DNA of 64,000 nt from an uncultured Candidatus Binatia bacterium (GCA_965242525.1 OZ251459.1:2464001-2528000), one strand, 5' to 3'; shown: positions 1-64,000, counted from the stretch's first letter. Notes: generated from the letters alone by a model not told the origin. Program-made: numbers and translations.

Positions 1-297
1 AGGATCAGCTCTCCGCCCACGGTCAGCCCCTGCTACTACGGCATCGACACCCCCACCCACAAGGAGCTCATCGCCTCGGTCAAGTCCCTGGACGGCATCC
101 GCGAGTTCATCGGCGCGGACTCCCTGGCCTACCTCAGCCGGGAGGGCCTCTACACCTTCTTCGAGGGCGACGACGCCGGCTTCTGCGACGCCTGCTTCAC
201 AGCCAACTACCCGGTGCTGTCCGACGACGTGGGCAAGACGCCCCAGTTGCACCTGTTCGAGGCGGTTGGCGGCCCGCGCCAAAAAACCGGTCGATAG
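1..297 (+). CDS. purF: Amidophosphoribosyltransferase, 3' end (partial)
   Basis: Frame 1 reads [26 protein letters not shown]...[10 protein letters not shown]...[11 protein letters not shown], the PurF C-terminus; TAG at 295-297. Confidence 0.93.
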
Positions 298-329
298 GGT
301 ATAATGCAAAACTGCAAAGGGGGCCGTTT

Positions 330-1229
330 ATGAATAGAGGAAAGCAAGGCAAGGATGACAAGAATTCGGAAGCTGCATCCGAAGCTGTGAAAGGGGCCGC
401 GGATGAGATGAACCGATCATTGGACGAGTTGGTCAGGTTTTTTGACATGATATTCGCCCTTCGTAATATAGTGATACTGTATGCAGTGCTGGCTATCATA
501 GCAATTATAGCTTTTTTCTGGATTTTGTATAAGCTTGGGTATTTTTCAGAGTTGGGCCTCGATTCACCACGTCAAGTTCTTTTCTTGTCGACGGTCGTTC
601 TAGCGGTGTTTTATGGAGCAGTCTTCACTGCATCTTGCGTCTATAGATTTCAACTACGAAAGCTGTACGAGAAAGAGTATGACCAATACGAGCAGTCCGC
701 AGGCGGCATACCGAATATATGGGCCACTTGGTTTTTGCCTCTCGCTTCCATTCTTTTGGTACTCGGCGTGCAGGTCTCGTCTATCCAAGACCTAAGCATA
801 GATGCTCCGGGACAGCTTCGTTACATCTTGGCATTTAATGCGGCTAGATTGGTCATTCTCTTAATGATTGGAATGGAATTGTCCTATTTCGTTCAAAAGC
901 ATCACGGTATTCATCGATGGTCGGTATTGGTTACGGTATCGCTGCTTCTCGATTTCGTGTCATATATCATCATGATAGTGGGGCTGGAAGAACCGATGTT
1001 TCCCGGGAATAGCAACCAGAGCGGAGAAAACCTGTCGGAGACGAAAGTTGAAAGTAGTAAAGCTCTGTACGTGATGGTGCTGGGCGTTGCGTCGCTTTGC
1101 TCAAGTTATTACACTATAGTGAAGGCTCGGCAGACAGATGAAGTTTTGGGATTCATGCAAAGGAACCTCTCTATTCCTCATTCCCAGGAGGATAAAGGTA
1201 GCGAAAAGAGAAAGCAAGAGGTAGGATAG
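330..1229 (+). CDS. Hypothetical multi-pass membrane protein; last ~22 codons derive from the IS5 end
   Basis: 299-aa ORF, lower GC, about 6 hydrophobic segments; TATAAT at 300-305 upstream. Confidence 0.7.
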   Translation: MNRGKQGKDDKNSEAASEAVKGAADEMNRSLDELVRFFDMIFALRNIVILYAVLAIIAIIAFFWILYKLGYFSELGLDSPRQVLFLSTVVLAVFYGAVFTASCVYRFQLRKLYEKEYDQYEQSAGGIPNIWATWFLPLASILLVLGVQVSSIQDLSIDAPGQLRYILAFNAARLVILLMIGMELSYFVQKHHGIHRWSVLVTVSLLLDFVSYIIMIVGLEEPMFPGNSNQSGENLSETKVESSKALYVMVLGVASLCSSYYTIVKARQTDEVLGFMQRNLSIPHSQEDKGSEKRKQEVG

Positions 1230-2027
1230 GAGGATTACAGGGAAGTGGAGGCAGAGGGCATGAAACAGCAGACGTTTGGCGCGGTGAATTTCGAGAAGTA
1301 CGGCAAGCAGACGCGGAAGGGGAAGTTCCTGGAGGAGATGAACGCGGTGATCCCGTGGCGGGAGCTTGTGGAGGCGGTAGAGCCGTACTATCCGCAGCCG
1401 CAGGGTGCGGGTCGGCGTCCGGTGGGGATCGAGCGGATGTTGCGGATACACTTTCTGCAGCAATGGTTCAGCCTGTCGGACCCTGGGGTGGAAGAAGCGC
1501 TGTACGATTCGCGAGCCATGCGGGAGTTCGTGGGGGTGGACCTGGGAGAGGAGCGGGCGCCGGATGAGACGACGATCTGCAAGTTTCGGCATATACTGGA
1601 GCGTCATGGATTGGGGAAGCAGCTATTTCGGACGATGAACGAGCATCTGAAGGGGAAGGGGCTGAAGGTATCGACGGGGACGATAGTGGACGCGAGCGGG
1701 CGGAGGTGGAGCATCTGTTTGGAGTGATGAAGCGAGGATTCGGTTTCACCCGGCTGAGGTACAGGAGGTTGTCAAAGAATGAGCACTACCTGTTCATTAC
1801 TTGTGCTTTGGTCAACATGGTGATGGCGAAGAAGGAGTTATTGCGTGCGGCTGCGTAGATATATGGAGAACATCCCTGGAATATGCTTCCAGGGGTGCAA
1901 AACCCCCCGCTCGACACCTTGAACATTGTTTCTACGACTCTCTCCGGCGTCAAAAGATATTCCTGACATTCGTATCAACTGCATTTGGAATGCTTCCATC
2001 TTGATTCCTGAATTGTTCAGAGGTTCC
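1162..2027 (+). mobile_element. IS5-family element, internally deleted (866 bp)
   Basis: Terminal IRs GGAACCTCT (1162) and AGAGGTTCC (ending 2027); CAAA direct repeats at 1158-1161 and 2028-2031. Confidence 0.88.
1260..1858 (+). pseudogene. IS5 transposase pseudogene (internal deletion and frameshift)
   Basis: N-part MKQQTF...MLRIHFLQQWFSLSDPGVEEALYD...PDETTICKFR...TIVDAS joins out of frame to the C-terminal RAEVEHLFGVMKRGFGFTRLRYR...; central catalytic region absent. Confidence 0.88.
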
Positions 2028-2047
2028 CAAAGTGAAAGGAGGACATA

Positions 2048-2536
2048 ATGGACTCTCTCTTTGGTCGTGTGATAGTGGTGGTGGTCGGAGTGACCATTAC
2101 GGTACTTGTAGTTATTTTGTTAGGTTTATTGTCGGTTCAACAGGAAGAACAGCTAGAAGTCGAGACAAAATTGACACAACGTGTCGAAGAGTTACTAGAA
2201 GAACAGCGCCGTGCTAAGAAGAATGAGGAGAATTTGGAAGAGTCGCTTGAGAAGTTAAAAAGGGCGCGGACGGCCGCGGTTTCGGCATACAAGACGCATC
2301 TAACTGTACTGAAAGGGAAGCTAGGCGACCAGATGATGAGCAAGTCGGATATTGTCCGAAAGATCGAGGTTTTGATCGAAAAGAACAAGAAGTTGCCCGA
2401 CTTGGAAAGAAAACTGTCCGACTTGGAGGGCAGAAATAGGGAACTGAAAAAACGTCTAAAAAATCAAACGGCGATTGCTAGTAGCGCGAAAGACCGTGAG
2501 GGGGTTACAGCAGGTGGCGGTGGGCAAGAACGGTGA
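2048..2536 (+). CDS. Hypothetical protein with N-terminal TM anchor and coiled coil
   Basis: AGGAGG RBS; hydrophobic residues 8-29, then E/K/L-rich heptads. Confidence 0.7.
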   Translation: MDSLFGRVIVVVVGVTITVLVVILLGLLSVQQEEQLEVETKLTQRVEELLEEQRRAKKNEENLEESLEKLKRARTAAVSAYKTHLTVLKGKLGDQMMSKSDIVRKIEVLIEKNKKLPDLERKLSDLEGRNRELKKRLKNQTAIASSAKDREGVTAGGGGQER

Positions 2537-2603
2537 ACAGCGTTTGTCATCATGGATCTGGCGTTCGGGTAATCATGTACCTACAGGCACCTGGTACTCA
2601 ACC

Positions 2604-2816
2604 TTACGCATCTTTCTTCATCGTTGTCCGTACCCAGTGCGCGAGCTCTTCGATGGGGCGCAAGTCATCCAGCTTCTTCGTCAGCTTGAAGGTGATACTT
2701 TGTTCGCCGCGGTTGGTATTCCCGACGTGACGGTATCCTTCCAGCGGCGAGCCCGTCCAGATCGATTCGGGGGAATGGTCCCTGATGACGGCCACCATCA
2801 ACTCGATAGGATTCAA
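2604..2816 (-). pseudogene. Probable internally deleted restriction-endonuclease-like gene coupled to the MTase
   Basis: TTG start overlaps the MTase TGA (TTGA); only 70 aa, too short for an intact REase; family assignment is inference. Confidence 0.4.
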
Positions 2817-3601
2817 CTCGACGCTTCCCACAGTCGATCCCGTCCGTTACCCTTCCAGAGCACGAGGAAATAGGAATGGTTCTTCCGGGCATGGACCTGT
2901 TTGACCACGCGGCTGACCCCCGGACGGTTGTTTCGGATCACCACGAACAGGTCTTCGGCGACAAACTTCATGCCGCGGCACATCTCCATGATCTCGACGT
3001 GCGTAAACCGCTGTCGGTTGGCGCAGACTTCGTCCTGGCATTTCACGATGAATACGCCGCGGCTGCGCAAGACCCGGTATGCTTCCCGGGCTGCTTCCCG
3101 ATAAAGCTCCAGCACCGCTTCGTGGTACTTGGCTCCGGTTCGTCCCCGGGTCCGGTTGTTGGCGTAATAGTTCTCGAACGGCGGGTGGGACTGGTGGGCC
3201 GTGCCCCCCGGGGTATGCATGTAAGGAGGATCCAGGACGACACAGTCGATGCTCCCGTCCCCGTAGGGAAGGCTTCGGCAGTCGACGCCGTCCTGGATAT
3301 CGGTTGCACGAAGGTCATACGCATCGGGCGGGACATTGCGCCAGAAGATCTTTCTGCCGTAGGTCACGTCCGCAACGACGCTGCCCGGTTTTACATACAA
3401 CGCCAGAATACGCGGAAATACCTGTTCGTTCCCTTCTTCGTACGCGCTCAGAACCAGTGCGTTCGTCGCGACACCGTTTCGAACGACGCGCTTCGCTCGT
3501 TTCTCCCGCGCCGAGACAGGGGGCGTCCCCAGCCGCGCCGTCTCGGCAACGTCGAACGATATTTCCGCCTGTCCCGTACCGAGGTCACTCCGCTTTGCCA
3601 A
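2813..3601 (-). CDS. DNA amino-methyltransferase (N6A/N4C)
   Basis: Motif I-like VADVTYGRKIFW, catalytic LDPPY, EAYRVLRSRGVFIVKCQD. Confidence 0.85.
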   Translation of the reverse strand: MAKRSDLGTGQAEISFDVAETARLGTPPVSAREKRAKRVVRNGVATNALVLSAYEEGNEQVFPRILALYVKPGSVVADVTYGRKIFWRNVPPDAYDLRATDIQDGVDCRSLPYGDGSIDCVVLDPPYMHTPGGTAHQSHPPFENYYANNRTRGRTGAKYHEAVLELYREAAREAYRVLRSRGVFIVKCQDEVCANRQRFTHVEIMEMCRGMKFVAEDLFVVIRNNRPGVSRVVKQVHARKNHSYFLVLWKGNGRDRLWEASS

Positions 3602-3646
3602 ACCTGTCCTCCGGGAGATTGCAGTTTATGGGAGCCGGCTCTCCTG

Positions 3647-5425
3647 TCAAGGGCCGGTACCGGGTATGCGCTCGCCGCCGTTATCCTTCACGCGGAGGCC
3701 CCGGGTCCCGTCCGGGTCCAGGGTGACGTCCACGCCCTGGGCGCGGACCGCGACGCCGTAGTCGTTGCGGGCCCGGGCCGGGGAGACGTAGCCTTGGCGC
3801 ACGTCTTCCACCACGTCCTCCGGGGGGCGCTCCCGGGGGGCGCCCACGCCGCCGCCGCCCGGCCGTTCCACCCGCAGCACGTCTCCGCTTCGGAGGCGGC
3901 GGTCGCCGAAACGGGAGGGCAGCGTCTGCTCGTCCTCCCCGCCCGGGTTGACGACACAGGCGCCGGTGGCCCCGGGCCGGCCGCCATCGATGCCCTGGGG
4001 GGCGAGGGCGTGCTTGTCGGTCCTCATGGAGAAGCGCACCTCGTCCTGCAGGATGCGGTACTCGCGAACGAAGCCCAAGCCGCCGCGGTGGCGTCCGGGG
4101 CCGCCCGAGTCGCACAACAGCTCGAACCGCTCCAACCGGGCGGGGAACTCCGATTCGATGATCTCCACCGGGGCGATCTTGCCGTTGCTCAAGTGGAACG
4201 AGGTGGCGGACGCGCCGTCCCTGCCGTTCCTTCCGCCCACCCCGCCGGCGAAGATCTCGTACTGGACGTAGCTGCGCCTGCCGTCCCCGGCCCGGCCGCC
4301 CAGGGCGATGGCGCCGCTGCCCGAGCCCTCGGCGATGGTCCTGTCCGGGACCACCTCGCTCATGGCCCGGAGCACGGCCTCGGCAACCACCAGCGCGGTG
4401 GGCATGTAGGCGTTCACCGCCGCGGGATAGTCGGGGCACACCACCGTGCCCCGGCGGAACCGGGTCTCCACCACCCGGGCCAACCCCCGGTTGACGGGCA
4501 GGAAGGGATCCACCAGGGCCATGAGGCAGTAGTAGCAGCACGCCCGCACCAAGGGCGGCCGGATGTTGGCCGGTCCGGCGGTCTGGGGGCTGCATTCGGA
4601 GAAGTCGAACCGGATGCGCTCGCCGCTCTTCTCCACGGTGACGCGGATGCGCACGGGCTCGCGGAGGTGGATGCCGTCGTTGTCCACGCACGCCTCTCCC
4701 CGGTAGCGGCCGTCCGGCCACGAGGCGATGACCTGCCGCAGCCGGCGCTCGGTCTGGCGTGCGAGCTCATCGGTGGCGGCCGCTACCGTCTCCCTGCCGT
4801 ACTTGTCCAGCAGCTCGGCCAGCCGTCGTTCCCCCAGCCGGTTGGCGCCCACTTGGCCGCGGATGTCCCCCACCACCAGCTCCGGCGTGCGGCTGTTGGC
4901 GTGGATGAGCCATTCGAGCTCGCGCACGGGTCGGCCCGCGTCCATGAACTTCACCGGGGGCAGGTGCAGCCCTTCCTGGAAGATCTCCCGGGCCGTGCCC
5001 GAGCCGCTGCCGGGAACGGCGCCGCCGATGTCGGTCTTGTGCGCCATGCTGGCGCAGAACCCCACCCACGCGCCCCGGTGGAACACGGGGGTGAGCACGC
5101 CCATGTCCGGGGCGTGGGGGCTGCCGCCCCGGTAGGGGTGGTTGACGATGAATGCGTCGCCCTCGCGGAGGTCGACCGCGGGGAAACGCTCCAGCAGGGC
5201 TTCCGCACAGGCGGGAAACGCCCCCATGTGGAGCGGCAGCACCACATGCTGGGCGATGACTTCGCCCCGGGTGTCGAGGAGGGCGCAACTCGCGTCGTGG
5301 GATTCCCGGATGATGGTGGAGAAGCCCGTGCGGAAGAGCGATGTCTGCATCTCCTGCACGATACCGTCCAGCGCGGCGCGAAGGACCTGGACCGTGATGG
5401 GGTCCGCGGCGCGGTTCGCCGACAC
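3647..5425 (-). CDS. Hydantoinase B/oxoprolinase family protein (copy 2)
   Basis: DPITVQV...FSTIIRESHDASCA, NHPYRGGSPHAPD, AHKTDIGG, DSGGPGRHRGG; GTG start at 5425 just after the upstream stop. Confidence 0.92.
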   Translation of the reverse strand: MSANRAADPITVQVLRAALDGIVQEMQTSLFRTGFSTIIRESHDASCALLDTRGEVIAQHVVLPLHMGAFPACAEALLERFPAVDLREGDAFIVNHPYRGGSPHAPDMGVLTPVFHRGAWVGFCASMAHKTDIGGAVPGSGSGTAREIFQEGLHLPPVKFMDAGRPVRELEWLIHANSRTPELVVGDIRGQVGANRLGERRLAELLDKYGRETVAAATDELARQTERRLRQVIASWPDGRYRGEACVDNDGIHLREPVRIRVTVEKSGERIRFDFSECSPQTAGPANIRPPLVRACCYYCLMALVDPFLPVNRGLARVVETRFRRGTVVCPDYPAAVNAYMPTALVVAEAVLRAMSEVVPDRTIAEGSGSGAIALGGRAGDGRRSYVQYEIFAGGVGGRNGRDGASATSFHLSNGKIAPVEIIESEFPARLERFELLCDSGGPGRHRGGLGFVREYRILQDEVRFSMRTDKHALAPQGIDGGRPGATGACVVNPGGEDEQTLPSRFGDRRLRSGDVLRVERPGGGGVGAPRERPPEDVVEDVRQGYVSPARARNDYGVAVRAQGVDVTLDPDGTRGLRVKDNGGERIPGTGP

Positions 5426-5429
5426 GGGT

Positions 5430-7253
5430 TCACGCCCCCGCCTGGCGCCCGTCCGCGGAGGAGGGTTCCGAGGGTCCCGCGGTCCGGGCGCGCTCCCGGC
5501 GCGCGGCCGCGGTCCGCGCCGGGTCCAGCACGAACCCGCCCCGGGTCTCCCGCACCGCCACGCCATAGACCTCCAGGGCCCTTTCCCCGGACACGTAGCC
5601 GTTCTCCACGTCCCTCAGCACCGCTTCCGGGTCCCGTTCCAGGGGTTCCCCGAGGCCGCCTCCCCCGGGGGTCTCCAGCCGGAACACGTCCCCGGCGCGC
5701 ACCGCTATGTCGGAGCAGCGGGAGGGGATCTCCCGGGCCTCCGGCGAACCGGGGTTGAGTATCCCCTTGCCGGTGCGCCCGCTGGCGCCGCCTTCGACCC
5801 CCTTGGGCGCCACCACGTGCTTGGTGGAGCGGAGCGAGAACCGCGTCTCCGGGTTCAGGAACTCGTACTCCCTGACGAACCCCAGGCCGCCGCGGAACCT
5901 GCCGGCGCCGCCCGAGTCCGGCACGAGTTCGAAGCGCCGGAGCCGGGTGGAGAACTCCGACTCGATGATCTCGATGGGCGCGATGCGGGCGTTGGACTGG
6001 TTCACGTTGGTGCCGGAGACCCCGTCCTTGCCGGAGCGGGCGCCGGAGCCGCCGCCGAAGATCTCGTACTGGACGTAGCTCCGTCCGGTCCTGGGGTTCC
6101 TTCCGCCGATGATGATGGAGCGGCTGGCGCAGCCGTCGGCGACCTTCTTGACCGGCGTGAGCTGGCTCAGGGCCTCGAACAGGGCCTCCACCAGCGCGTG
6201 CACCGTGGGGTTGTAGGTGTTCACCGGCGCCGGGAAGTGCGGGTTGAGCACGCTTCCCGGAGGACAGTCGATCTCCACCACCCGGGCGAGCCCCTGGTTG
6301 GTGGGCAGGGCGGGGTCGGTGAGCGCGGTGAGGCAGTACGAACACGCGGCCCGCACCACCGAGGGGCGGATGTTGGCCGGCCCCCGGGTCTGGTCCGCGC
6401 TCCCGGTGAAGTCGAACCGCAGCCGGTCGCCCTGCTTGTGGATGCGCACCCGGATGCGCACGGGCTTGTCCAGGTCCACCCCGTCGCTGTCCAGGAAGCG
6501 TTCCCCCTCCACGCTCCGATCCGGCCAGCCGGCCACCTCGTTGCGCACCCGCTCTTCGGTCAGGTCGAAGAGCCGCCGGTAGGAGGCCAGCACCGTCTCG
6601 CGCCCGTACCTGGCCATCATCTCGCCGAAGCGCCGTTCCCCCAGGCGGGCCGCTCCCACCTGCCCGCGGATGTCCCCCACCACCAGTTCCGGGGTGCGGC
6701 TGTTGGCGGCGATGATCTCCTCGATGTCCCGGTTCGGCTCGAAACGGTGGACGTACCTCACCGGCGGCACCTGGAGCCCTTCCTGATAGACCTCCCGCGC
6801 CTGGCTCCAGCAGCTCCCCGGGACCGGCCCGCCGATGTCGCTCTTGTGGGCCATGGTGGCCGCGAACCCTACCCACGCGCCGTCGAAGAAGATCGGCGTG
6901 AGCACGCCCATGTCCGGGGCGTGGGGGCTGCCGCCGAGGTAGGGATGGTTGGTGAGGAACGCGTCCCCTTCGCGGATCTCCCCGGGCGGATAGTTCCGCA
7001 GCACCCCCTGGGCGCACGCCGGGAAAGCGCCCATATGGAGCGGCAGCACCACGTGCTGCGCCGCCACCTCGCCGTCGCAGGTGAGCAGGGCGCAACTGGC
7101 GTCCTGGGATTCCCGGATGATGGTGGAGAAGCCGGTGCGGAAGAGCGAGTTCTGCATCTCCTGCACGATGCCCGCCAACCGCGCCTGGACCACCTGCAAG
7201 GTGATGGGATCGACGGAGTTTGCGCTTGCCGCGCCGGGTTCCGGATGAGCCAT
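5430..7253 (-). CDS. Hydantoinase B/oxoprolinase family protein (copy 1)
   Basis: DPITLQV...FSTIIRESQDASCA, NHPYLGGSPHAPD, AHKSDIGG, ETPGGGG. Confidence 0.93.
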   Translation of the reverse strand: MAHPEPGAASANSVDPITLQVVQARLAGIVQEMQNSLFRTGFSTIIRESQDASCALLTCDGEVAAQHVVLPLHMGAFPACAQGVLRNYPPGEIREGDAFLTNHPYLGGSPHAPDMGVLTPIFFDGAWVGFAATMAHKSDIGGPVPGSCWSQAREVYQEGLQVPPVRYVHRFEPNRDIEEIIAANSRTPELVVGDIRGQVGAARLGERRFGEMMARYGRETVLASYRRLFDLTEERVRNEVAGWPDRSVEGERFLDSDGVDLDKPVRIRVRIHKQGDRLRFDFTGSADQTRGPANIRPSVVRAACSYCLTALTDPALPTNQGLARVVEIDCPPGSVLNPHFPAPVNTYNPTVHALVEALFEALSQLTPVKKVADGCASRSIIIGGRNPRTGRSYVQYEIFGGGSGARSGKDGVSGTNVNQSNARIAPIEIIESEFSTRLRRFELVPDSGGAGRFRGGLGFVREYEFLNPETRFSLRSTKHVVAPKGVEGGASGRTGKGILNPGSPEAREIPSRCSDIAVRAGDVFRLETPGGGGLGEPLERDPEAVLRDVENGYVSGERALEVYGVAVRETRGGFVLDPARTAAARRERARTAGPSEPSSADGRQAGA

Positions 7254-7332
7254 GGTTCCTTCCGGCAGGCTCCTGGCCTGCTTTGCCCGCGCCGGGGCCG
7301 CGGTCCCGGGGGACGCGCCCCGGCCCCGGCCG

Positions 7333-9402
7333 TCAAACTTTGGCGGTGATGAGCAGGTTCCTGTAGTCGTCCACCCGGGCGCGCTGTTCCGGGTGCACCA
7401 CCGTGGTGGTGTCCATCTGCTCCACCACCGCGGGGCCCGCGAGCTCGTGCCCGGGCTCCAGGCGGTCCCGGTCGTAGATGGGACAGGGCCGGAAGCCGAG
7501 TTCGCGTCCGAAGAATATCCGGCGCTCCCCGGTGCGTGCGTCGGCCACGCTCCTTCCCGTGGGATTGAAGGTTGACAGCCGGGCCCGGGGCGTCCGCCCT
7601 TCGGCCACCAGCCGCACGCTCACCAGCTCCACGGGCTCGGACTCGGCCTTGTGGCCGTGGTGCTGCTCGTGGACCTCGTGGAACCGCCCTTGCACCAATT
7701 CCATGTCCCGCTCCTCCAGCGGCGCGGCCGGACACGGCACCGTGAGCTCGTAGCCCTGGCCGGCGTAGCGCAGGTCCAGGAACGGGGTCAGGACGGTCTC
7801 CGAGTCGGAGAAGCCCTCCTCCCGGAGCCCGTCCCGGGCCTGTTCCATGAGCTCTTCGAACAGGGAGTTCAGGTCGTCGGGCCGGAGCTCCTGCATGGGA
7901 GCGAGCCGGGAGCGCACGTGGTCGTGCTTCACGTCGGACATGAGCAGGCCCAGGGCGGAGTGGACGCCCGGGGTCAGCGGCACCAGCAGGGTCGGGATGC
8001 CCAGGTCCAGGGCCAGCCTGCCGGCGTGCATGGGGCCGGCGCCGCCGAAGGCCACCAGTGTGAACTCCCGGATGTCGTAGCCCCGCTGGGACGACACCGC
8101 CTTGATGGCTTCCTCCATCTTGACGTTGATGATCTTGAGTATGCCTTCCGCGGCCTCGTGGAGGCTCAATCCCAGGGGCCTGGCGATGCGCTCCTCCACC
8201 AGGGTCTCCGCCTTCCCCTTGTCGAGCTTGAGGCGCCCGCCCAGGAAGTGGTCGGGGTCCAGCACCCCCAGTATGACGTTGGCGTCGGTGACGGTGGCGT
8301 TCTCGCCCCCGCGGTCGTAGCAGATGGGACCGGGGTCCGCGCCGGCGCTGTCGGGTCCCACCTGGAGCGCGCCCACGGAGTCGATGCGGGCCACGGTGCC
8401 GCCCCCGGCGCTCACCGTATGGATGTCGAGCATGGGCAGGCTGATGGGCCGCTGGTCGATGCGCCCCTGGGTGGTGACCACCGGGCGGCCCCGGTGGATC
8501 AGGGCCACGTCGCAACTGGTGCCGCCCATGTCGAAGGTGATGAGGTCGTCGATGCCCGCCTTGCCGCTGACCGCCACCGACGAGATCACCCCTCCCGCGG
8601 GCCCGGACAGCACCGTGGCCACGGGTATGCGGGCGGCCGTGCGGAAGGTCGAGACGCCGCCGTTGGACTGCATGATGTAGAGTTGGGGAGTGGCGACTCC
8701 CATCTCCCTCAGGCGCGTCTCCAGCCGGTCCAGGTAGCGGCTCACCACCGGGGCGATGTAGGCGTTGATGACCGTGGTGCTCATGCGGTAGAACTCGCGG
8801 ATCTGCGGCAGCACCTCGCACGACAGCGACAGGCTGGCCTCCGGGAACTCTTCGCCCATGATCTGCTTGACTGCGAGCTCGTGCTCGAGGTTCAGGAAAG
8901 AGAAGAGGAAGCACACGGCCACGGACTCCACGCCCTTGGCCTTGAGGCGGCGGATGGCGGCCGCGGCCTCCTCCCGGTCCACCGGCGTGAGCGTCCTGCC
9001 CTGGAAGTCCACCCGTTCGGGGACTTCCTCGGTGTGGTACGGGGAGGCCAGCAGCCGGGGCTTCTCGAAGAACAGGTCGTAGGTCACCGGCCCGTAGCCC
9101 CGGCTCTGCTCCATGACCTCGTAGATGCCGCGGAACCCCCGGGTCACCAGCAGGCCGGTGACCGCCCCCTTCTCTTCCAGCAGGGCGTTGGTGCCCACGG
9201 TGGTGCCGTGGGAGAAGAAACTCACGTCCCCCGCGGAAACTCCCCGGTCCAGGAACTCCCGCATGCCGTCGAGCACGGCCTGGAACGGCTCCCTGGGAGT
9301 CGAAGGCGTCTTGGCGACGTGGAGTTCGCCGCTGTCCTCGTCGAAGAAAACGAAGTCCGAGAAGGTGCCCCCGGTGTCCACCGCCACTCGATACCTGCCC
9401 AT
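7333..9402 (-). CDS. Hydantoinase A/oxoprolinase family protein (ATP-binding subunit)
   Basis: VDTGGTFSD, HGTTVGTNALLE, SGPAGG, DMGGTSCD, SAGADPGP, FGGAGPMH. Confidence 0.94.
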   Translation of the reverse strand: MGRYRVAVDTGGTFSDFVFFDEDSGELHVAKTPSTPREPFQAVLDGMREFLDRGVSAGDVSFFSHGTTVGTNALLEEKGAVTGLLVTRGFRGIYEVMEQSRGYGPVTYDLFFEKPRLLASPYHTEEVPERVDFQGRTLTPVDREEAAAAIRRLKAKGVESVAVCFLFSFLNLEHELAVKQIMGEEFPEASLSLSCEVLPQIREFYRMSTTVINAYIAPVVSRYLDRLETRLREMGVATPQLYIMQSNGGVSTFRTAARIPVATVLSGPAGGVISSVAVSGKAGIDDLITFDMGGTSCDVALIHRGRPVVTTQGRIDQRPISLPMLDIHTVSAGGGTVARIDSVGALQVGPDSAGADPGPICYDRGGENATVTDANVILGVLDPDHFLGGRLKLDKGKAETLVEERIARPLGLSLHEAAEGILKIINVKMEEAIKAVSSQRGYDIREFTLVAFGGAGPMHAGRLALDLGIPTLLVPLTPGVHSALGLLMSDVKHDHVRSRLAPMQELRPDDLNSLFEELMEQARDGLREEGFSDSETVLTPFLDLRYAGQGYELTVPCPAAPLEERDMELVQGRFHEVHEQHHGHKAESEPVELVSVRLVAEGRTPRARLSTFNPTGRSVADARTGERRIFFGRELGFRPCPIYDRDRLEPGHELAGPAVVEQMDTTTVVHPEQRARVDDYRNLLITAKV

Positions 9403-9494
9403 CGGAGCGGGGTTAACACGATTTACCCGACCGTTCAATCTGGCGAAACTCCGAACGATTCCGGCTCGAACTCCCTTTCCCTGCGGGAAAGCGC

Positions 9495-9700
9495 GTCCTT
9501 CGACTTCGCTACGCTACGCTCAGGACGAACGGGGGACTTCGCTTCGCTACACTCAGGATGAACGGAGGACTTCGACTTCGTTACGCTCGGGACGAACGGG
9601 GGACTTCGCTTCGCTACGCTCAGGATGAACGGGGGACTTCGACTGCGCTACGCTCGGGACGAACGGAAGACTTCGGCTTCGCTACGCTCGGGGCAAACGT
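9495..9700. repeat. Tandem array of six 33-40-bp REP-like units (family A)
   Basis: Head-to-tail GACTTCG(A)CTTCGCTACGCTC(A/G)GGA(C/T)GAACGG copies with no unique spacers. Confidence 0.9.
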
Positions 9701-9756
9701 GGTAATCGTCCAGGGAACGGAGTAGTTGTCCAGGGTTTTCCTGGCTCGGATGCGGG

Positions 9757-9786
9757 TTGACAGGAGCCGGGATTTCTCGATAGAGC
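9757..9786 (+). promoter_or_regulatory. Putative sigma70 promoter of the SDR gene
   Basis: TTGACA at 9757-9762; weak -10 (TAGAGC) 18 bp downstream. Confidence 0.4.
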
Positions 9787-9865
9787 ATTGCCAGGACAGG
9801 TTTCGCGGCGCACCGGCGGCTCGGCGTACCGGGCGGCCGACCGACACGACCGGAGAGGAGCACGC

Positions 9866-10636
9866 ATGATCGAAGGGTTGCAGGGCAAGGTGGTGATCGT
9901 CACGGGCGGAGGGCACGGCATCGGCAAGGCGTACTGCGAAGCCTTCACCAGGTCGGGTTCCCGGGTGGTGGCGGCGGACATCGACGCCGAGGCCGCGGAG
10001 AAGGTGGCGGGGGACTTGGCCAAGTTGAGCGAGGCCGGCTCCATGTCCGTGCACGTGGACGTGTCCGAGGAAAAGTCGGCCAACGAGATGGTGGCCAGGA
10101 CCGTCGAGCGTTTCGGCCGGGTGGACGTGCTCGTGAACAACGCCTCGATCTTCGCCACCATCCCCATGAGCCGGGGCCGCATCGAAGAGATCAGCATCGA
10201 GGAATGGGACCGGCTCATGTCCGTGAACCTCAAGGGCGTGTTCCTGTGCTGCCGCGCGGTGCTGCCGCAGATGCGCCAGCAGAAGTCCGGCAAGATCATC
10301 AACGTCGCTTCGGGCACCGCGCTCTACGGCCCCCCGGGCCGCATCCACTACGTGGCTTCCAAGGCCGGGGTCATGGGGTTCAGCCGCACCCTGGCCCGGG
10401 AGGTGGGCGAGGACAACATCCAGGTGAACATCCTGTGCCCCGGGTCGACCCTGTCCGAGGAGAACCCCACCGAGGACATCCTCAAGATGCGCCAGAGCAG
10501 CATCGGCCAGCGCGCGCTCAAGCGGGTGCAGGTGCCCCAGGACCTCGTGGGCGGCGTCCTCTTCATGGCCTCTCCGCTGGCCGACTTCATGACCGGACAG
10601 ACCCTGGTGGTGGACGGCGGCCAGAACATGCATTAG
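9866..10636 (+). CDS. SDR family NAD(P)-dependent oxidoreductase
   Basis: TGGGHGIG, VNNA, YVASK motifs; GAGGAG RBS before ATG 9866. Confidence 0.93.
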   Translation: MIEGLQGKVVIVTGGGHGIGKAYCEAFTRSGSRVVAADIDAEAAEKVAGDLAKLSEAGSMSVHVDVSEEKSANEMVARTVERFGRVDVLVNNASIFATIPMSRGRIEEISIEEWDRLMSVNLKGVFLCCRAVLPQMRQQKSGKIINVASGTALYGPPGRIHYVASKAGVMGFSRTLAREVGEDNIQVNILCPGSTLSEENPTEDILKMRQSSIGQRALKRVQVPQDLVGGVLFMASPLADFMTGQTLVVDGGQNMH

Positions 10637-10664
10637 GAACCGCGGAACAATCGGGACAGAGGGT

Positions 10665-10939
10665 ATGAGCGCGTCCTTCGACTCCGCTTCGCTACGCTCA
10701 GGACGAACGGGAATAGGGGCGTCAGGGTGAGGGAATCGGGAATCCATCCTGGATGGCTCGATTGTTCAGAGGTCCCATTGGGAACCGCGGAACATGCATT
10801 GGGGAACGGCGGAACCATCGAGACAGGGAGGACGGATTCCCGCACCCTGACCCTCCTGTCCCGTTCGTCCCGAGCGCAGCGAATCGTCCCATTCCGTTCG
10901 TCCTGAGCGTAGCGAAGCGGAGTCGAAGGACGCGCTCAT
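10665..10939. repeat. Inverted pair of family A REP-like repeats (REPIN-like)
   Basis: ATGAGCGCGTCCTTCGACTCCGCTTCGCTACGCTCAGGACGAACGG at 10665 and its reverse complement ending at 10939; further inner IRs. Confidence 0.85.
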
Positions 10940-10959
10940 GCCCCTTCCCGGTCCCGACC

Positions 10960-12342
10960 ATGCCACAGACCGATGTCGTCCGGCGTCTCACGGTCCTGTT
11001 GGGCGCCGGCTCGGTCCTCACGGATGAGGACGAGACCGACCTGCGCGCCTGGGACGGGCTGAGCACGAGCCGCATCCATCCGCGCCGCCCCATCGACCCC
11101 GTCCGTCCGTTGTGCGTCTGCCTTCCCGCCTCCACCGACGAGGTCCGGGCCGTCGTGCGGGCGGCCAACGAGGCCCGGGTCCCGGTGGTCCCCTACGGCG
11201 GTGGTTCGGGCCTGATGGGGGGCGCGGTCTCGCTGGCTCCCGGCATCGTCGTGGACCTGGGGAGGATGGACGCGGTGCTGGAGATCGACCCGGAGGCCCT
11301 CACGGTCCGGGTGCAGGCCGGGGCGGTGCTGGAAGTCCTGGACGCGGCCCTGGGCGGTTCCGGCCTCATGCTGGGCCACGACCCGTGGACGCTGCCGGTG
11401 GCCACGGTCGGAGGAGCCGTTTCCACCAACGGCCTCGGGTATCGCGGCGGCAAGTACGGCTCCATGGGGAGCCAGGTGCTGGGGGTCGAGGCGGTGCTGC
11501 CCGAGGGGCAGGTCTGTCGTACCCGGGGCGTGGTCCAGAACTCCACCGGCATCGACCTGGACCGCCTCTTCATCGGCGGCGAGGGCTGCTTCGGGATACT
11601 CACCGAGGCGACTCTCCGGGTCTTCCCGAAGCCCGAGAAGCGTTCCCTCCACGCGGTCCGGTTCGACTCCTTCGCGTGCGGGTTCCGCGCCGTCCGGGAA
11701 CTCTTCCGCGCCGGCCTGTCGCCGGTCCTGCTCGACTACGGTGACGAGACCGAGGATGCGGACGGACCCGCGCTCCTCTACCTGGGCTTCGAGGGCAAGG
11801 CCGAGCTGGTGGCCGCGGAGGACGCGGTGGCGCTGGAGGTCTGCTCCGCAAACCGGGGAGCGGACCTCGACGCGGGCGAGGCCGAACGGTTCTGGCGGGG
11901 TCGTCATGCCGCGGGGCGCCGGTTCGCCGCCAACCGGAGGGAACGCCGCGCCCCCAGCGAGCAGGGGGCGCACCAGGACTGGGTGCACGTGGCCTTGCCG
12001 GCGTCGAAGGTCCTGGCCTACCGGCGGGAGGCCCTCGCCATCGTGGCCGCGCACGGAGCGCGTTTCCGGGAGAGCGGGTTGTGGACTCGCCCGGAGCTCT
12101 TCTCGCTGCGCCTCTCCGTGGAAGGAGGGGACGAGGCCCGGGCGGCCCTCGGGGACGCGGTCCTGGCGCTGCTCCGGAGCGTACACGGTTTCGGCGGCTC
12201 GGTGGAGTACTGCCACGGAGTGGGGGTCAAGCTCGCTCCGCTCATGGCCGACGAGCACCGCGGCAACCTGGAACTGATGCGCTCTCTGAAGCGGCGCCTG
12301 GACCCCAACGGCGTCATGAACCCCGGCAAGCTCGGCCTGTAG
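10960..12342 (+). CDS. FAD-binding oxidoreductase (GlcD/alkyl-DHAP synthase-like)
   Basis: PYGGGSGLMGG, ATVGGAVSTNG, GGEGCFGILT, C-terminal YCHGVG and DPNGVMNPGK. Confidence 0.9.
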   Translation: MPQTDVVRRLTVLLGAGSVLTDEDETDLRAWDGLSTSRIHPRRPIDPVRPLCVCLPASTDEVRAVVRAANEARVPVVPYGGGSGLMGGAVSLAPGIVVDLGRMDAVLEIDPEALTVRVQAGAVLEVLDAALGGSGLMLGHDPWTLPVATVGGAVSTNGLGYRGGKYGSMGSQVLGVEAVLPEGQVCRTRGVVQNSTGIDLDRLFIGGEGCFGILTEATLRVFPKPEKRSLHAVRFDSFACGFRAVRELFRAGLSPVLLDYGDETEDADGPALLYLGFEGKAELVAAEDAVALEVCSANRGADLDAGEAERFWRGRHAAGRRFAANRRERRAPSEQGAHQDWVHVALPASKVLAYRREALAIVAAHGARFRESGLWTRPELFSLRLSVEGGDEARAALGDAVLALLRSVHGFGGSVEYCHGVGVKLAPLMADEHRGNLELMRSLKRRLDPNGVMNPGKLGL

Positions 12343-12483
12343 CGGCCCTCCATGAGCCGGACGGACTCCCGGCGGACGACGGTTCCGGGACGCCGCAGGT
12401 CCCGTGCGCCCGACGCGGCTTGGCGTTCGGCGGCGCGCTGTGGTACGAAAGAGGGAATTTCCAACTATCCGGGGAGGTCCACA

Positions 12484-12777
12484 GTGTCGTTGGTCACCGT
12501 GAAACCGAAGTTCCAGGTCACCATCCCCGCCAAGCTGCGCAGAGGGATCAACCTGCATGAGGGTGACGTCATGGAGGCTACCGTCGTGGGGGACGGCATC
12601 CTGTTTCGACCCATGGAGGTGGTGGACCGGAACGCGGCCGCCGACCGTATCGCCGCGGGTTTGTCCGCGGCGGAGCCCTCGTCCGAGGACATGGGCCGCA
12701 CCGAGGACGAGATCATGGAAGACGCCATCGCCGACATCGCGGCCTCCCGCCGGGAGCACCGTAACCGCACGGGATGA
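12484..12777 (+). CDS. AbrB/MazE-type antitoxin
   Basis: VTVKPKFQVTIPAKLRRGINLHEGD swapped-hairpin motif; ATGA overlap with the PIN gene. Confidence 0.85.
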   Translation: MSLVTVKPKFQVTIPAKLRRGINLHEGDVMEATVVGDGILFRPMEVVDRNAAADRIAAGLSAAEPSSEDMGRTEDEIMEDAIADIAASRREHRNRTG

Positions 12778-13166
12778 AGGTTGTCATCGACTGCAACGTT
12801 CTGGTTTCGGCATCTCGGATCGACGGCGCCTGCCGCAAGGTCATCGACAATGCAGTGCGATGGCACGCCATCGTCCTTTCGGACCCCATCCTTGCGGAAT
12901 ACGAGACCGTCGCGGAACGACCCAAGCACGCGCCTTACCGCGATGCCCTGCGAGCGGTGATCTGCGAGTTGGAGCGAGTGGCCGTCTTCGTCGAACCGGC
13001 GAATGTTTCATTCGGTCTCAGAGATCATGACGACGAAATCTATCTGGCGACCGCAGCAGGCGGTGGAGCGGTCCTGATCACCGGCAACAGCCGCGATTTC
13101 ACGGAGTCGCGATACGGGTCCGTCAAGGTTTTCTCTCCGCGCGCCTTTCTCGATCGAACCACGTGA
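12774..13166 (+). CDS. PIN-domain toxin
   Basis: MKVVIDCNVLVSA, LAEY, RDHDDEIYL, LITGNSRDF. Confidence 0.88.
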   Translation: MKVVIDCNVLVSASRIDGACRKVIDNAVRWHAIVLSDPILAEYETVAERPKHAPYRDALRAVICELERVAVFVEPANVSFGLRDHDDEIYLATAAGGGAVLITGNSRDFTESRYGSVKVFSPRAFLDRTT

Positions 13167-13238
13167 CGGCTACCCAAGAATCTGGTGTGGGGAAGCAGCG
13201 ATGGCCAGGACGATACCGGAATGGAAGGAGCGCCGGAC

Positions 13239-14894
13239 ATGACGGAACGGAGCATGAGACGCTTCAACACCGAAGGGCCGGTTCGCCCGGAGGACCACTA
13301 CGCCGTTTCGCCGCTGGCGCGGGTGGACGTGGAGGAACTGCTGGGGCTGATCCGCGGCAAGCGCTACTTCGTGCTGCACGCGCCGCGGCAGACCGGCAAG
13401 ACATCCGCCCTGATCGCCCTGCGCGACCACTTGAACGGCGGCGCGGCCGGCGACTTCCGCTGCGTGAACGTGAACGTCGAGGTCGCCCAGGTGGCGCGCG
13501 ACGACGTGGCGCGGGGCATGCGCGCGGTCCTGGGCAGCCTGGCCGACAGCGCGATGCTGCTGGGCGACGACTACCCTGGCGGGGCTTGGCTGGACGTCCT
13601 GGCGGACATGGGGCCAGAGAACGCCCTCAAGGGACTGCTCACCCGCTGGTGCCTGGCGAACCCGACGCCGCTGGTGCTGCTGGTGGACGAGATCGACTCG
13701 CTGGTGGGAGACACGCTGCTGTCGGTGCTGCGCCAACTCCGCGCCGGCTACGAGCAGCGCCCGAAAGGCTTTCCCCAGAGCGTGGTGCTGTGCGGGGTGC
13801 GCGACATCCGCGATTACCGCATCCGGTCGAGCGCCGGGGAGGTGGTCGCCGGCGGCAGCCCCTTCAACGTGGCGGCGAAGTCGCTGCGCCTGGGGGACTT
13901 CACCGAGGCGGAGACCCGGGCGCTGGTGGGGCAGCACACGGAGGAGACCGGCCAGGGATTCACCGCCGCGGCGCTGGAGGCGGTGTGGACGCAGACCCGG
14001 GGGCAGCCGTGGCTGGTGAACGCGCTCTGCGCCGGGGCGTGCTTCGACGACAAGGCGGGACGGGACCGTTCGCGAACCATTGGGGAGAACGACATCTACG
14101 CCGCCCGGGAAGACCTCATCCTCTCGCGGCGCACGCACTTGGACCAGTTGGCCCACAAGCTGGAAGAGGAGCGGGTGCGTCGGGTCATCGAGCCGATCCT
14201 GAGCGGCGGGGATGCGCAGCACGAGGTTCGGGACCTGGAATACCTGCGCGACCTGGGGCTGATCGACGGCAGCGAGCCGCCGCGCATGGCGAACCCCATC
14301 TACGCGGAGGTGGTGCCGCGGGAACTGGGCTACGTCCTGCAGAGCAGCCTGGATCAACAGCCGGCGTGGTACGTGGACGGCGCGGGCGGGCTGGACATGG
14401 CCAAGCTGCTGACGGCGTTCCGCACGTTCTTCCGGGAGCACTCGGAGCACTGGCTGGGGCGCTTCGAGGACTACCCGGAGGCGGGTCCGCAGCTCATCCT
14501 GCAGGCGTACCTGCAGCGGGTGGTGAACGGGGGCGGGCGCATCGAGCGGGAGTACGGGCTGGGGCGTGGAAGGACCGACCTCCTGGTGCTGTGGCCCCGG
14601 GAGCCGGGGCAGCCGTCCGAGTTCTGGGAGAGGTTCGTGGTGGAGTGCAAGGTGCTGCGGGACTCGGACCGCAAGAGCCTGGCCGGGACCGTCGAGCGGG
14701 GCGTGGAGCAGACGTTGGGTTACATGGAGAAGTGCGGCGCGAGGGAAGGGCACCTGGTGGTGATCGACCGCCGGAGCGAGGAGCGGCGGCGCGGCGACGG
14801 GGAGGCGGGCGGAAGCGGGCCGCGCCCCGAAGGCGAGGAGGCCCGAAGCGGAGGCCGGCAGGACGGCGGCGAAGTCGTGGTCTGGACCCTGTAG
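13239..14894 (+). CDS. AAA-type P-loop ATPase with C-terminal PD-(D/E)XK-like nuclease domain
   Basis: FNTEGP N-terminus, APRQTGKTS, LLVDEID, and REYGLGRGRTDL...VVECK. Confidence 0.85.
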   Translation: MTERSMRRFNTEGPVRPEDHYAVSPLARVDVEELLGLIRGKRYFVLHAPRQTGKTSALIALRDHLNGGAAGDFRCVNVNVEVAQVARDDVARGMRAVLGSLADSAMLLGDDYPGGAWLDVLADMGPENALKGLLTRWCLANPTPLVLLVDEIDSLVGDTLLSVLRQLRAGYEQRPKGFPQSVVLCGVRDIRDYRIRSSAGEVVAGGSPFNVAAKSLRLGDFTEAETRALVGQHTEETGQGFTAAALEAVWTQTRGQPWLVNALCAGACFDDKAGRDRSRTIGENDIYAAREDLILSRRTHLDQLAHKLEEERVRRVIEPILSGGDAQHEVRDLEYLRDLGLIDGSEPPRMANPIYAEVVPRELGYVLQSSLDQQPAWYVDGAGGLDMAKLLTAFRTFFREHSEHWLGRFEDYPEAGPQLILQAYLQRVVNGGGRIEREYGLGRGRTDLLVLWPREPGQPSEFWERFVVECKVLRDSDRKSLAGTVERGVEQTLGYMEKCGAREGHLVVIDRRSEERRRGDGEAGGSGPRPEGEEARSGGRQDGGEVVVWTL

Positions 14895-14998
14895 CACCGG
14901 GCCGGCCTTTGACATTCGCGCGGAATCCCGATAGGGTGGCTCCAAAGAATGAAATCGAAGGCATATCGGACACGAATAGACGGCCGCGACCGGCGTTG

Positions 14999-15035
14999 AA
15001 AGAACTGCACCCGCTGAGGTGCAGTTCTTTTTTTT
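14999..15035 (+). terminator. Intrinsic terminator-like hairpin
   Basis: AAAGAACTGCACC-cgctga-GGTGCAGTTCTTT followed by a T tract. Confidence 0.75.
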
Positions 15036-15063
15036 GCCGGGCGGCCGGCGGCTGGAGGACAAC

Positions 15064-15798
15064 GTGTTGCGGGAGCAGTTGGAGACATTGGCGGTGCTCC
15101 AGGGCATCGACCTGGAGGTGAAGGGGCACGCCACCGCGCGGACGCAACGGCTCGAGGAGATCGAGGCGCGGGAGGGCGAGATCGCCAGGTTGGCCGCGGA
15201 AGTCAAGACGCTGAAGGAGGCGTGGGAGGAAAGGGACGAAGTCCGGCGCGCCAAGGAGCAGACGCTGCACGACGCCGGCAGGAAGGCCACCAACCGGCGC
15301 ATGCGCATGGGCCAGATCAAGAACATCAAGGAGTTGCAGGCGCTCCAGCGGGAGATCGCGCAGATCAAGGAATCCAACGCCATCCTGGAGGAGGAGCTGA
15401 TCGAGGTGTTGTCCGACGTGGAGGAGCAGGAGAGCGTGTGGAAGCGGAAGGAAGAGGACCTCCAGGGCCTTCGGAGCGATTGGGACCAACGCAAGGGCGC
15501 GCTGAAACGGGAGATCGCCGAGATCGAGGGGCGGATGGTCCAGGCGCGCAAGGGGCGCGACGAGACCGCGTCGCGCCTCGACGCCAACCTCATGGGCAAG
15601 TACGAGTTGCTCTTCGACCGGCGCGGCGGCACCGCGGTGGTGACGGTGACGTCGGCCATCTGCCAGGCCTGCCACATGAACATCCCGCCGCAGCTATGGA
15701 ACGACGTGCTGCGCAACGAGCGCATGAACCTGTGCCCGAGCTGCCAGCGTATCCTCTTCTACAACCCGCCGGCCCCGGAACGGGACGGACAACCCTGA
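15064..15798 (+). CDS. C4-type zinc-ribbon coiled-coil protein (DUF164)
   Basis: LQGIDLE, KNIKELQALQREI, CQACHMNIPPQ...CPSCQRILF; GGAGG RBS. Confidence 0.9.
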   Translation: MLREQLETLAVLQGIDLEVKGHATARTQRLEEIEAREGEIARLAAEVKTLKEAWEERDEVRRAKEQTLHDAGRKATNRRMRMGQIKNIKELQALQREIAQIKESNAILEEELIEVLSDVEEQESVWKRKEEDLQGLRSDWDQRKGALKREIAEIEGRMVQARKGRDETASRLDANLMGKYELLFDRRGGTAVVTVTSAICQACHMNIPPQLWNDVLRNERMNLCPSCQRILFYNPPAPERDGQP

Positions 15799-15840
15799 AC
15801 CGGGTCTTCCGGCTTTCGCGGGTAAAGCAGGACCACCTCC

Positions 15841-16007
15841 CGTCATTCCCGCGAAAGCGGGAATCTATCCGGTTTCATCGATCTCGTTGTACAAACCTCC
15901 CTAGCTCGGATGACCCTTCTCTATCCCCTCGATCTTCCTTGCCCGATTCCATTGCTGGCGCACAGGTTTGGTCGGAAGGATGGATTCCCGCTTTCGCGGG
16001 AATGACG
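15841..16007. mobile_element. MITE-like unit: family B palindromic ends around a GIY-YIG 3' remnant
   Basis: CGTCATTCCCGCGAAAGCGGGAATC ... GATTCCCGCTTTCGCGGGAATGACG; interior similar to 38903-38974 and 52383-52480. Confidence 0.75.
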
Positions 16008-16187
16008 GAGTGGGGCGTCCGCGACGCCAAACCGAGGACGGCATGGTCGGAATGGGAAGGAAGCGGACCTCATCGCGCGGGTGGGGAGTGTCACAACCCA
16101 CACGAATTCCTGAAGATCCCCCCTGATCGCCGGTTTCTCGGCTCCGGGGGTTGCAACCGCGCTCCATAGGGGGGAGACTGTGGCTTG

Positions 16188-16572
16188 GGGGCACAGTGGA
16201 TCAGACGGTCGCTTCCGCGGCGACGCGGGAGAGGAAAGTCCGGACTCCGCAGGACAGGGTGGCCGTTAACGGCGGCCTCGAGTGATCGAGGGAAAGTGCC
16301 ACAGAAAACATACCGCCCGACCGGCTCCGGGTCCAACCGGACCGTCGGGCAAGGTTGAAAAGGCGAGGTAAGAGCTCACCGGTCCGTCAGTGATGACGGG
16401 CGCATGGTAAACCCCACCCGGAGCAAGACCGAATAGGAGGGTCGGGTCGTCCGCCCGGAACCCCTCGGGTATGGTCGCTGGACCCCGTGAGCAATCACGG
16501 GGCAAGATGAATGACCGTCCCGCTTCCTGTTGGGAAGCGCGACAGAATCCGGCTTAACGATCCGCTGTCCCC
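16188..16572 (+). ncRNA. rnpB: RNase P RNA (type A)
   Basis: GAGGAAAGTCCGGACT, GGAAAGTGCCACAGAAA, GGTAAACCCCACCCGGAGCAAG, ACAGAATCCGGCTTA; P1 ACAGTGGATC/GATCCGCTGT. Confidence 0.96.
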
Positions 16573-16619
16573 CATCCCCCGTCGGGGTTCCCCCTTCAGC
16601 CCCGCCGTACCCCCCCCCC

Positions 16620-16722
16620 TGCGGGCGGGACGCCCGCGTTCCCGGGAAAGGCGCTTCCCCGGGCCGGCTCACTGCCCTCACGGGCCACGGACCCCCCTGG
16701 GAACGCGGGCGTCCCGCCCGCA
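16620..16722. repeat. Inverted REP-like pair (family C)
   Basis: TGCGGGCGGGACGCCCGCGTTCCC (16620-16643) and its exact reverse complement (16699-16722). Confidence 0.8.
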
Positions 16723-16948
16723 TCCGAACAACGTCCCGCAAGACCTTGCCCACACGGAAGCCGGTCGATCTCGAAAAAAAGAGCGCCGCGCCGCCGCGGC
16801 CCGTCACGGCCTTCCGCCGCCTGCACTCCTACATTTTGTGGCCGGTCTCCGTCCGAGCGCCCGGAAGCACCTAGATATGGGTGGCTCTCCCGTTGTCCGG
16901 GAGGCATTCCACAGCCTTTCAGCCGTGCGGAAACATGGGTTTTTGGTG

Positions 16949-17012
16949 TTGACAGGCGCGAGACCAAGTAGGTATAGTCCCGCATGGTGGGATAAAGTGG
17001 GATGAAATCCCA
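16949..17012 (+). promoter_or_regulatory. dcw promoter with MraZ boxes
   Basis: TTGACA-18-TATAGT; GTGGGA repeats 10 bp apart at 16987 and 16997, plus inverted TCCCA at 17008. Confidence 0.8.
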
Positions 17013-17038
17013 TAAGCGATCTCCCAGGATTTCAGTCC

Positions 17039-17491
17039 ATGTTTCGAGGCAGATACGAGCATACGGTCGATACCAAGGGGCGCTTGAGCATTCCGGCCAA
17101 GTATCGGGAAGTCCTCCTGGGCAAGGATGACGAACGGCTCATCATTACAAATTTCGTCATCGACTCCAAGCGTTGCCTCGACGTCTATCCCCTGGACGCG
17201 TGGCGTTCCCTGGAGGAGGCGGCGGACGCGAAGCCCCAGTTCGACCCCCGCATGGCGGCGTTCCAGAACTATTACATGAGCGGGGCAAAGGAATGCACGC
17301 TGGACCCCCACGGGCGCATACTCATCCCGCCCGAGCTGCGGCAGCACGCCGGCCTGAAGCGCGACGTGATGCTGGTGTCCGCGGGCAAGAAGTTCCGCAT
17401 CTGGGACAAGGACGCCTGGCAGGCGGTGTTCACGGGAGCGGAAGCGCAACTCATGGAAGACCCGGGCTTCTTCGCGGACCTCGGGTTGTGA
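17039..17491 (+). CDS. mraZ: Transcriptional repressor MraZ
   Basis: MFRGRYEHTVDTKGRLSIPAKYR, LDPHGRILIP. Confidence 0.96.
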   Translation: MFRGRYEHTVDTKGRLSIPAKYREVLLGKDDERLIITNFVIDSKRCLDVYPLDAWRSLEEAADAKPQFDPRMAAFQNYYMSGAKECTLDPHGRILIPPELRQHAGLKRDVMLVSAGKKFRIWDKDAWQAVFTGAEAQLMEDPGFFADLGL

Positions 17492-17528
17492 GTCCGGGCA
17501 CAGAGACACCGAAGGAAAGGAGCGACCC

Positions 17529-17897
17529 ATGATCGGACTCGACAGGAAGGCCATCCAGGACATTGCCGTCATCGACGTGAGCGGCGACATCGACCTCGGC
17601 GAAGCGGTGCGGATCAAGCAGATGATCGGGGACTTGATCGAGAAGGAGCGTCCGAGGGTCATCCTCAACCTCAAGGCGGTGGACTGGATCAACCACCTGG
17701 GCATCGGCGTGCTGCGGGAGCGCCTGCGGCTCTTGCAGGCCATGAACGGCGACCTCAAGCTCTCCGGCATGAGCCCCTACCTGAGGGACGTCTTCAGGAT
17801 CGTGGGCATGGACGGGGCCTTCGAGTTCTACCCCTCGCTGGACGAGGCCATCCAGAGCTTCGACGACGACTGGGACGGGTCCGCGACCTGCCATTGA
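17529..17897 (+). CDS. STAS-domain (anti-sigma-factor antagonist-like) protein
   Basis: VIDVSGDIDL, VILNLKAVDWINHLGIGVL, GDLKLSGM, VFRIVGMD, FYPSLDEA. Confidence 0.85.
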   Translation: MIGLDRKAIQDIAVIDVSGDIDLGEAVRIKQMIGDLIEKERPRVILNLKAVDWINHLGIGVLRERLRLLQAMNGDLKLSGMSPYLRDVFRIVGMDGAFEFYPSLDEAIQSFDDDWDGSATCH

Positions 17898-17909
17898 GCG
17901 GTGGGCTCC

Positions 17910-18860
17910 ATGAGCTACGCACACCGGCCCGTCATGCTCCGCGAGGCGCTGGAGCTCCTCGCGCCCCGGCCGTCGCGGAGGTATCTCGACGCCACCGTGG
18001 GCGGGGGCGGGCACGCCCGGGAGATACTGCGCCGGTCGTCCCCGGACGGGGCGCTGCTGGGCCTCGACTGGGACGACCGGGCCATCGACGCCGCGGGGCG
18101 CGCGCTGGCCCGCTTCGGCGAGCGGGCGGTCCTGCGCCGCTCGGAGTTCACCCGGGCCCGGGAGGTCCTGGACCAGGTGGGTTGGCCGGGAGTGGACGGC
18201 GTGCTGCTGGACCTGGGCCTGTCCTCCCACCACCTGGACGCGCCGGAGCGGGGTTTCGGTTTCCTCGGCGACGCCCGCCTCGACATGCGCATGGACCGGC
18301 GCCGCCCGGTGGACGCCCGGGAGATCGTGAACACCCTGCCGGTGCGGGACCTGGAGAAAGTCATCCGGGACTTCGGCGAAGAGCCCCGGGCCCGCCGCAT
18401 CGCGTTGGCCATCGACGCGCAGCGTCGAAGGGGCGCCATCGAGACCACCCGGACGCTGGCGGAGACCGTGGCCCGGGCCCTGGGCGCAGCCGGACGACGG
18501 CGCCCGGGGGCGAGGCCGCGGACCCACCCGGCCACCCGGACGTTCCAGGCCGTGCGCATCGCGGTGAACCGGGAGTTGGAGAACCTGGAGTCGTTCCTGG
18601 GGTCGGCCTACGAGCTGCTGCGCGCCGGGGGGCGTCTCGTGATCATCTCGTTCCATTCGCTGGAGGACAGGCTGGTGAAGCGCGCGTTCCGGAAGTGGGG
18701 CCGGGACTGCCTCTGCCCGCCCCGGATCCCCGGCTGCGTCTGCGGCTGGGACCGGAAGGCCACCGCCCTCACCCGCAAGCCGCGGGTGCCCACCAGCGAG
18801 GAGGTGGAAGTCAACCCCAGGGCCCGCTCGGCCAGGCTCCGGGCGGTGGAGAGGATCTAG
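17910..18860 (+). CDS. rsmH: 16S rRNA m4C1402 methyltransferase
   Basis: HRPVML, DATVGGGGH, DLGLSS, LDMRMD, HPATRTFQA, ISFHSLEDR, NPRARSARLR. Confidence 0.96.
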   Translation: MSYAHRPVMLREALELLAPRPSRRYLDATVGGGGHAREILRRSSPDGALLGLDWDDRAIDAAGRALARFGERAVLRRSEFTRAREVLDQVGWPGVDGVLLDLGLSSHHLDAPERGFGFLGDARLDMRMDRRRPVDAREIVNTLPVRDLEKVIRDFGEEPRARRIALAIDAQRRRGAIETTRTLAETVARALGAAGRRRPGARPRTHPATRTFQAVRIAVNRELENLESFLGSAYELLRAGGRLVIISFHSLEDRLVKRAFRKWGRDCLCPPRIPGCVCGWDRKATALTRKPRVPTSEEVEVNPRARSARLRAVERI

Positions 18861-18933
18861 CGCCCCGGGCGGGCGCAGGGTCCCGGCGGCGCCGGGCTCC
18901 GCTCCGTCCCCGGCGCGACCCGTGAGACGAAAC

Positions 18934-19284
18934 ATGAGGGCCTCCCGAAGAAGACCCGATCCGACCCCGTACCTCCCCGGTCTGCGGCAGGCCGCCGGAC
19001 CCCCGGAGCCCCGGCGGCACGTGTTCCTCCCGGTGGCGCTGAGCGTCCTGCTGGCGGCGTTGGCGCTGCTGCTGGTCTGGCAGCGCCTGCGCGTGGTGCA
19101 ACTCGGGTACGTGCTTTCCAGCGCCACCAAGCTGGAGCGCCGGTTGGAGCAGAAGAACCGCGAGTTGAAGATCGAGTTGGCGACGTTGACCGCGCCCGAG
19201 CGCCTGGAGTCCATGGCCCGGGAGCGGCTCGGGCTCCAGGAGCCCCACGCGAAACAGTTGGTGGAGTTGGGGGCGCTGCCGTGA
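18934..19284 (+). CDS. ftsL: Cell division protein FtsL
   Basis: Single TM plus coiled coil ELKIELATLTAPERLESMARERLGL; between rsmH and ftsI. Confidence 0.85.
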   Translation: MRASRRRPDPTPYLPGLRQAAGPPEPRRHVFLPVALSVLLAALALLLVWQRLRVVQLGYVLSSATKLERRLEQKNRELKIELATLTAPERLESMARERLGLQEPHAKQLVELGALP

Positions 19285-21230
19285 AGAAGGACGAGGAACG
19301 GGAACGGCGGCCGTCCACGCTTCGGCTGCGCCTGGCCGGCGGCCTGCTGCTGGCCCTGCTGCTGGCGGTGGCGGTCCGGGCCGTCCATCTCCAGGCGTTC
19401 GAGGGCGCGAAGCTGGCGCGCATGGCGGAGAAGCAGCACCTCCAGGAGTTGACCGTGGCGCCCAAGCGCGGCTCCATCGTCAGCCGCAACGGCCAGCCGC
19501 TGGCCATCAGCATCGAGGCCCAGTCGGTGTACGTGAGGCCCCGGCGCATGAGCGCCGCCGCGGACGCGGCCCCGGAGATCGCCCGGGCCCTGGACCTGGA
19601 ACGCCGGGAGGTGCTCCGCAAGGTCGCCTCCGACAAGCCCTTCGTGTGGCTCAAGCGGCAAGTGACGCCGCGCGAGGCCGAACGGGTCAGGGCCCTCGAC
19701 CTCGAGGGCGTGGGCCTGCACCACGAGACCAGGCGCTACTATCCGCAGGGCCACCTTGCCGGACAGGCCCTGGGCCCGGTGGGAAGGGACGCCCAGGGGC
19801 TGGAGGGGATCGAGCAGAGCTACGACCGCTACATCCGCGGCCGGACCCGCTCTTCGCTGGTGGAACGGGACGCGCTGGGCCGCCGGGTCATGGTGGCGGG
19901 GGTGGACGACCTCCAGAGCCGGCCCGGGGCCGAGGTGCGGCTGACCCTGGACACCACCCTGCAGCACCTGGCCGAAAAGCACCTGGAAGCCGCGGTGAAG
20001 CAGTTCCGCGCCAAGGGGGGCGCAGTGGTGATGGTGGACCCGTCCACCGGCGCGGTCCTGGCCCTGGCCAGCTACCCGTTCTTCGACCCCAACCGGTTCG
20101 GTTCCCAGGACCGGGACCGGTGGCGCATCCGCGCGGTCACGGACACCTACGAGCCGGGCTCGGTCTTCAAGGCGGTGCTGGCCGCGGCCGCCCTGGAAGA
20201 CGGAGTGGCCGCCCCCGAGGACCCGATCTTCTGCGAGTTGGGCCGCTACCGGTACGGCGGACGCACCATCCACGACTTCAAGGAATACGGCTGGCTGTCG
20301 TTCGCCCAGGTGCTCCACCTCTCCAGCAACATCGGCGTGGTCAAGGTGGCCCACAACCTCGGGAAGGCGCGGTACCACCGTTACATCCAGCGTTTCGGCT
20401 TCGGCCGGAAGACCGGGATCGATCTTCCCGGGGAGGCGTCCGGCACGGTGCGGCCGCACCGCCAGTGGTACGCCATCGACCTTGCCGCGGCTTCCTTCGG
20501 GCAGTCCATCGCCGTGACCCCCATGCAGATGGTCATGGCCTTCTCGGCCATCGCCAACGGCGGCCTGCTGCTGAAGCCTTACGTGGTGGAGCAGGTGTCG
20601 GGGGAGGACGGCCAAGTGCTGTTGCGGAACGGGCGCAAGGTGGTGCGGCGGGTGGTCTCCAGGGCCACCGCCCGCACGGTGGCGGACATGCTGAAGGGCG
20701 TGGTGGCCGAGGGCGGCACCGGCGCCGGGGCGGCTCTCGCGGGGTTCGAGGCGGCGGGCAAGACCGGCACGTCCCAGAAGGCCGACACGGTCAAAGGCGG
20801 CTATTCCGAGACCGGGCGGGTGGCCTCGTTCGTGGGCTTCGCACCCGCGCACGAGCCCCGTTTCGTCCTCCTGACCCTGGTGGACGAGCCCACGGTCAGC
20901 GTCTATGGGGGCGTGGTCGCGGCGCCGCTGTTCCGCCGCATCGCCGGTCCCGCCCTGCACGCCATGGGAGCGGCTCCGAGCCGGACGCTGCCGCCGCCGG
21001 CGCTGCCGGGCAAGGACGGCGGCATCCTGCGGGTGTCCCGGACGGACCCCGGGGGCCGGAAGAAGGGCCGCGGCGACGGCCCCGGCAGCCTGGTGGGCCT
21101 GAGCATGCGCGAGGCCGTGGCCAGGGCCAAGGAACTGGGGTTCTCCGTGGTCCTCCAAGGCCACGGCTACGTGGTGGAACAGCGCGCCGACGGCGACCGC
21201 GGCCGTCTGGTGCTGAAGTTGAAGGACTGA
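19281..21230 (+). CDS. ftsI: Peptidoglycan transpeptidase FtsI/PBP3
   Basis: RGSIVSRNG, YEPGSVFK (SxxK), SSN, KTGT; degenerate PASTA-like C-terminus. Confidence 0.94.
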   Translation: MKKDEERERRPSTLRLRLAGGLLLALLLAVAVRAVHLQAFEGAKLARMAEKQHLQELTVAPKRGSIVSRNGQPLAISIEAQSVYVRPRRMSAAADAAPEIARALDLERREVLRKVASDKPFVWLKRQVTPREAERVRALDLEGVGLHHETRRYYPQGHLAGQALGPVGRDAQGLEGIEQSYDRYIRGRTRSSLVERDALGRRVMVAGVDDLQSRPGAEVRLTLDTTLQHLAEKHLEAAVKQFRAKGGAVVMVDPSTGAVLALASYPFFDPNRFGSQDRDRWRIRAVTDTYEPGSVFKAVLAAAALEDGVAAPEDPIFCELGRYRYGGRTIHDFKEYGWLSFAQVLHLSSNIGVVKVAHNLGKARYHRYIQRFGFGRKTGIDLPGEASGTVRPHRQWYAIDLAAASFGQSIAVTPMQMVMAFSAIANGGLLLKPYVVEQVSGEDGQVLLRNGRKVVRRVVSRATARTVADMLKGVVAEGGTGAGAALAGFEAAGKTGTSQKADTVKGGYSETGRVASFVGFAPAHEPRFVLLTLVDEPTVSVYGGVVAAPLFRRIAGPALHAMGAAPSRTLPPPALPGKDGGILRVSRTDPGGRKKGRGDGPGSLVGLSMREAVARAKELGFSVVLQGHGYVVEQRADGDRGRLVLKLKD

Positions 21231-21235
21231 AGTCG

Positions 21236-22774
21236 ATGCTGCTCCGGGAACTCCTGCACGCGCCGGACGTCCGGGACGAAAGCGGCCCGCTGGAACGTCC
21301 CGTCCGGGGACTCGCCTGCGATTCCCGCAGGGTCGAGGACGGCTACGCCTTCTTCGCCCTGCCGGGACGGCTCGCCGACGGCCACGACTTCGTGGGCGAC
21401 GCGGTGGACCGGGGGGCCGCGGCCGTGGTGGTGGAGCGGCCGGTCCCGGCCCCGCCCGAGGCCGCCTGCGTCCGGGTGTCCGACACCCGGCGGGCCATGG
21501 CCCACGCGGCCGCGGCGTTCTTCGGGCGTCCGAGCCGCGGCTTGGTGCTGGTGGGGGTCACCGGCACCAACGGCAAGACCACGGTGACCTACCTGCTGGA
21601 GTCCATCTTCACCGCGGCCGGCGGTCCGTGCGGGGTCATCGGCACCATCGAGCAGCGTTACGGCGAGTGGCGGCGGCCTTCGCCCCTGACCACTCCCGAG
21701 TCCATCGACATCGAGGAGCTGCTGTCCGACATGGCGCGCGCGGGCGTGCGGTTCGTGGCCATGGAGGTCTCCTCCCACGCCCTGGACATGCACCGGGCGC
21801 ACGGCCTGGACTTCGACTGCGCGGTCTTCACCAACCTCTCCCGCGACCACCTGGACTACCACCGGGACATGGAGGCCTACTTCCTCAGCAAGGCGCGGTT
21901 GTTCACGGACTGCCTGCCCGCCAGCGTCAAGGACCGGCGGGTGGCGGTGGTCAACGCCGACGACCCACGGGGACCCGGGTTGATGCGTCTCGCCGAGGAC
22001 GCGGGGGTCGAAGCCCTCGCCTACGGCCGGTCCCCCCGATGGGACGTCCATCCCCTCGACTACGAGAGCGGCATGGAAGGCTTGCGGGGGACCCTCCGAT
22101 GCGGACCCCGGCGCATCGAGTTCGAGTCCCCGCTCGTGGGCGAGCCGAACCTGGAGAACGTCCTGGCCGCGGCCGGCGCCGCGTGGGCGCTGGGGGTGGA
22201 AGCGGACGCCATCGCCGCGGGGATCTCGCGTCTCCAACGGGTGCCGGGCCGCCTGGAGCGGGTCCCCAACGGCCTGGGGATCACCCTGGTGGTGGACTAT
22301 GCGCATACGCCGGACGCGCTGGCCAGGGCCGCCCGCACCCTGCGTACGCTCACCCGCGCGAGGCTGGTCACGGTGTTCGGCTGCGGCGGCGACCGGGACC
22401 CGGGGAAGCGCCCGGTCATGGGCGAGGCCGCCGCGGGGGAAAGCGACTGTGTGGTGCTCACCTCCGACAACCCGCGGAGCGAGGACCCGCTGGAGATCAT
22501 CCGCGGCATCGAGGAGGGGGTCCTGCGCAGCGGCATGACCCGGCGCCGGGGCCCGGCGGCCGCGGGAGAGGCCGGATACCGGGTGGAGCCGGACCGGCGC
22601 GCAGCCATCCGCATGGGCATTGCGCTGGCGGCCCCGGGGGACGTGGTGCTGGTGGCCGGCAAGGGCCACGAAGACTACCAGATCCTGGGGGACCGGAGGA
22701 TCGATTTCGACGACCGCCAGGTGCTGCGGGAAGAGTTGGAGCGCGTAGGCGGGCTGGACCGGGCCTGCGGTTGA
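21236..22774 (+). CDS. murE: UDP-MurNAc-tripeptide synthetase (mDAP-type)
   Basis: GVTGTNGKTT, MEVSSH, DYAHTPD, DNPR, GKGHEDYQ. Confidence 0.96.
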   Translation: MLLRELLHAPDVRDESGPLERPVRGLACDSRRVEDGYAFFALPGRLADGHDFVGDAVDRGAAAVVVERPVPAPPEAACVRVSDTRRAMAHAAAAFFGRPSRGLVLVGVTGTNGKTTVTYLLESIFTAAGGPCGVIGTIEQRYGEWRRPSPLTTPESIDIEELLSDMARAGVRFVAMEVSSHALDMHRAHGLDFDCAVFTNLSRDHLDYHRDMEAYFLSKARLFTDCLPASVKDRRVAVVNADDPRGPGLMRLAEDAGVEALAYGRSPRWDVHPLDYESGMEGLRGTLRCGPRRIEFESPLVGEPNLENVLAAAGAAWALGVEADAIAAGISRLQRVPGRLERVPNGLGITLVVDYAHTPDALARAARTLRTLTRARLVTVFGCGGDRDPGKRPVMGEAAAGESDCVVLTSDNPRSEDPLEIIRGIEEGVLRSGMTRRRGPAAAGEAGYRVEPDRRAAIRMGIALAAPGDVVLVAGKGHEDYQILGDRRIDFDDRQVLREELERVGGLDRACG

Positions 22775-22811
22775 GGGAGGTCCGGTCGGGTTCCCGGTTA
22801 CGAGACGCCCC

Positions 22812-24209
22812 ATGGAGTGGACCATCGAAGAGTTGGCGCGAGCCGCCAAGGGGACCATCGTGCAGCGCGGCGCCGCGGGCAGGTTCGGCCACGTCAGCAC
22901 GGACTCGCGTCAGGTGCGCGAGGACGGCGTGTTCGTGGCCCTCCGGGGAGAGGTCCGGGACGGCCACGCCTTCGCGGCCGAAGCGGTGCGCCGGGGCGGC
23001 GGTTGCCTCGTGGTGGACCGGGACGTGCGCGGCCCGGCCCGGGTGTCGGTGGTCCGCGTGCGCGACACCCTGCGGGCGCTGGGGGACATGGCCCATTTCC
23101 ACCGTCGGAAGCTGGCGCCCCGGGTGTTGGCCATCACCGGCTCCAACGGGAAGACCACCACCAAGGAGATGCTCTTCTCGATCCTGCAGCGCGCGCGCGT
23201 GGAGGACCGTCCGTTGCGCGGAAAGGTGCTGAAGACCGAGGGCAACTACAACAACCTGGTGGGCCTGCCGCTGACGTTGCTGCGCCTTCGGGGGAACGAA
23301 CGCGCCGCGGTGGTGGAGTTGGGCACCAGCCGCCCGGGGGAGATCCGGCGGCTCACGGCCATCGCCGACCCGGACTTGGCCCTGGTCACCTCGGTGGCCC
23401 CGGCGCACCTTTCCGGGCTGGGGACCCTCGCCGGAGTGGCCCGGGAGAAGGGGGCCCTGTTCCGGGGCATGAGTCCGCGCGGCGCCGCGGTGGTGAACCT
23501 GGACGACGAGCGGGTGGCGCGGCAGGGCCGGAGCTTCGAGGGCCGGGTGGTGACCTACGGCGCCCGCGGGTTCGTTCGCGGCGAGGACCCGGAGACGCTC
23601 CCCGGCGGCCGGCTGCGCTTCCACCTTCGGGTGGGCCGGGTGCGGCAGCCGGTGCGCCTGCGCCTGTGCGGCGCGCACAACGTGGGGAACGCAGTGGGGG
23701 CCGCGGCCATGGCCCACGCCTTCGGCGCGGACGCGGCCGCCATAAGGAAAGGCCTGGAGGCGGTGCGGCCCGCGCCCATGCGCATGCAGGTGGAGCGCCG
23801 GCGCGGCGTCGGCTTCATCAACGACGCCTACAACGCCAACCCGGCCTCCATGGAGGCGGCGCTGGCGGCGTTGCAGGCGGTCCCCGGACGCGGACGGAAG
23901 ATCGCCGTGCTGGGGGACATGCTGGAGCTGGGCAGGGACGAGGCGGCCTGCCACCGCCGGCTCGGAGCGGCCGCGGCGGGCTCCGGCCTGGACGCCCTCT
24001 ACCTGTTGGGCCGCTTCGCCCGGGACACCCGGCAGGGCGCCCTGGATTCGGGCATGCGCCGGTCGCTGGTGCGGGTGGGGGCGAGCCACGGGAAGCTTGC
24101 GGCGGAACTCCGCGGCGCGCTTCGCAAGGGCGACTGGGTGCTGGTCAAGGGTTCCCGGGGCGCGGCCATGGAAAGGGTCCTGGCCGCCCTGGACGACGAA
24201 GGAGCGTAG
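22812..24209 (+). CDS. murF: UDP-MurNAc-pentapeptide synthetase
   Basis: ITGSNGKTTTKE, NNLVGLP, NDAYNANP, LGDMLELG, VKGSR. Confidence 0.96.
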   Translation: MEWTIEELARAAKGTIVQRGAAGRFGHVSTDSRQVREDGVFVALRGEVRDGHAFAAEAVRRGGGCLVVDRDVRGPARVSVVRVRDTLRALGDMAHFHRRKLAPRVLAITGSNGKTTTKEMLFSILQRARVEDRPLRGKVLKTEGNYNNLVGLPLTLLRLRGNERAAVVELGTSRPGEIRRLTAIADPDLALVTSVAPAHLSGLGTLAGVAREKGALFRGMSPRGAAVVNLDDERVARQGRSFEGRVVTYGARGFVRGEDPETLPGGRLRFHLRVGRVRQPVRLRLCGAHNVGNAVGAAAMAHAFGADAAAIRKGLEAVRPAPMRMQVERRRGVGFINDAYNANPASMEAALAALQAVPGRGRKIAVLGDMLELGRDEAACHRRLGAAAAGSGLDALYLLGRFARDTRQGALDSGMRRSLVRVGASHGKLAAELRGALRKGDWVLVKGSRGAAMERVLAALDDEGA

Positions 24210-24213
24210 CCCG

Positions 24214-25290
24214 GTGCTGTACCTCTTGCTGTTGCCCCTGTACCCGGCGTTCCCGGTCTTCAACGTGTTCCGCTACATCACGTTCCGCGCGGCCCTGGCC
24301 GCGCTGGTGTCGCTGTTGCTGTCGCTGGTCATCGGCCCCTACCTCATCCGCGCCCTGAAGGACTGGCAGATCGGGCAGCCGGTCCGGGACGACGGTCCGG
24401 CCCGCCACGCCGGAAAGGCCGGCACCCCCACCATGGGCGGGGCCCTGATCGTGCTCTCCCTGGTGCTCTCCACCCTGCTGGTGGGGGACGTCACCAACGT
24501 CTATGTGCTGGTGGTGCTGGCGGTGACCGTGGGGTTCGCCGCCATCGGCTTCGTGGACGACTGCCTGAAGCTCAGGAGCAAGAGCAGCAAGGGGCTGGGC
24601 ATGTGGGGCAAGCTGCTCCCCCAGGTGGCGGTGGCCGCCGCGGCCGCGGTGGCCCTCTACCTGGACGGGGACTTCAGCAGCACCCTGGCGGTCCCCTTCT
24701 TCAAGAACGTGCAGCCGGACCTGGGGGTCTGGTACGTCCCGTTCGCGGTGGTGGTGATCGTGGGGGCCTCCAACGCGGTGAACCTGACGGACGGCCTGGA
24801 CGGGCTGGCCATCGGCCCCATCATGACCGCGGCGGCCACCTATGCCCTGATCGTCTATCTGGCGGGCCACGTGCGGTTCGCCGAGTACCTCCAGATACCC
24901 TACGTGTCGCGGGTGGGCGAGTTGTCGGTGTTCTGCGCCGCCATGGCGGCCGCGGGCCTGGGCTTCCTCTGGTTCAACGCCTATCCCGCGCAGATGTTCA
25001 TGGGGGACGTGGGTTCGCTGGGGTTGGGAGCGGCCCTGGGCATCGTCGCGGTGGTGAGCAAGAACGAGATCCTGCTGGCGGTGGTGGGGGGGATCTTCGT
25101 GCTGGAGGCCCTGTCCGTGGTCATCCAGGTGGCCTCCTACAAACTGCGCGGCAAGCGGGTCTTCCTCATGGCCCCCTTCCACCACCACTACGAGCTCAAG
25201 GGCTGGCCGGAGCCGCAGATCATCGTGCGGTTCTGGATCGTGTCGATCATCTGCGCGCTGTTCGCGCTGAGCACGCTGAAGCTGCGCTGA
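24214..25290 (+). CDS. mraY: Phospho-MurNAc-pentapeptide transferase
   Basis: KAGTPTMGG, NAVNLTDGLDGL, FMGDVGS, MAPFHHHYE. Confidence 0.96.
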   Translation: MLYLLLLPLYPAFPVFNVFRYITFRAALAALVSLLLSLVIGPYLIRALKDWQIGQPVRDDGPARHAGKAGTPTMGGALIVLSLVLSTLLVGDVTNVYVLVVLAVTVGFAAIGFVDDCLKLRSKSSKGLGMWGKLLPQVAVAAAAAVALYLDGDFSSTLAVPFFKNVQPDLGVWYVPFAVVVIVGASNAVNLTDGLDGLAIGPIMTAAATYALIVYLAGHVRFAEYLQIPYVSRVGELSVFCAAMAAAGLGFLWFNAYPAQMFMGDVGSLGLGAALGIVAVVSKNEILLAVVGGIFVLEALSVVIQVASYKLRGKRVFLMAPFHHHYELKGWPEPQIIVRFWIVSIICALFALSTLKLR

Positions 25291-25356
25291 GGGATGGACG
25301 GATGGTCGGCGGTGGAGCGCAGGGCGGAGGCGCCGGGAACCGGCGCGAGACCGGAG

Positions 25357-26691
25357 ATGGACGTCGAAGGCAGGAAGGTCATGGTGGTCGGCCTGGCGCG
25401 GACGGGCCTGGCCGCGGCGCGGTTCCTTGCGCGCCGGGGCGCGCGGGTGGTGGCGGTGGACGCCCGTGAGGAAGCGCGCATGTCCGAGGCCCGGAGCGAA
25501 CTGTCGCGGTTGCCGGTGACCTGCCGTTTCGGGCGGGAGGAGACCCGGTGGCTCGACGGCGTGGAAGCGGTGGTGCCGAGCCCCGGAGTGCCGAAGGAGA
25601 ACCCGTTGCTGGCGGAAGCCGCCCTTCGGGGCATCGAAGTGCTGAGCGAGGTCGAGTTGGCGGCGCGGTGCGGCCGCACCCCGCTGGCGGCCATTACCGG
25701 CACCAACGGGAAGACCACCACCACGCGGCTGCTGGGGGAGATCCTCGGGGCCGCGGGACTGCGGGTCTTCGTGGGCGGCAACATCGGCGCCCCCCTCATC
25801 GACTTCGTGGACGGGGACTGGGACTGGGGCGTGGCGGAAGTGAGCAGCTTCCAACTGGAATGGGTGCGGGACTTCCGCCCCCGGGTGGCCCTCTGCCTCA
25901 ACCTGAGCGAGGACCACCTGGACCGTTACGACGGACTGTCGAGCTACGGCGCGGCCAAGGCGAGGATATTCGCCGCCCAGGGGCCGGACGACACGGCGGT
26001 GCTGAACCGGGACGACCCCTGGGTCTGGGGCCTGCGCCGGGAGCTCCGCGCCCGGGTGGTCTCCTTCGGCTGGTCGGAGACGGACTGGGGAGCGTTCGTG
26101 GACGGGGACGAAGTGGTCTGGCGCGGCCCGGGGACGGAAGAACGGTTCCCCCTGCGGGACGTGCGGCTGCGCGGGGTCCACAACGTCGAGAACCTCATGG
26201 CCGCGGTGTGCGCGGCCAAGGCAGTGGGCGTGGCGGGACGCCACGTCCGGGAGGCGGCCCGGCGGTTTCCCGGCGTCGAGCACCGGCTGGAGTTCGTGCG
26301 GGAGCTCGGGGGAGTGCGCTACTACAACGATTCCAAGGGCACCAACGTGGGCGCGGTGCGGAAGTCCCTGGCGAGTTTCGACGAGCCCGTGGTGCTGATC
26401 GCCGGCGGGGTGCACAAGGGAGGCGCCTACGGCCCCCTGGCGCCGCTGGTGCGGGAGCGCGTGCGGAAGCTGGTCCTGTTGGGGGCTTCCGCGGAACTGA
26501 TGAACGAGTCCCTGGGAGCGCTGACGGACACGGTCATGGTGGACGGTCTCGACGCCGCGGTGCGGGAAGCCCGGACGGCCGCCCGGGCCGGCGACGTGGT
26601 GCTGTTGTCGCCGGCGTGCTCGAGCTTCGACATGTTCGAGAGCTACGCCGAGCGGGGCCGCCTGTTCAAGGAGTTGGTGCAGGCCCTATGA
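25357..26691 (+). CDS. murD: UDP-MurNAc-L-Ala:D-Glu ligase
   Basis: GLARTG, ITGTNGKTTT, EVSSFQL, DHLDRY, NDSKGTN, LSPACSSFD. Confidence 0.96.
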   Translation: MDVEGRKVMVVGLARTGLAAARFLARRGARVVAVDAREEARMSEARSELSRLPVTCRFGREETRWLDGVEAVVPSPGVPKENPLLAEAALRGIEVLSEVELAARCGRTPLAAITGTNGKTTTTRLLGEILGAAGLRVFVGGNIGAPLIDFVDGDWDWGVAEVSSFQLEWVRDFRPRVALCLNLSEDHLDRYDGLSSYGAAKARIFAAQGPDDTAVLNRDDPWVWGLRRELRARVVSFGWSETDWGAFVDGDEVVWRGPGTEERFPLRDVRLRGVHNVENLMAAVCAAKAVGVAGRHVREAARRFPGVEHRLEFVRELGGVRYYNDSKGTNVGAVRKSLASFDEPVVLIAGGVHKGGAYGPLAPLVRERVRKLVLLGASAELMNESLGALTDTVMVDGLDAAVREARTAARAGDVVLLSPACSSFDMFESYAERGRLFKELVQAL

Positions 26692-27806
26692 GTGGCGCAG
26701 GCCCCATGAACGAGGCTCGGAACCCGGACGGCTGGATGCTCGTGAGCCTGGTGGTGCTGCTCGCCATCGGCATCACCATGGTGCTGAACACCAGCTACGT
26801 CTTCTCCCAGGAGCGCTTCGGAGACGGCACCTACCTCTTCCGCAAGCAGTTGACGGCCACCTGCGTGGGCCTCGCGGGGCTGACCGTCGCGGTGTTCCTG
26901 CGGCCGTCGGCCTACCGCCGCCTCACCGCCCCCCTGCTGATCGCGACCCTGGTGGCCCTGGTCCTGGTCCTGATCCCCGGCGTGGGCCTGAGCCGGGGCG
27001 GCGCCCAACGCTGGCTGGGGGTGCCGCCGTTCGTGTTCCAGCCGTCCGAGCTGGCCAAGGTGAGTTTCGTGCTCTACTTGGCCTGGTTCCTGTCCCGGAA
27101 GGCGGACCGGCTGCACTCGTTCGCGTACGGGGTGCTGCCGCCGCTGCTGGTGGCGAGCGCGTTCGTGGGCCTGCTGCTGGCGGAGCCGGACTTCGGCTCG
27201 GCGTTCATCCTCGCGGCGGTCTGCATGGCCATGCTGTTCGTGGCCGGGACCCGCTTGACCCACCTGGCCGCGGTGGCGTTGGCGGTGATCTCCGCGGCGG
27301 CCTTCTTCATCGTCACGGCCGACTACCGGATGAAGCGCCTGCTGACCTTCCTGGACCCCTGGAGCGATTCCGCGGCCAGCGGCTTCCAGATCATCCAGTC
27401 CTACATCGCCTTCGGTTCCGGCCAGTTGTGGGGCCGCGGCCTGGGACAGAGCCGGCAGAAGCTCCTGTACCTGCCGGAGGCCCACACGGACTTCATCTAC
27501 TCGGTGATCGGCGAGGAGTTGGGCCTGTGGGGCGCGCTGCTGGTGCTGGCCCTATTCGGCGTCCTGCTCTTCCGCGGCCTGCGGCTGGCCCTGGACAGCG
27601 AAGACCTGTTCACCCGGCTGATGGTGTTCGGCCTCGTCATGCTCCTGGGGCTCCAGGCCGTCGTGCACATGAGCGTGGTCATGGGGCTGGTGCCCACCAA
27701 GGGGCTGGTGCTGCCCTTCATCAGCTACGGGGGCTCGGCCATGGTGGTCCATCTGACGGTGGCGGGTATGCTCCTGGGGGTCTCCCGGCGGAGGGGGGAG
27801 CCATGA
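26688..27806 (+). CDS. ftsW: Peptidoglycan polymerase FtsW
   Basis: GAQRW, FQPSELAK, EPDFG, LPEAHTDFI, PTKG..LPFISYGGS. Confidence 0.95.
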   Translation: MSGAGPMNEARNPDGWMLVSLVVLLAIGITMVLNTSYVFSQERFGDGTYLFRKQLTATCVGLAGLTVAVFLRPSAYRRLTAPLLIATLVALVLVLIPGVGLSRGGAQRWLGVPPFVFQPSELAKVSFVLYLAWFLSRKADRLHSFAYGVLPPLLVASAFVGLLLAEPDFGSAFILAAVCMAMLFVAGTRLTHLAAVALAVISAAAFFIVTADYRMKRLLTFLDPWSDSAASGFQIIQSYIAFGSGQLWGRGLGQSRQKLLYLPEAHTDFIYSVIGEELGLWGALLVLALFGVLLFRGLRLALDSEDLFTRLMVFGLVMLLGLQAVVHMSVVMGLVPTKGLVLPFISYGGSAMVVHLTVAGMLLGVSRRRGEP

Positions 27807-28876
27807 GGCTCATCGTGGCCGGCGGCGGCACCGGAGGCCATCTGTTCCCCGGAATCGCGGTGGCGCGGGAGTTCCGCCGGCGCAACGGGGACGCCCGCAT
27901 CCTGTTCGTGGGCAGCCGCTGGGGCATCGAGAGCCGGGTGGTGCCGGAGACGGAGTTCTCCATCGAGCTGTTGCCCGTCCGGGGCCTCAAGGGGCGGGGC
28001 CTCAAGGGGTTGCTGGAGGGTCTCTACGGCATACCCGCGAGCCTGTGGCGCTCCCGGGCCATCGTTCGCCGCTTCGACCCCCAGTGCATCATCGGCCTGG
28101 GGGGGTACGCCTCGGGGCCGATGGTGCTGGCCGGGGCGTCCCGGCGCGTGCGCTGCGCGATCATGGAGCAGAACCTGCGCCCCGGCTTCACCAACCGCGT
28201 CCTGGGACGGTTGGCGGACCGGATCTTCACGAGCTTCCGGGAGAGCGTCGAGTACTTCCCCCGGGCCAAGGTGGTGCTCACCGGCACGCCGGTGCGCTGG
28301 CGGGAGCTCCCGGACACGGGCCGGAAGGACCGCTTCCACCTGCTGGTCTTCGGCGGCAGCGCCGGCGCCCACCGGATCAACGAGACGGTGCTGGAAGCGC
28401 TGGAGCGCCTGGGTCCCGCGGCGGCCGGCTTCCGGGTCACGCACCAGACCGGGCGGGCGGACGAGGCCCTGGTGAAGCGGGGCTACGCGTCGCTTCCGTG
28501 CCAGGCGGAAGTGCTGCCCTTCATCGACCGCATGGACCGGGCCTACGCCGCGGCCGACCTGGTGGTGTGCCGCGCCGGGGCCTCCACCCTGTCGGAGCTC
28601 ACCGCCTTCGGCAAACCCGCGGTGCTGGTCCCGTACCCGTACGCGGCCCACGACCACCAACGACTCAACGCGCTGGCCCTGGAGCGGGCGGGCGCGGCCC
28701 GGGTGATCGTGGAGCGGGACCTCACCGCCGCGGGCCTGGCCGAGACCGTCCGCGCCCTCCGTGACGACCCGGCGCGGCGGGAGGCCATGGGCGAGGCGGC
28801 CCGGGGGCTCGGTCGGAGGGACGCGGCCGAGCGGATCGTGGACGAGTGCCGCGCCCTCGTCCCGGAGTGGACATGA
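27803..28876 (+). CDS. murG: Lipid II GlcNAc transferase
   Basis: GGGTGGHLFPG, GGYASGP, FGGSAGA, CRAGAST, HQRLNA. Confidence 0.96.
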   Translation: MRLIVAGGGTGGHLFPGIAVAREFRRRNGDARILFVGSRWGIESRVVPETEFSIELLPVRGLKGRGLKGLLEGLYGIPASLWRSRAIVRRFDPQCIIGLGGYASGPMVLAGASRRVRCAIMEQNLRPGFTNRVLGRLADRIFTSFRESVEYFPRAKVVLTGTPVRWRELPDTGRKDRFHLLVFGGSAGAHRINETVLEALERLGPAAAGFRVTHQTGRADEALVKRGYASLPCQAEVLPFIDRMDRAYAAADLVVCRAGASTLSELTAFGKPAVLVPYPYAAHDHQRLNALALERAGAARVIVERDLTAAGLAETVRALRDDPARREAMGEAARGLGRRDAAERIVDECRALVPEWT

Positions 28877-30258
28877 TGGGGCCGACGCGCCACCGGGTGC
28901 ACTTCGTGGGCATCGGCGGCGTCGGCATGAGCGGCATTGCGGAGGTGCTCTTGAACTCGGGCTACGAAGTCAGCGGATCGGACTTGCAGGACACCGACGT
29001 CACCCGGCGGCTCCGGTCCCTGGGGGCGGACGTCCGCGTGGGCCACGACGCCGCCCACCTGGCCGACGGGCTGTCGGTGGTGGTGATCTCCACCGCGGTG
29101 AAGTTCTCGAACCCGGAGGTGGTGGCGGCCCGGGAGCGGCAGGTCCCGGTGATCCCCCGGGCCGAGATGCTGGCGGAGCTCATGCGCATGAAGCACGGCG
29201 TCGCGGTGGCCGGAAGCCACGGGAAGACCACCACCACGTCCATGATCGGCCACGTGCTCACCGAGGCCGGCATGGACCCGACCCTGGTCATCGGCGGCCG
29301 GGTGCGGTCGCTGGCGGGCAACGCGCAGATGGGCAGGGGCGGCATCCTGGTGGCCGAGGCCGACGAGAGCGACGGCACCTTCCTGCTGCTCTCCCCGGTG
29401 GTGGCGGTGGTGACCAACATCGACCGGGAGCACATCGAGTACTACGGCGCCGCGGAGCGGCTGGCCGACGCGTTCCTGGAGTTCGCCAACAAGGTGCCGT
29501 TCTACGGCCTCGCGGTGCTCTGCCTGGACCATCCCGCGGTCCGGGGCCTGGCGCCCCGGGTGAAGAAGCGGGTGGTCACCTACGGCCTGTCCGCGGACGC
29601 GGACTTCAGCGCGCGGGACGTCCGGGGCCGGGAAATGGAGTCCACCTTCTCCGCGGTCCGCCGCGGCCGGACCCTGGGGCCGGTGCGGTTGCCCATGCCG
29701 GGCCGGCACAGCGTGGCCAACGCGCTGGCGGCCCTCGCGGTGGCGTCCGAGATGGGCATCGACTTCGCCGCCGCGGCGTCGGCCCTGGCCGGCTTTGCCG
29801 GCATCCACCGCCGCTCGGAGATCAAGGGCGAGGAAGCCGGCGTCCTGGTCATGGACGACTACGGACACCATCCCACGGAGATCGAGACCACGCTGGAGGC
29901 CATTGCCGAAGGCTGGGGCCGCCCCCTGACGGTGGTGTTCCAGCCCCACCGATTCAGCCGCACCCGGGACCTGTTCGAGGACTTCGTCTCGGCCTTCGAC
30001 CGGGCCCACCGGCTGGTGCTCACGGAGATCTACCCCGCGGGCGAGGACCCGCTGCCGGGGACCACCGGCGAGGAGTTGTACCGCGCCATGCGGCGCAGGG
30101 GCCACATGGAAGTGGAGTTCGTGGCCGCCCGGGAGGACGTCGCCGCCAGGCTGCTTCCCAGGCTGGCGGCCGGAGACATGGTGCTGACCCTGGGCGCCGG
30201 GGACGTCCATCGGGTGGGGGAGGAACTGCTTGAGTCCTTGCGGGAAAAGCGCGGATGA
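28873..30258 (+). CDS. murC: UDP-MurNAc:L-Ala ligase
   Basis: HFVGIGGVGMSG, GSHGKTTT, EADESDG, DDYGHHPTE, FQPHRFSRT. Confidence 0.96.
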   Translation: MMGPTRHRVHFVGIGGVGMSGIAEVLLNSGYEVSGSDLQDTDVTRRLRSLGADVRVGHDAAHLADGLSVVVISTAVKFSNPEVVAARERQVPVIPRAEMLAELMRMKHGVAVAGSHGKTTTTSMIGHVLTEAGMDPTLVIGGRVRSLAGNAQMGRGGILVAEADESDGTFLLLSPVVAVVTNIDREHIEYYGAAERLADAFLEFANKVPFYGLAVLCLDHPAVRGLAPRVKKRVVTYGLSADADFSARDVRGREMESTFSAVRRGRTLGPVRLPMPGRHSVANALAALAVASEMGIDFAAAASALAGFAGIHRRSEIKGEEAGVLVMDDYGHHPTEIETTLEAIAEGWGRPLTVVFQPHRFSRTRDLFEDFVSAFDRAHRLVLTEIYPAGEDPLPGTTGEELYRAMRRRGHMEVEFVAAREDVAARLLPRLAAGDMVLTLGAGDVHRVGEELLESLREKRG

Positions 30259-31175
30259 CCGCGGACCGGCTGGCCCGGGACCTGGACCTCGTCCCCGGGG
30301 TCGAGGTCAGGGTGGGCGAGCCCCTGGCCCGCCACACCTCGTTCAAGGTGGGCGGGCCCGCGGACTACTACGTGGAGGCCCACACGGGCCACGGGCTGAG
30401 CGACTGTCTGCGCCTGCTGGAGAGCCGGGGCGTGCCGGTGTTGCTGCTGGGCAACGGCAGCAACGTGCTGGTGAGCGACCTCGGGGTGCGGGGCGCGGCG
30501 CTGCGGCTGCGGGGGGAGTTCCGCAGGGTGCGGTGGCGCGCCCGGGACGCCGGGGCCGACGCGGGCGCGGCGTGCGCGGTGAGCCGGCTGGTGCGGGAGG
30601 CGGTGCGCCGCGGGTTGGGCGGACTGGAGTTCGCCGAGGGCATCCCCGGCAGCGTGGGAGGCTCCCTGGTGATGAACGCGGGGGCCTACGGGTCGGAAAT
30701 GGAGCGGGTCGTGACCGGGGTTGAAGCAGTGACGGCGGGGGGCGAGGCCATGGCCCTCGGGCGCGAGGAGTTGCGGTTTTCCTACCGCCAAGCGCGGCTT
30801 CCCCGCGGCGCGGTGGTCACCCGGGTGGGGATGGCGCTGACGCCGGAGGCGCCGGAGGCGGCGGACGCCCGCATGAGGGCGGTCATGGCCCAACGCCGGG
30901 CCAGCCAGCCGTCCGGCCATCCCAACTTCGGGTCGGTCTTCCGCAACCCGCCGGACGACCACGCCGGGAGGCTGATCGAGGCCGCGGGGCTCAAGGGCCT
31001 GCGGGTGGGCGCCGCGGAGGTGTCCCGCCGGCACGCCAACTTCATACTCAACCGCGGCGGCGCCCGGGCCGAGGACGTCCGGCGGTTGATCGAGCAGGTG
31101 TGCAGCACAGTGGAGCGTCGGTTCTCGGTGGCCTTGCAGACCGAGGTCCGCTTCGTGGGGGAGTGGCGACCATGA
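30255..31175 (+). CDS. murB: UDP-N-acetylenolpyruvoylglucosamine reductase
   Basis: HTSFKVGG, GNGSNVL, GIPGSVGG..MNAGAYG, FSYR, GSVFRNP, HANF. Confidence 0.96.
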   Translation: MTADRLARDLDLVPGVEVRVGEPLARHTSFKVGGPADYYVEAHTGHGLSDCLRLLESRGVPVLLLGNGSNVLVSDLGVRGAALRLRGEFRRVRWRARDAGADAGAACAVSRLVREAVRRGLGGLEFAEGIPGSVGGSLVMNAGAYGSEMERVVTGVEAVTAGGEAMALGREELRFSYRQARLPRGAVVTRVGMALTPEAPEAADARMRAVMAQRRASQPSGHPNFGSVFRNPPDDHAGRLIEAAGLKGLRVGAAEVSRRHANFILNRGGARAEDVRRLIEQVCSTVERRFSVALQTEVRFVGEWRP

Positions 31176-32146
31176 AGATTCCATCCGGCGTCTGGCGGTC
31201 CCGGCGCGTGGGCGTGCTGTTGGGCGGCCCTTCCGCGGAACGGGACGTTTCGCTCGTGTCCGGCAGGGAGGTGACCGGAGCGCTGCGCCGGCAGGGGTAC
31301 AGGGCGGTGTTCCCCATCGACGCGGGGCCGGACCTGCCCGCGCAACTGCGGAAGCACCGCATCGAGGTGGTGTTCAACGCCCTCCACGGCAAGATGGGCG
31401 AGGACGGGTGCGTGCAGGGACTGCTGGAGGTCATGGGCCTCCCCTACACGGGATCGGGGGTGACCGCCTCGGCCCTGTGCATGGACAAGGTGCTGGCCAA
31501 GCAGGTGCTGGCCCGGAACCACATCCCCACGCCCGAGTACGAGGTGGTGACCGGGGAGGGGCCGGAGCAGTCGAAACTGCCGTTGCCGGTGGTGGTCAAG
31601 CCCCGGGCCGAGGGGTCCAGCCTCGGGGTGGCCATCGTGCGGCAGCCCGAGGAGCTGGCGCCTGCGGTCCAGGAGGCGCGCCGGTACGACGGGGACGCCA
31701 TCGTGGAGCGGTACGTGGCCGGCCGGGAGATCACCGTGGGGCTGTTGCACGGCGAGGCCCTGGGGGTCACCGAGATCCGCCCGCTGGAGGGCTTCTACGA
31801 CTACCGGACCAAATACACGTCCGGCATGGCCGAGCACATCTTCCCGGCGCCGCTGCCGGAGTCGCTCCGCCGCAAGGCCCTGCGGCTCGCCGCCAGGTCC
31901 TGCGCGGTGCTGGGGTGCGAGGGAGCGCCGCGGGTCGATATGCGCCTGTCTCCGGATGAGCGGTTGTACGTGCTCGAGGTCAACACGCTTCCGGGGCTGA
32001 CCCCGTTGAGCCTCCTGCCCGAGATCGCCGCGGGGGTGGGCATCGACTTCGAGGACCTGGTGGAGCGGATGCTCGACGGCGCGGCGCTGAGGAACGGCGC
32101 GTCCGCGGCAAGGACATGGGCGCCCCGGGAGGCCGCCAATGGCTGA
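31172..32146 (+). CDS. ddl: D-Ala-D-Ala ligase
   Basis: GGPSAERDVS, LHGKMGEDG, EGSSLG, FYDYRTKY, EVNTLPG. Confidence 0.96.
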   Translation: MKIPSGVWRSRRVGVLLGGPSAERDVSLVSGREVTGALRRQGYRAVFPIDAGPDLPAQLRKHRIEVVFNALHGKMGEDGCVQGLLEVMGLPYTGSGVTASALCMDKVLAKQVLARNHIPTPEYEVVTGEGPEQSKLPLPVVVKPRAEGSSLGVAIVRQPEELAPAVQEARRYDGDAIVERYVAGREITVGLLHGEALGVTEIRPLEGFYDYRTKYTSGMAEHIFPAPLPESLRRKALRLAARSCAVLGCEGAPRVDMRLSPDERLYVLEVNTLPGLTPLSLLPEIAAGVGIDFEDLVERMLDGAALRNGASAARTWAPREAANG

Positions 32147-33038
32147 CGCGCGGGCCCGGTTCCGGCAGGCGGCCCGCCGGGCCGCGGGCCGGCTCGCCGC
32201 GGCCTGCGCCGCGGCTCTGCTGGGCTGGTTCGCGCTCGGGTGGTGGTATCCGGGCGCCGTCCCGGAGGCCTACGGGCGCGGCCGGACCATGGTGGAGCAG
32301 GCCGCGGCCGGCGTGCAGGCGGTCGCGGGCGGCGCCCTGGCCTACGTCCTGGACCACCCCTACTTCGCCGTCCGGGAGGTCCGGGTCCTGGGGGTCGAGC
32401 GGATCGAGGGCGCGGACGTGGTGGTCATGTCGGGGCTGGATCCCCACACGGTGATCTGGCGCATCGACCCCGCGCGGATCGAGGAAAGGGTGCGGCGCCA
32501 TCCCTGGGTGAAGGAGGTGAAGGTGCGGCGGGAGTTGCCGGCGCGCCTGGTGTTCAGCGTCGAGGAATGGGTCCCCGCGGGCATCGCGGCCATGGACCAG
32601 CTCTACTACGTGGACGAGGACGGCGTGCTGTTCAAGGCCCTGGACGAAGGGGATTCCGTCGATTTCCCGTTCCTTACCGGCCTTCGGAGCGCGGAGCTCC
32701 GGCCGCGGGAGCCCGGCGTGCGGAAGAAGCTGTCCCAGGCCCTGGCCTTCGCCCGGTCGGTGGAGCGCACGACCCTGGGCCTCTCGGAGGTCCGTTTCCA
32801 GCCCGGCGGCGGCATCGTCCTCTATCCGGTCTCCTATCCGGTGCCGTTCCACGTGGGCTGGGGCGACTGGGACCGCAAGCTGGCCCGGCTGCGCTGGTTC
32901 GTGCAGGAGTTCCGGGGACAACAGGCCCGTTTCAAGGCCGTTGACGTGAGTTTCCGGGGACAGGTGATCGCGCGCCCGCGGGGAAGACACGGTCCCATGG
33001 ACATGACCGCGGGGAGAGGCACGAAGAGCCATGGCTAA
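32139..33038 (+). CDS. ftsQ: Cell division protein FtsQ/DivIB
   Basis: POTRA-like FAVREVRVLG...HPWVKEVKVRRELP; between ddl and ftsA. Confidence 0.88.
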   Translation: MADARARFRQAARRAAGRLAAACAAALLGWFALGWWYPGAVPEAYGRGRTMVEQAAAGVQAVAGGALAYVLDHPYFAVREVRVLGVERIEGADVVVMSGLDPHTVIWRIDPARIEERVRRHPWVKEVKVRRELPARLVFSVEEWVPAGIAAMDQLYYVDEDGVLFKALDEGDSVDFPFLTGLRSAELRPREPGVRKKLSQALAFARSVERTTLGLSEVRFQPGGGIVLYPVSYPVPFHVGWGDWDRKLARLRWFVQEFRGQQARFKAVDVSFRGQVIARPRGRHGPMDMTAGRGTKSHG

Positions 33039-34257
33039 GAAGACGAACGTTGTCGTTGGCCTCGACATCGGGACCCACAAGACCTGCGCGGTGGTGGGGG
33101 AGCAGACCGAGCAGGGACCCGAAGTGGTGGGCGTGGGCATCTACCCGTCGAACGGGCTGCGGAAGGGGGTGGTGATCAACATCGAGGCCACCACGGAATC
33201 CATCAAGAAGGCGGTGGAAGAGGCCGAGATCATGGCCGGGTGCGAGATCAACACCGTCTTTGCCGGCATCGCCGGGGGCCATATCCGGGGGTTCAACAGC
33301 CACGGGGTGGTGGCGGTCAAGGACAGGGAAGTGACCGACGCCGATGTGGACCGGGTCATCGAGGCGGCCAAGGCGGTGGCGATCCCCATGGACCGGGAGG
33401 TGCTCCACGTGCTGCCGCAGGAGTTCGTCATCGACGGACAGGAGGGCATCCAGGAGCCCCGGGGCATGATGGGGGTCCGGCTCGAAGCCAGCGTGCACAT
33501 GGTGACGGGCGCGGTGGCCGAGGCCCAGAACATCATCAAGTGCTGCAACCGGACCGGGCTCAACGTGGCCGACTTCGTGCTGGAGCCGCTGGCCTCCGCG
33601 GACGCGACCCTCACCCCGGAGGAGAAGGAGTTGGGGGTCGCCCTCGTGGACATGGGCGGCGGCACCACCGACATCGCCATGTTCCACGGCGGCTCGGTGC
33701 AGCACACCGCGGTGCTGAGCGTGGGAGGGAACCACCTGACCGGCGACATCGCCGCGGGTCTGCACGCGCCCATGTCCGCGGCGGAGCAGTTGAAGCAGCG
33801 CTACGGCTGTGTGGAGACCAACCTGGCCCGGGGCAGCGAGATGCTCGAAGTGCCCAGCGTGGGAGGACGGGTCCCCCGGTCGGTGTCGCGGCAGGTCCTG
33901 TGCGAGATCATCAAGCCCCGAGTGGAGGAGATATTCCAGCTCATCCATCGGGAGATCGCCAAGTCCGGCCACCAGGAGAGCGTGGGCTCCGGCATCGTCA
34001 TGACCGGCGGCTCCACGCTGTTGCCGGGCATGATCGAGATGGCGGAGACGGTCTTCAACATGCCGGTGCGCCAGGGCGTGCCCACCAACGTCACGGGGCT
34101 GGTGGACGTGGTGTCCAGCCCGGTCTATTCCACCGGCACCGGGCTGTTCCTGTACGGCCTCGGCAAGCAGGAAAGGAACCTGTTCCGGGTCCGGGACGGC
34201 GACCTGTTCTTCAAGGTCCGGGGGCGGATGACCGAGTGGTTCAAGGAGTTCTTTTGA
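33031..34257 (+). CDS. ftsA: Cell division protein FtsA
   Basis: GLDIGTHK, GLRKGVVINIE, DMGGGTTD, C-terminal amphipathic helix EWFKEFF. Confidence 0.97.
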   Translation: MAKKTNVVVGLDIGTHKTCAVVGEQTEQGPEVVGVGIYPSNGLRKGVVINIEATTESIKKAVEEAEIMAGCEINTVFAGIAGGHIRGFNSHGVVAVKDREVTDADVDRVIEAAKAVAIPMDREVLHVLPQEFVIDGQEGIQEPRGMMGVRLEASVHMVTGAVAEAQNIIKCCNRTGLNVADFVLEPLASADATLTPEEKELGVALVDMGGGTTDIAMFHGGSVQHTAVLSVGGNHLTGDIAAGLHAPMSAAEQLKQRYGCVETNLARGSEMLEVPSVGGRVPRSVSRQVLCEIIKPRVEEIFQLIHREIAKSGHQESVGSGIVMTGGSTLLPGMIEMAETVFNMPVRQGVPTNVTGLVDVVSSPVYSTGTGLFLYGLGKQERNLFRVRDGDLFFKVRGRMTEWFKEFF

Positions 34258-34356
34258 TCGGACGGGCGCGGGGCGGAAGCGGGTGGTCCGCAGGACCGCT
34301 CCGCCTCCGGTGAAGCGGCAACCATAGGCAACACAGGTGAAAAAGGAGGAAGGTCC

Positions 34357-35577
34357 ATGTTCGAGATGGTGGAACCGATAGATTCGGGCGCGCGCATCAA
34401 GGCCATCGGCATCGGCGGCGGCGGCGGCAACGCGGTCAACACGATGATCGACGAGGGGCTTCGGGGCGTGGATTTCATGGTGGCCAACACCGACAGCCAG
34501 GCGCTGGACGTGAGCAAGGCCGAGATCAAGATCCAGATCGGGGATTCCCTCACCAAGGGGCTCGGGGCCGGCGCCAACCCGGAAGTGGGCCGGCGCGCGG
34601 CCATGGAGGACAAGGAGAGGATCCGCGAGTACCTCACCGGCGCGGACATGATATTCATCACCGCGGGGATGGGCGGGGGCACGGGCACCGGCGCCGCGCC
34701 CATCGTCGCCAGCGTGGCCAAGGAACTGGGAGCGCTGACCGTGGGCGTGGTCACCAAACCCTTCATCTTCGAGGGGAAGCGGCGCATGCAGCAGGCGGAG
34801 GAAGGGATCCGGGACCTCAAGGACAAGGTGGACACCCTGGTGGTCATCCCCAACCAGAGGCTCCTGAGCGTCGCCGGCAAGTCCACGACCCTGCTGGAGA
34901 CCTTCAAGGTGGCGGACGGCGTGGTGACCCAGGCGGTCCGGGGCATCTCGGACCTGATCGTGACCCCGGGGCTCATCAACCTCGACTTCGCCGACGTGCG
35001 TACGGTGATGAAGGACATGGGGTTCGCGCTCATGGGCGCGGCGTCCGCGTCGGGCGAGAACCGCGCGGTGGAGGCCGCGGGACACGCCATCTCCAGCCCG
35101 TTGCTGGAAGACATCTCCATCAACGGCGCCCGCGGGGTGCTCATCAACGTCACCGGCGGACCGGACATGGGCCTGTTGGAGGTCAACGAGGCGGCCACCC
35201 TGATCCAGGAGGAAGCCCACGAAGACGCCACCATCATCTTCGGCGCGGTCATCGACGAGAACATCGAGAACGAGCTGCGGATCACGGTCATCGCCACGGG
35301 GTTCGGCAACGAGGTCCGGTCGTCGGAACCGCTGCCGTCGAAGGAGCCGGCGCCGCAGAAGCAGGCCTCCCGCGGGCATGGCCTCAAGGGCGCCAGGGAC
35401 AGGAAGGTGGTCCACCTCGGCACCCTGGTGGACGACGACTTCGACATGCCCCGGTGGGAGCACGAGGGCGAAGACCGGGATTCGGGCGCCTCGCAGACCC
35501 CCTACGAGCTCAAGGAGGACGATGTGAGCGAGGAGGACATCGACATCCCGACGTTCCTGCGCAAGCGCATGGACTAG
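34357..35577 (+). CDS. ftsZ: Cell division protein FtsZ
   Basis: [25 protein letters not shown]-terminal DIPTFLRK. Confidence 0.98.
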
Positions 35578-35741
35578 AGGCCGGGCCGTCGGGGCGGTCC
35601 GCGATGGCCGCGGTCAGGGACCGCGCGCCGACCCCGGGCGGATGGACCGGGGGACGGGCCGTCGGGGCGATCCCGGCCGTCGCGTAAAGTAGAACTTCAG
35701 GTTCTCGGGCGGATGGACCGGGGCCGGGCCGTCAGGGCGAT
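35563..35741. repeat. Three ~36-bp direct repeats separated by 34-36-bp unique spacers
   Basis: GCG(G/C)ATGGAC...CGGGCCGTC(G/A)GGGCG(A/G)T at 35563, 35635 and 35706. Confidence 0.6.
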
Positions 35742-35998
35742 GGGGCGCCCGCCTGCCCGCGGGCGTCCGGCGCGCGGCCCTGCAAGAGGAGCGGCAGCGT
35801 GCCCCACACCCCGAGGACGAGGCCGGCCAGGGTCCAGCCCACCCGGTTGCGCCCGCCGTGCCTGGCGATGACCAGGCACAGGACGCCGTCGCACAGGTGC
35901 ACCGCCAGCACCGTCGCCGCCAGTGCGTGGACGTCCAGGTCGGGCTTGATGAAATAGACGCCGGATGCGTATCCGAGCAGCGTGATCCAGTCCGCCAT
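35732..35998 (-). CDS. Small membrane protein
   Basis: MADWITLLGYASG..., two TM segments joined by ARHGGRNRVGW; GGGAAG RBS. Confidence 0.7.
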   Translation of the reverse strand: MADWITLLGYASGVYFIKPDLDVHALAATVLAVHLCDGVLCLVIARHGGRNRVGWTLAGLVLGVWGTLPLLLQGRAPDARGQAGAPSP

Positions 35999-36093
35999 CT
36001 TCCCTTCCCCCAGGGCCAGCCGCACGCGGATGCTTGACCCTTCTCCGAAGGGTACTATATTGGAGTCTGCACGAAAGACAACCGGGAACTCCC

Positions 36094-36296
36094 CCGTTCG
36101 TCCCGAGCGCAGGGGAGATCCCCATTGACCCTGAGCGAAACGAAGCAGAGCCGAAGGAAGCATAGCGAAGCAGAGCCGAGGGGAGCGAAACGAAGCAGGG
36201 CCGAAGGAAGCGTAGCGAAGCAGGGCCGAGGGAAGCGTAGCGAAGCACATATTCCCCGTTCGTCCTGAGCGTAGCGAAGCGAAGTCGAAGGACGCG
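36094..36296. repeat. Family A REP copies enclosing a 25-bp tandem array
   Basis: CCGTTCGTCC(C/T)GAGCG at both ends; AGCG(A/T)A(A/G)CGAAGCAG(A/G)GCCGA(A/G)GG(A/G) about 4.5 times in 36133-36246. Confidence 0.85.
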
Positions 36297-36335
36297 CTTT
36301 CCACAGGCAGAAAGCCCAAGCCGGATCGAACGCAC

Positions 36336-37390
<1,055 letters not shown>

Positions 37391-37394
<4 letters not shown>

Positions 37395-38749
37395 GCGCGG
37401 GCGCCATGGCCGTGGTCGAGCGACAGGACGAGCTGGAAGCCTTCTTCCACGACGCGGGCAAGCCCCGCGAGCAATGGCGGGTGGGCACCGAGTACGAGAA
37501 GGTGGGCATCGAGCGCGACACCGCCCGGGCCCTCTCGTATTCCGGCCCGCGGGGCGTCCGGGCCATACTCCAAGCGCTGGTGAGCGAGCACGGTTGGGAG
37601 CCGCAAGAGGAGCACGGCCATCTCATCGGCTTGGCCCGGGGCAACCACGCCGTCACCCTGGAGCCCGGAGGCCAGATCGAGTTGAGCGGCGAGCCGTGCG
37701 AGGACGTCCATTGCAGCAACGCCGAGTTCTCCCAGCACATCCGCGAGCTGATCCACGTGGCCGAACGGTTCGACGTGGCGTTCCTGGGCCTGGGCATCCA
37801 GCCCTTCAGCCGGGTGGAGGACATCGAGTGGCTGCCCAAGCGGCGCTACGGCATCATGGGTCCGTACATGGCCAGGACGGGCGCCCTGGGCCACCGCATG
37901 ATGAAGCAGACCGCCACCGTGCAGGCGAACATCGACTACGGCGACGAGAAGGACGCCATGGCCAAGCTGCGGACGGCCATGGGGCTGGCGCCGGTCATCG
38001 GCGCGGCCTTCGCCAACTCGCCCATATCGGACGGCGAGCCCAACGGCTTCAAGAGCTACCGGGGCCACATCTGGACGCGCACGGACAAGGACCGCTGCGG
38101 GCTGCTGGAGTTCTGCTTCTCACCGGACGCCGGCTTCCGCCACTACGTGGAGTACGCCCTGGACGTGCCCATGTACCTCATCGCCCGGGACGGGGGGTAC
38201 CTGGACATGACCGGCGTCCCGTTCCGCCATTTCCTGGAACGGGGACACCAAGGCCATTACGCCACGATGGAGGACTGGCAACTCCACCTGACCACCCTCT
38301 TCCCGGAGGCGCGGCTCAAGCACTACCTGGAGTTCCGCTCCGCGGACAGCCAGTCGCCGGAGTTCATGCCGGCCCTGCCCGCCCTCATCAAGGGCCTGTT
38401 CTACGACGCCGACTGCCTCGACGCGGCCTGGGACCTGGTCAAGGGATGGTCCTTCGACGAGCGGATGACGGCGTACCACGACTCCCACCGCCACGGGTTG
38501 GCCGCACGGTTCCGGCGCTACTCCCTGGGCGACTTGGCAAAGGAGATGATCGAGGTCGCCCGGGAAGGGCTGGTGCGCCAGCGGGCCCTGAACCGGCGGG
38601 GCGAAGACGAGACCATCCACCTGGAGCCCCTCCGCAACCTCGTCCACCAGGGCCTGTGCCCCGCGGACGTCATCCTCTCCAAGTGGCAGGGCGAGTTCCG
38701 CCAGGACCTGAGGTCGCTGATCGAGGACAGTTCCTACAAGCTGCCGTGA
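37391..38749 (+). CDS. gshA: Glutamate-cysteine ligase (GCS2, plant-type)
   Basis: [56 protein letters not shown]. Confidence 0.88.
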
Positions 38750-38820
38750 GCCCGGGCGGTGGAGCGGGGACGGGCAGGCCGATGGTTCGAGTCCAAGGTG
38801 GCGGAGCGAACGCCCACGCC

Positions 38821-38974
38821 ATCATTCCCGCGGACGCCCGCCCCGTCCCGTCATTCCCGCGGACGCCCGCCCCGTCTCGTCATTCCCGCGAAAGCGGGAA
38901 TCCACTTTCATCGCTCTCGTTGTACAAACCTCTCCAGGTCCGATTACTCTTCTCGACCCACTCGACCTTCCATG
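38821..38974. repeat. Family B end (two degenerate units plus palindrome) and GIY-YIG remnant; left island boundary
   Basis: TCATTCCCGCGGACGCCC twice, GTCATTCCCGCGAAAGCGGGAATCC, then sequence matching the reverse complement of 52395-52470. Confidence 0.8.
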
Positions 38975-40498
38975 ATTCTTGAATACGGCCAGCAGGTCGG
39001 AGACGCCCACCGCAAGTCCTTCGGGCAGTTCTTCACGCATCCGAAGGTCGCCGAGTTCATGGTGCGCTGGGTTCTGGGTTCAGGCGGCAAAACGCTTTTC
39101 GATCCCGCCTTCGGGCTTGGGGCGTTTCGAGCAGCGCTGCCTTCCGGGGCAGGCGTCGGGTTCTCCGGATTCGAGCTCGATCCCGACATCATCCGGTTCT
39201 GGGAGAAAAGGACAGGCGAGAGCGCTCACTTCGTCGCCATGAGGGACTATCTGTTGTCCTGGGGTCAACGTCATGCCAACATCGTCTGCAACCCGCCCTA
39301 CATGCGCTTTCAGAAGTTCCTGAATCGCGAGGCGGTCTTCCCGGAGTTTCAGCGCCGCCTGGGGATCGGGCTTTCCGGCTACACGAACATCGCGTCAGCG
39401 TTTCTCCTGAAGTCGATGTCAGAACTCGGTAGTCGGGGAAGACTGGCCTACATCATGCCTTTGGAGTTCCTGAATACCGGCTACGGAGCGACGGTCAAGC
39501 GGCGGTTGGTGGAGTCGGGTCACCTGTTCGCGATGCTTCGTTTCGATTGCGAAAAGGAGGTTTTCCCGGACGCGACGACCTCGGTAGGCGTGGTCCTCTA
39601 CGATAAAGGGGCCTCCTGCTCGTCCGTCCGATTCTACACGCTGGGAAGTATCGCTGACCTGGATGCGTTCGACCGGATGGCGCCGGTTACCGAGGTTCCC
39701 TGCGAGGAACTGGACCCGGAAGCCAAATGGTCCTCGTTGTTCCAGCGCCGGGAGTTCGAAGTGGATCGCGCGCGGATGGCGCCGCTCGCGTCCTTTGGCC
39801 GGTTCGTCAGGGGTATTGCCACGGGCGCAAACGAATTCTTCGTCCTTCGTCCGTCGGTAGCCAGGGAAAGGGGCATCGCTCCGGGTTTCGAGTGCGTTCC
39901 CTGCATCACCAGGAGCGCCCAGGTTCGCAGACCTGTGTTCGACACCGCGGACTACGATGCCCTGTACGAGTCGGACGGGCCGGTTCTGCTGTTTTCCGCT
40001 GGCGGTTCCCTCTCCCGGGCGGCGGCGGAGTACGTCCATTTCGGCGAGCGGTCAGGATTCGACGGCCGCTTTCTGACGAGAAACCGAAAGCCCTGGTACA
40101 GGACGGAAAGCAGAAGCCCTTCGCCGCTTCTGCTGGGCGTTTTCTCAAGAGGGGGGTACAAGATCGTCCTGAACCGCAGCCACGCCCTGAACCTGACCTG
40201 TTTCCACGGTTTTCAACCCAACCTGTTCGGCCACCGGTACGTCGAACACCTGTTCCTGTATTTCTCCTCCGAGACCGGAAGGCGGATCGTTTCGCTCTTC
40301 ATGCGCAAGTACGGCGACTCTCTGGACAAGTTCGAACCCAACGACCTGAACCAGTCCCTGGTTCCCGCGCCGGACTTCTTCGCTGCGATCCCCGCAGCGC
40401 AAGTAACGGAGGCGGTGGCGGTTGCGCGGAAGACAGGGCAACTCCCGCAATGGGTCGAAGGCGTCTTTGCGCCGTTGGCGACACGCTCCGCCATTTGA
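38972..40498 (+). CDS. N6-adenine DNA methyltransferase, gamma class (M.AccI-like), orphan
   Basis: HRKSFGQFFT, FDPAFGLGAF, CNPPY, EFLNTGYG, VRGIATG, KFEPNDLN; motif string resembles M.AccI as recalled, not searched. Confidence 0.88.
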   Translation: MILEYGQQVGDAHRKSFGQFFTHPKVAEFMVRWVLGSGGKTLFDPAFGLGAFRAALPSGAGVGFSGFELDPDIIRFWEKRTGESAHFVAMRDYLLSWGQRHANIVCNPPYMRFQKFLNREAVFPEFQRRLGIGLSGYTNIASAFLLKSMSELGSRGRLAYIMPLEFLNTGYGATVKRRLVESGHLFAMLRFDCEKEVFPDATTSVGVVLYDKGASCSSVRFYTLGSIADLDAFDRMAPVTEVPCEELDPEAKWSSLFQRREFEVDRARMAPLASFGRFVRGIATGANEFFVLRPSVARERGIAPGFECVPCITRSAQVRRPVFDTADYDALYESDGPVLLFSAGGSLSRAAAEYVHFGERSGFDGRFLTRNRKPWYRTESRSPSPLLLGVFSRGGYKIVLNRSHALNLTCFHGFQPNLFGHRYVEHLFLYFSSETGRRIVSLFMRKYGDSLDKFEPNDLNQSLVPAPDFFAAIPAAQVTEAVAVARKTGQLPQWVEGVFAPLATRSAI

Positions 40499-40511
40499 GG
40501 GGAATCTCCCC

Positions 40512-40541
40512 TTGACACGCGCCGGGATTTGTGTGTAGATG
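40512..40541 (+). promoter_or_regulatory. Putative sigma70 promoter of the adhesin leader
   Basis: TTGACA at 40512; TG-rich run then TAGATG 18 bp downstream. Confidence 0.5.
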
Positions 40542-40644
40542 CTCCCGGCAAGCTCAGGTCGGTTGACCGTAACCCGACCGGAACCCATGGCAGGTTCGAA
40601 GATCACTCCCGCAGAAGACCGTAGGACTCTCCACGAGAGGCAAC

Positions 40645-40678
<34 letters not shown>

Positions 40679-41032
40679 ATTTCCCGGAAACCTCCTGACT
40701 GTTCGACCTGTAAGGGTTTTCTTACCCCTTTCCATCCCATCCATCTGCCGGGCCGCTCCTTCCCGGCCCTCGTCTTGCTCCGTTCCGAAACCGGACTCCA
40801 TCCGACCTCGGGTTCCGCGCCCCGGTCCCGGCGCCGAACCCGGGCCGGACCTCTGTATTCCTTTGTCAAGGACGCCTTTCGCGACAACATACGACGGAGG
40901 TGACGCCATGAACGAAATCAGGAGGCGTCGCCGTTCGTTGGAGCCGGAGAATCGTGGCTGGCAGTAACGGAAAGAGACTCGCTTCATGCAGAGGTCTCGA
41001 ACAAACACAGGTGTTCCGAAAAGGAGGAAACC

Positions 41033-42688
41033 ATGAATCCAAAGCACATGACGAATGATTCCGACCGCGTAGCCCCTGACCGCCGCATCCACCTCCCAAC
41101 TCCAACCCCCGTGCGGCCTCGCCGGCGCATTGCCGCGGGTGTCCTGTCCCTCCTGCTCGGCCTCTCCTGCTTCGCCGCCTCTCCGGCCTGGGCGGTCAAG
41201 CTCGGATCGGGCGCCAATGACACGTACACTGTCCCGGAATTCGCCGACGTCCGCGCCTACCTTGCAGCTTCAGTTGAGGATCGCGATGGCTATATCGACG
41301 TCAAGATCAAACATTCAAGCTCAGGCACAGAATACACCTACACCCTTAAGCGGAGGCACCTGGATGCGTTCCATAAGGACTACACCCTGACAGACGAAAA
41401 ACTGATCAAGCGGTATCGTAATGCTGCGGATTATAATGCCGACCCGACACGCGCTAACCGACTCTATGCCTACCTTGAGAACAAGGACAAGGTGTACCGT
41501 GTCAACGACCTCGAAATACGTAACAGGGACCCCTCCACCCTGAATGACCGCAACCTTCCAGACCCTGTAGAGGAGACCCCTGGAAATAATACGGCCATCG
41601 GCGTTGACGCCAGCGCAACAGAGTACAGAGCCATCGCCATCGGCCATAACGCCAGCGCAACGAACCGCGGCGCCATCGCCATCGGTCATCTATCCCAATC
41701 CTCCGGTTGGAAGTCCATTGCCATAGGCTCAGAAGCCAACGCCAGCGGTGGGATTGCAATGGGAAGGAACGCCCGATCCCGTGGGCACGGCATCGCCTTG
41801 GGCCGGTACGCTGACTCTGATGGCGGTGTGTCGTTGGGCAACAGGGCTACCACAGGGCAGTTCGCCACGGCATTGGGAGGCTATTCCAGGGCCACCGCCG
41901 CAGGCGGCGTCGCTGTGGGCGTAGGCGCTAGGGCTGAGGGCCTGAACAGTATCGCCCTGGGCCGGGGCGCGTCCGTTACCGGGACCAGGGGCATCGCCAT
42001 CGGTTCGGGAGTCTCGGCCGTACAGAACGAGGTGGTCATCGGCGGCGCCAAGGGACAACATACCTACAAGTTGCCGGGCTTGGTCAAGACCACCCACACT
42101 TCAGGGACCCGGGTGGTGACCGTGGACAGCCAGGGGCGGCTCTCCACGCAGGCCGCAACCTCTTCCCCTGCCTCCCCTTCCCGGGGCGCCTCCCTGCGGG
42201 GCGGCGCAGTGCTTTCCTCCGAGGTGACCCCCCTGAACCGGGACCTCGGGACCCGGACGGACGCTGCCGACTACGAGAAGGCCCCGGCCATCGGTTCGGG
42301 TCCCGAGGCGCCGGAAACCGCAGAACAGCGCCGGGTGGTGGTGCAGGACACCAACCGGGACGGGTCGGTGCGCCTGCGCACCCTGGACTTCGGTGACCTG
42401 ACGGGGGTAGACCGGCGGTTGGCGGGAGTGGAGCAGCGAGTGACCTCGCTCAGCGACCGGTTGAACAAGGCCACTGCCATGTCGGCGGCCTTGAGCGCGT
42501 TGCCCAACGTGGTGCCGGGGGACAACCGGTTCTTCCTCGGAGTGGGCGCGGGCCACTACAGCAGCGAGCAGGCCCTGGCCATCGGCATGAGCGCCCGGGT
42601 CGGGCGCCACGTGTTCGTGAACGCGGGCGCAGCCCTTGCCAGCGGCGACGACGCGAGCGTTCGCGGCGGCGTGGGCGTAGTCTGGTAG
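41033..42688 (+). CDS. Trimeric autotransporter adhesin (YadA-like)
   Basis: Long signal peptide (..SPAWA), head repeats (AIAIGHNASA, SIALGRGASV), coiled stalk, anchor AMSAALSALP...GVGAGHY...GGVGVVW; AAGGAGG RBS. Confidence 0.92.
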   Translation: MNPKHMTNDSDRVAPDRRIHLPTPTPVRPRRRIAAGVLSLLLGLSCFAASPAWAVKLGSGANDTYTVPEFADVRAYLAASVEDRDGYIDVKIKHSSSGTEYTYTLKRRHLDAFHKDYTLTDEKLIKRYRNAADYNADPTRANRLYAYLENKDKVYRVNDLEIRNRDPSTLNDRNLPDPVEETPGNNTAIGVDASATEYRAIAIGHNASATNRGAIAIGHLSQSSGWKSIAIGSEANASGGIAMGRNARSRGHGIALGRYADSDGGVSLGNRATTGQFATALGGYSRATAAGGVAVGVGARAEGLNSIALGRGASVTGTRGIAIGSGVSAVQNEVVIGGAKGQHTYKLPGLVKTTHTSGTRVVTVDSQGRLSTQAATSSPASPSRGASLRGGAVLSSEVTPLNRDLGTRTDAADYEKAPAIGSGPEAPETAEQRRVVVQDTNRDGSVRLRTLDFGDLTGVDRRLAGVEQRVTSLSDRLNKATAMSAALSALPNVVPGDNRFFLGVGAGHYSSEQALAIGMSARVGRHVFVNAGAALASGDDASVRGGVGVVW

Positions 42689-42853
42689 TCAGGATGAAGC
42701 GTTCCTATGACCTGTGCAGGGTCGTTCGGTCATATATCCGGTCCGCCAGAGTCAAGATCTTGTCCAGCATGGCCGGTTTCCGTCGCCAACCCCAGGAGGC
42801 GCCCGCGGAAACGGTCGGTGCTCATGCTGCGTTTCCCTTCCGGGATCGGGTGC

Positions 42854-43042
42854 TCAGGCCCGGCCGGCTGTTCGTTCGATGAGGACCCGGAGCGCTTCCA
42901 TCGCTTCCCTGTGCCTAGCGTCTTCGCGCTTCTCGCGCTGGTCTCCGGCCCGGCGCATCTGCCGGATGCCGAGCCATATGGAGCCTACGGCGAGGGCTCC
43001 GACTGCAAGTTGGCCGACAGCTATCCATTCCGTTGGCGTCAT
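42854..43042 (-). CDS. Small single-TM coiled-coil protein
   Basis: MTPTEWIAVGQLAVGALAVGSIWLGIRQM...; AAGGAG RBS; 62 aa. Confidence 0.6.
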   Translation of the reverse strand: MTPTEWIAVGQLAVGALAVGSIWLGIRQMRRAGDQREKREDARHREAMEALRVLIERTAGRA

Positions 43043-43329
43043 CGTGTTTCTCCTTTCCTTTCTCCGAGAGACAAGAATCCTCATGCTGCCGATGGTTGGA
43101 ATTGTCAAGTGTAACGCAACGCTTATCGCTCCGACGGTTTCAATTCCGTTCCTGTCCCTTCCCGGACTGTTCGGGGCCTGTACATATACAAGCAATTTAT
43201 ATGCCAACCTGGCGCACCTTGTCGTCGGGCGCCGGGTATGTCTGACTTCACGGGGTTGCTTGCCGCAGACGGGGGCGCGCCCGCGCCTTCCTTTCGATGG
43301 CTCAGGCTGGCGTCCCGTAGAGGCCGAGG

Positions 43330-43530
43330 CTATTGAGACGGGTCTGCTTGTTGAGGACGACGGATAGACGAAGGGGCTGTCAACCCTTCCAGTAAACCTT
43401 CCAGTCTTGCCATCCGCTCCCGGAGGTCGCCAATATCCCGTCGCATGGCGGCTTGACCGGGGAGAATCAACGCGGCGAGTCCCAAGCCGGTTCCGACGAT
43501 GGCGATCAAGGTGGCAATCAGTTCCGTCAT
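43330..43530 (-). CDS. Small single-TM coiled-coil protein
   Basis: MTELIATLIAIVGTGLGLAALIL...DIGDLRERMARLEGLLEG; 66 aa. Confidence 0.6.
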   Translation of the reverse strand: MTELIATLIAIVGTGLGLAALILPGQAAMRRDIGDLRERMARLEGLLEGLTAPSSIRRPQQADPSQ

Positions 43531-43646
43531 GTTGAGAGAATACACGGTGTGAGGGCTGGTGTCAAACAGGAACGGACTCCCTTACCCTGACCCTAAAACG
43601 CCTTCTTGATCCATCCTAAGCCGTTTTTGGCCGGCCAGTTCTCCAT

Positions 43647-45089
43647 CTACTGCAATGCCTCGATTAGCAACTCATTAGTGTCGAGATTCGGCTTTATGCT
43701 GCTTATCCTTTTTTTGACCTTAGACCCTATCGACAAGAACGCTTCCAAGTCAGCTTTGAGTTCAGCATCCGACATGGGTTCAACCGGATCCGTTCCGTCG
43801 TCCAAGGGCATGGGGGGCATTTTCAGTATTCCCTCCTTCCAAAGGAGATACATTAATCTATCTAATTTCTTTTTCTCTTCAGGAGTTACATCACGAACAA
43901 CAAGAGGGGTGCGGCTGCGTCTCCAGCGGCGCGGAAGCACGTGATCAACATTGGTCTCGATGGCCCACTCGTCCGCCCGCTTTTTCATCTGCTCTGGCTT
44001 GAGCCTCAGGATTTCGGCGGCGTGTTCGAGCGAGATGAGGTTTTTTTCGAACGCCTGCCGCACGAGATCCGATAGCCGACCCTCGACGAAGTGGTGCTCC
44101 GAGAGGCCGTCGGGTTCTCCCGAACGGCTCCAGTTCCACGCGAATTCGCTCTTCCTGATGGCTTCGGGTTCTTCGATCCTGCGAAGTGTCTTGCCGCGGT
44201 CGCTACGGTGCTGCCATTGGAATGTACGCCAGACCTCGGGCGTCTCACGCCCCGATTCTACCAACCGATGGAGCACGGTCTTGTAGCTAACATGGAAGAT
44301 CAGTTTGACCTTGAGGACGCGCTCCAGCAAGGAGAGTCCACCGGTCGCGTTCCACTCGTCCATGAATGCGGACTCCGGCATCAAGAACTCGCTTGCAAAG
44401 GCGTCGGCTTCCTGCTCCGGCTCCACTTCCATCTTGGTGGCGTCCCTTCGGTACTCGGAGGGGTGTAACAGCAGGTGGCCGAGTTCGTGTGCAGCAGTGA
44501 AGATCCAGCGTTCTACCGAGATCCGCTCCCAAGTATTGACCACCACCCCGGGGCCACCGTCGCCTTTCCCGACGCTTAGCCCGAAAAAGGAGTCTCGCCT
44601 GGTCTCCAGGAGCAGGAGCTTCACGCCGTTCTCTTCAAGCAACCTGCCGATGTTCCTTACCGGCTCCGCTGGCGTGAGGCCGGCCGCCCGGCGAGCGGCT
44701 TGCGCAACTTCCGAGGGGCTTCCGCCACTCGTCGAAGCATCTTCCAACCGGAAGGGAGTGTGGTCATCCAGTTTGGCTTCAAGCTCGGCGTAGGCTCCCA
44801 GCCACTTCGAGACTCTTGCCAGAATCCGTTCTCGGGCATTGACCTGGGTCTTGGCGCGGAACCGCACACCCTCCAGGGGTCGAACCGGTGTAACCAAGTC
44901 ACGAACCGGCACCGCCAACGCCTCTGCCAGATCATTGAGGGTTCGCGTCCGCGGGACGACCGCGCCCCGCTCGATCTTGCCGAGCGCCATCCGTGAGATA
45001 CAGGCCTTTACAGCAAGCTGATCCTGGGTCAGTTGCCGGTCCAGCCGGAGGCGGGCGACATTTGCAGCAATGCATCTCTCCGTTGTCAT
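43647..45089 (-). CDS. XRE-family HTH / ImmA-IrrE metallopeptidase fusion
   Basis: LTQDQLA...SRMALGKIERG HTH; VVVNT...ERWIFTAAHELGH (HExxH); EQEADAFASEFLMP. Confidence 0.9.
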   Translation of the reverse strand: MTTERCIAANVARLRLDRQLTQDQLAVKACISRMALGKIERGAVVPRTRTLNDLAEALAVPVRDLVTPVRPLEGVRFRAKTQVNARERILARVSKWLGAYAELEAKLDDHTPFRLEDASTSGGSPSEVAQAARRAAGLTPAEPVRNIGRLLEENGVKLLLLETRRDSFFGLSVGKGDGGPGVVVNTWERISVERWIFTAAHELGHLLLHPSEYRRDATKMEVEPEQEADAFASEFLMPESAFMDEWNATGGLSLLERVLKVKLIFHVSYKTVLHRLVESGRETPEVWRTFQWQHRSDRGKTLRRIEEPEAIRKSEFAWNWSRSGEPDGLSEHHFVEGRLSDLVRQAFEKNLISLEHAAEILRLKPEQMKKRADEWAIETNVDHVLPRRWRRSRTPLVVRDVTPEEKKKLDRLMYLLWKEGILKMPPMPLDDGTDPVEPMSDAELKADLEAFLSIGSKVKKRISSIKPNLDTNELLIEALQ

Positions 45090-45100
45090 GCAATTCTCTC

Positions 45101-45138
45101 TTGACAAAGCTACCATTTCTTGATAAGATCAAGAAATG
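45101..45138 (+). promoter_or_regulatory. sigma70 promoter with overlapping palindromic operator
   Basis: TTGACA(45101)-17-TAAGAT(45124); perfect IR CATTTCTTGAT-aag-ATCAAGAAATG at 45114-45138. Confidence 0.75.
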
Positions 45139-45233
45139 TAAGGTTTGCTAAGCTATGTCGGAAGCCCTCCGCTACCGGTCTGGGGGATGTCACACGAGGA
45201 CAGTGTACGGCTCGAAAGAGAGGAGGTCAACGG

Positions 45234-47254
45234 ATGAAGGCATTGAGCGCCCACGAAAGGCATCTGACTCTTGGGTATCTGGCAAACATCTCCCGGCGCG
45301 TACATGGGCCATCGGCCCATGGCATACGAGAATGGGTCGTCGAGCACCGAGACCTATTCGGGTTGTCGAGCGTCCCTGACGACTGGCCGCGGATGAGGAA
45401 GATCTTGGAGCACGCCCATGCCTCGACGGCTGGTGCCAGGATGGATCGGACCGCCAGGAGATTGCACCGTCTGGGTGTGGAGATGGACCTTTCACAGACG
45501 GATATTGCCATCTTGGACTTCCTGCTCCGTTACGAAACACAGCCAGTCCTTGAAGCCTTGGCAGACACGGTGGGAGGGGGTTCCCAGGGCACTGGAGCGC
45601 AGGCGCGAACAGCGCGCTCATCCCGGCCATCCTTGGCCTGCCGGCGTCAACGGTCAACCGGTGTCTTTCGCCAGAAGCGCCGCTCGTGAAGCAGGGCTTG
45701 GTGACTGTCGATCCCAAGGATGGGGATGCCAGTGTTTTGGGCCGGCTGAACCGACTTGTGTTTCTTCCTGGCCCCGCTGACGGCGACGTGAGGAGTATCC
45801 TGTTCGAGCCCGCACCTCCTGCCGAGCTGCGCTATGAGGACTTCGACCACATCGCGGACGATCGCGACCACGCGGCTAGGCTCCTCAAGGGGGCACTCGA
45901 AGCAGGCGAGGCCGGTATCCACCTACTGCTGTATGGACCGCCGGGCACTGGCAAGACCTCGCTGGCAGCCGCCTTGGCCGCACGCTTGCGGGTCCCTCTT
46001 TATGCCCTCGGCGAGACGGATGAGCACGGGCGGGAGCCGAATCGGGACGAACGCCTTGCGGAACTCCGTCTTGCTGGTCATCTGCTCGGACCTGGAAGGG
46101 ACGCGCTTCTCCTTGCTGATGAGGGGTTCGACGACTTGGCTCTGAACGGCTATGGCAGCAGCATGCCCTTCTTCGATGATGGCCTGTCCAAGCGACGGAC
46201 TGTTGGAAGCAAGGTGTTCGTGAACCGACTGATCGAGCGGGCGCCACTGCCGGTGATATGGTGTTCCAACGATGTGAGGAGTGCATCCCCGGCCGTCCTG
46301 GACCGTATCACCTTCTCCATTCGGCTCCAGAAACCCCCGGTTGAGGTGATGGCCGGGATGTGGCGCAAGCTGGGCCAGGAGAATCAAATCAACCTGGATC
46401 CTAGCCATGCTGTGTCGCTGGCCGGGGACTTCGATGTGTCCCCACGCGCTGCCGCCAGCTCCGTTACGGCCGCCCGACTCGGTGGCGGAGGCCTATCGAC
46501 CATCTGCAGGAACCTTGCCAGCGTCCAGCGCTTGGCAGGAGTCAAGCCGTCGCGAAGCGTGCCTGCTGGATGGTATGACCCGGCTCTGCTCGCGGCCGAC
46601 GAAGACGTCGTCCAACTCGCGGACCGGCTCGTCGAAACGGGTGAGCGGCAGTTCTCGCTGTTGCTGAGCGGGCCGCCTGGATCCGGGAAGAGCGGGTACG
46701 CCCGTTACCTCGCGGGCAGGCTCGGCATGAAGGTGATGGAACGAAGAGCCTCCGACCTCCTTGGGATGTACGTGGGACAGACCGAGCAAGCCATGGCGCT
46801 TATGTTCGAGGCCGCCTGCGACACCAAGTCGTTCTTGATCATCGACGAGATCGAGGGTCTGCTCTCGGATAGAGGCCGTGCCCGGTATTCCTGGGAGTTG
46901 ACTAGCGTGGATGAGATGTTGAGCTGGCTCGAGGGGCATCCCCAGCCGTTTGCTGCCACGACAAACTTGAGTTCATGGCTGGATCCCGCGACGCAGCGTC
47001 GCTTCACCTGGTGGGTAACGCTCGACTACCTGACCCGGGAACAGGTCGCTATGGCGTTCCACGGTTTCTTCGGCATGGAGGCGCCAGCCACGGTCCGGGA
47101 GTTGACGAACCTCACTCCTGGTGACTTCCAGGTGGTCAGCCGACGCGCCAAGGTGATGGGGGTCTTGGAGAACGCAAGCAGACTTGGGGAGATGTTGTCC
47201 AAGGAGTCCCAAGCTAAAGCTGACGCACCGAGGAAGATGGGCTTTGGGAGCTGA
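45234..47254 (+). pseudogene. Double-AAA+ ATPase split by a 1-nt frameshift near 45576 (pseudogene, phase variant or assembly error)
   Basis: AGGAGG RBS and ATG 45234; second frame open from 45554; GPPGTGKT/LLADE, GPPGSGKS/LIIDE, ATTN, RRF, C-terminal RKMGF. Confidence 0.75.
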
Positions 47255-47379
47255 AGCGCGTTCGTACTGGATTCGCGGTGTTTCGCGAAAGAGGCCTTTC
47301 AAGGGCCTCTCTCGCGTGCCTGAGACCAACCGATACGGTTTCATTCTACGCTTACCGGCTAGGTGCTCGACGGGGGAAG

Positions 47380-48201
47380 ATGATGAAGAAGATACTACTC
47401 AAGGACATTTGGCCAATCGACGAGGTTCAAGACCACAAAGTCCACTTCGCACGCTGGAACGGTGAGGACCAGCCCTTAGACGAATGGGTACGTGATCCGA
47501 CAGCATGGGTCGGCTGGCAGAGGTACCGTCCCCATCCAGATAAGGACGACTTCAACAGGGATTACATCTTCTCGCTTATGAGCTTTTACCACGAGACAGA
47601 CGTCTGGCTGTTTGGAGGGGTCTTCCGCGTGAAAGAGCGCCACAAGGATAGGTACGAGGTGGAGTTGACAGAAAGGGGCGGACAGTTCATCGGGAGACTC
47701 AAGCTCCGCTTTCACTATGTTGCAAGGAACCCAAGGCCGAATTTCGAGGGTAGCTACGACGAGTTTGAGGTGTCAGAAGTCCTCGCCGAGCCGTATTTCG
47801 GTCGAACGTTTCCCGGCTACGAAAGGGTGCATATCGATTTCCGAGAACTGGAGTCACTGGCGAAAATCGACCGGCCGGACTGGAAGGCGGCCCTTGCCAA
47901 CGTAAACGGCGTCTATCTCATCACCGACGAGAGCACAGGCAAGCGTTACGTTGGCTCCGCTTCCGGCGAGCAGGGTTTGTGGGGTAGATGGAAGACCTAC
48001 ATCGAGACGGGCCACGGTGGCAACCAGGGGATCAAGGAGGCGACCGGCGATAACAGCCAGGAATATGCGCGGCGCCACTTCGTGTTCACCTTGCTGGAGT
48101 TCTTTGCTTTCAGGACACCGGAAGAGGTCGTTAGAGGTCGCGAGACCTTCTGGAAACAGGTTTTGCTAACCCGCGGCAAATACGGCCTAAACGAAAATTA
48201 G
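47380..48201 (+). CDS. GIY-YIG nuclease family protein
   Basis: GVYLITDESTGKRYVGSASGEQGLWGRWKTY...RETFWKQVLLTR..GLNEN, with an N-terminal extra domain. Confidence 0.9.
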   Translation: MMKKILLKDIWPIDEVQDHKVHFARWNGEDQPLDEWVRDPTAWVGWQRYRPHPDKDDFNRDYIFSLMSFYHETDVWLFGGVFRVKERHKDRYEVELTERGGQFIGRLKLRFHYVARNPRPNFEGSYDEFEVSEVLAEPYFGRTFPGYERVHIDFRELESLAKIDRPDWKAALANVNGVYLITDESTGKRYVGSASGEQGLWGRWKTYIETGHGGNQGIKEATGDNSQEYARRHFVFTLLEFFAFRTPEEVVRGRETFWKQVLLTRGKYGLNEN

Positions 48202-48284
48202 CTGGCTCTTCATGATGGGGATCTTCCGGCTTTTGTGTAGGCAAGGCAGGAGGGAAAGGGGAGCGAAAAGGATCATGCGGTGAT

Positions 48285-48410
48285 GGATTCCCGCTTTCGC
48301 GGGAATGACGGGGGTGGGGCGCCTGCGGGAACGACCGGGCAGGCGTCTGCGGGAATGACGAGGATGGGGCGTCTGCGGAACGACGGGGCAGGCGCCTGCG
48401 GAGCGATGAC
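48285..48410. repeat. Family B end in reverse orientation (palindrome plus degenerate units); right island boundary
   Basis: GGATTCCCGCTTTCGCGGGAATGACG followed by four GGCG(C/T)CTGCGG..GAC units. Confidence 0.8.
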
Positions 48411-48544
48411 CGCGTGAATCTCCCCGCTGGACTTCCCCTTCCTTTCGCGCTAGGATACGGCCCTCTTTCCGGGAACGGGGCTCCGGGAGCGGTCAGGCAG
48501 GGCCGACCGACTCGACGTGCGGAGCCGCGGAAGGACGCGCGCTG

Positions 48545-48665
48545 CCGCTTGGATCCGGGTGTGCCGGACCGGGACGGACGAGACAGCCTGGATACTGAAG
48601 TCTCAGTATCGTCCCAGGCGGTGGCGGGATGGCCTTCCGGTTCGGTCCGGGAGGCTATTTTTGTT
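48545..48665 (+). promoter_or_regulatory. Structured panB leader (pan-motif-like) with terminator-like hairpin
   Basis: GCCTGG/CCAGGC stem enclosing GATACTGA-agtc-TCAGTATC; then GGCCTTCCGG..CCGGGAGGCT and a T tract before the RBS. Confidence 0.55.
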
Positions 48666-48680
48666 TGGAGGAGGTGGCCC

Positions 48681-49484
48681 ATGGAACGGAAGATGACGGT
48701 GCCGGAAGTCTTGGGCATGAAGGAGAGGGGGGAGAAGATCGTGAGCCTGACGGCCTACGACTACTGCCTCGCCCGTATCCTGGACGAGGCGGGGGTGGAC
48801 GTGCTGCTGGTGGGGGATTCGTTGGGGTCGGTGGTGCAGGGGCACGAGAACACCCTGCCGGTCACCCTCGACCACGTGGTCTATCACACCCGGGCGGTGG
48901 TTCGGGGGCGCCGGCGCGCGCTGGTGGTGTCGGACATGCCGTTCCTGACGTTCCAGTTGGGGGTGGACGAGGCCCGGCGCAACGCGGGCAGGCTGGTCCA
49001 GGAGGGCGGCGCGGAGGCGGTCAAGCTGGAAGGGGGCGTGACCCGGGCCGACACCATCGAGGCGCTGGTGGACATGGGCGTGCCGGTCATGGGCCACGTG
49101 GGGCTCACGCCCCAGTCGGTGCACCGGTTCGGAGGCTACCGGGTCCAGGGCCGGGGCGAGGCAGACGCCCGGGCCATCCTCGACGACGCCTTGGCGGTGG
49201 AGCAGTCCGGGGCGTTCGCGGTGGTGCTGGAGGGCATCCCGGCGCCACTGGCCGGGGAGATCACCCGGCGCCTGTCCATCCCCACCATCGGCATCGGCGC
49301 GGGCGTGCAGTGCGACGGACAGATCCTGGTGGCCCACGACATGCTGGGCCTGTTCGACGACTTCACCCCCAGGTTCGTCAAGCGCTACGCCGACCTGAAG
49401 GGGACCATCGGCGGCGCGGTCCACGCCTACAGGGAAGAGGTGCGGACGCAGGCCTTCCCGGGAGAGCAGCACACGTTCCATTGA
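48681..49484 (+). CDS. panB: 3-methyl-2-oxobutanoate hydroxymethyltransferase
   Basis: [43 protein letters not shown]. Confidence 0.97.
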
Positions 49485-49542
49485 CCGCGGAGCATCGACC
49501 GCGGGGACCTCCGTCCCGCGCTCCCGCGCCCCTGGTCATGTC

Positions 49543-50400
49543 ATGTTGCCCAGCATCCGCAAGATACCGGAGATGCAGGCATGGAGCGGCGACGCCCGGC
49601 GCCGGGGCCGCCGCATCGTCTTCGTGCCCACCATGGGCTACCTGCACGAGGGCCACCTGAGCCTCGTGCGCCAGGGCAGGAAGCACGGCGACTGCCTGGT
49701 GGCGTCCATCTTCACCAACCCCGCCCAGTTCGCCCCGTCCGAGGACTTCGAAAGCTATCCCCGGGACCTGGAGCGCGACGTGCAGCTACTGGCCGCGGAG
49801 CGGGTGGACATGCTGTTCCACCCCGCGGTGGAGGACATGTACCCCAGGGGGTACCACACCTACGTGGCGGTGGAGCAGGTCGAGGACCGGCTCTGCGGCG
49901 CCCACCGGCCGGGCCACTTCCGCGGCGTGGCCACGGTGGTGCTGAAGCTTCTTCACATCGTGCGCCCGCACGCGGCCGTGTTCGGGCTGAAGGACTACCA
50001 GCAGGTCCGGGTGGTCCGCCGGATGGTGGAGGACCTGAACCTCGACGTGGAGATCGTCGCCTGCCCCACGGTGCGGGAGCCCGACGGTCTGGCCATGAGC
50101 TCGCGCAACCGCTACCTCGGCCCCGCGGAGCGGCAGGCGGCCGCGTGCCTCGGGAACGCCCTGGGCAAGGCGGAAGAGCTGGTGCGCCGGGGCGAGACCG
50201 CGGCCCGGAAGATCCGCGAGGCCGTGGCCGCGGAGGTCTCCCGGGAGCCCCTGGCCCGGCTGGAGTACGCGGACCTCTGCGACCCGGAGGAGCTCAGCCC
50301 GGTGGAAGAGGTCCACGGCCCCACGCTGCTGGCGCTCTGCGCGTGGGTGGGCAAGGCCCGCCTCATCGACAACACGGTGCTGCACGGAAGGGAGCGGTAG
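49543..50400 (+). CDS. panC: Pantoate-beta-alanine ligase
   Basis: VPTMGYLHEGH, RPGHFRGV, KDYQQ, GLAMSSRN, RLIDN. Confidence 0.97.
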   Translation: MLPSIRKIPEMQAWSGDARRRGRRIVFVPTMGYLHEGHLSLVRQGRKHGDCLVASIFTNPAQFAPSEDFESYPRDLERDVQLLAAERVDMLFHPAVEDMYPRGYHTYVAVEQVEDRLCGAHRPGHFRGVATVVLKLLHIVRPHAAVFGLKDYQQVRVVRRMVEDLNLDVEIVACPTVREPDGLAMSSRNRYLGPAERQAAACLGNALGKAEELVRRGETAARKIREAVAAEVSREPLARLEYADLCDPEELSPVEEVHGPTLLALCAWVGKARLIDNTVLHGRER

Positions 50401-50450
50401 CGCCGCCTCCCGTGGACCGGGCCCGGCCCGGGGAATCGAACCGCCCGCTC

Positions 50451-50930
50451 ATGGCCTCCAAAAACGCCAGGGAAACCGCACAGAAGAACGTCACCGTCAA
50501 CCGGCGGGCGCGTCGGGAGTACTTCATCGACGAGTCCTTCGAGGCCGGCATGGTGCTGTTGGGCAGCGAGGTCAAGTCGCTGCGGGACGGACGCGCGAAC
50601 CTGGCCGACAGCTACGCGCGCATCGACAAGGGCCAGGTGGTGCTGGTCAATTCCCACATCAGCCCCTACCCCGCGGCCAACGTGTTCAACCACGAGCCCA
50701 CCCGCGCCCGGAAGCTGCTGCTGCACAAGCGCGAGATCTCGCGCCTCACGGGCAAGGTGAAGGAGCGGGGCTTGACCTTGGTGCCGTTACGGTTATACTT
50801 CAAGGAAGGAAGGGCCAAGGTGGAGTTGGGCTTGGCGCGGGGCAAGAAGCTCTACGACAAGCGCGCCGCGGTAAAGGAGAAGATGGTCCGGCGGGAGATG
50901 GAGCGCTCCATGAAGAGCCGCCGCAGTTGA
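50451..50930 (+). CDS. smpB: SsrA-binding protein
   Basis: NRRARREY, EAGMVLLGSEVKSLR, RKLLLHKREI, GKKLYDKR. Confidence 0.97.
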   Translation: MASKNARETAQKNVTVNRRARREYFIDESFEAGMVLLGSEVKSLRDGRANLADSYARIDKGQVVLVNSHISPYPAANVFNHEPTRARKLLLHKREISRLTGKVKERGLTLVPLRLYFKEGRAKVELGLARGKKLYDKRAAVKEKMVRREMERSMKSRRS

Positions 50931-50957
50931 CCGCCCGGACTCGACGATGTTTCCGAC

Positions 50958-51304
50958 GGGGGCGATATGGGTTCGACGGAGGTGGGAAGTCAAAGTGGCA
51001 TGCCGAGGTCCTGCCGCCTCGTTAAACAGGCGGGGCTGCAAGTAACTGCAGACGAACAAGATTACGCCCTGGCTGCATAAGCCAGCGTCTTGCCGACCTT
51101 CTCCCGCGGGGTCGGACAAGGCGTCGTTCAGCGGGATGGACCGATTTTCCTGCCGGAGGGGATGAGGTCGAGATTCGAACCGGCTGGTTGCTCAGGACCC
51201 CGTCGCCGGGGGCCTGTGGAACGAGACTCGAACGGCGACTAAGCATGTAGTCACTTCTGGCGGAAAGCCTTCGGACGGGGGTTCGATTCCCCCCGCCTCC
51301 ACCA
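50958..51304 (+). ncRNA. ssrA: tmRNA; tag reading frame ADEQDYALAA* at 51048-51080
   Basis: 5' GGGGGCG..GGTTCGAC; 3' GGGTTCGATTCCCCCCGCCTCCACCA; directly after smpB. Confidence 0.96.
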
Positions 51305-51388
51305 AAACTCTCGTCAACCCCTGCCTGCCTCGACCGGGCAGGAGTTCGGCGGCGCGCCGCCTCCATCCCCTCCGGGTTCCCGCGCCGC

Positions 51389-52159
51389 TCATATCAGCGA
51401 CCTGGACTGGCAGCCGTCCACGTTGATGCAGGCCCCGGATATCCAGCTCGCCCGTTCCGAGGCCAGGAACACCACCACGTCCGCCACCTCCTGCGGCGTG
51501 CCGAAGCGGCCCGCGGGGATCTCGCGCTCCACGAACGCGGCGATGGCCTCGGGGGCCTCCTTCCGCCGCCGGTCCCACGACCCCCCGGGAAAGAGGATGG
51601 AGCCGGGCGCCACGCTGTTGACCCGTACGCCGTGAGGCGCGAGCTCCCGCGCCATCTCCTTGGACAGGCTGATGAGGGCCGCCTTGGCCGCGTTGTAGGT
51701 CATGGGTCCGCCCCACTCGCGGCCGTAGATGGACGCGACGTTGATGACGCAGCCCCGCTTCCGTTCCCGCATGGACGGCGCCGCCAACCGGCACAGGTCC
51801 AGGGCGGAGAAGAAGTTCAGGTCGAACCCCCCGCGCCAGTCGCCGCGGGACGCGGCGAGGTCCCCGCCCGGCCGGGAGCCGCCCACGTTGTTCACCAGGA
51901 CGTCCACCTCCCCGAACCGGGACCGGGTCTCCTCGAACCAGCGCCGCGCCTGGTCCTCGCGGGTCACGTCCACCGCGGACGCCGCGGCCTCCGCTCCCCG
52001 TCCGCGCAACTCCCGCACCGCCTCGTCGAGGCCGTCGCTCCCCCGGGCGCACAGGCTCACCCGGCAGCCCTCCGCGGCCAGCCCCGCGGCGACCGCCCTG
52101 CCGATGCCCCTGCTCCCGCCGCTGACCATCGCCACCTTTCCGTCGAGGCCGAGGTTCAT
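51389..52159 (-). CDS. SDR family oxidoreductase
   Basis: SGGSRGIG, VNNVG, YNAAK, NSVAPG; GGAGG RBS. Confidence 0.92.
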   Translation of the reverse strand: MNLGLDGKVAMVSGGSRGIGRAVAAGLAAEGCRVSLCARGSDGLDEAVRELRGRGAEAAASAVDVTREDQARRWFEETRSRFGEVDVLVNNVGGSRPGGDLAASRGDWRGGFDLNFFSALDLCRLAAPSMRERKRGCVINVASIYGREWGGPMTYNAAKAALISLSKEMARELAPHGVRVNSVAPGSILFPGGSWDRRRKEAPEAIAAFVEREIPAGRFGTPQEVADVVVFLASERASWISGACINVDGCQSRSLI

Positions 52160-52252
52160 GGTTCCTCCGTACGAGTCCGTTCGACGCTTCCGGCTTTCGT
52201 CCAGTCAAGTGCGGGCAAGGCAGGAGTGAAAGGGGAGCGGCAGGGGTCAGGC

Positions 52253-52581
52253 CGTCATTCCCGCGGACGCCCACACATCGTCATTCCGGCGGATACCCAC
52301 ACCCCGTCATTCCTGCGGACGCCCACACATCGTCATTCCCGCGAAGGCCCACACATCGTCATTCCCGCGAAAGCGGGAATCCAGAGGAATCGGGCATGGA
52401 AGAGTGAGCCGATTGAGAAGAGTAATCCGACCTGGGGAGGTTTGTACAACGAGAGCGATGAAAGTGGATTTCCGGAAAGTGGATTCCCGCTTTCGCGGGA
52501 ATGACGGGGTGCGGGCGTCTGCGGGAATGACGGGGGTAGGCATCTGCGGGAATGATAGGGCGGGCGTCCGCGGGGATGACG
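52253..52581. mobile_element. Complete MITE-like unit: (26-bp unit)x4, palindrome, GIY-YIG remnant, palindrome, (unit)x3
   Basis: Palindromes at 52357-52382 and 52481-52506 are reverse complements; interior translates NRAWKSEPIEKSNPTWGGLYNE. Confidence 0.8.
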
Positions 52582-52611
52582 AGCGTCAGCGTCCCATCAT
52601 CCCGCGGAGCG

Positions 52612-53547
52612 TCAGGCGTCCCATCCCGCGGGGCGGCGGAAGCCCATCCAGCTCCACTGGTCGGGGTGGCGGCGCACCATCTTCTCGATCTCCCGGACGA
52701 ACAGGGCGGCGTTGGCGCGGAGGTCCGCTTCCCGGTCGCCGGTGTGGGCGAAGCGGAGCTCGGGCTCCACGTGGAGCGTCAGCCGGTTCCCCCGGTCGCG
52801 CACCATGAAGACCGGGAGGACCGCGGCGCCGGTGCGTCGGGCGATGGTGACGGGGCCTCTCGGGGCCGGCACCTGGCGTCCGAGGAAGTCCACCTCCACC
52901 CCGGTGGTCTTGAACTCGTCCGGGACCAGGAGCACGATCTCGTTCCGCCGCAGCGCGCCGATGATCCGGGGGACGGACTCGCGGCTGGGGCGCGCGGGTA
53001 TGATCTTGATCCCGGCCCTGGCGAAGTACTCGCTCTGGAGCGCGGCGAAACGGGGTTCCCGCGGCATCCGGATGACCACGCTGAACTCGTAGCCCTGGGC
53101 CACCAGCCGCGGGCCGATGATCCCGAAGTTGCCGAAGTGGGCGCTCATGGCGAGGACGCCCCTGTTCCGGGCCAGTGCCTCGCGCAGGCGCTCTTCGCCC
53201 TCGATGTCGATGCGCGAGCACAACTCCTCGTTGGCCGCGTAGAGGGTGGCGAGGGTCTCCAGCAGCGCGCCGGCGAAGTTGGTCCAGGCCCGCCGCACCA
53301 CGGTGCGGCGCTCCGCCTCGGTGGGCAACTCCCGCCCCAGGGCGTCTTCCACGGTGTCGCGCATGCGCTTCCGGTACCGCCGGAACAGCAGCGCGCTCAC
53401 CGGCTCCGTGAGCCTGGCGATGTAGAAAGGCGCGGCCGGCGGCAGCCAGCGGAGGACCGCGACCAGCGCGCGCAGGAAGTATTCCGCGGTTCGATAGCGG
53501 AGGCGGTACAGGAGCCCGCCGCGCCCGTCGGCTCGGCTTCGTCTCAT
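52612..53547 (-). CDS. lpxL: Lipid A late acyltransferase (LpxL/HtrB family)
   Basis: SAHFGNF, VDFLG, VRRHPDQWSW; ATGA overlap with nifS. Confidence 0.75.
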   Translation of the reverse strand: MRRSRADGRGGLLYRLRYRTAEYFLRALVAVLRWLPPAAPFYIARLTEPVSALLFRRYRKRMRDTVEDALGRELPTEAERRTVVRRAWTNFAGALLETLATLYAANEELCSRIDIEGEERLREALARNRGVLAMSAHFGNFGIIGPRLVAQGYEFSVVIRMPREPRFAALQSEYFARAGIKIIPARPSRESVPRIIGALRRNEIVLLVPDEFKTTGVEVDFLGRQVPAPRGPVTIARRTGAAVLPVFMVRDRGNRLTLHVEPELRFAHTGDREADLRANAALFVREIEKMVRRHPDQWSWMGFRRPAGWDA

Positions 53548-54743
53548 GCCAGGCGCGGTTCCGGCAGGCCTTCCCCGGTTCCCACCCGGCCCAACGCCGA
53601 GAGTCCCCGCAGGCGCTCGACGATGCCGGGTATCCGGTCCGCGGCGAAGGCCACCTCCGCGGGCGTGTTGTCGCAGCTCAGGCTGAACCGCACAGCCCCT
53701 TGCAGCCATTGCGGCGGCGTCTTCATGGCCCGCAGCACGTGGGAGGGCTCCACCGAACCCGCGGTGCAGGCGGACCCGGTGGAAGCGCAGATGCCGAACT
53801 CGTCCAGCAGCACCAGGATCGATTCCCCCTCCAGGTACTCGAAGGCGATGTTGAGGGTGTTGGGCAAACGCTCCGACCCGGCCCCGTTCACCCGGGCCCC
53901 GGGACAGGCGGCCAGGAGCGCCCCCTCCAGTCGGTCGCGCAGGCCGGTCAACCGCTCGCGCGCCCCGGCCACGTCCCCGCCGGCCAGGGCCGCGGCCTCG
54001 CCCATGCCCACGATGCCGGCCACGTTCTCGGTCCCGGCCCGGCGGTTGCGCTCCTGGTGCCCCCCCACGATCAGGGGGCGGAGCGTGATCCCCCTCCGGA
54101 CGTACAGCGCCCCCACTCCCTTGGGGCCGTGGAACTTGTGAGCCGAGACGGTCAGGAGGTCGATGGGGGCGTCCTTCACGTGGAGCTCGATCTTCCCCGG
54201 GACCTGCACCGCGTCCACGTGGAAGGGGATGCCCCGGGCCTTGACGATCTCGCCGGCCTCATGGACCGGGAAAACCACGCCGGTCTCGTTGTTGGCGTAC
54301 ATGATCGAGACCAGCGCGGTGTCGTCCGACAGGGCGTCCCGCAGCTCGTCCAGGTCCAGCCTGCCGTCCTCGTCCACCCCCAGCCACGTGACCCGGTAGC
54401 CCTTCTTCTCCAGGTGCTGGCCCAGGCCCAGCACCGCGGGATGCTCCACCGCGGTGGTGACCAGGTGGCGCTTCCCGGGCGCGGCTTCCAGGACGCCGCG
54501 AATGGCGGTGTTGTCGCCCTCGGAGCCGCAACTGGTGAACAGGACCTCCACTTCGTCGTCCGCGCCCAGGATCTCCGCCACCTGGCCCCGGGCCCGGTCC
54601 AGGGCGCGCCCCACCCGGCTCCCGAAGCCGTGGATGCTCGACGGGTTGCCGTAGAGCTCGGCCAAGTAGGGCGCCATGGCCTCGTACGCCTGCGGCGCCA
54701 TGCGCGTGGTCGCGTTGTTGTCGAAATAGATGACGTCCGGCAT
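53544..54743 (-). CDS. nifS: Cysteine desulfurase (NifS-type)
   Basis: YFDNNATT, YGNPSS, FTSCGSEGDN, SAHKFHGPKG, STGSACT. Confidence 0.9.
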   Translation of the reverse strand: MPDVIYFDNNATTRMAPQAYEAMAPYLAELYGNPSSIHGFGSRVGRALDRARGQVAEILGADDEVEVLFTSCGSEGDNTAIRGVLEAAPGKRHLVTTAVEHPAVLGLGQHLEKKGYRVTWLGVDEDGRLDLDELRDALSDDTALVSIMYANNETGVVFPVHEAGEIVKARGIPFHVDAVQVPGKIELHVKDAPIDLLTVSAHKFHGPKGVGALYVRRGITLRPLIVGGHQERNRRAGTENVAGIVGMGEAAALAGGDVAGARERLTGLRDRLEGALLAACPGARVNGAGSERLPNTLNIAFEYLEGESILVLLDEFGICASTGSACTAGSVEPSHVLRAMKTPPQWLQGAVRFSLSCDNTPAEVAFAADRIPGIVERLRGLSALGRVGTGEGLPEPRLA

Positions 54744-54779
54744 GGCGGTGGCCCGCGGAAGCCGTGGGCGCGCGCGGCC

Positions 54780-55109
54780 TCAGACCACGAACGAGGCGCC
54801 GCAGCCGCAACTGCGCTTCACGTTGGGGTTCTGGAACACGAAGGCGGCCTCCATCAGGGTCTCCCTGTAGTCCAGTTCCGTGCCGCCCAGGTAGAGGAGG
54901 CTCTTCAGGTCCACGATCACCTTGGCCCCCTCCTGCTCGAACACCCGGTCCGTGGGCTTCGGGTCGTCCAGGTCCATCCTGTACTGCAACCCGGAACAAC
55001 CGCCGCCCACCACCTTGAGGCGCAGCCCGGCGTAGTCCCTTTCTTCCTGGTCGAGCAGCTCCCTGATGCGGGCGGCCGCCCGTTCCGTGATCTGGACTCC
55101 TGTGGCCAT
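54780..55109 (-). CDS. iscA: A-type Fe-S carrier (IscA/HesB)
   Basis: GGGCSGLQY, NPN..SCGCGASF. Confidence 0.9.
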   Translation of the reverse strand: MATGVQITERAAARIRELLDQEERDYAGLRLKVVGGGCSGLQYRMDLDDPKPTDRVFEQEGAKVIVDLKSLLYLGGTELDYRETLMEAAFVFQNPNVKRSCGCGASFVV

Positions 55110-55167
55110 GCGGTGTTTCCCTGCCTCCGTCCTTGCCGCGGCTCCCCGGTGTCCGCGCCGCCCCCGG

Positions 55168-56421
55168 TCATGTGTGCGGACGCGAGAGGTTGCCTTCCTC
55201 CGCGCCGCCCCGGTCCCCGGCCGCGGCGCCCGCGGCGGCGCGTTTCCCCGCGGACCGCTTCCCGTACAGCGGCGAGAGCCCGCGCAGCCGGGTGACCTCC
55301 TCCGCCACCCGGCCCACCACGTAATCCACTTCCTCTTCGGTGTTGAACCGGCCCAGGCCGAAACGGATGGCGCCGTGGGCGAGGTCTTCCCGCACCCCCA
55401 TGGCCGTGAGCACGTGGGACGGCTCCATGGCCGCGGACGTGCAGGTGGAGCCGGAGGACACCGCCACGTCGTTGAGGCCCATGAGCAGCGATTCCCCTTC
55501 CACGTACCCGAAGCTCACGTTCAGGTTGCCGCACAGGCGCTCCGTGGGATGCCCGTTCAGGTGGACCTCGTCCAGGCGCGAGAAGATGCCGGCCTCCAGC
55601 CGGTCGCGCAGGCCGGCCACGTAGGGCGTCTCCTCGGCCATGCCCGTCCGCGCCAGCTCGCAGGCCTTGCCGAACCCGACGATGCCGGGCACGTTCAGGG
55701 TGCCGGAGCGCCTGCCGCCCTCGTGGCCGCCGCCGTGGATGGTGGGGCCCAGGCGCACCGCGGGCTTTCGGGCGCTCACGTAGAGGGCCCCCACCCCCTT
55801 GGGGCCGTGGAGCTTGTGGGCCGTCATCGAGAGCAGGTGCACCCCCGACGCTTCCACGTCCAGGGGCGTCTTGCCCACCGCCTGCGTGGCGTCCGTGTGG
55901 AACAGGACGCCGTGCTCCTCGGCGATGCGGCCGATCTCCGCCAGCGGCTGGATGGTCCCCACCTCGTTGTTGGCCGCCATGATGGAGATGAGCACGGTCC
56001 CCCGGTCGATGGCCGCCCGCAGCCTGTCGAGATCGACCCTGCCGCGGGCGTCCACCGGCAGGCAGGTGGTCCGAAAGCCTTGGGTTTGCAGGAACTTGCA
56101 GGTGTCCAGCACGGCCTTGTGCTCGGCCGCGCAGGTGACCACGTGGTCGCCCCGGTCCCGGTACGCCTCCGCCGCTCCCTTGATGGCGAGGTTGTCGGAC
56201 TCGGTGGCGCCGCTGGTGAAGACGACCTCCCTGGCCGCCGCGCCGATGAGGGCGGCCACGCTCTTGCGCGCCTCGTGCACCGCGGCCTCGGCTTCCCAGC
56301 CGAACGCATGCTTGCTGGCGGAGTTGCCGAACCGCTCGGTGAAGAACGGCAGCATGGCGTCCACCACCCGCGGGTCCACCGGAGTGGTGGCGTGGTTGTC
56401 GAAGTAGATGGGCAGCTTCAT
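55168..56421 (-). CDS. iscS: Cysteine desulfurase (IscS-type)
   Basis: [51 protein letters not shown]. Confidence 0.92.
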
Positions 56422-56480
56422 GGTCGGCAGGCCTGCTCGCAGCGCTTCCATTGGGCCGGAAGCCTCGTGGACGTCAAGAT

Positions 56481-58427
56481 TCATTGGCGGTCGGCGCTGT
56501 ACGCGCCGTATATGCGGAGGCCGTCGTTGTTCGAATCGTCAGTGGACGCATGGAAAATCCCGACGGCCGTGTCCGGGTGGCCGCTGGTCCCTGCCCGGTA
56601 GAACTGGACGCCCCAGTGTCCCGCGGTGAAACTGCGGCCGGTGCCCCCGTTACCCCTCGCCTGGCCGCCAACCCACAAGTCCAGGTTGCCGCTGGAGCGG
56701 CTGGACGTAGAGTTGAGGTTCATCGTCCAGCCGAGGGATTCGCCCTCCTCCGTGAAGTTGGTGACGCTTCCACCTAAACTGAGACCTGAGAAGCCGCCGG
56801 ACACGCCGAAGTTCGCGTTGATGGTGGCCGTTGCGCGGAAGGAGCCGACCTTTGCGGTTTGCGGCCTGCGGCTGCCGCCCGTGCCGCTCCAGGTGCCCTC
56901 GGTATAGATACCGGTTGCCGGACCTGTGAACGTGGCCGTGCCCCCGAGGGAAACGACGTTGGCCCCCGTCAGATTATTCGGTGAAACGGACTGCGAAAAG
57001 GTCCCCACGTTGTACGCGGTAACGGAGGCGGCGGGGTCGTTGGGGACAACCAACCATAGTCCGAGGGTCTGGTAGTACGAGTCCGGAGTTCCCGCGGAAG
57101 CCTGCTCGATGTTCGAATGGATGACGGCGTACGCGGTTCCGCCAGGGGTGGCTTTGCTCAGTATGGCGCCGTTCCAACCTTCGTCTCCAAGGTGGGGGAC
57201 GTTGCTGTCCTCGTCAACCTCGAAGCTTTCCGTCCCCGTGCGTTCCACGGTCAACCCGAACGTCGGCGCCGCGCCGTCGTCCCAGGTTGCGGTGGGATCC
57301 ACCCTCCGAAGGCCCTCGGCTGGAACGCTCCGAGTGTTGTGCACGATGGCCCCGTTCCTTACGGCCCACCCGTTGGACGAGTCGTCGAACGCGACGTTGA
57401 GGCCGGTTGCGGCTGCGCCCCTCCCCCCCCGATCTTCGAACTGCAAGGCGTAGGTTCCGTCCGAAGTCCCGTCAGGGCCGTCGTTGGCGGACCGGATCAT
57501 GTCGTTGTACCGGGCCGCGAAGTAGGGGACGCCGCCGGTGGATTCGTAGTCGTCCTTCCCCAGGGTGACCACGCAGTCCTCGCTGTCTGCGCCTTCGGAC
57601 GGGCACGCGAGGACGTAGCTCTTGGCAAACTCCCCGTTCACGGCATCGCCCATCTGTCGCTCTCCCCCCGCAGGGACCGTGCCCTCGGGGTTGCTGTCAC
57701 TGGACAGGTCGATGGGCAGGAACAGGGCGGTGTAGGTCACGACCGTGGGCGTGCCGCCGGTGGATTCGGCGCCGCCGTCCTCCGTAGAGGAGACGACGCA
57801 GTCCGGGCCGTCGTCGGGGCATTTGAGTTCGGTCCTGGCGTCGAAGGTTTGGCGAAGTATGTAGGAGGTGCCGGCAAGGATGGTGATGGGATCCTCGGGC
57901 AGCATGAGGTCGCCTTCGGGCAGTTGGATGGCCGTGTAGGGAACGGTCTCCAGGGTGGGCATGCCGCCGGTGTATTGGGCGGCGCCGTCCGGGCCACCGG
58001 TGAGGACGCAGTCTTCGCCGCCTTGGGGGCAACTGGCGACGGCCCTGAGGCCATCGGCCTGTCCGACGGGCCGGCTCGTTCCTGCCGGGATGGTCAAGAT
58101 GGCGCCCGGTTCCAGCACGATACCCTGAGGCAGCGCTATGGGCGTAGGCATGGGCAGCGCCGCCGCGGTCTTGCCGCCGCTGCCGCCGCCCCCGCAGCCG
58201 GCCAGGGCCGCGACCATCAGTACCGCTGCGAGGACGAAGATGGCGTCCTTCGACTTCGCTCCGCTACGCTCAGGACGAACGGGGATGATCGTCCGGAGAC
58301 CACTACTGTCCGGGATCAGTAGTGTCCGGAGACCTCTGCATGAGGCGGGATTTCGGGATGGGGAGTGTCGCAACCCACACGAATTCCGGAAGCGCCCTGG
58401 ATAGAGATGGTCTTTGGTTGAGCTCAT
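56481..58427 (-). CDS. Surface lipoprotein with three Cys-pair repeats and a TbpB-like C-terminal barrel
   Basis: AGGAGG RBS before ATG 58427; lipobox LAGC followed by GGGGSGG; [34 protein letters not shown]. Confidence 0.75.
58243..58285. repeat. Family A REP lying in frame within the lipoprotein signal region
   Basis: GCGTCCTTCGACTTCGCTCCGCTACGCTCAGGACGAACGG, encoding [14 protein letters not shown] on the minus strand. Confidence 0.85.
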
Positions 58428-58522
58428 GTTAGGTCTCCCTCCTGGTTCATACGGAGTACTCAGGGTGAAAGAGGGCCGCATTGTAGCATAGTTTCAATCA
58501 TCGAGGCTACGGTAGATTATCC

Positions 58523-58610
58523 CGTCATTCCCGCAGACGCTCACTCCCCGTCATTCCCGCGAAAGCGGGAATCCAGAGGAATCGGGCATGGAGGATCGAG
58601 TTGACGGAGG
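58523..58610. repeat. Family B end plus short GIY-YIG remnant (truncated unit)
   Basis: CGTCATTCCCGCGAAAGCGGGAATCCAGAGGAATCGGGCATGGA, identical to the sequence from 52357. Confidence 0.8.
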
Positions 58611-58644
58611 CTGGCGTACCGAGAAACGGACCGCCTGTTTCAAT

Positions 58645-58667
58645 GGGGGGGGGGGGGGGGGGGGGGG
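58645..58667 (-). repeat. G23 (C23 on the minus strand) homopolymer tract
   Basis: 23 consecutive G. Confidence 0.9.
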
Positions 58668-58824
58668 CATTCGTTTTTTCCTCTGGCTGTTCCAGCCATG
58701 TTCATAGCATATATCCGCGGGATAAACACCCCGAATCGACTGCCGAATCCGCGGCAGGCGGGCCATCCCGGCCCGTTTCCGCACGGTCTTCGACGAGGCG
58801 TCTTCCCCGTGGTCCTGCCCACCC

Positions 58825-61386
<2,562 letters not shown>

Positions 61387-61420
61387 GGAGACCGGCTCCT
61401 TCCCTCGCCGCGGGGGGAGG

Positions 61421-62407
61421 TCAGGGAGCGGACGCCCGCCGACGGCGCGCGAGCTCCGCGGCCAGCAGGATCGCCTGCTTCATGCTGCGGCCGTCGGCCA
61501 CGCCCTTGCCGGCGATGTCGCAGGCGGTCCCGTGGTCCGCGGAGGTCCGCACCAGGGGCAGGCCCAGGGTCAGGTTGACGCCGTCGGTGAAGTGCAGCAG
61601 CTTGAAGGGGCCGAGTCCCTGGTCGTGGTACATGCACACCACCGCGTCGTACTCCCCGCGCGCGGCCTTGTGGAACAGGCTGTCCGCGGGGACCGGGCCG
61701 GACACGTCCATGCCCCGGGCCCGGCACTCGCGCACCGCGGGGCGGACCACCCTGCGTTCCTCATGGCCGAACATGCCGTCTTCGCCCCCGTGGGGGTTCA
61801 GGGCGGCCACCGCCAGCCGCGGCCGGGCCAGGCCGAACCACTGCCGCAAAGACCGATGGGTCAACTCCACGGTGGCGCGCACCCGCTTGCGCGTCAGCGC
61901 CCCGGGCACTTGCGCCAGAGGCAGGTGCACCGTCGCCAGCGCCACCTTGAGGCGCGGCCCCAGGAGCATCATGCGCACTTCCCGGGTGCGGGTGAGCTCG
62001 GCCAGGAGCTCGGTGTGGCCGGGGTAGAGGCGTCCGGCGTCGTTCAGGCCCTTCTTGTGGATGGGCGCGGTGGCCATGGCGTGGGCGCGGCCGGCGTCGA
62101 TGAGCTCCACCGCCCGGACGACGTAGCGGTAGGAGGCTTCGCCGCCGGCCCGGGTGGGGCGGCCGGGGCGGCTCTCCGCGGGTCGCAGCCGGGTGACCGG
62201 CTCCACCAGGACGGGGGCGTCCGCGCGGGCGGGCGCTGTGCGGTCCGGCCATCGAGGGGCCCGGGCGCGCTCCAGCACCCCCCGGTCGCCCACCACCACC
62301 ATGCGGCACGCCCGCCGCACCGCGGGGTCCCGGGCGGCCTTGACCACCACCTCGGGGCCGATGCCCGAGGGGTCGCCCAGGGTGACGGCCACCGTAGGTC
62401 TGGACAT
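61421..62407 (-). CDS. pdxA: 4-hydroxythreonine-4-phosphate dehydrogenase
   Basis: [37 protein letters not shown]. Confidence 0.95.
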
Positions 62408-62463
62408 GGCGCTGCGGGCGGACGAGCCGCGGGACGCGAGACCCGGGGCGGACCCCCCGGTCC

Positions 62464-63744
62464 CTACGGAGAGCCTCCGGCGTCCGCGCCCTCGGAAGGC
62501 GCCGGCGCCTCGCGTTCGAGGGGCTCGTCCAGGGGCACGTCGTCGTCATCGCCCACGTCGGTGGTGAAGAGCGGCATGCCGAACAGGCTCACCACCTTGC
62601 GGTCGGTGGGGGCTCCGGACGGGTCCCGTACGACTTCCTGGTCGAAGATGTACGACAGCGGGTTGATGTAGTCCACGAAGCCCCACTCTTCGTCGTCGGC
62701 CGCGGACGAGGCCATCAGGTTGCCCACCGTGCCGCGCTTGGCCTGCTGGGCTTCGAAGGCGTAGCCCTCGAGCTTCACCTCCACCCGGTGCTTCTTGCGC
62801 AAGTCGGTCCGGAGCCATTTGTCGAACCGTTCCTCCAGCGTCCGGTTGTACAGTTGCTCCCGGACCTGCTCCGAGACCGCGCCGAACCCCAGCCGCTGGC
62901 CGCCCTCGCGGCCTTCCACCCGCACTAGGTGGTATCCCAGGCTCGTGCGCACGGGTTGGCTGACGGCGCCCCGGTCGAGGGTGACCGCGACCCTGGCGAG
63001 GGAGTCCGGCAGGTTCCCGGGCTCGACCCAGCCGATGGAGCCGCCCTCGCCGGCTCCCGAGCCCTGGGAGTGGGCGCGCGCCAACCCGGCGAAGTCCGCC
63101 CCGTCGAGGATCTCGCGGCGCAGCTCCCGGAGGCGCGCCAGCACCGCCTGCTCCCGGCGGTCCGGCGCGCCCTCTTCGAGTTCCAGCATCAGGTGGCGCA
63201 GATCGACCTTGAGGCCGGTCACGTACAGGTGCGGGTTGGCCTCGTAGTAACGCCGCGCGTCCCGGTCCGTGATGTGGACCTTCTTCCTGACGTTGCGTTC
63301 GATGAGCTCGCCCCGCTCGATCTGGACCCGGACGTCTTCCCGGTACCGGGCCATGTCCTTGCCTTCCCTCTGCAACAGGGAGGTCAACTGCGCGAGCGTC
63401 AGGTCGTTCCGTTCCCGGAAGGTCCGGATGTAGCCGTCGATGTCCTCGTCGCGCACGCGGATGCCCGTGCCCTTGACCTCGGCCTCGATGAGCTCTTCGG
63501 TGATGAACTGCTCCAGCCACTCCCTGGGCGCGCGGCCCGCGGTCAGGTCGTCGAGCTGCACGTCCTGCCGCAGCCGGGCGCTGGCGAACTCGCGGAAGTC
63601 GGAATAGGTGTGGGGGACGCCGTTGACCACCACCACGACCTTCTCCACGAGACGGGCCGAGGAGGAGCCGGGGAAGGCCGCGAGTGCGGCCGCCAAGACC
63701 GCGGCGCAAAGGCCGCTCCGAGTGCGTGCGCAAAGCCGTTCCAT
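62464..63744 (-). CDS. surA: SurA-like parvulin PPIase/chaperone
   Basis: Signal peptide, [39 protein letters not shown]; mfd-surA-pdxA context. Confidence 0.8.
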
Positions 63745-63777
63745 GTGTTCGATCCCCTGTCCGGACAACCTACATCC

Positions 63778-64000
63778 CTAGCAGAGCGCGCGCAACAGGT
63801 CGCACGCCTCGTCGATGACCGAGGGCCAGTCGGTGCGGCTCGGGGTATAGGAGAAGCGCCCCTCGGGCGAGAGCTGGAAGCCCCGGGGGTCGCTCGCCGC
63901 CAACTCCAGCAGCCGGTCCACATCGACTTTGGAGTCGGCGTGGAAACTCAGCGACAGGCGCCCGCCCTGGTAGATGGCCCGGGTCGCCAGGGAGCCAATG
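63778..64000 (-). CDS. mfd: Transcription-repair coupling factor, 3' end (partial)
   Basis: LSLSFHADSKVDVDRLLELAASDPRGFQLSPEGRF resembles the TRCF C-terminal domain; usual synteny with surA-pdxA. Confidence 0.7.
   Translation of the reverse strand, partial: IGSLATRAIYQGGRLSLSFHADSKVDVDRLLELAASDPRGFQLSPEGRFSYTPSRTDWPSVIDEACDLLRALC

Follow-up and report, generated by a model that had tools for sequence, protein, structure and literature searches.

Do three neighbouring genes in the genome of an uncultured Candidatus Binatia bacterium (GCA_965242525.1 OZ251459.1:2464001-2528000; 64,000 nucleotides, referred to here as the window) work together, or do they simply lie side by side? The original prediction was of an inducible defence module, in which a repressor-peptidase controls a divergent operon for a double-ring ATPase and a nuclease. 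The question is taken up here through the boundaries of the locus, the state of each of its parts and the company that these parts keep in other genomes.

A cassette in the gcs2-panB interval

The regulator, tandem-AAA ATPase and nuclease genes make up a block of ~4.6 kb, in which the three-gene order and all of the elements described earlier were located. In comparison with the sister species G023 the three genes are present or absent together, as one indel block (43540..48417): similarity to G023 stops at 43539 and restarts at 48417, and at the same place G023 encodes a protein with an Mrr-like nuclease domain (Mrr_cat) instead. The spacing between gcs2 and panB is 268-498 nt in 24 of the 27 other genomes of the genus, as against 9.9 kb in this genome, 7.8 kb in G023 and 6.5 kb in G006. 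The GC content of the island is 0.50-0.66, compared with 0.68-0.74 in its flanks, and methylase and restriction genes adjoin the locus within the hotspot. The best explanation is that 43.55-48.4 kb represents a single horizontally acquired, swappable cassette in a gcs2-panB defence-gene hotspot.

A 71-aa membrane/coiled-coil ORF is found at 43330-43545. Its family has 12 matches in the organism's own genome, it is also present in G023, which is without the cassette, and the promoter scan reported a promoter-like site 5' of it.

Regulator, operator, ATPase and nuclease

The regulator gene (43647..45089, - strand; Pfam, PADLOC and PHROG) encodes a 480-aa RmrA-like fusion of an XRE-HTH and an M78 (ImmA/IrrE-type) peptidase. 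HTH_3 is matched at residues 21-74 (E 8.9e-10) and Peptidase_M78 at residues 199-285 (E 6.3e-15), and a HELGH motif is visible in the translation; together with the gene positions, these agree with the predicted HTH-HExxH fusion divergent from the ATPase and nuclease genes. An alternative start at 45116 would give 489 aa (ORF 43647-45116, - strand), but the second ATG, at 45089, is likelier because the DNA similarity to a paralogue in the same genome starts at 45080. RmrA models of PADLOC match the protein at E 4.6e-37 to 5e-16, the capP model matches the peptidase part alone (E 2.9e-16), and residues 10-371 match PHROG 2439, a 'transcriptional regulator'. The predicted model (mean pLDDT 67.6) has no strand past residue 187 and, at 338-384, nothing but short helices, and no GAF sensor domain was found in it after the peptidase. 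Its fold matches are weak, with CapP (7t5t) and IrrE (3dti) aligning on the peptidase domain over only about 183-185 columns, and DdrO on the HTH.

The 3' end of the regulator gene is a low-GC extension of about 105 codons (43647..43960, - strand; GC 0.50, pLDDT < 50), the similarity to the paralogue ending at 43961. Relatives of 377 aa are without this extension and have a PIN gene in its position; P0242 is the only relative to share it. In the nearest family, which is 70-76% identical, a PIN gene comes next in two of three loci. A PIN remnant beside the window regulator was not found by tblastn at E up to 10, nor was a toxin gene (RmrT, PIN, RelE) found in the regulator's own operon, and its neighbours gave no toxin-family match in searches that included Pfam and PADLOC. 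No second HTH gene is evident in the list of cassette ORFs, of which the small ones were not scanned individually. The regulator could be an orphaned antitoxin that controls itself alone.

The candidate operator is a perfect inverted repeat with 11-bp arms and a 3-bp spacer (45114..45138), CATTTCTTGAT-AAG-ATCAAGAAATG, which overlaps the regulator's own 5' end and has a promoter -10 element at its centre. At up to three mismatches it was matched in 0 of 100 shuffles of the window and is the sole such site in the 4.23-Mb genome. The promoter concerned is sigma-70-like (TTGACA-17-TAAGAT, with TG before the -10; 45101..45129, + strand), is directed toward the ATPase gene and scored 10 of 12 matches in the scan, so that the near-consensus promoter covered at its -10 by a perfect 11-bp repeat was recovered as predicted. 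Three promoter-like sites were observed in the region, as against 1.3 +/- 1.1 in shuffles, and the promoter match alone is therefore not beyond chance. Moreover, a GTCAAG motif precedes the start codon in all four regulator genes compared by eye; since the TTGACA -35 reverse-complements this leader motif, the match may be partly a by-product. The repeat search also returned an extended, imperfect symmetry with 25-nt arms and 80% complementarity (45100..45152), in which TTGACA of the + strand has its counterpart in TTAGCA of the - strand. This segment may comprise two face-to-face divergent promoters with a common candidate operator, the - strand hexamers having been read by eye and a - strand promoter not having been reported by the scan.

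The ATPase reading frame is not intact, the gene being divided across two frames. The 5' fragment (45234..45689, + strand) encodes an N-terminal helical domain, leaves the frame at about codon 114 and is stopped at codon 152, while the 3' part (45686..47254, + strand; 522 codons) encodes the D1 and D2 rings and begins with a GTG that overlaps the upstream stop. Intact relatives have 679-727 aa, and the N-terminal part is kept in frame in 16 of 16 relatives. Sequencing run X6, from a sponge-metagenome strain, carries ten extra letters behind 45574 and represents the intact form, whereas runs X1, X4 and X5 span this position without them, confirming the deletion. The frameshift noted in the original prediction is thus a real 10-bp deletion (45574..45575, + strand) and not an assembly slip. 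It falls in a linker (residues 120-132, pLDDT < 50 in the predicted model) that joins the N-terminal domain to a following small helix/strand domain. With the ten bases restored, an open frame of 676 codons results, 81% identical to P0002 over 675 aa with no gap.

Pfam AAA matches the ATPase in two stretches, and the predicted model has two alpha/beta rings. The translation contains GPPGTGKT...LLLADE and GPPGSGKS...LIIDE, followed by MYVG and TTN...RRF, which we take to be the Walker A/B motifs, the pore loop (MYVG) and the arginine fingers. D2 aligns with NVL, Rix7, AFG2, VAT and p97 (E 8e-23 to 1e-12). No Pfam family matched either the N-terminal helical domain or the small domain behind it. 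As the deletion splits this gene, at most a regulated Uzume stays active here; the ATPase, part of the effector originally proposed, has been inactivated in this genome, whereas uzuA is intact.

The nuclease gene, uzuA (47380..48201, + strand; PADLOC and PHROG), encodes a 273-aa protein with a conserved N-terminal domain and a C-terminal GIY-YIG domain, a length and layout shared with 1,499 relatives. It matches PADLOC model PDLC03973 at E 9.6e-53 (residues 6-273 on profile positions 4-278 of 278) and PHROG 26160; the Pfam GIY-YIG match is weak (E 0.0017, under the curated cut-off). Y179, Y190, R203, E255 and N271, presumably the GIY-YIG catalytic residues, do not vary among 29 sequences. Two of the three parts of what had not been recognised as a named combination therefore do have names, UzuA of Uzume and the RmrA-like regulator. 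The ATPase and uzuA genes are separated by a GC-rich hairpin (47284..47316, + strand) with no U-tract behind it; for the whole 136-nt stretch the z-score is just -1.58, and the hairpin went unreported in the terminator scan.

Occurrence of the trio and of its ATPase family

Small contigs of X6, mostly 95-100% and in a few cases 90-95% identical to the window, run across both junctions, from regulator to ATPase gene (44993-45296) and from ATPase gene to uzuA (47068-47367). The records of P0002 (an ATPase, 83% identical) and P0124 (a UzuA, 69%) each name one contig with a length of exactly 4,376 nt, and the trio is probably present on one such contig of a near relative. Recurrence is confined to these close relatives, the sponge-metagenome strain and, probably, the 4,376-bp contig.

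Co-occurrence elsewhere, which had been set in advance as a test of the module, was largely lacking. By tblastn, none of the 16 same-genus and none of the 7 phylum loci of the ATPase has UzuA or XRE-M78 beside it, and a GIY-YIG or M78 annotation is found in 0 of 12 plasmid loci, making 0 of 35 in all. In the other direction, the ATPase was found beside UzuA in 0 of 80 other metagenome loci, of which 56 had at least 1 kb and 39 at least 2.2 kb upstream, and neither ATPase nor regulator was found beside it in the three phylum loci with usable flanks, the fourth being a 2.4-kb contig. Close UzuA relatives on contigs of 8,727, 22,358 and 161,105 nt have no same-sized counterpart in the ATPase table, which is a weak negative. 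UzuA relatives adjoin HsdS, in type I restriction operons, in 8 loci, and another partner gene in 13 of 80. The relatives without the ATPase fit autonomy of UzuA and are not proof of it for the window copy; in the window itself, an intact uzuA beside a broken ATPase gene indicates that persistence of UzuA is independent of the ATPase.

The ATPase family is large and unnamed, with 46-50% identity to the window copy within the genus and 28-41% on plasmids. WYL regulators adjoin it in 19 of the 35 other loci, WYL-WCX proteins being found in 7/16 same-genus, 3/7 phylum and 9/12 plasmid loci; Pfam gave no WYL match among the window proteins scanned. Of the 12 plasmid loci, 7 have an annotated PD-(D/E)XK or RecB-like nuclease no more than 4 kb from the ATPase; counting DUF2779 raises this to 9. 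The gene directly 3' differs from locus to locus, being a PD-(D/E)XK nuclease overlapping the ATPase stop (H21), an overlapping Sir2 (H23), DUF2779 (H22, H28) or an ADP-ribosylglycohydrolase (L012, L013). To judge from these neighbourhoods, the family appears to follow a recurrent plan of DNA-damage-type regulator, tandem AAA, and then a nuclease or NAD/ADP-ribose enzyme. Literature searches found no paper describing a WYL/tandem-AAA module.

Readings of the locus and known systems

We favour, at a probability of roughly 0.45, the reading that the locus is a lineage-restricted mosaic of a stress-type regulator, a Cdc48-like tandem AAA+ unfoldase and a variable effector, in which regulator and effector have been swapped and the ATPase is now decaying. 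The regulator slot would be filled here by a Rosmer-type XRE-M78 fusion and elsewhere by a WYL protein; the effector slot by UzuA here and by a PD-(D/E)XK or DUF2779 nuclease, Sir2 or ADP-ribose hydrolase elsewhere. Direct observation covers the parts themselves, the geometry of the operator, the limits of the cassette, the contexts of the families and the deletion, and a possible mechanism can be built upon these. A dimer of the XRE domain would bind the palindrome, blocking both its own promoter and that of a co-transcribed ATPase-uzuA pair. Once switched on by an unspecified trigger, the M78 peptidase would sever the HTH from the remainder of the chain, acting in cis or in trans, and the operon would be derepressed. 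UzuA would then cut nucleic acid, and the ATPase, judging by its classical AAA D2 ring with the MYVG pore loop, would unfold or remodel a protein partner, with which UzuA might be in contact. What stands of the predicted inducible defence module is a layout that suits a repressor-controlled divergent operon, its defence hotspot, its presence or absence as one block and its family syntax; the rarity of the trio, the trigger and the broken ATPase count against it.

The alternative that survives best, and which we regard as possible, is that the three neighbours have no common function: an autonomous uzuA, an orphaned Rosmer/PIN-type antitoxin, now without a toxin and repressing its own promoter alone through the palindrome, and a relic ATPase, uzuA having landed 3' of another unit as in type I restriction operons. 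The absence of the ATPase from the 80 UzuA loci, the varied UzuA operons and the single-gene status given to Uzume in the available text of 10.1101/2024.10.26.620412 all favour it, as do the PIN genes that follow the 377-aa regulator relatives, the overlap of the palindrome with the regulator's 5' end, the GTCAAG leader common to the paralogues, the broken ATPase gene and the hairpin 5' of uzuA. Against it, comparison with the sister species shows the three genes as a single indel block, their order is kept in X6 and probably also on the 4,376-nt contig, the palindrome-covered promoter faces the ATPase gene, and the ATPase family regularly occurs with a divergent regulator and an effector-like 3' gene.

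A bolder extension of the mosaic reading, which we consider rather unlikely, would place the window, with its swapped regulator and effector, in a widespread but undescribed class of mobile conflict modules centred on a Cdc48-like tandem AAA+ unfoldase. Interchangeable sensors of damage or infection (WYL in most cases, a self-cleaving XRE-M78 repressor here) would control the unfoldase and, with it, an equally interchangeable killing enzyme (PD-(D/E)XK, DUF2779, Sir2 or ADP-ribose hydrolase, and here Uzume) that the unfoldase gates or activates. If true, a larger machine can take on a 'single-gene' system, Uzume for example, as its effector.

It is improbable that the locus is a Rosmer-like toxin-antitoxin system in which the XRE-M78 protein, as antitoxin (RmrA), neutralises the ATPase, UzuA or the 71-aa ORF by contact or cleavage. 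The RmrA matches and the promoter-like site ahead of the 71-aa ORF are consistent with this, and Rosmer antitoxins are described, in the available part of PMC10440598, as pairing with many unrelated toxins in either gene order, among them membrane-depolarising RmrT. However, the ATPase and uzuA are divergent from the regulator and outside its operon, the 71-aa ORF is multi-copy and present in the cassette-less G023, and no neighbour yielded a toxin-family match. Still less probable is a DNA-damage or stress unit of the cell or a mobile element, not directed against phage, which in the manner of DriD-type regulons would answer damage by inducing an unfoldase together with a nuclease for repair or suicide: the WYL partners of the ATPase family resemble the ssDNA-sensing regulators DriD and CapW (available portions of PMC13004042, PMC9186387 and PMC11662680) and a Y-family polymerase and SbcCD lie near some members, but occurrence is patchy (ATPase family in 7 and UzuA in 6 of 401 phylum-sample genomes), the hotspot holds methylase and restriction genes, and UzuA matches a defence-system model.

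Among known systems, Uzume, the mechanism of which is listed as unknown in the available part of PMC12926258, is matched by UzuA over its full length, with the same size and domain layout; the window copy differs in following a tandem-AAA gene behind a putative repressor-controlled promoter, an arrangement not seen in the 80 other loci. With Rosmer (RmrTA) and the COG2856-Xre fusions, the regulator shares an N-terminal XRE HTH joined to an M78 HExxH peptidase. These fusions precede PIN toxins (available text of PMC2701414 and PMC10440598), as do its nearest relatives, whereas the window regulator has no operon toxin, carries a 105-residue tail and is divergent from the ATPase-nuclease pair. 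CapH+CapP, ImmR+ImmA and DdrO+IrrE likewise place an M78 peptidase and an XRE repressor upstream of, and divergent from, an immune-type operon, in two chains rather than one. In CapP and IrrE a GAF domain follows the peptidase and HTH and forms an ssDNA groove (10.64898/2026.05.16.725639, as far as available); the window regulator is without GAF, so ssDNA cannot be assumed as its trigger. The DNA-damage trigger originally proposed was borrowed from CapP/IrrE and is not upheld, the nearest relatives of the regulator controlling PIN toxin pairs.

PADLOC IetA models match the ATPase (E 8.7e-26) in the D2 ring alone (profile positions 111-267 of 374), but IetA consists of one ring and acts together with the protease IetS, which the cassette lacks, the regulator being the only protease gene in its ORF list. 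With the AAA+ proteins of the Cdc48/p97/NVL type the ATPase shares a classical AAA D2 and, as in Cdc48, two rings. Swappable ssDNA-sensing regulators upstream of immune operons, namely WYL CapW/BrxR, CapK+CapS and CapP+CapH, are described in the available part of the same source (10.64898/2026.05.16.725639). The operons with WYL regulators of the CapW/BrxR/DriD type differ from the window in that regulator and in having PD-(D/E)XK, DUF2779, Sir2 or ARH in place of GIY-YIG, and resemble it in their tandem-AAA family and in their syntax of regulator, ATPase and effector-like gene.

Genomic setting of the cassette

The regulator gene, which encodes an XRE-M78 protein, lies on the minus strand (43647-45116, with 45089 the likelier start), and is followed on the plus strand by a tandem-AAA ATPase gene (45234-47254, with a frame change near 45575) and by uzuA (47380-48201, 273 codons), the latter recognised by the UzuA model of PADLOC. 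An HTH-HExxH fusion divergent from ATPase and nuclease genes had been proposed in the original prediction, and this arrangement is borne out by the ORF list and by Pfam.

The core genes ftsZ and glutamate-cysteine ligase are found to the left of the cassette, and panB, panC, smpB and the tmRNA gene to its right. The distance between the ligase gene and panB is 268-498 nt in 24 of the 27 other genomes of the genus; here the two genes are separated by 9.9 kb (38750-48680), in the sister species G023 by 7.8 kb, and in G006, another genome of the same genus, by 6.5 kb of unrelated DNA. The GC content is 0.68-0.74 in the flanks and 0.50-0.66 in the island. This gap is an integration hotspot. In G023 the Eco57I-type methylase gene is conserved (92% DNA identity), as is the sequence as far as 43539, and between the equivalents of 43539 and 48417 a Mrr_cat restriction-type gene takes the place of the trio. 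Thus, within a defence hotspot, the trio behaves as a single cassette that can be exchanged. A methylase-HNH fusion and an AAA-PDDEXK_9 gene are also part of the G023 island. At its right edge (7906-7955 of that locus) are 50 nt that are 86% identical, in reverse orientation, to the HTH-coding sequence of the regulator gene at 44930-44978, and that are possibly left over from an earlier cassette.

Several other features of this region were recorded. An Eco57I-like type II N6 methyltransferase gene is located at 38759-40498 on the plus strand (PADLOC MTase_II, E 4e-89), and no neighbouring restriction gene is evident. The island also encodes, at 41033-42688 (plus strand), a trimeric autotransporter adhesin of YadA type, recognisable by its head repeats and membrane anchor, which is absent from the corresponding island of G023. 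An ORF of 71 codons at 43330-43545 (minus strand) encodes one predicted membrane helix and a coiled-coil-like tail and is closely preceded by a promoter-like site; 12 matches to its family occur in the same genome, some in tandem arrays near G000:C1:2816000, and it is placed outside the cassette because it is also present in G023. GC-rich short repeat elements, whose translation resembles ...IPAKAGI..., flank the island at 48213-48400, at about 38800-38960 and at 52300-52500, and the contig ends of all four sequencing runs often fall at 48217-48222, consistent with a dispersed repeat. The tmRNA gene (50958-51304, plus strand; tag ADEQDYALAA) directly follows smpB and does not abut the island, whose right end is 2.8 kb away.

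Candidate promoters and operator, and a broken ATPase gene

A scan between the divergent genes returned a sigma-70-like promoter directed towards the ATPase gene (45101-45129, plus strand), consisting of TTGACA, a spacer of 17 and TAAGAT with a TG motif, and a perfect inverted repeat with 11-bp arms and a 3-bp spacer (45114-45138), which is a candidate operator. Both the promoter and the palindrome that had been predicted are therefore present, although only the palindrome stands out from chance: it is reproduced in none of 100 shuffles of the window, whereas three promoter-like sites compare with 1.3 +/- 1.1 in shuffles, so that the promoter match by itself is within chance. The repeat is a single site in the 4.23-Mb genome when up to three mismatches are allowed, and no copy of it was found upstream of three related regulator genes. 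Its arms lengthen to 25 nt at 80% complementarity, as a result of which a minus-strand TTAGCA, read by eye, mirrors TTGACA. This sequence pattern suggests two face-to-face promoters, with both -10 regions lying within the candidate operator. An ATCAAGA-like half-site shared with the regulator paralogue elsewhere in the genome was noticed only by eye and carries no weight here.

The ATG of the ATPase gene at 45234 is preceded by GAGGAGG. In the translated protein both rings carry Walker A and B motifs, and the second ring an MYVG pore loop as well. The second ring is a classical AAA domain that aligns with NVL, Rix7, AFG2, VAT and p97, and also with the IetA models of PADLOC. Intact relatives are 679-727 aa long. 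In the structural model of the closest of these, P0002 (83% identical; mean pLDDT 79.4), residues 9-116 form an all-helical N-terminal domain predicted with confidence and residues 120-132 a disordered linker, after which come a small helix/strand domain and the two rings. No Pfam family covers residues 1-210 of the ATPase; in the ESM Atlas this part falls into unnamed clusters, one of which has a winged-helix Pfam assignment on 11% of its members, and this is a lead only. A scan of genome contigs with the ATPase for close relatives returned a single spurious match of 57 residues.

Contigs rebuilt from public sequencing runs (seven listed, none of them from RNA) were aligned to 43600-48300. 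Run X1 (depth 222), possibly the sample from which the assembly was made, gave a single 4,150-nt contig identical to 44120-48269, and runs X4 and X5 also span 45574 unchanged, X5 coming from a different study under a different organism label. Run X6, which samples a sponge metagenome and belongs to a third study, yielded small contigs across all three genes. Identity is 95-100% in most and 90-95% in a few, and in one contig ten letters are inserted behind 45574. With these ten letters the frame 45234-47254 is open over 676 codons and its product aligns ungapped with P0002 over 675 residues at 81% identity; if they are left out, the frame meets its first stop at codon 152. Thus, the ATPase gene in the window has a 10-bp deletion, which falls in the disordered linker as placed by the P0002 model. 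A homopolymer error was considered as the cause of the frameshift and rejected, since the difference is of ten bases and is reproduced in independent contig sets. The sequence around it suggests that a short tandem repeat has lost one of its units. A GTG overlaps the premature stop, and it might be speculated that re-initiation there would yield a 522-residue ATPase lacking the N-terminal domain.

Company kept by the ATPase and by UzuA

The ATPase belongs to a two-ring AAA+ family with 3,160 matches among 7,996 candidates scored, recognised by PADLOC 2.0 solely through generic AAA models such as IetA; members of 680-730 aa occur on plasmids and islands in several phyla. A WYL-WCX regulator adjoins the ATPase in 19 of 35 loci as a raw count: 7 of 16 in the same genus (six by Pfam, one by cluster membership), 3 of 7 in the wider phylum, every one divergent, and 9 of 12 on plasmids. 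In 7 of the 12 plasmid loci a gene annotated as a PD-(D/E)XK or RecB-like nuclease is found no more than 4 kb away, and in 9 when DUF2779, a nuclease-like domain, is counted (again as raw counts). Sir2, HEPN, macro, ARH and NUDIX genes are also neighbours. The gene directly 3' of the ATPase varies. At the loci compared it encodes a PD-(D/E)XK protein (H21) or Sir2 (H23), each overlapping the ATPase stop, DUF2779 (H22, H28), WYL (H17, H18), an ADP-ribosylglycohydrolase (L012, where it is fused with an inositol-phosphatase domain, and L013), NUDIX (L017) or the PADLOC candidate PDC-S11 (L019). In an all-against-all comparison that included UzuA, the downstream genes formed only small private families and none was UzuA-like; profile comparison likewise found no similarity between UzuA and the T5orf172 protein beside the ATPase at one same-genus locus (L026). 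No published account of a WYL/tandem-AAA module was found in full-text searches that combined WYL with Cdc48 and phage, with DUF2779, or with AAA and ADP-ribosylglycohydrolase. The first of these listed one paper, on CoCoNuTs.

The nuclease matches the UzuA model over its whole length (E 9.6e-53) and also fits PHROG 26160, a phage protein family without assigned function. Its family is well conserved (1,499 matches), with GIY-YIG-type residues invariant across an alignment of 29 sequences. Uzume was reportedly first described by Millman et al. in 2022. It is listed as one of three single-gene systems with a GIY-YIG domain (10.1101/2024.10.26.620412), and its mechanism is given as unknown (the review PMC12926258). 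Among 80 metagenome loci encoding UzuA relatives, HsdS directly abuts it upstream in eight and HsdR is nearby in five, while in 13 a conserved gene for a protein of 260-368 aa, with no Pfam match, begins at the UzuA stop codon. These relatives often lie inside type I restriction operons. Given such settings and the conserved partner gene, Uzume may not always be a one-gene system.

It had been proposed that the three genes form an inducible defence module, a view to be given up if they did not co-occur elsewhere. The ATPase family is strong (E < 1e-130) in 14 of 61 related genomes, all of the same genus, where its N- and C-terminal parts form one gene in the 16 loci compared; in none of these is a relative of UzuA or XRE-M78 present within about 7 kb. 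In a sample of 401 genomes of the phylum seven are positive for the ATPase, the window's own included, and neither partner is present at seven further ATPase loci from this sample. The plasmid set comprises 12 of the 13 records covering at least 80% of the ATPase query, the thirteenth being unannotated under the match, and no GIY-YIG or M78 gene is annotated at any of the twelve. UzuA is positive in six of the 401 genomes, with no ATPase or regulator adjoining it at the three loci with usable flanks (a fourth is a 2.4-kb contig). The ATPase is found at none of the 80 metagenome UzuA loci (relatives 50-62% identical; at least 1 kb of upstream DNA in 56, at least 2.2 kb in 39), one of which has a distant XRE-M78 gene about 5 kb away. 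The sole positive cases are near relatives: X6 contigs bridge both gene joints, and P0002 and the UzuA relative P0124 (69% identical), each recorded on one contig whose length is exactly 4,376 nt, probably share that contig, judging from the equal lengths. As the pairing is absent from the other ATPase and UzuA loci compared, the idea of the trio as a conserved system largely falls. The predicted ATPase-UzuA complex scores 0.00, which weighs neither for nor against contact.

Two readings of the window can be set against these data. The first, to which a probability of about 0.45 is attached, is of a regulated mosaic cassette built on the plan of the ATPase family, with the ATPase now knocked out. 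A divergent regulator, the ATPase and an effector-like gene make up the syntax of that family, which the window repeats with other occupants in both accessory slots. The main rival, which is somewhat less probable, holds that the genes merely lie side by side, uzuA being a Uzume that acts autonomously, the regulator an orphaned antitoxin that controls itself, and the ATPase gene a relic. It is favoured by the occurrence of Uzume by itself elsewhere, by a hairpin located after the ATPase gene and before uzuA, and by the TTGACA hexamer, which, by eye, is the reverse complement of a GTCAAG motif preceding the start codon in 4/4 related regulator genes.

On the reading as a mosaic cassette, both accessory slots of the ATPase module are swappable, so that a peptidase-repressor can take the place of the regulator and Uzume that of the effector; an exchange of WYL, kinase and peptidase-repressor regulators upstream of immune operons is described in 10.64898/2026.05.16.725639. 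The window is a decaying, lineage-restricted mosaic of recognisable parts, and for that reason is by itself a modest find. Its worth is as a pointer to a large AAA+ family, for which no published description was found, beside WYL regulators, nucleases, Sir2 and ADP-ribose enzymes. In addition, the natural allele pair, broken here and intact in the sponge-metagenome strain, provides a test of whether the unfoldase adds to a nuclease thought to be autonomous.

The regulator and known peptidase-repressors

An XRE helix-turn-helix lies at the N-terminus of the regulator (Pfam HTH_3, E 8.9e-10), and its translation further contains an M78 peptidase domain (E 6.3e-15) that bears the motif HELGH. In its AlphaFold model (mean pLDDT 67.6) the HTH and the peptidase are accompanied by a small number of short helices, and no strands occur after residue 187. 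Foldseek returned nothing at E <= 0.001 with this model; weaker rows matched the HTH part to restriction-controller proteins and DdrO, and the peptidase to CapP and IrrE over about 183-185 columns. The capP model of PADLOC likewise aligns to the peptidase part only. In CapP and IrrE the ssDNA groove is formed by a GAF domain together with the peptidase (10.64898/2026.05.16.725639), whereas a GAF domain is not evident in the modelled regulator, since strands are lacking past residue 187 and the CapP and IrrE rows are confined to the peptidase. The DNA-damage trigger originally envisaged is an analogy rather than a finding.

The closest relatives of the regulator form a family of 377-379 aa, with 69-76% identity across the first 78% of the protein, which includes a paralogue in the same genome (L122; G000:C1:74169-75299). 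DNA similarity between the two genes stops at 43961, beyond which the window gene continues into a low-GC tail of 105 codons, common to P0242 only among the relatives compared. The possibility that this tail is a fused PIN remnant was rejected, as no such remnant was found in the regulator region. The paralogue is 76% identical, is followed by an overlapping PIN gene, and adjoins a 1,885-aa Eco57I/MmeI-type protein and a DUF4143 ATPase, neighbours which mark another defence island.

The regulator is matched by 14 RmrA models of PADLOC (best E 4.6e-37). RmrA, of the Rosmer system, is presented in PMC10440598 as an ImmA-type antitoxin paired with many unrelated toxins, and an association with PIN domains has long been noted for COG2856-Xre fusions (PMC2701414). 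An overlapping PIN-domain gene follows the 377-379-aa family member in two of three loci examined. This agrees with the association described for the COG2856-Xre fusions.
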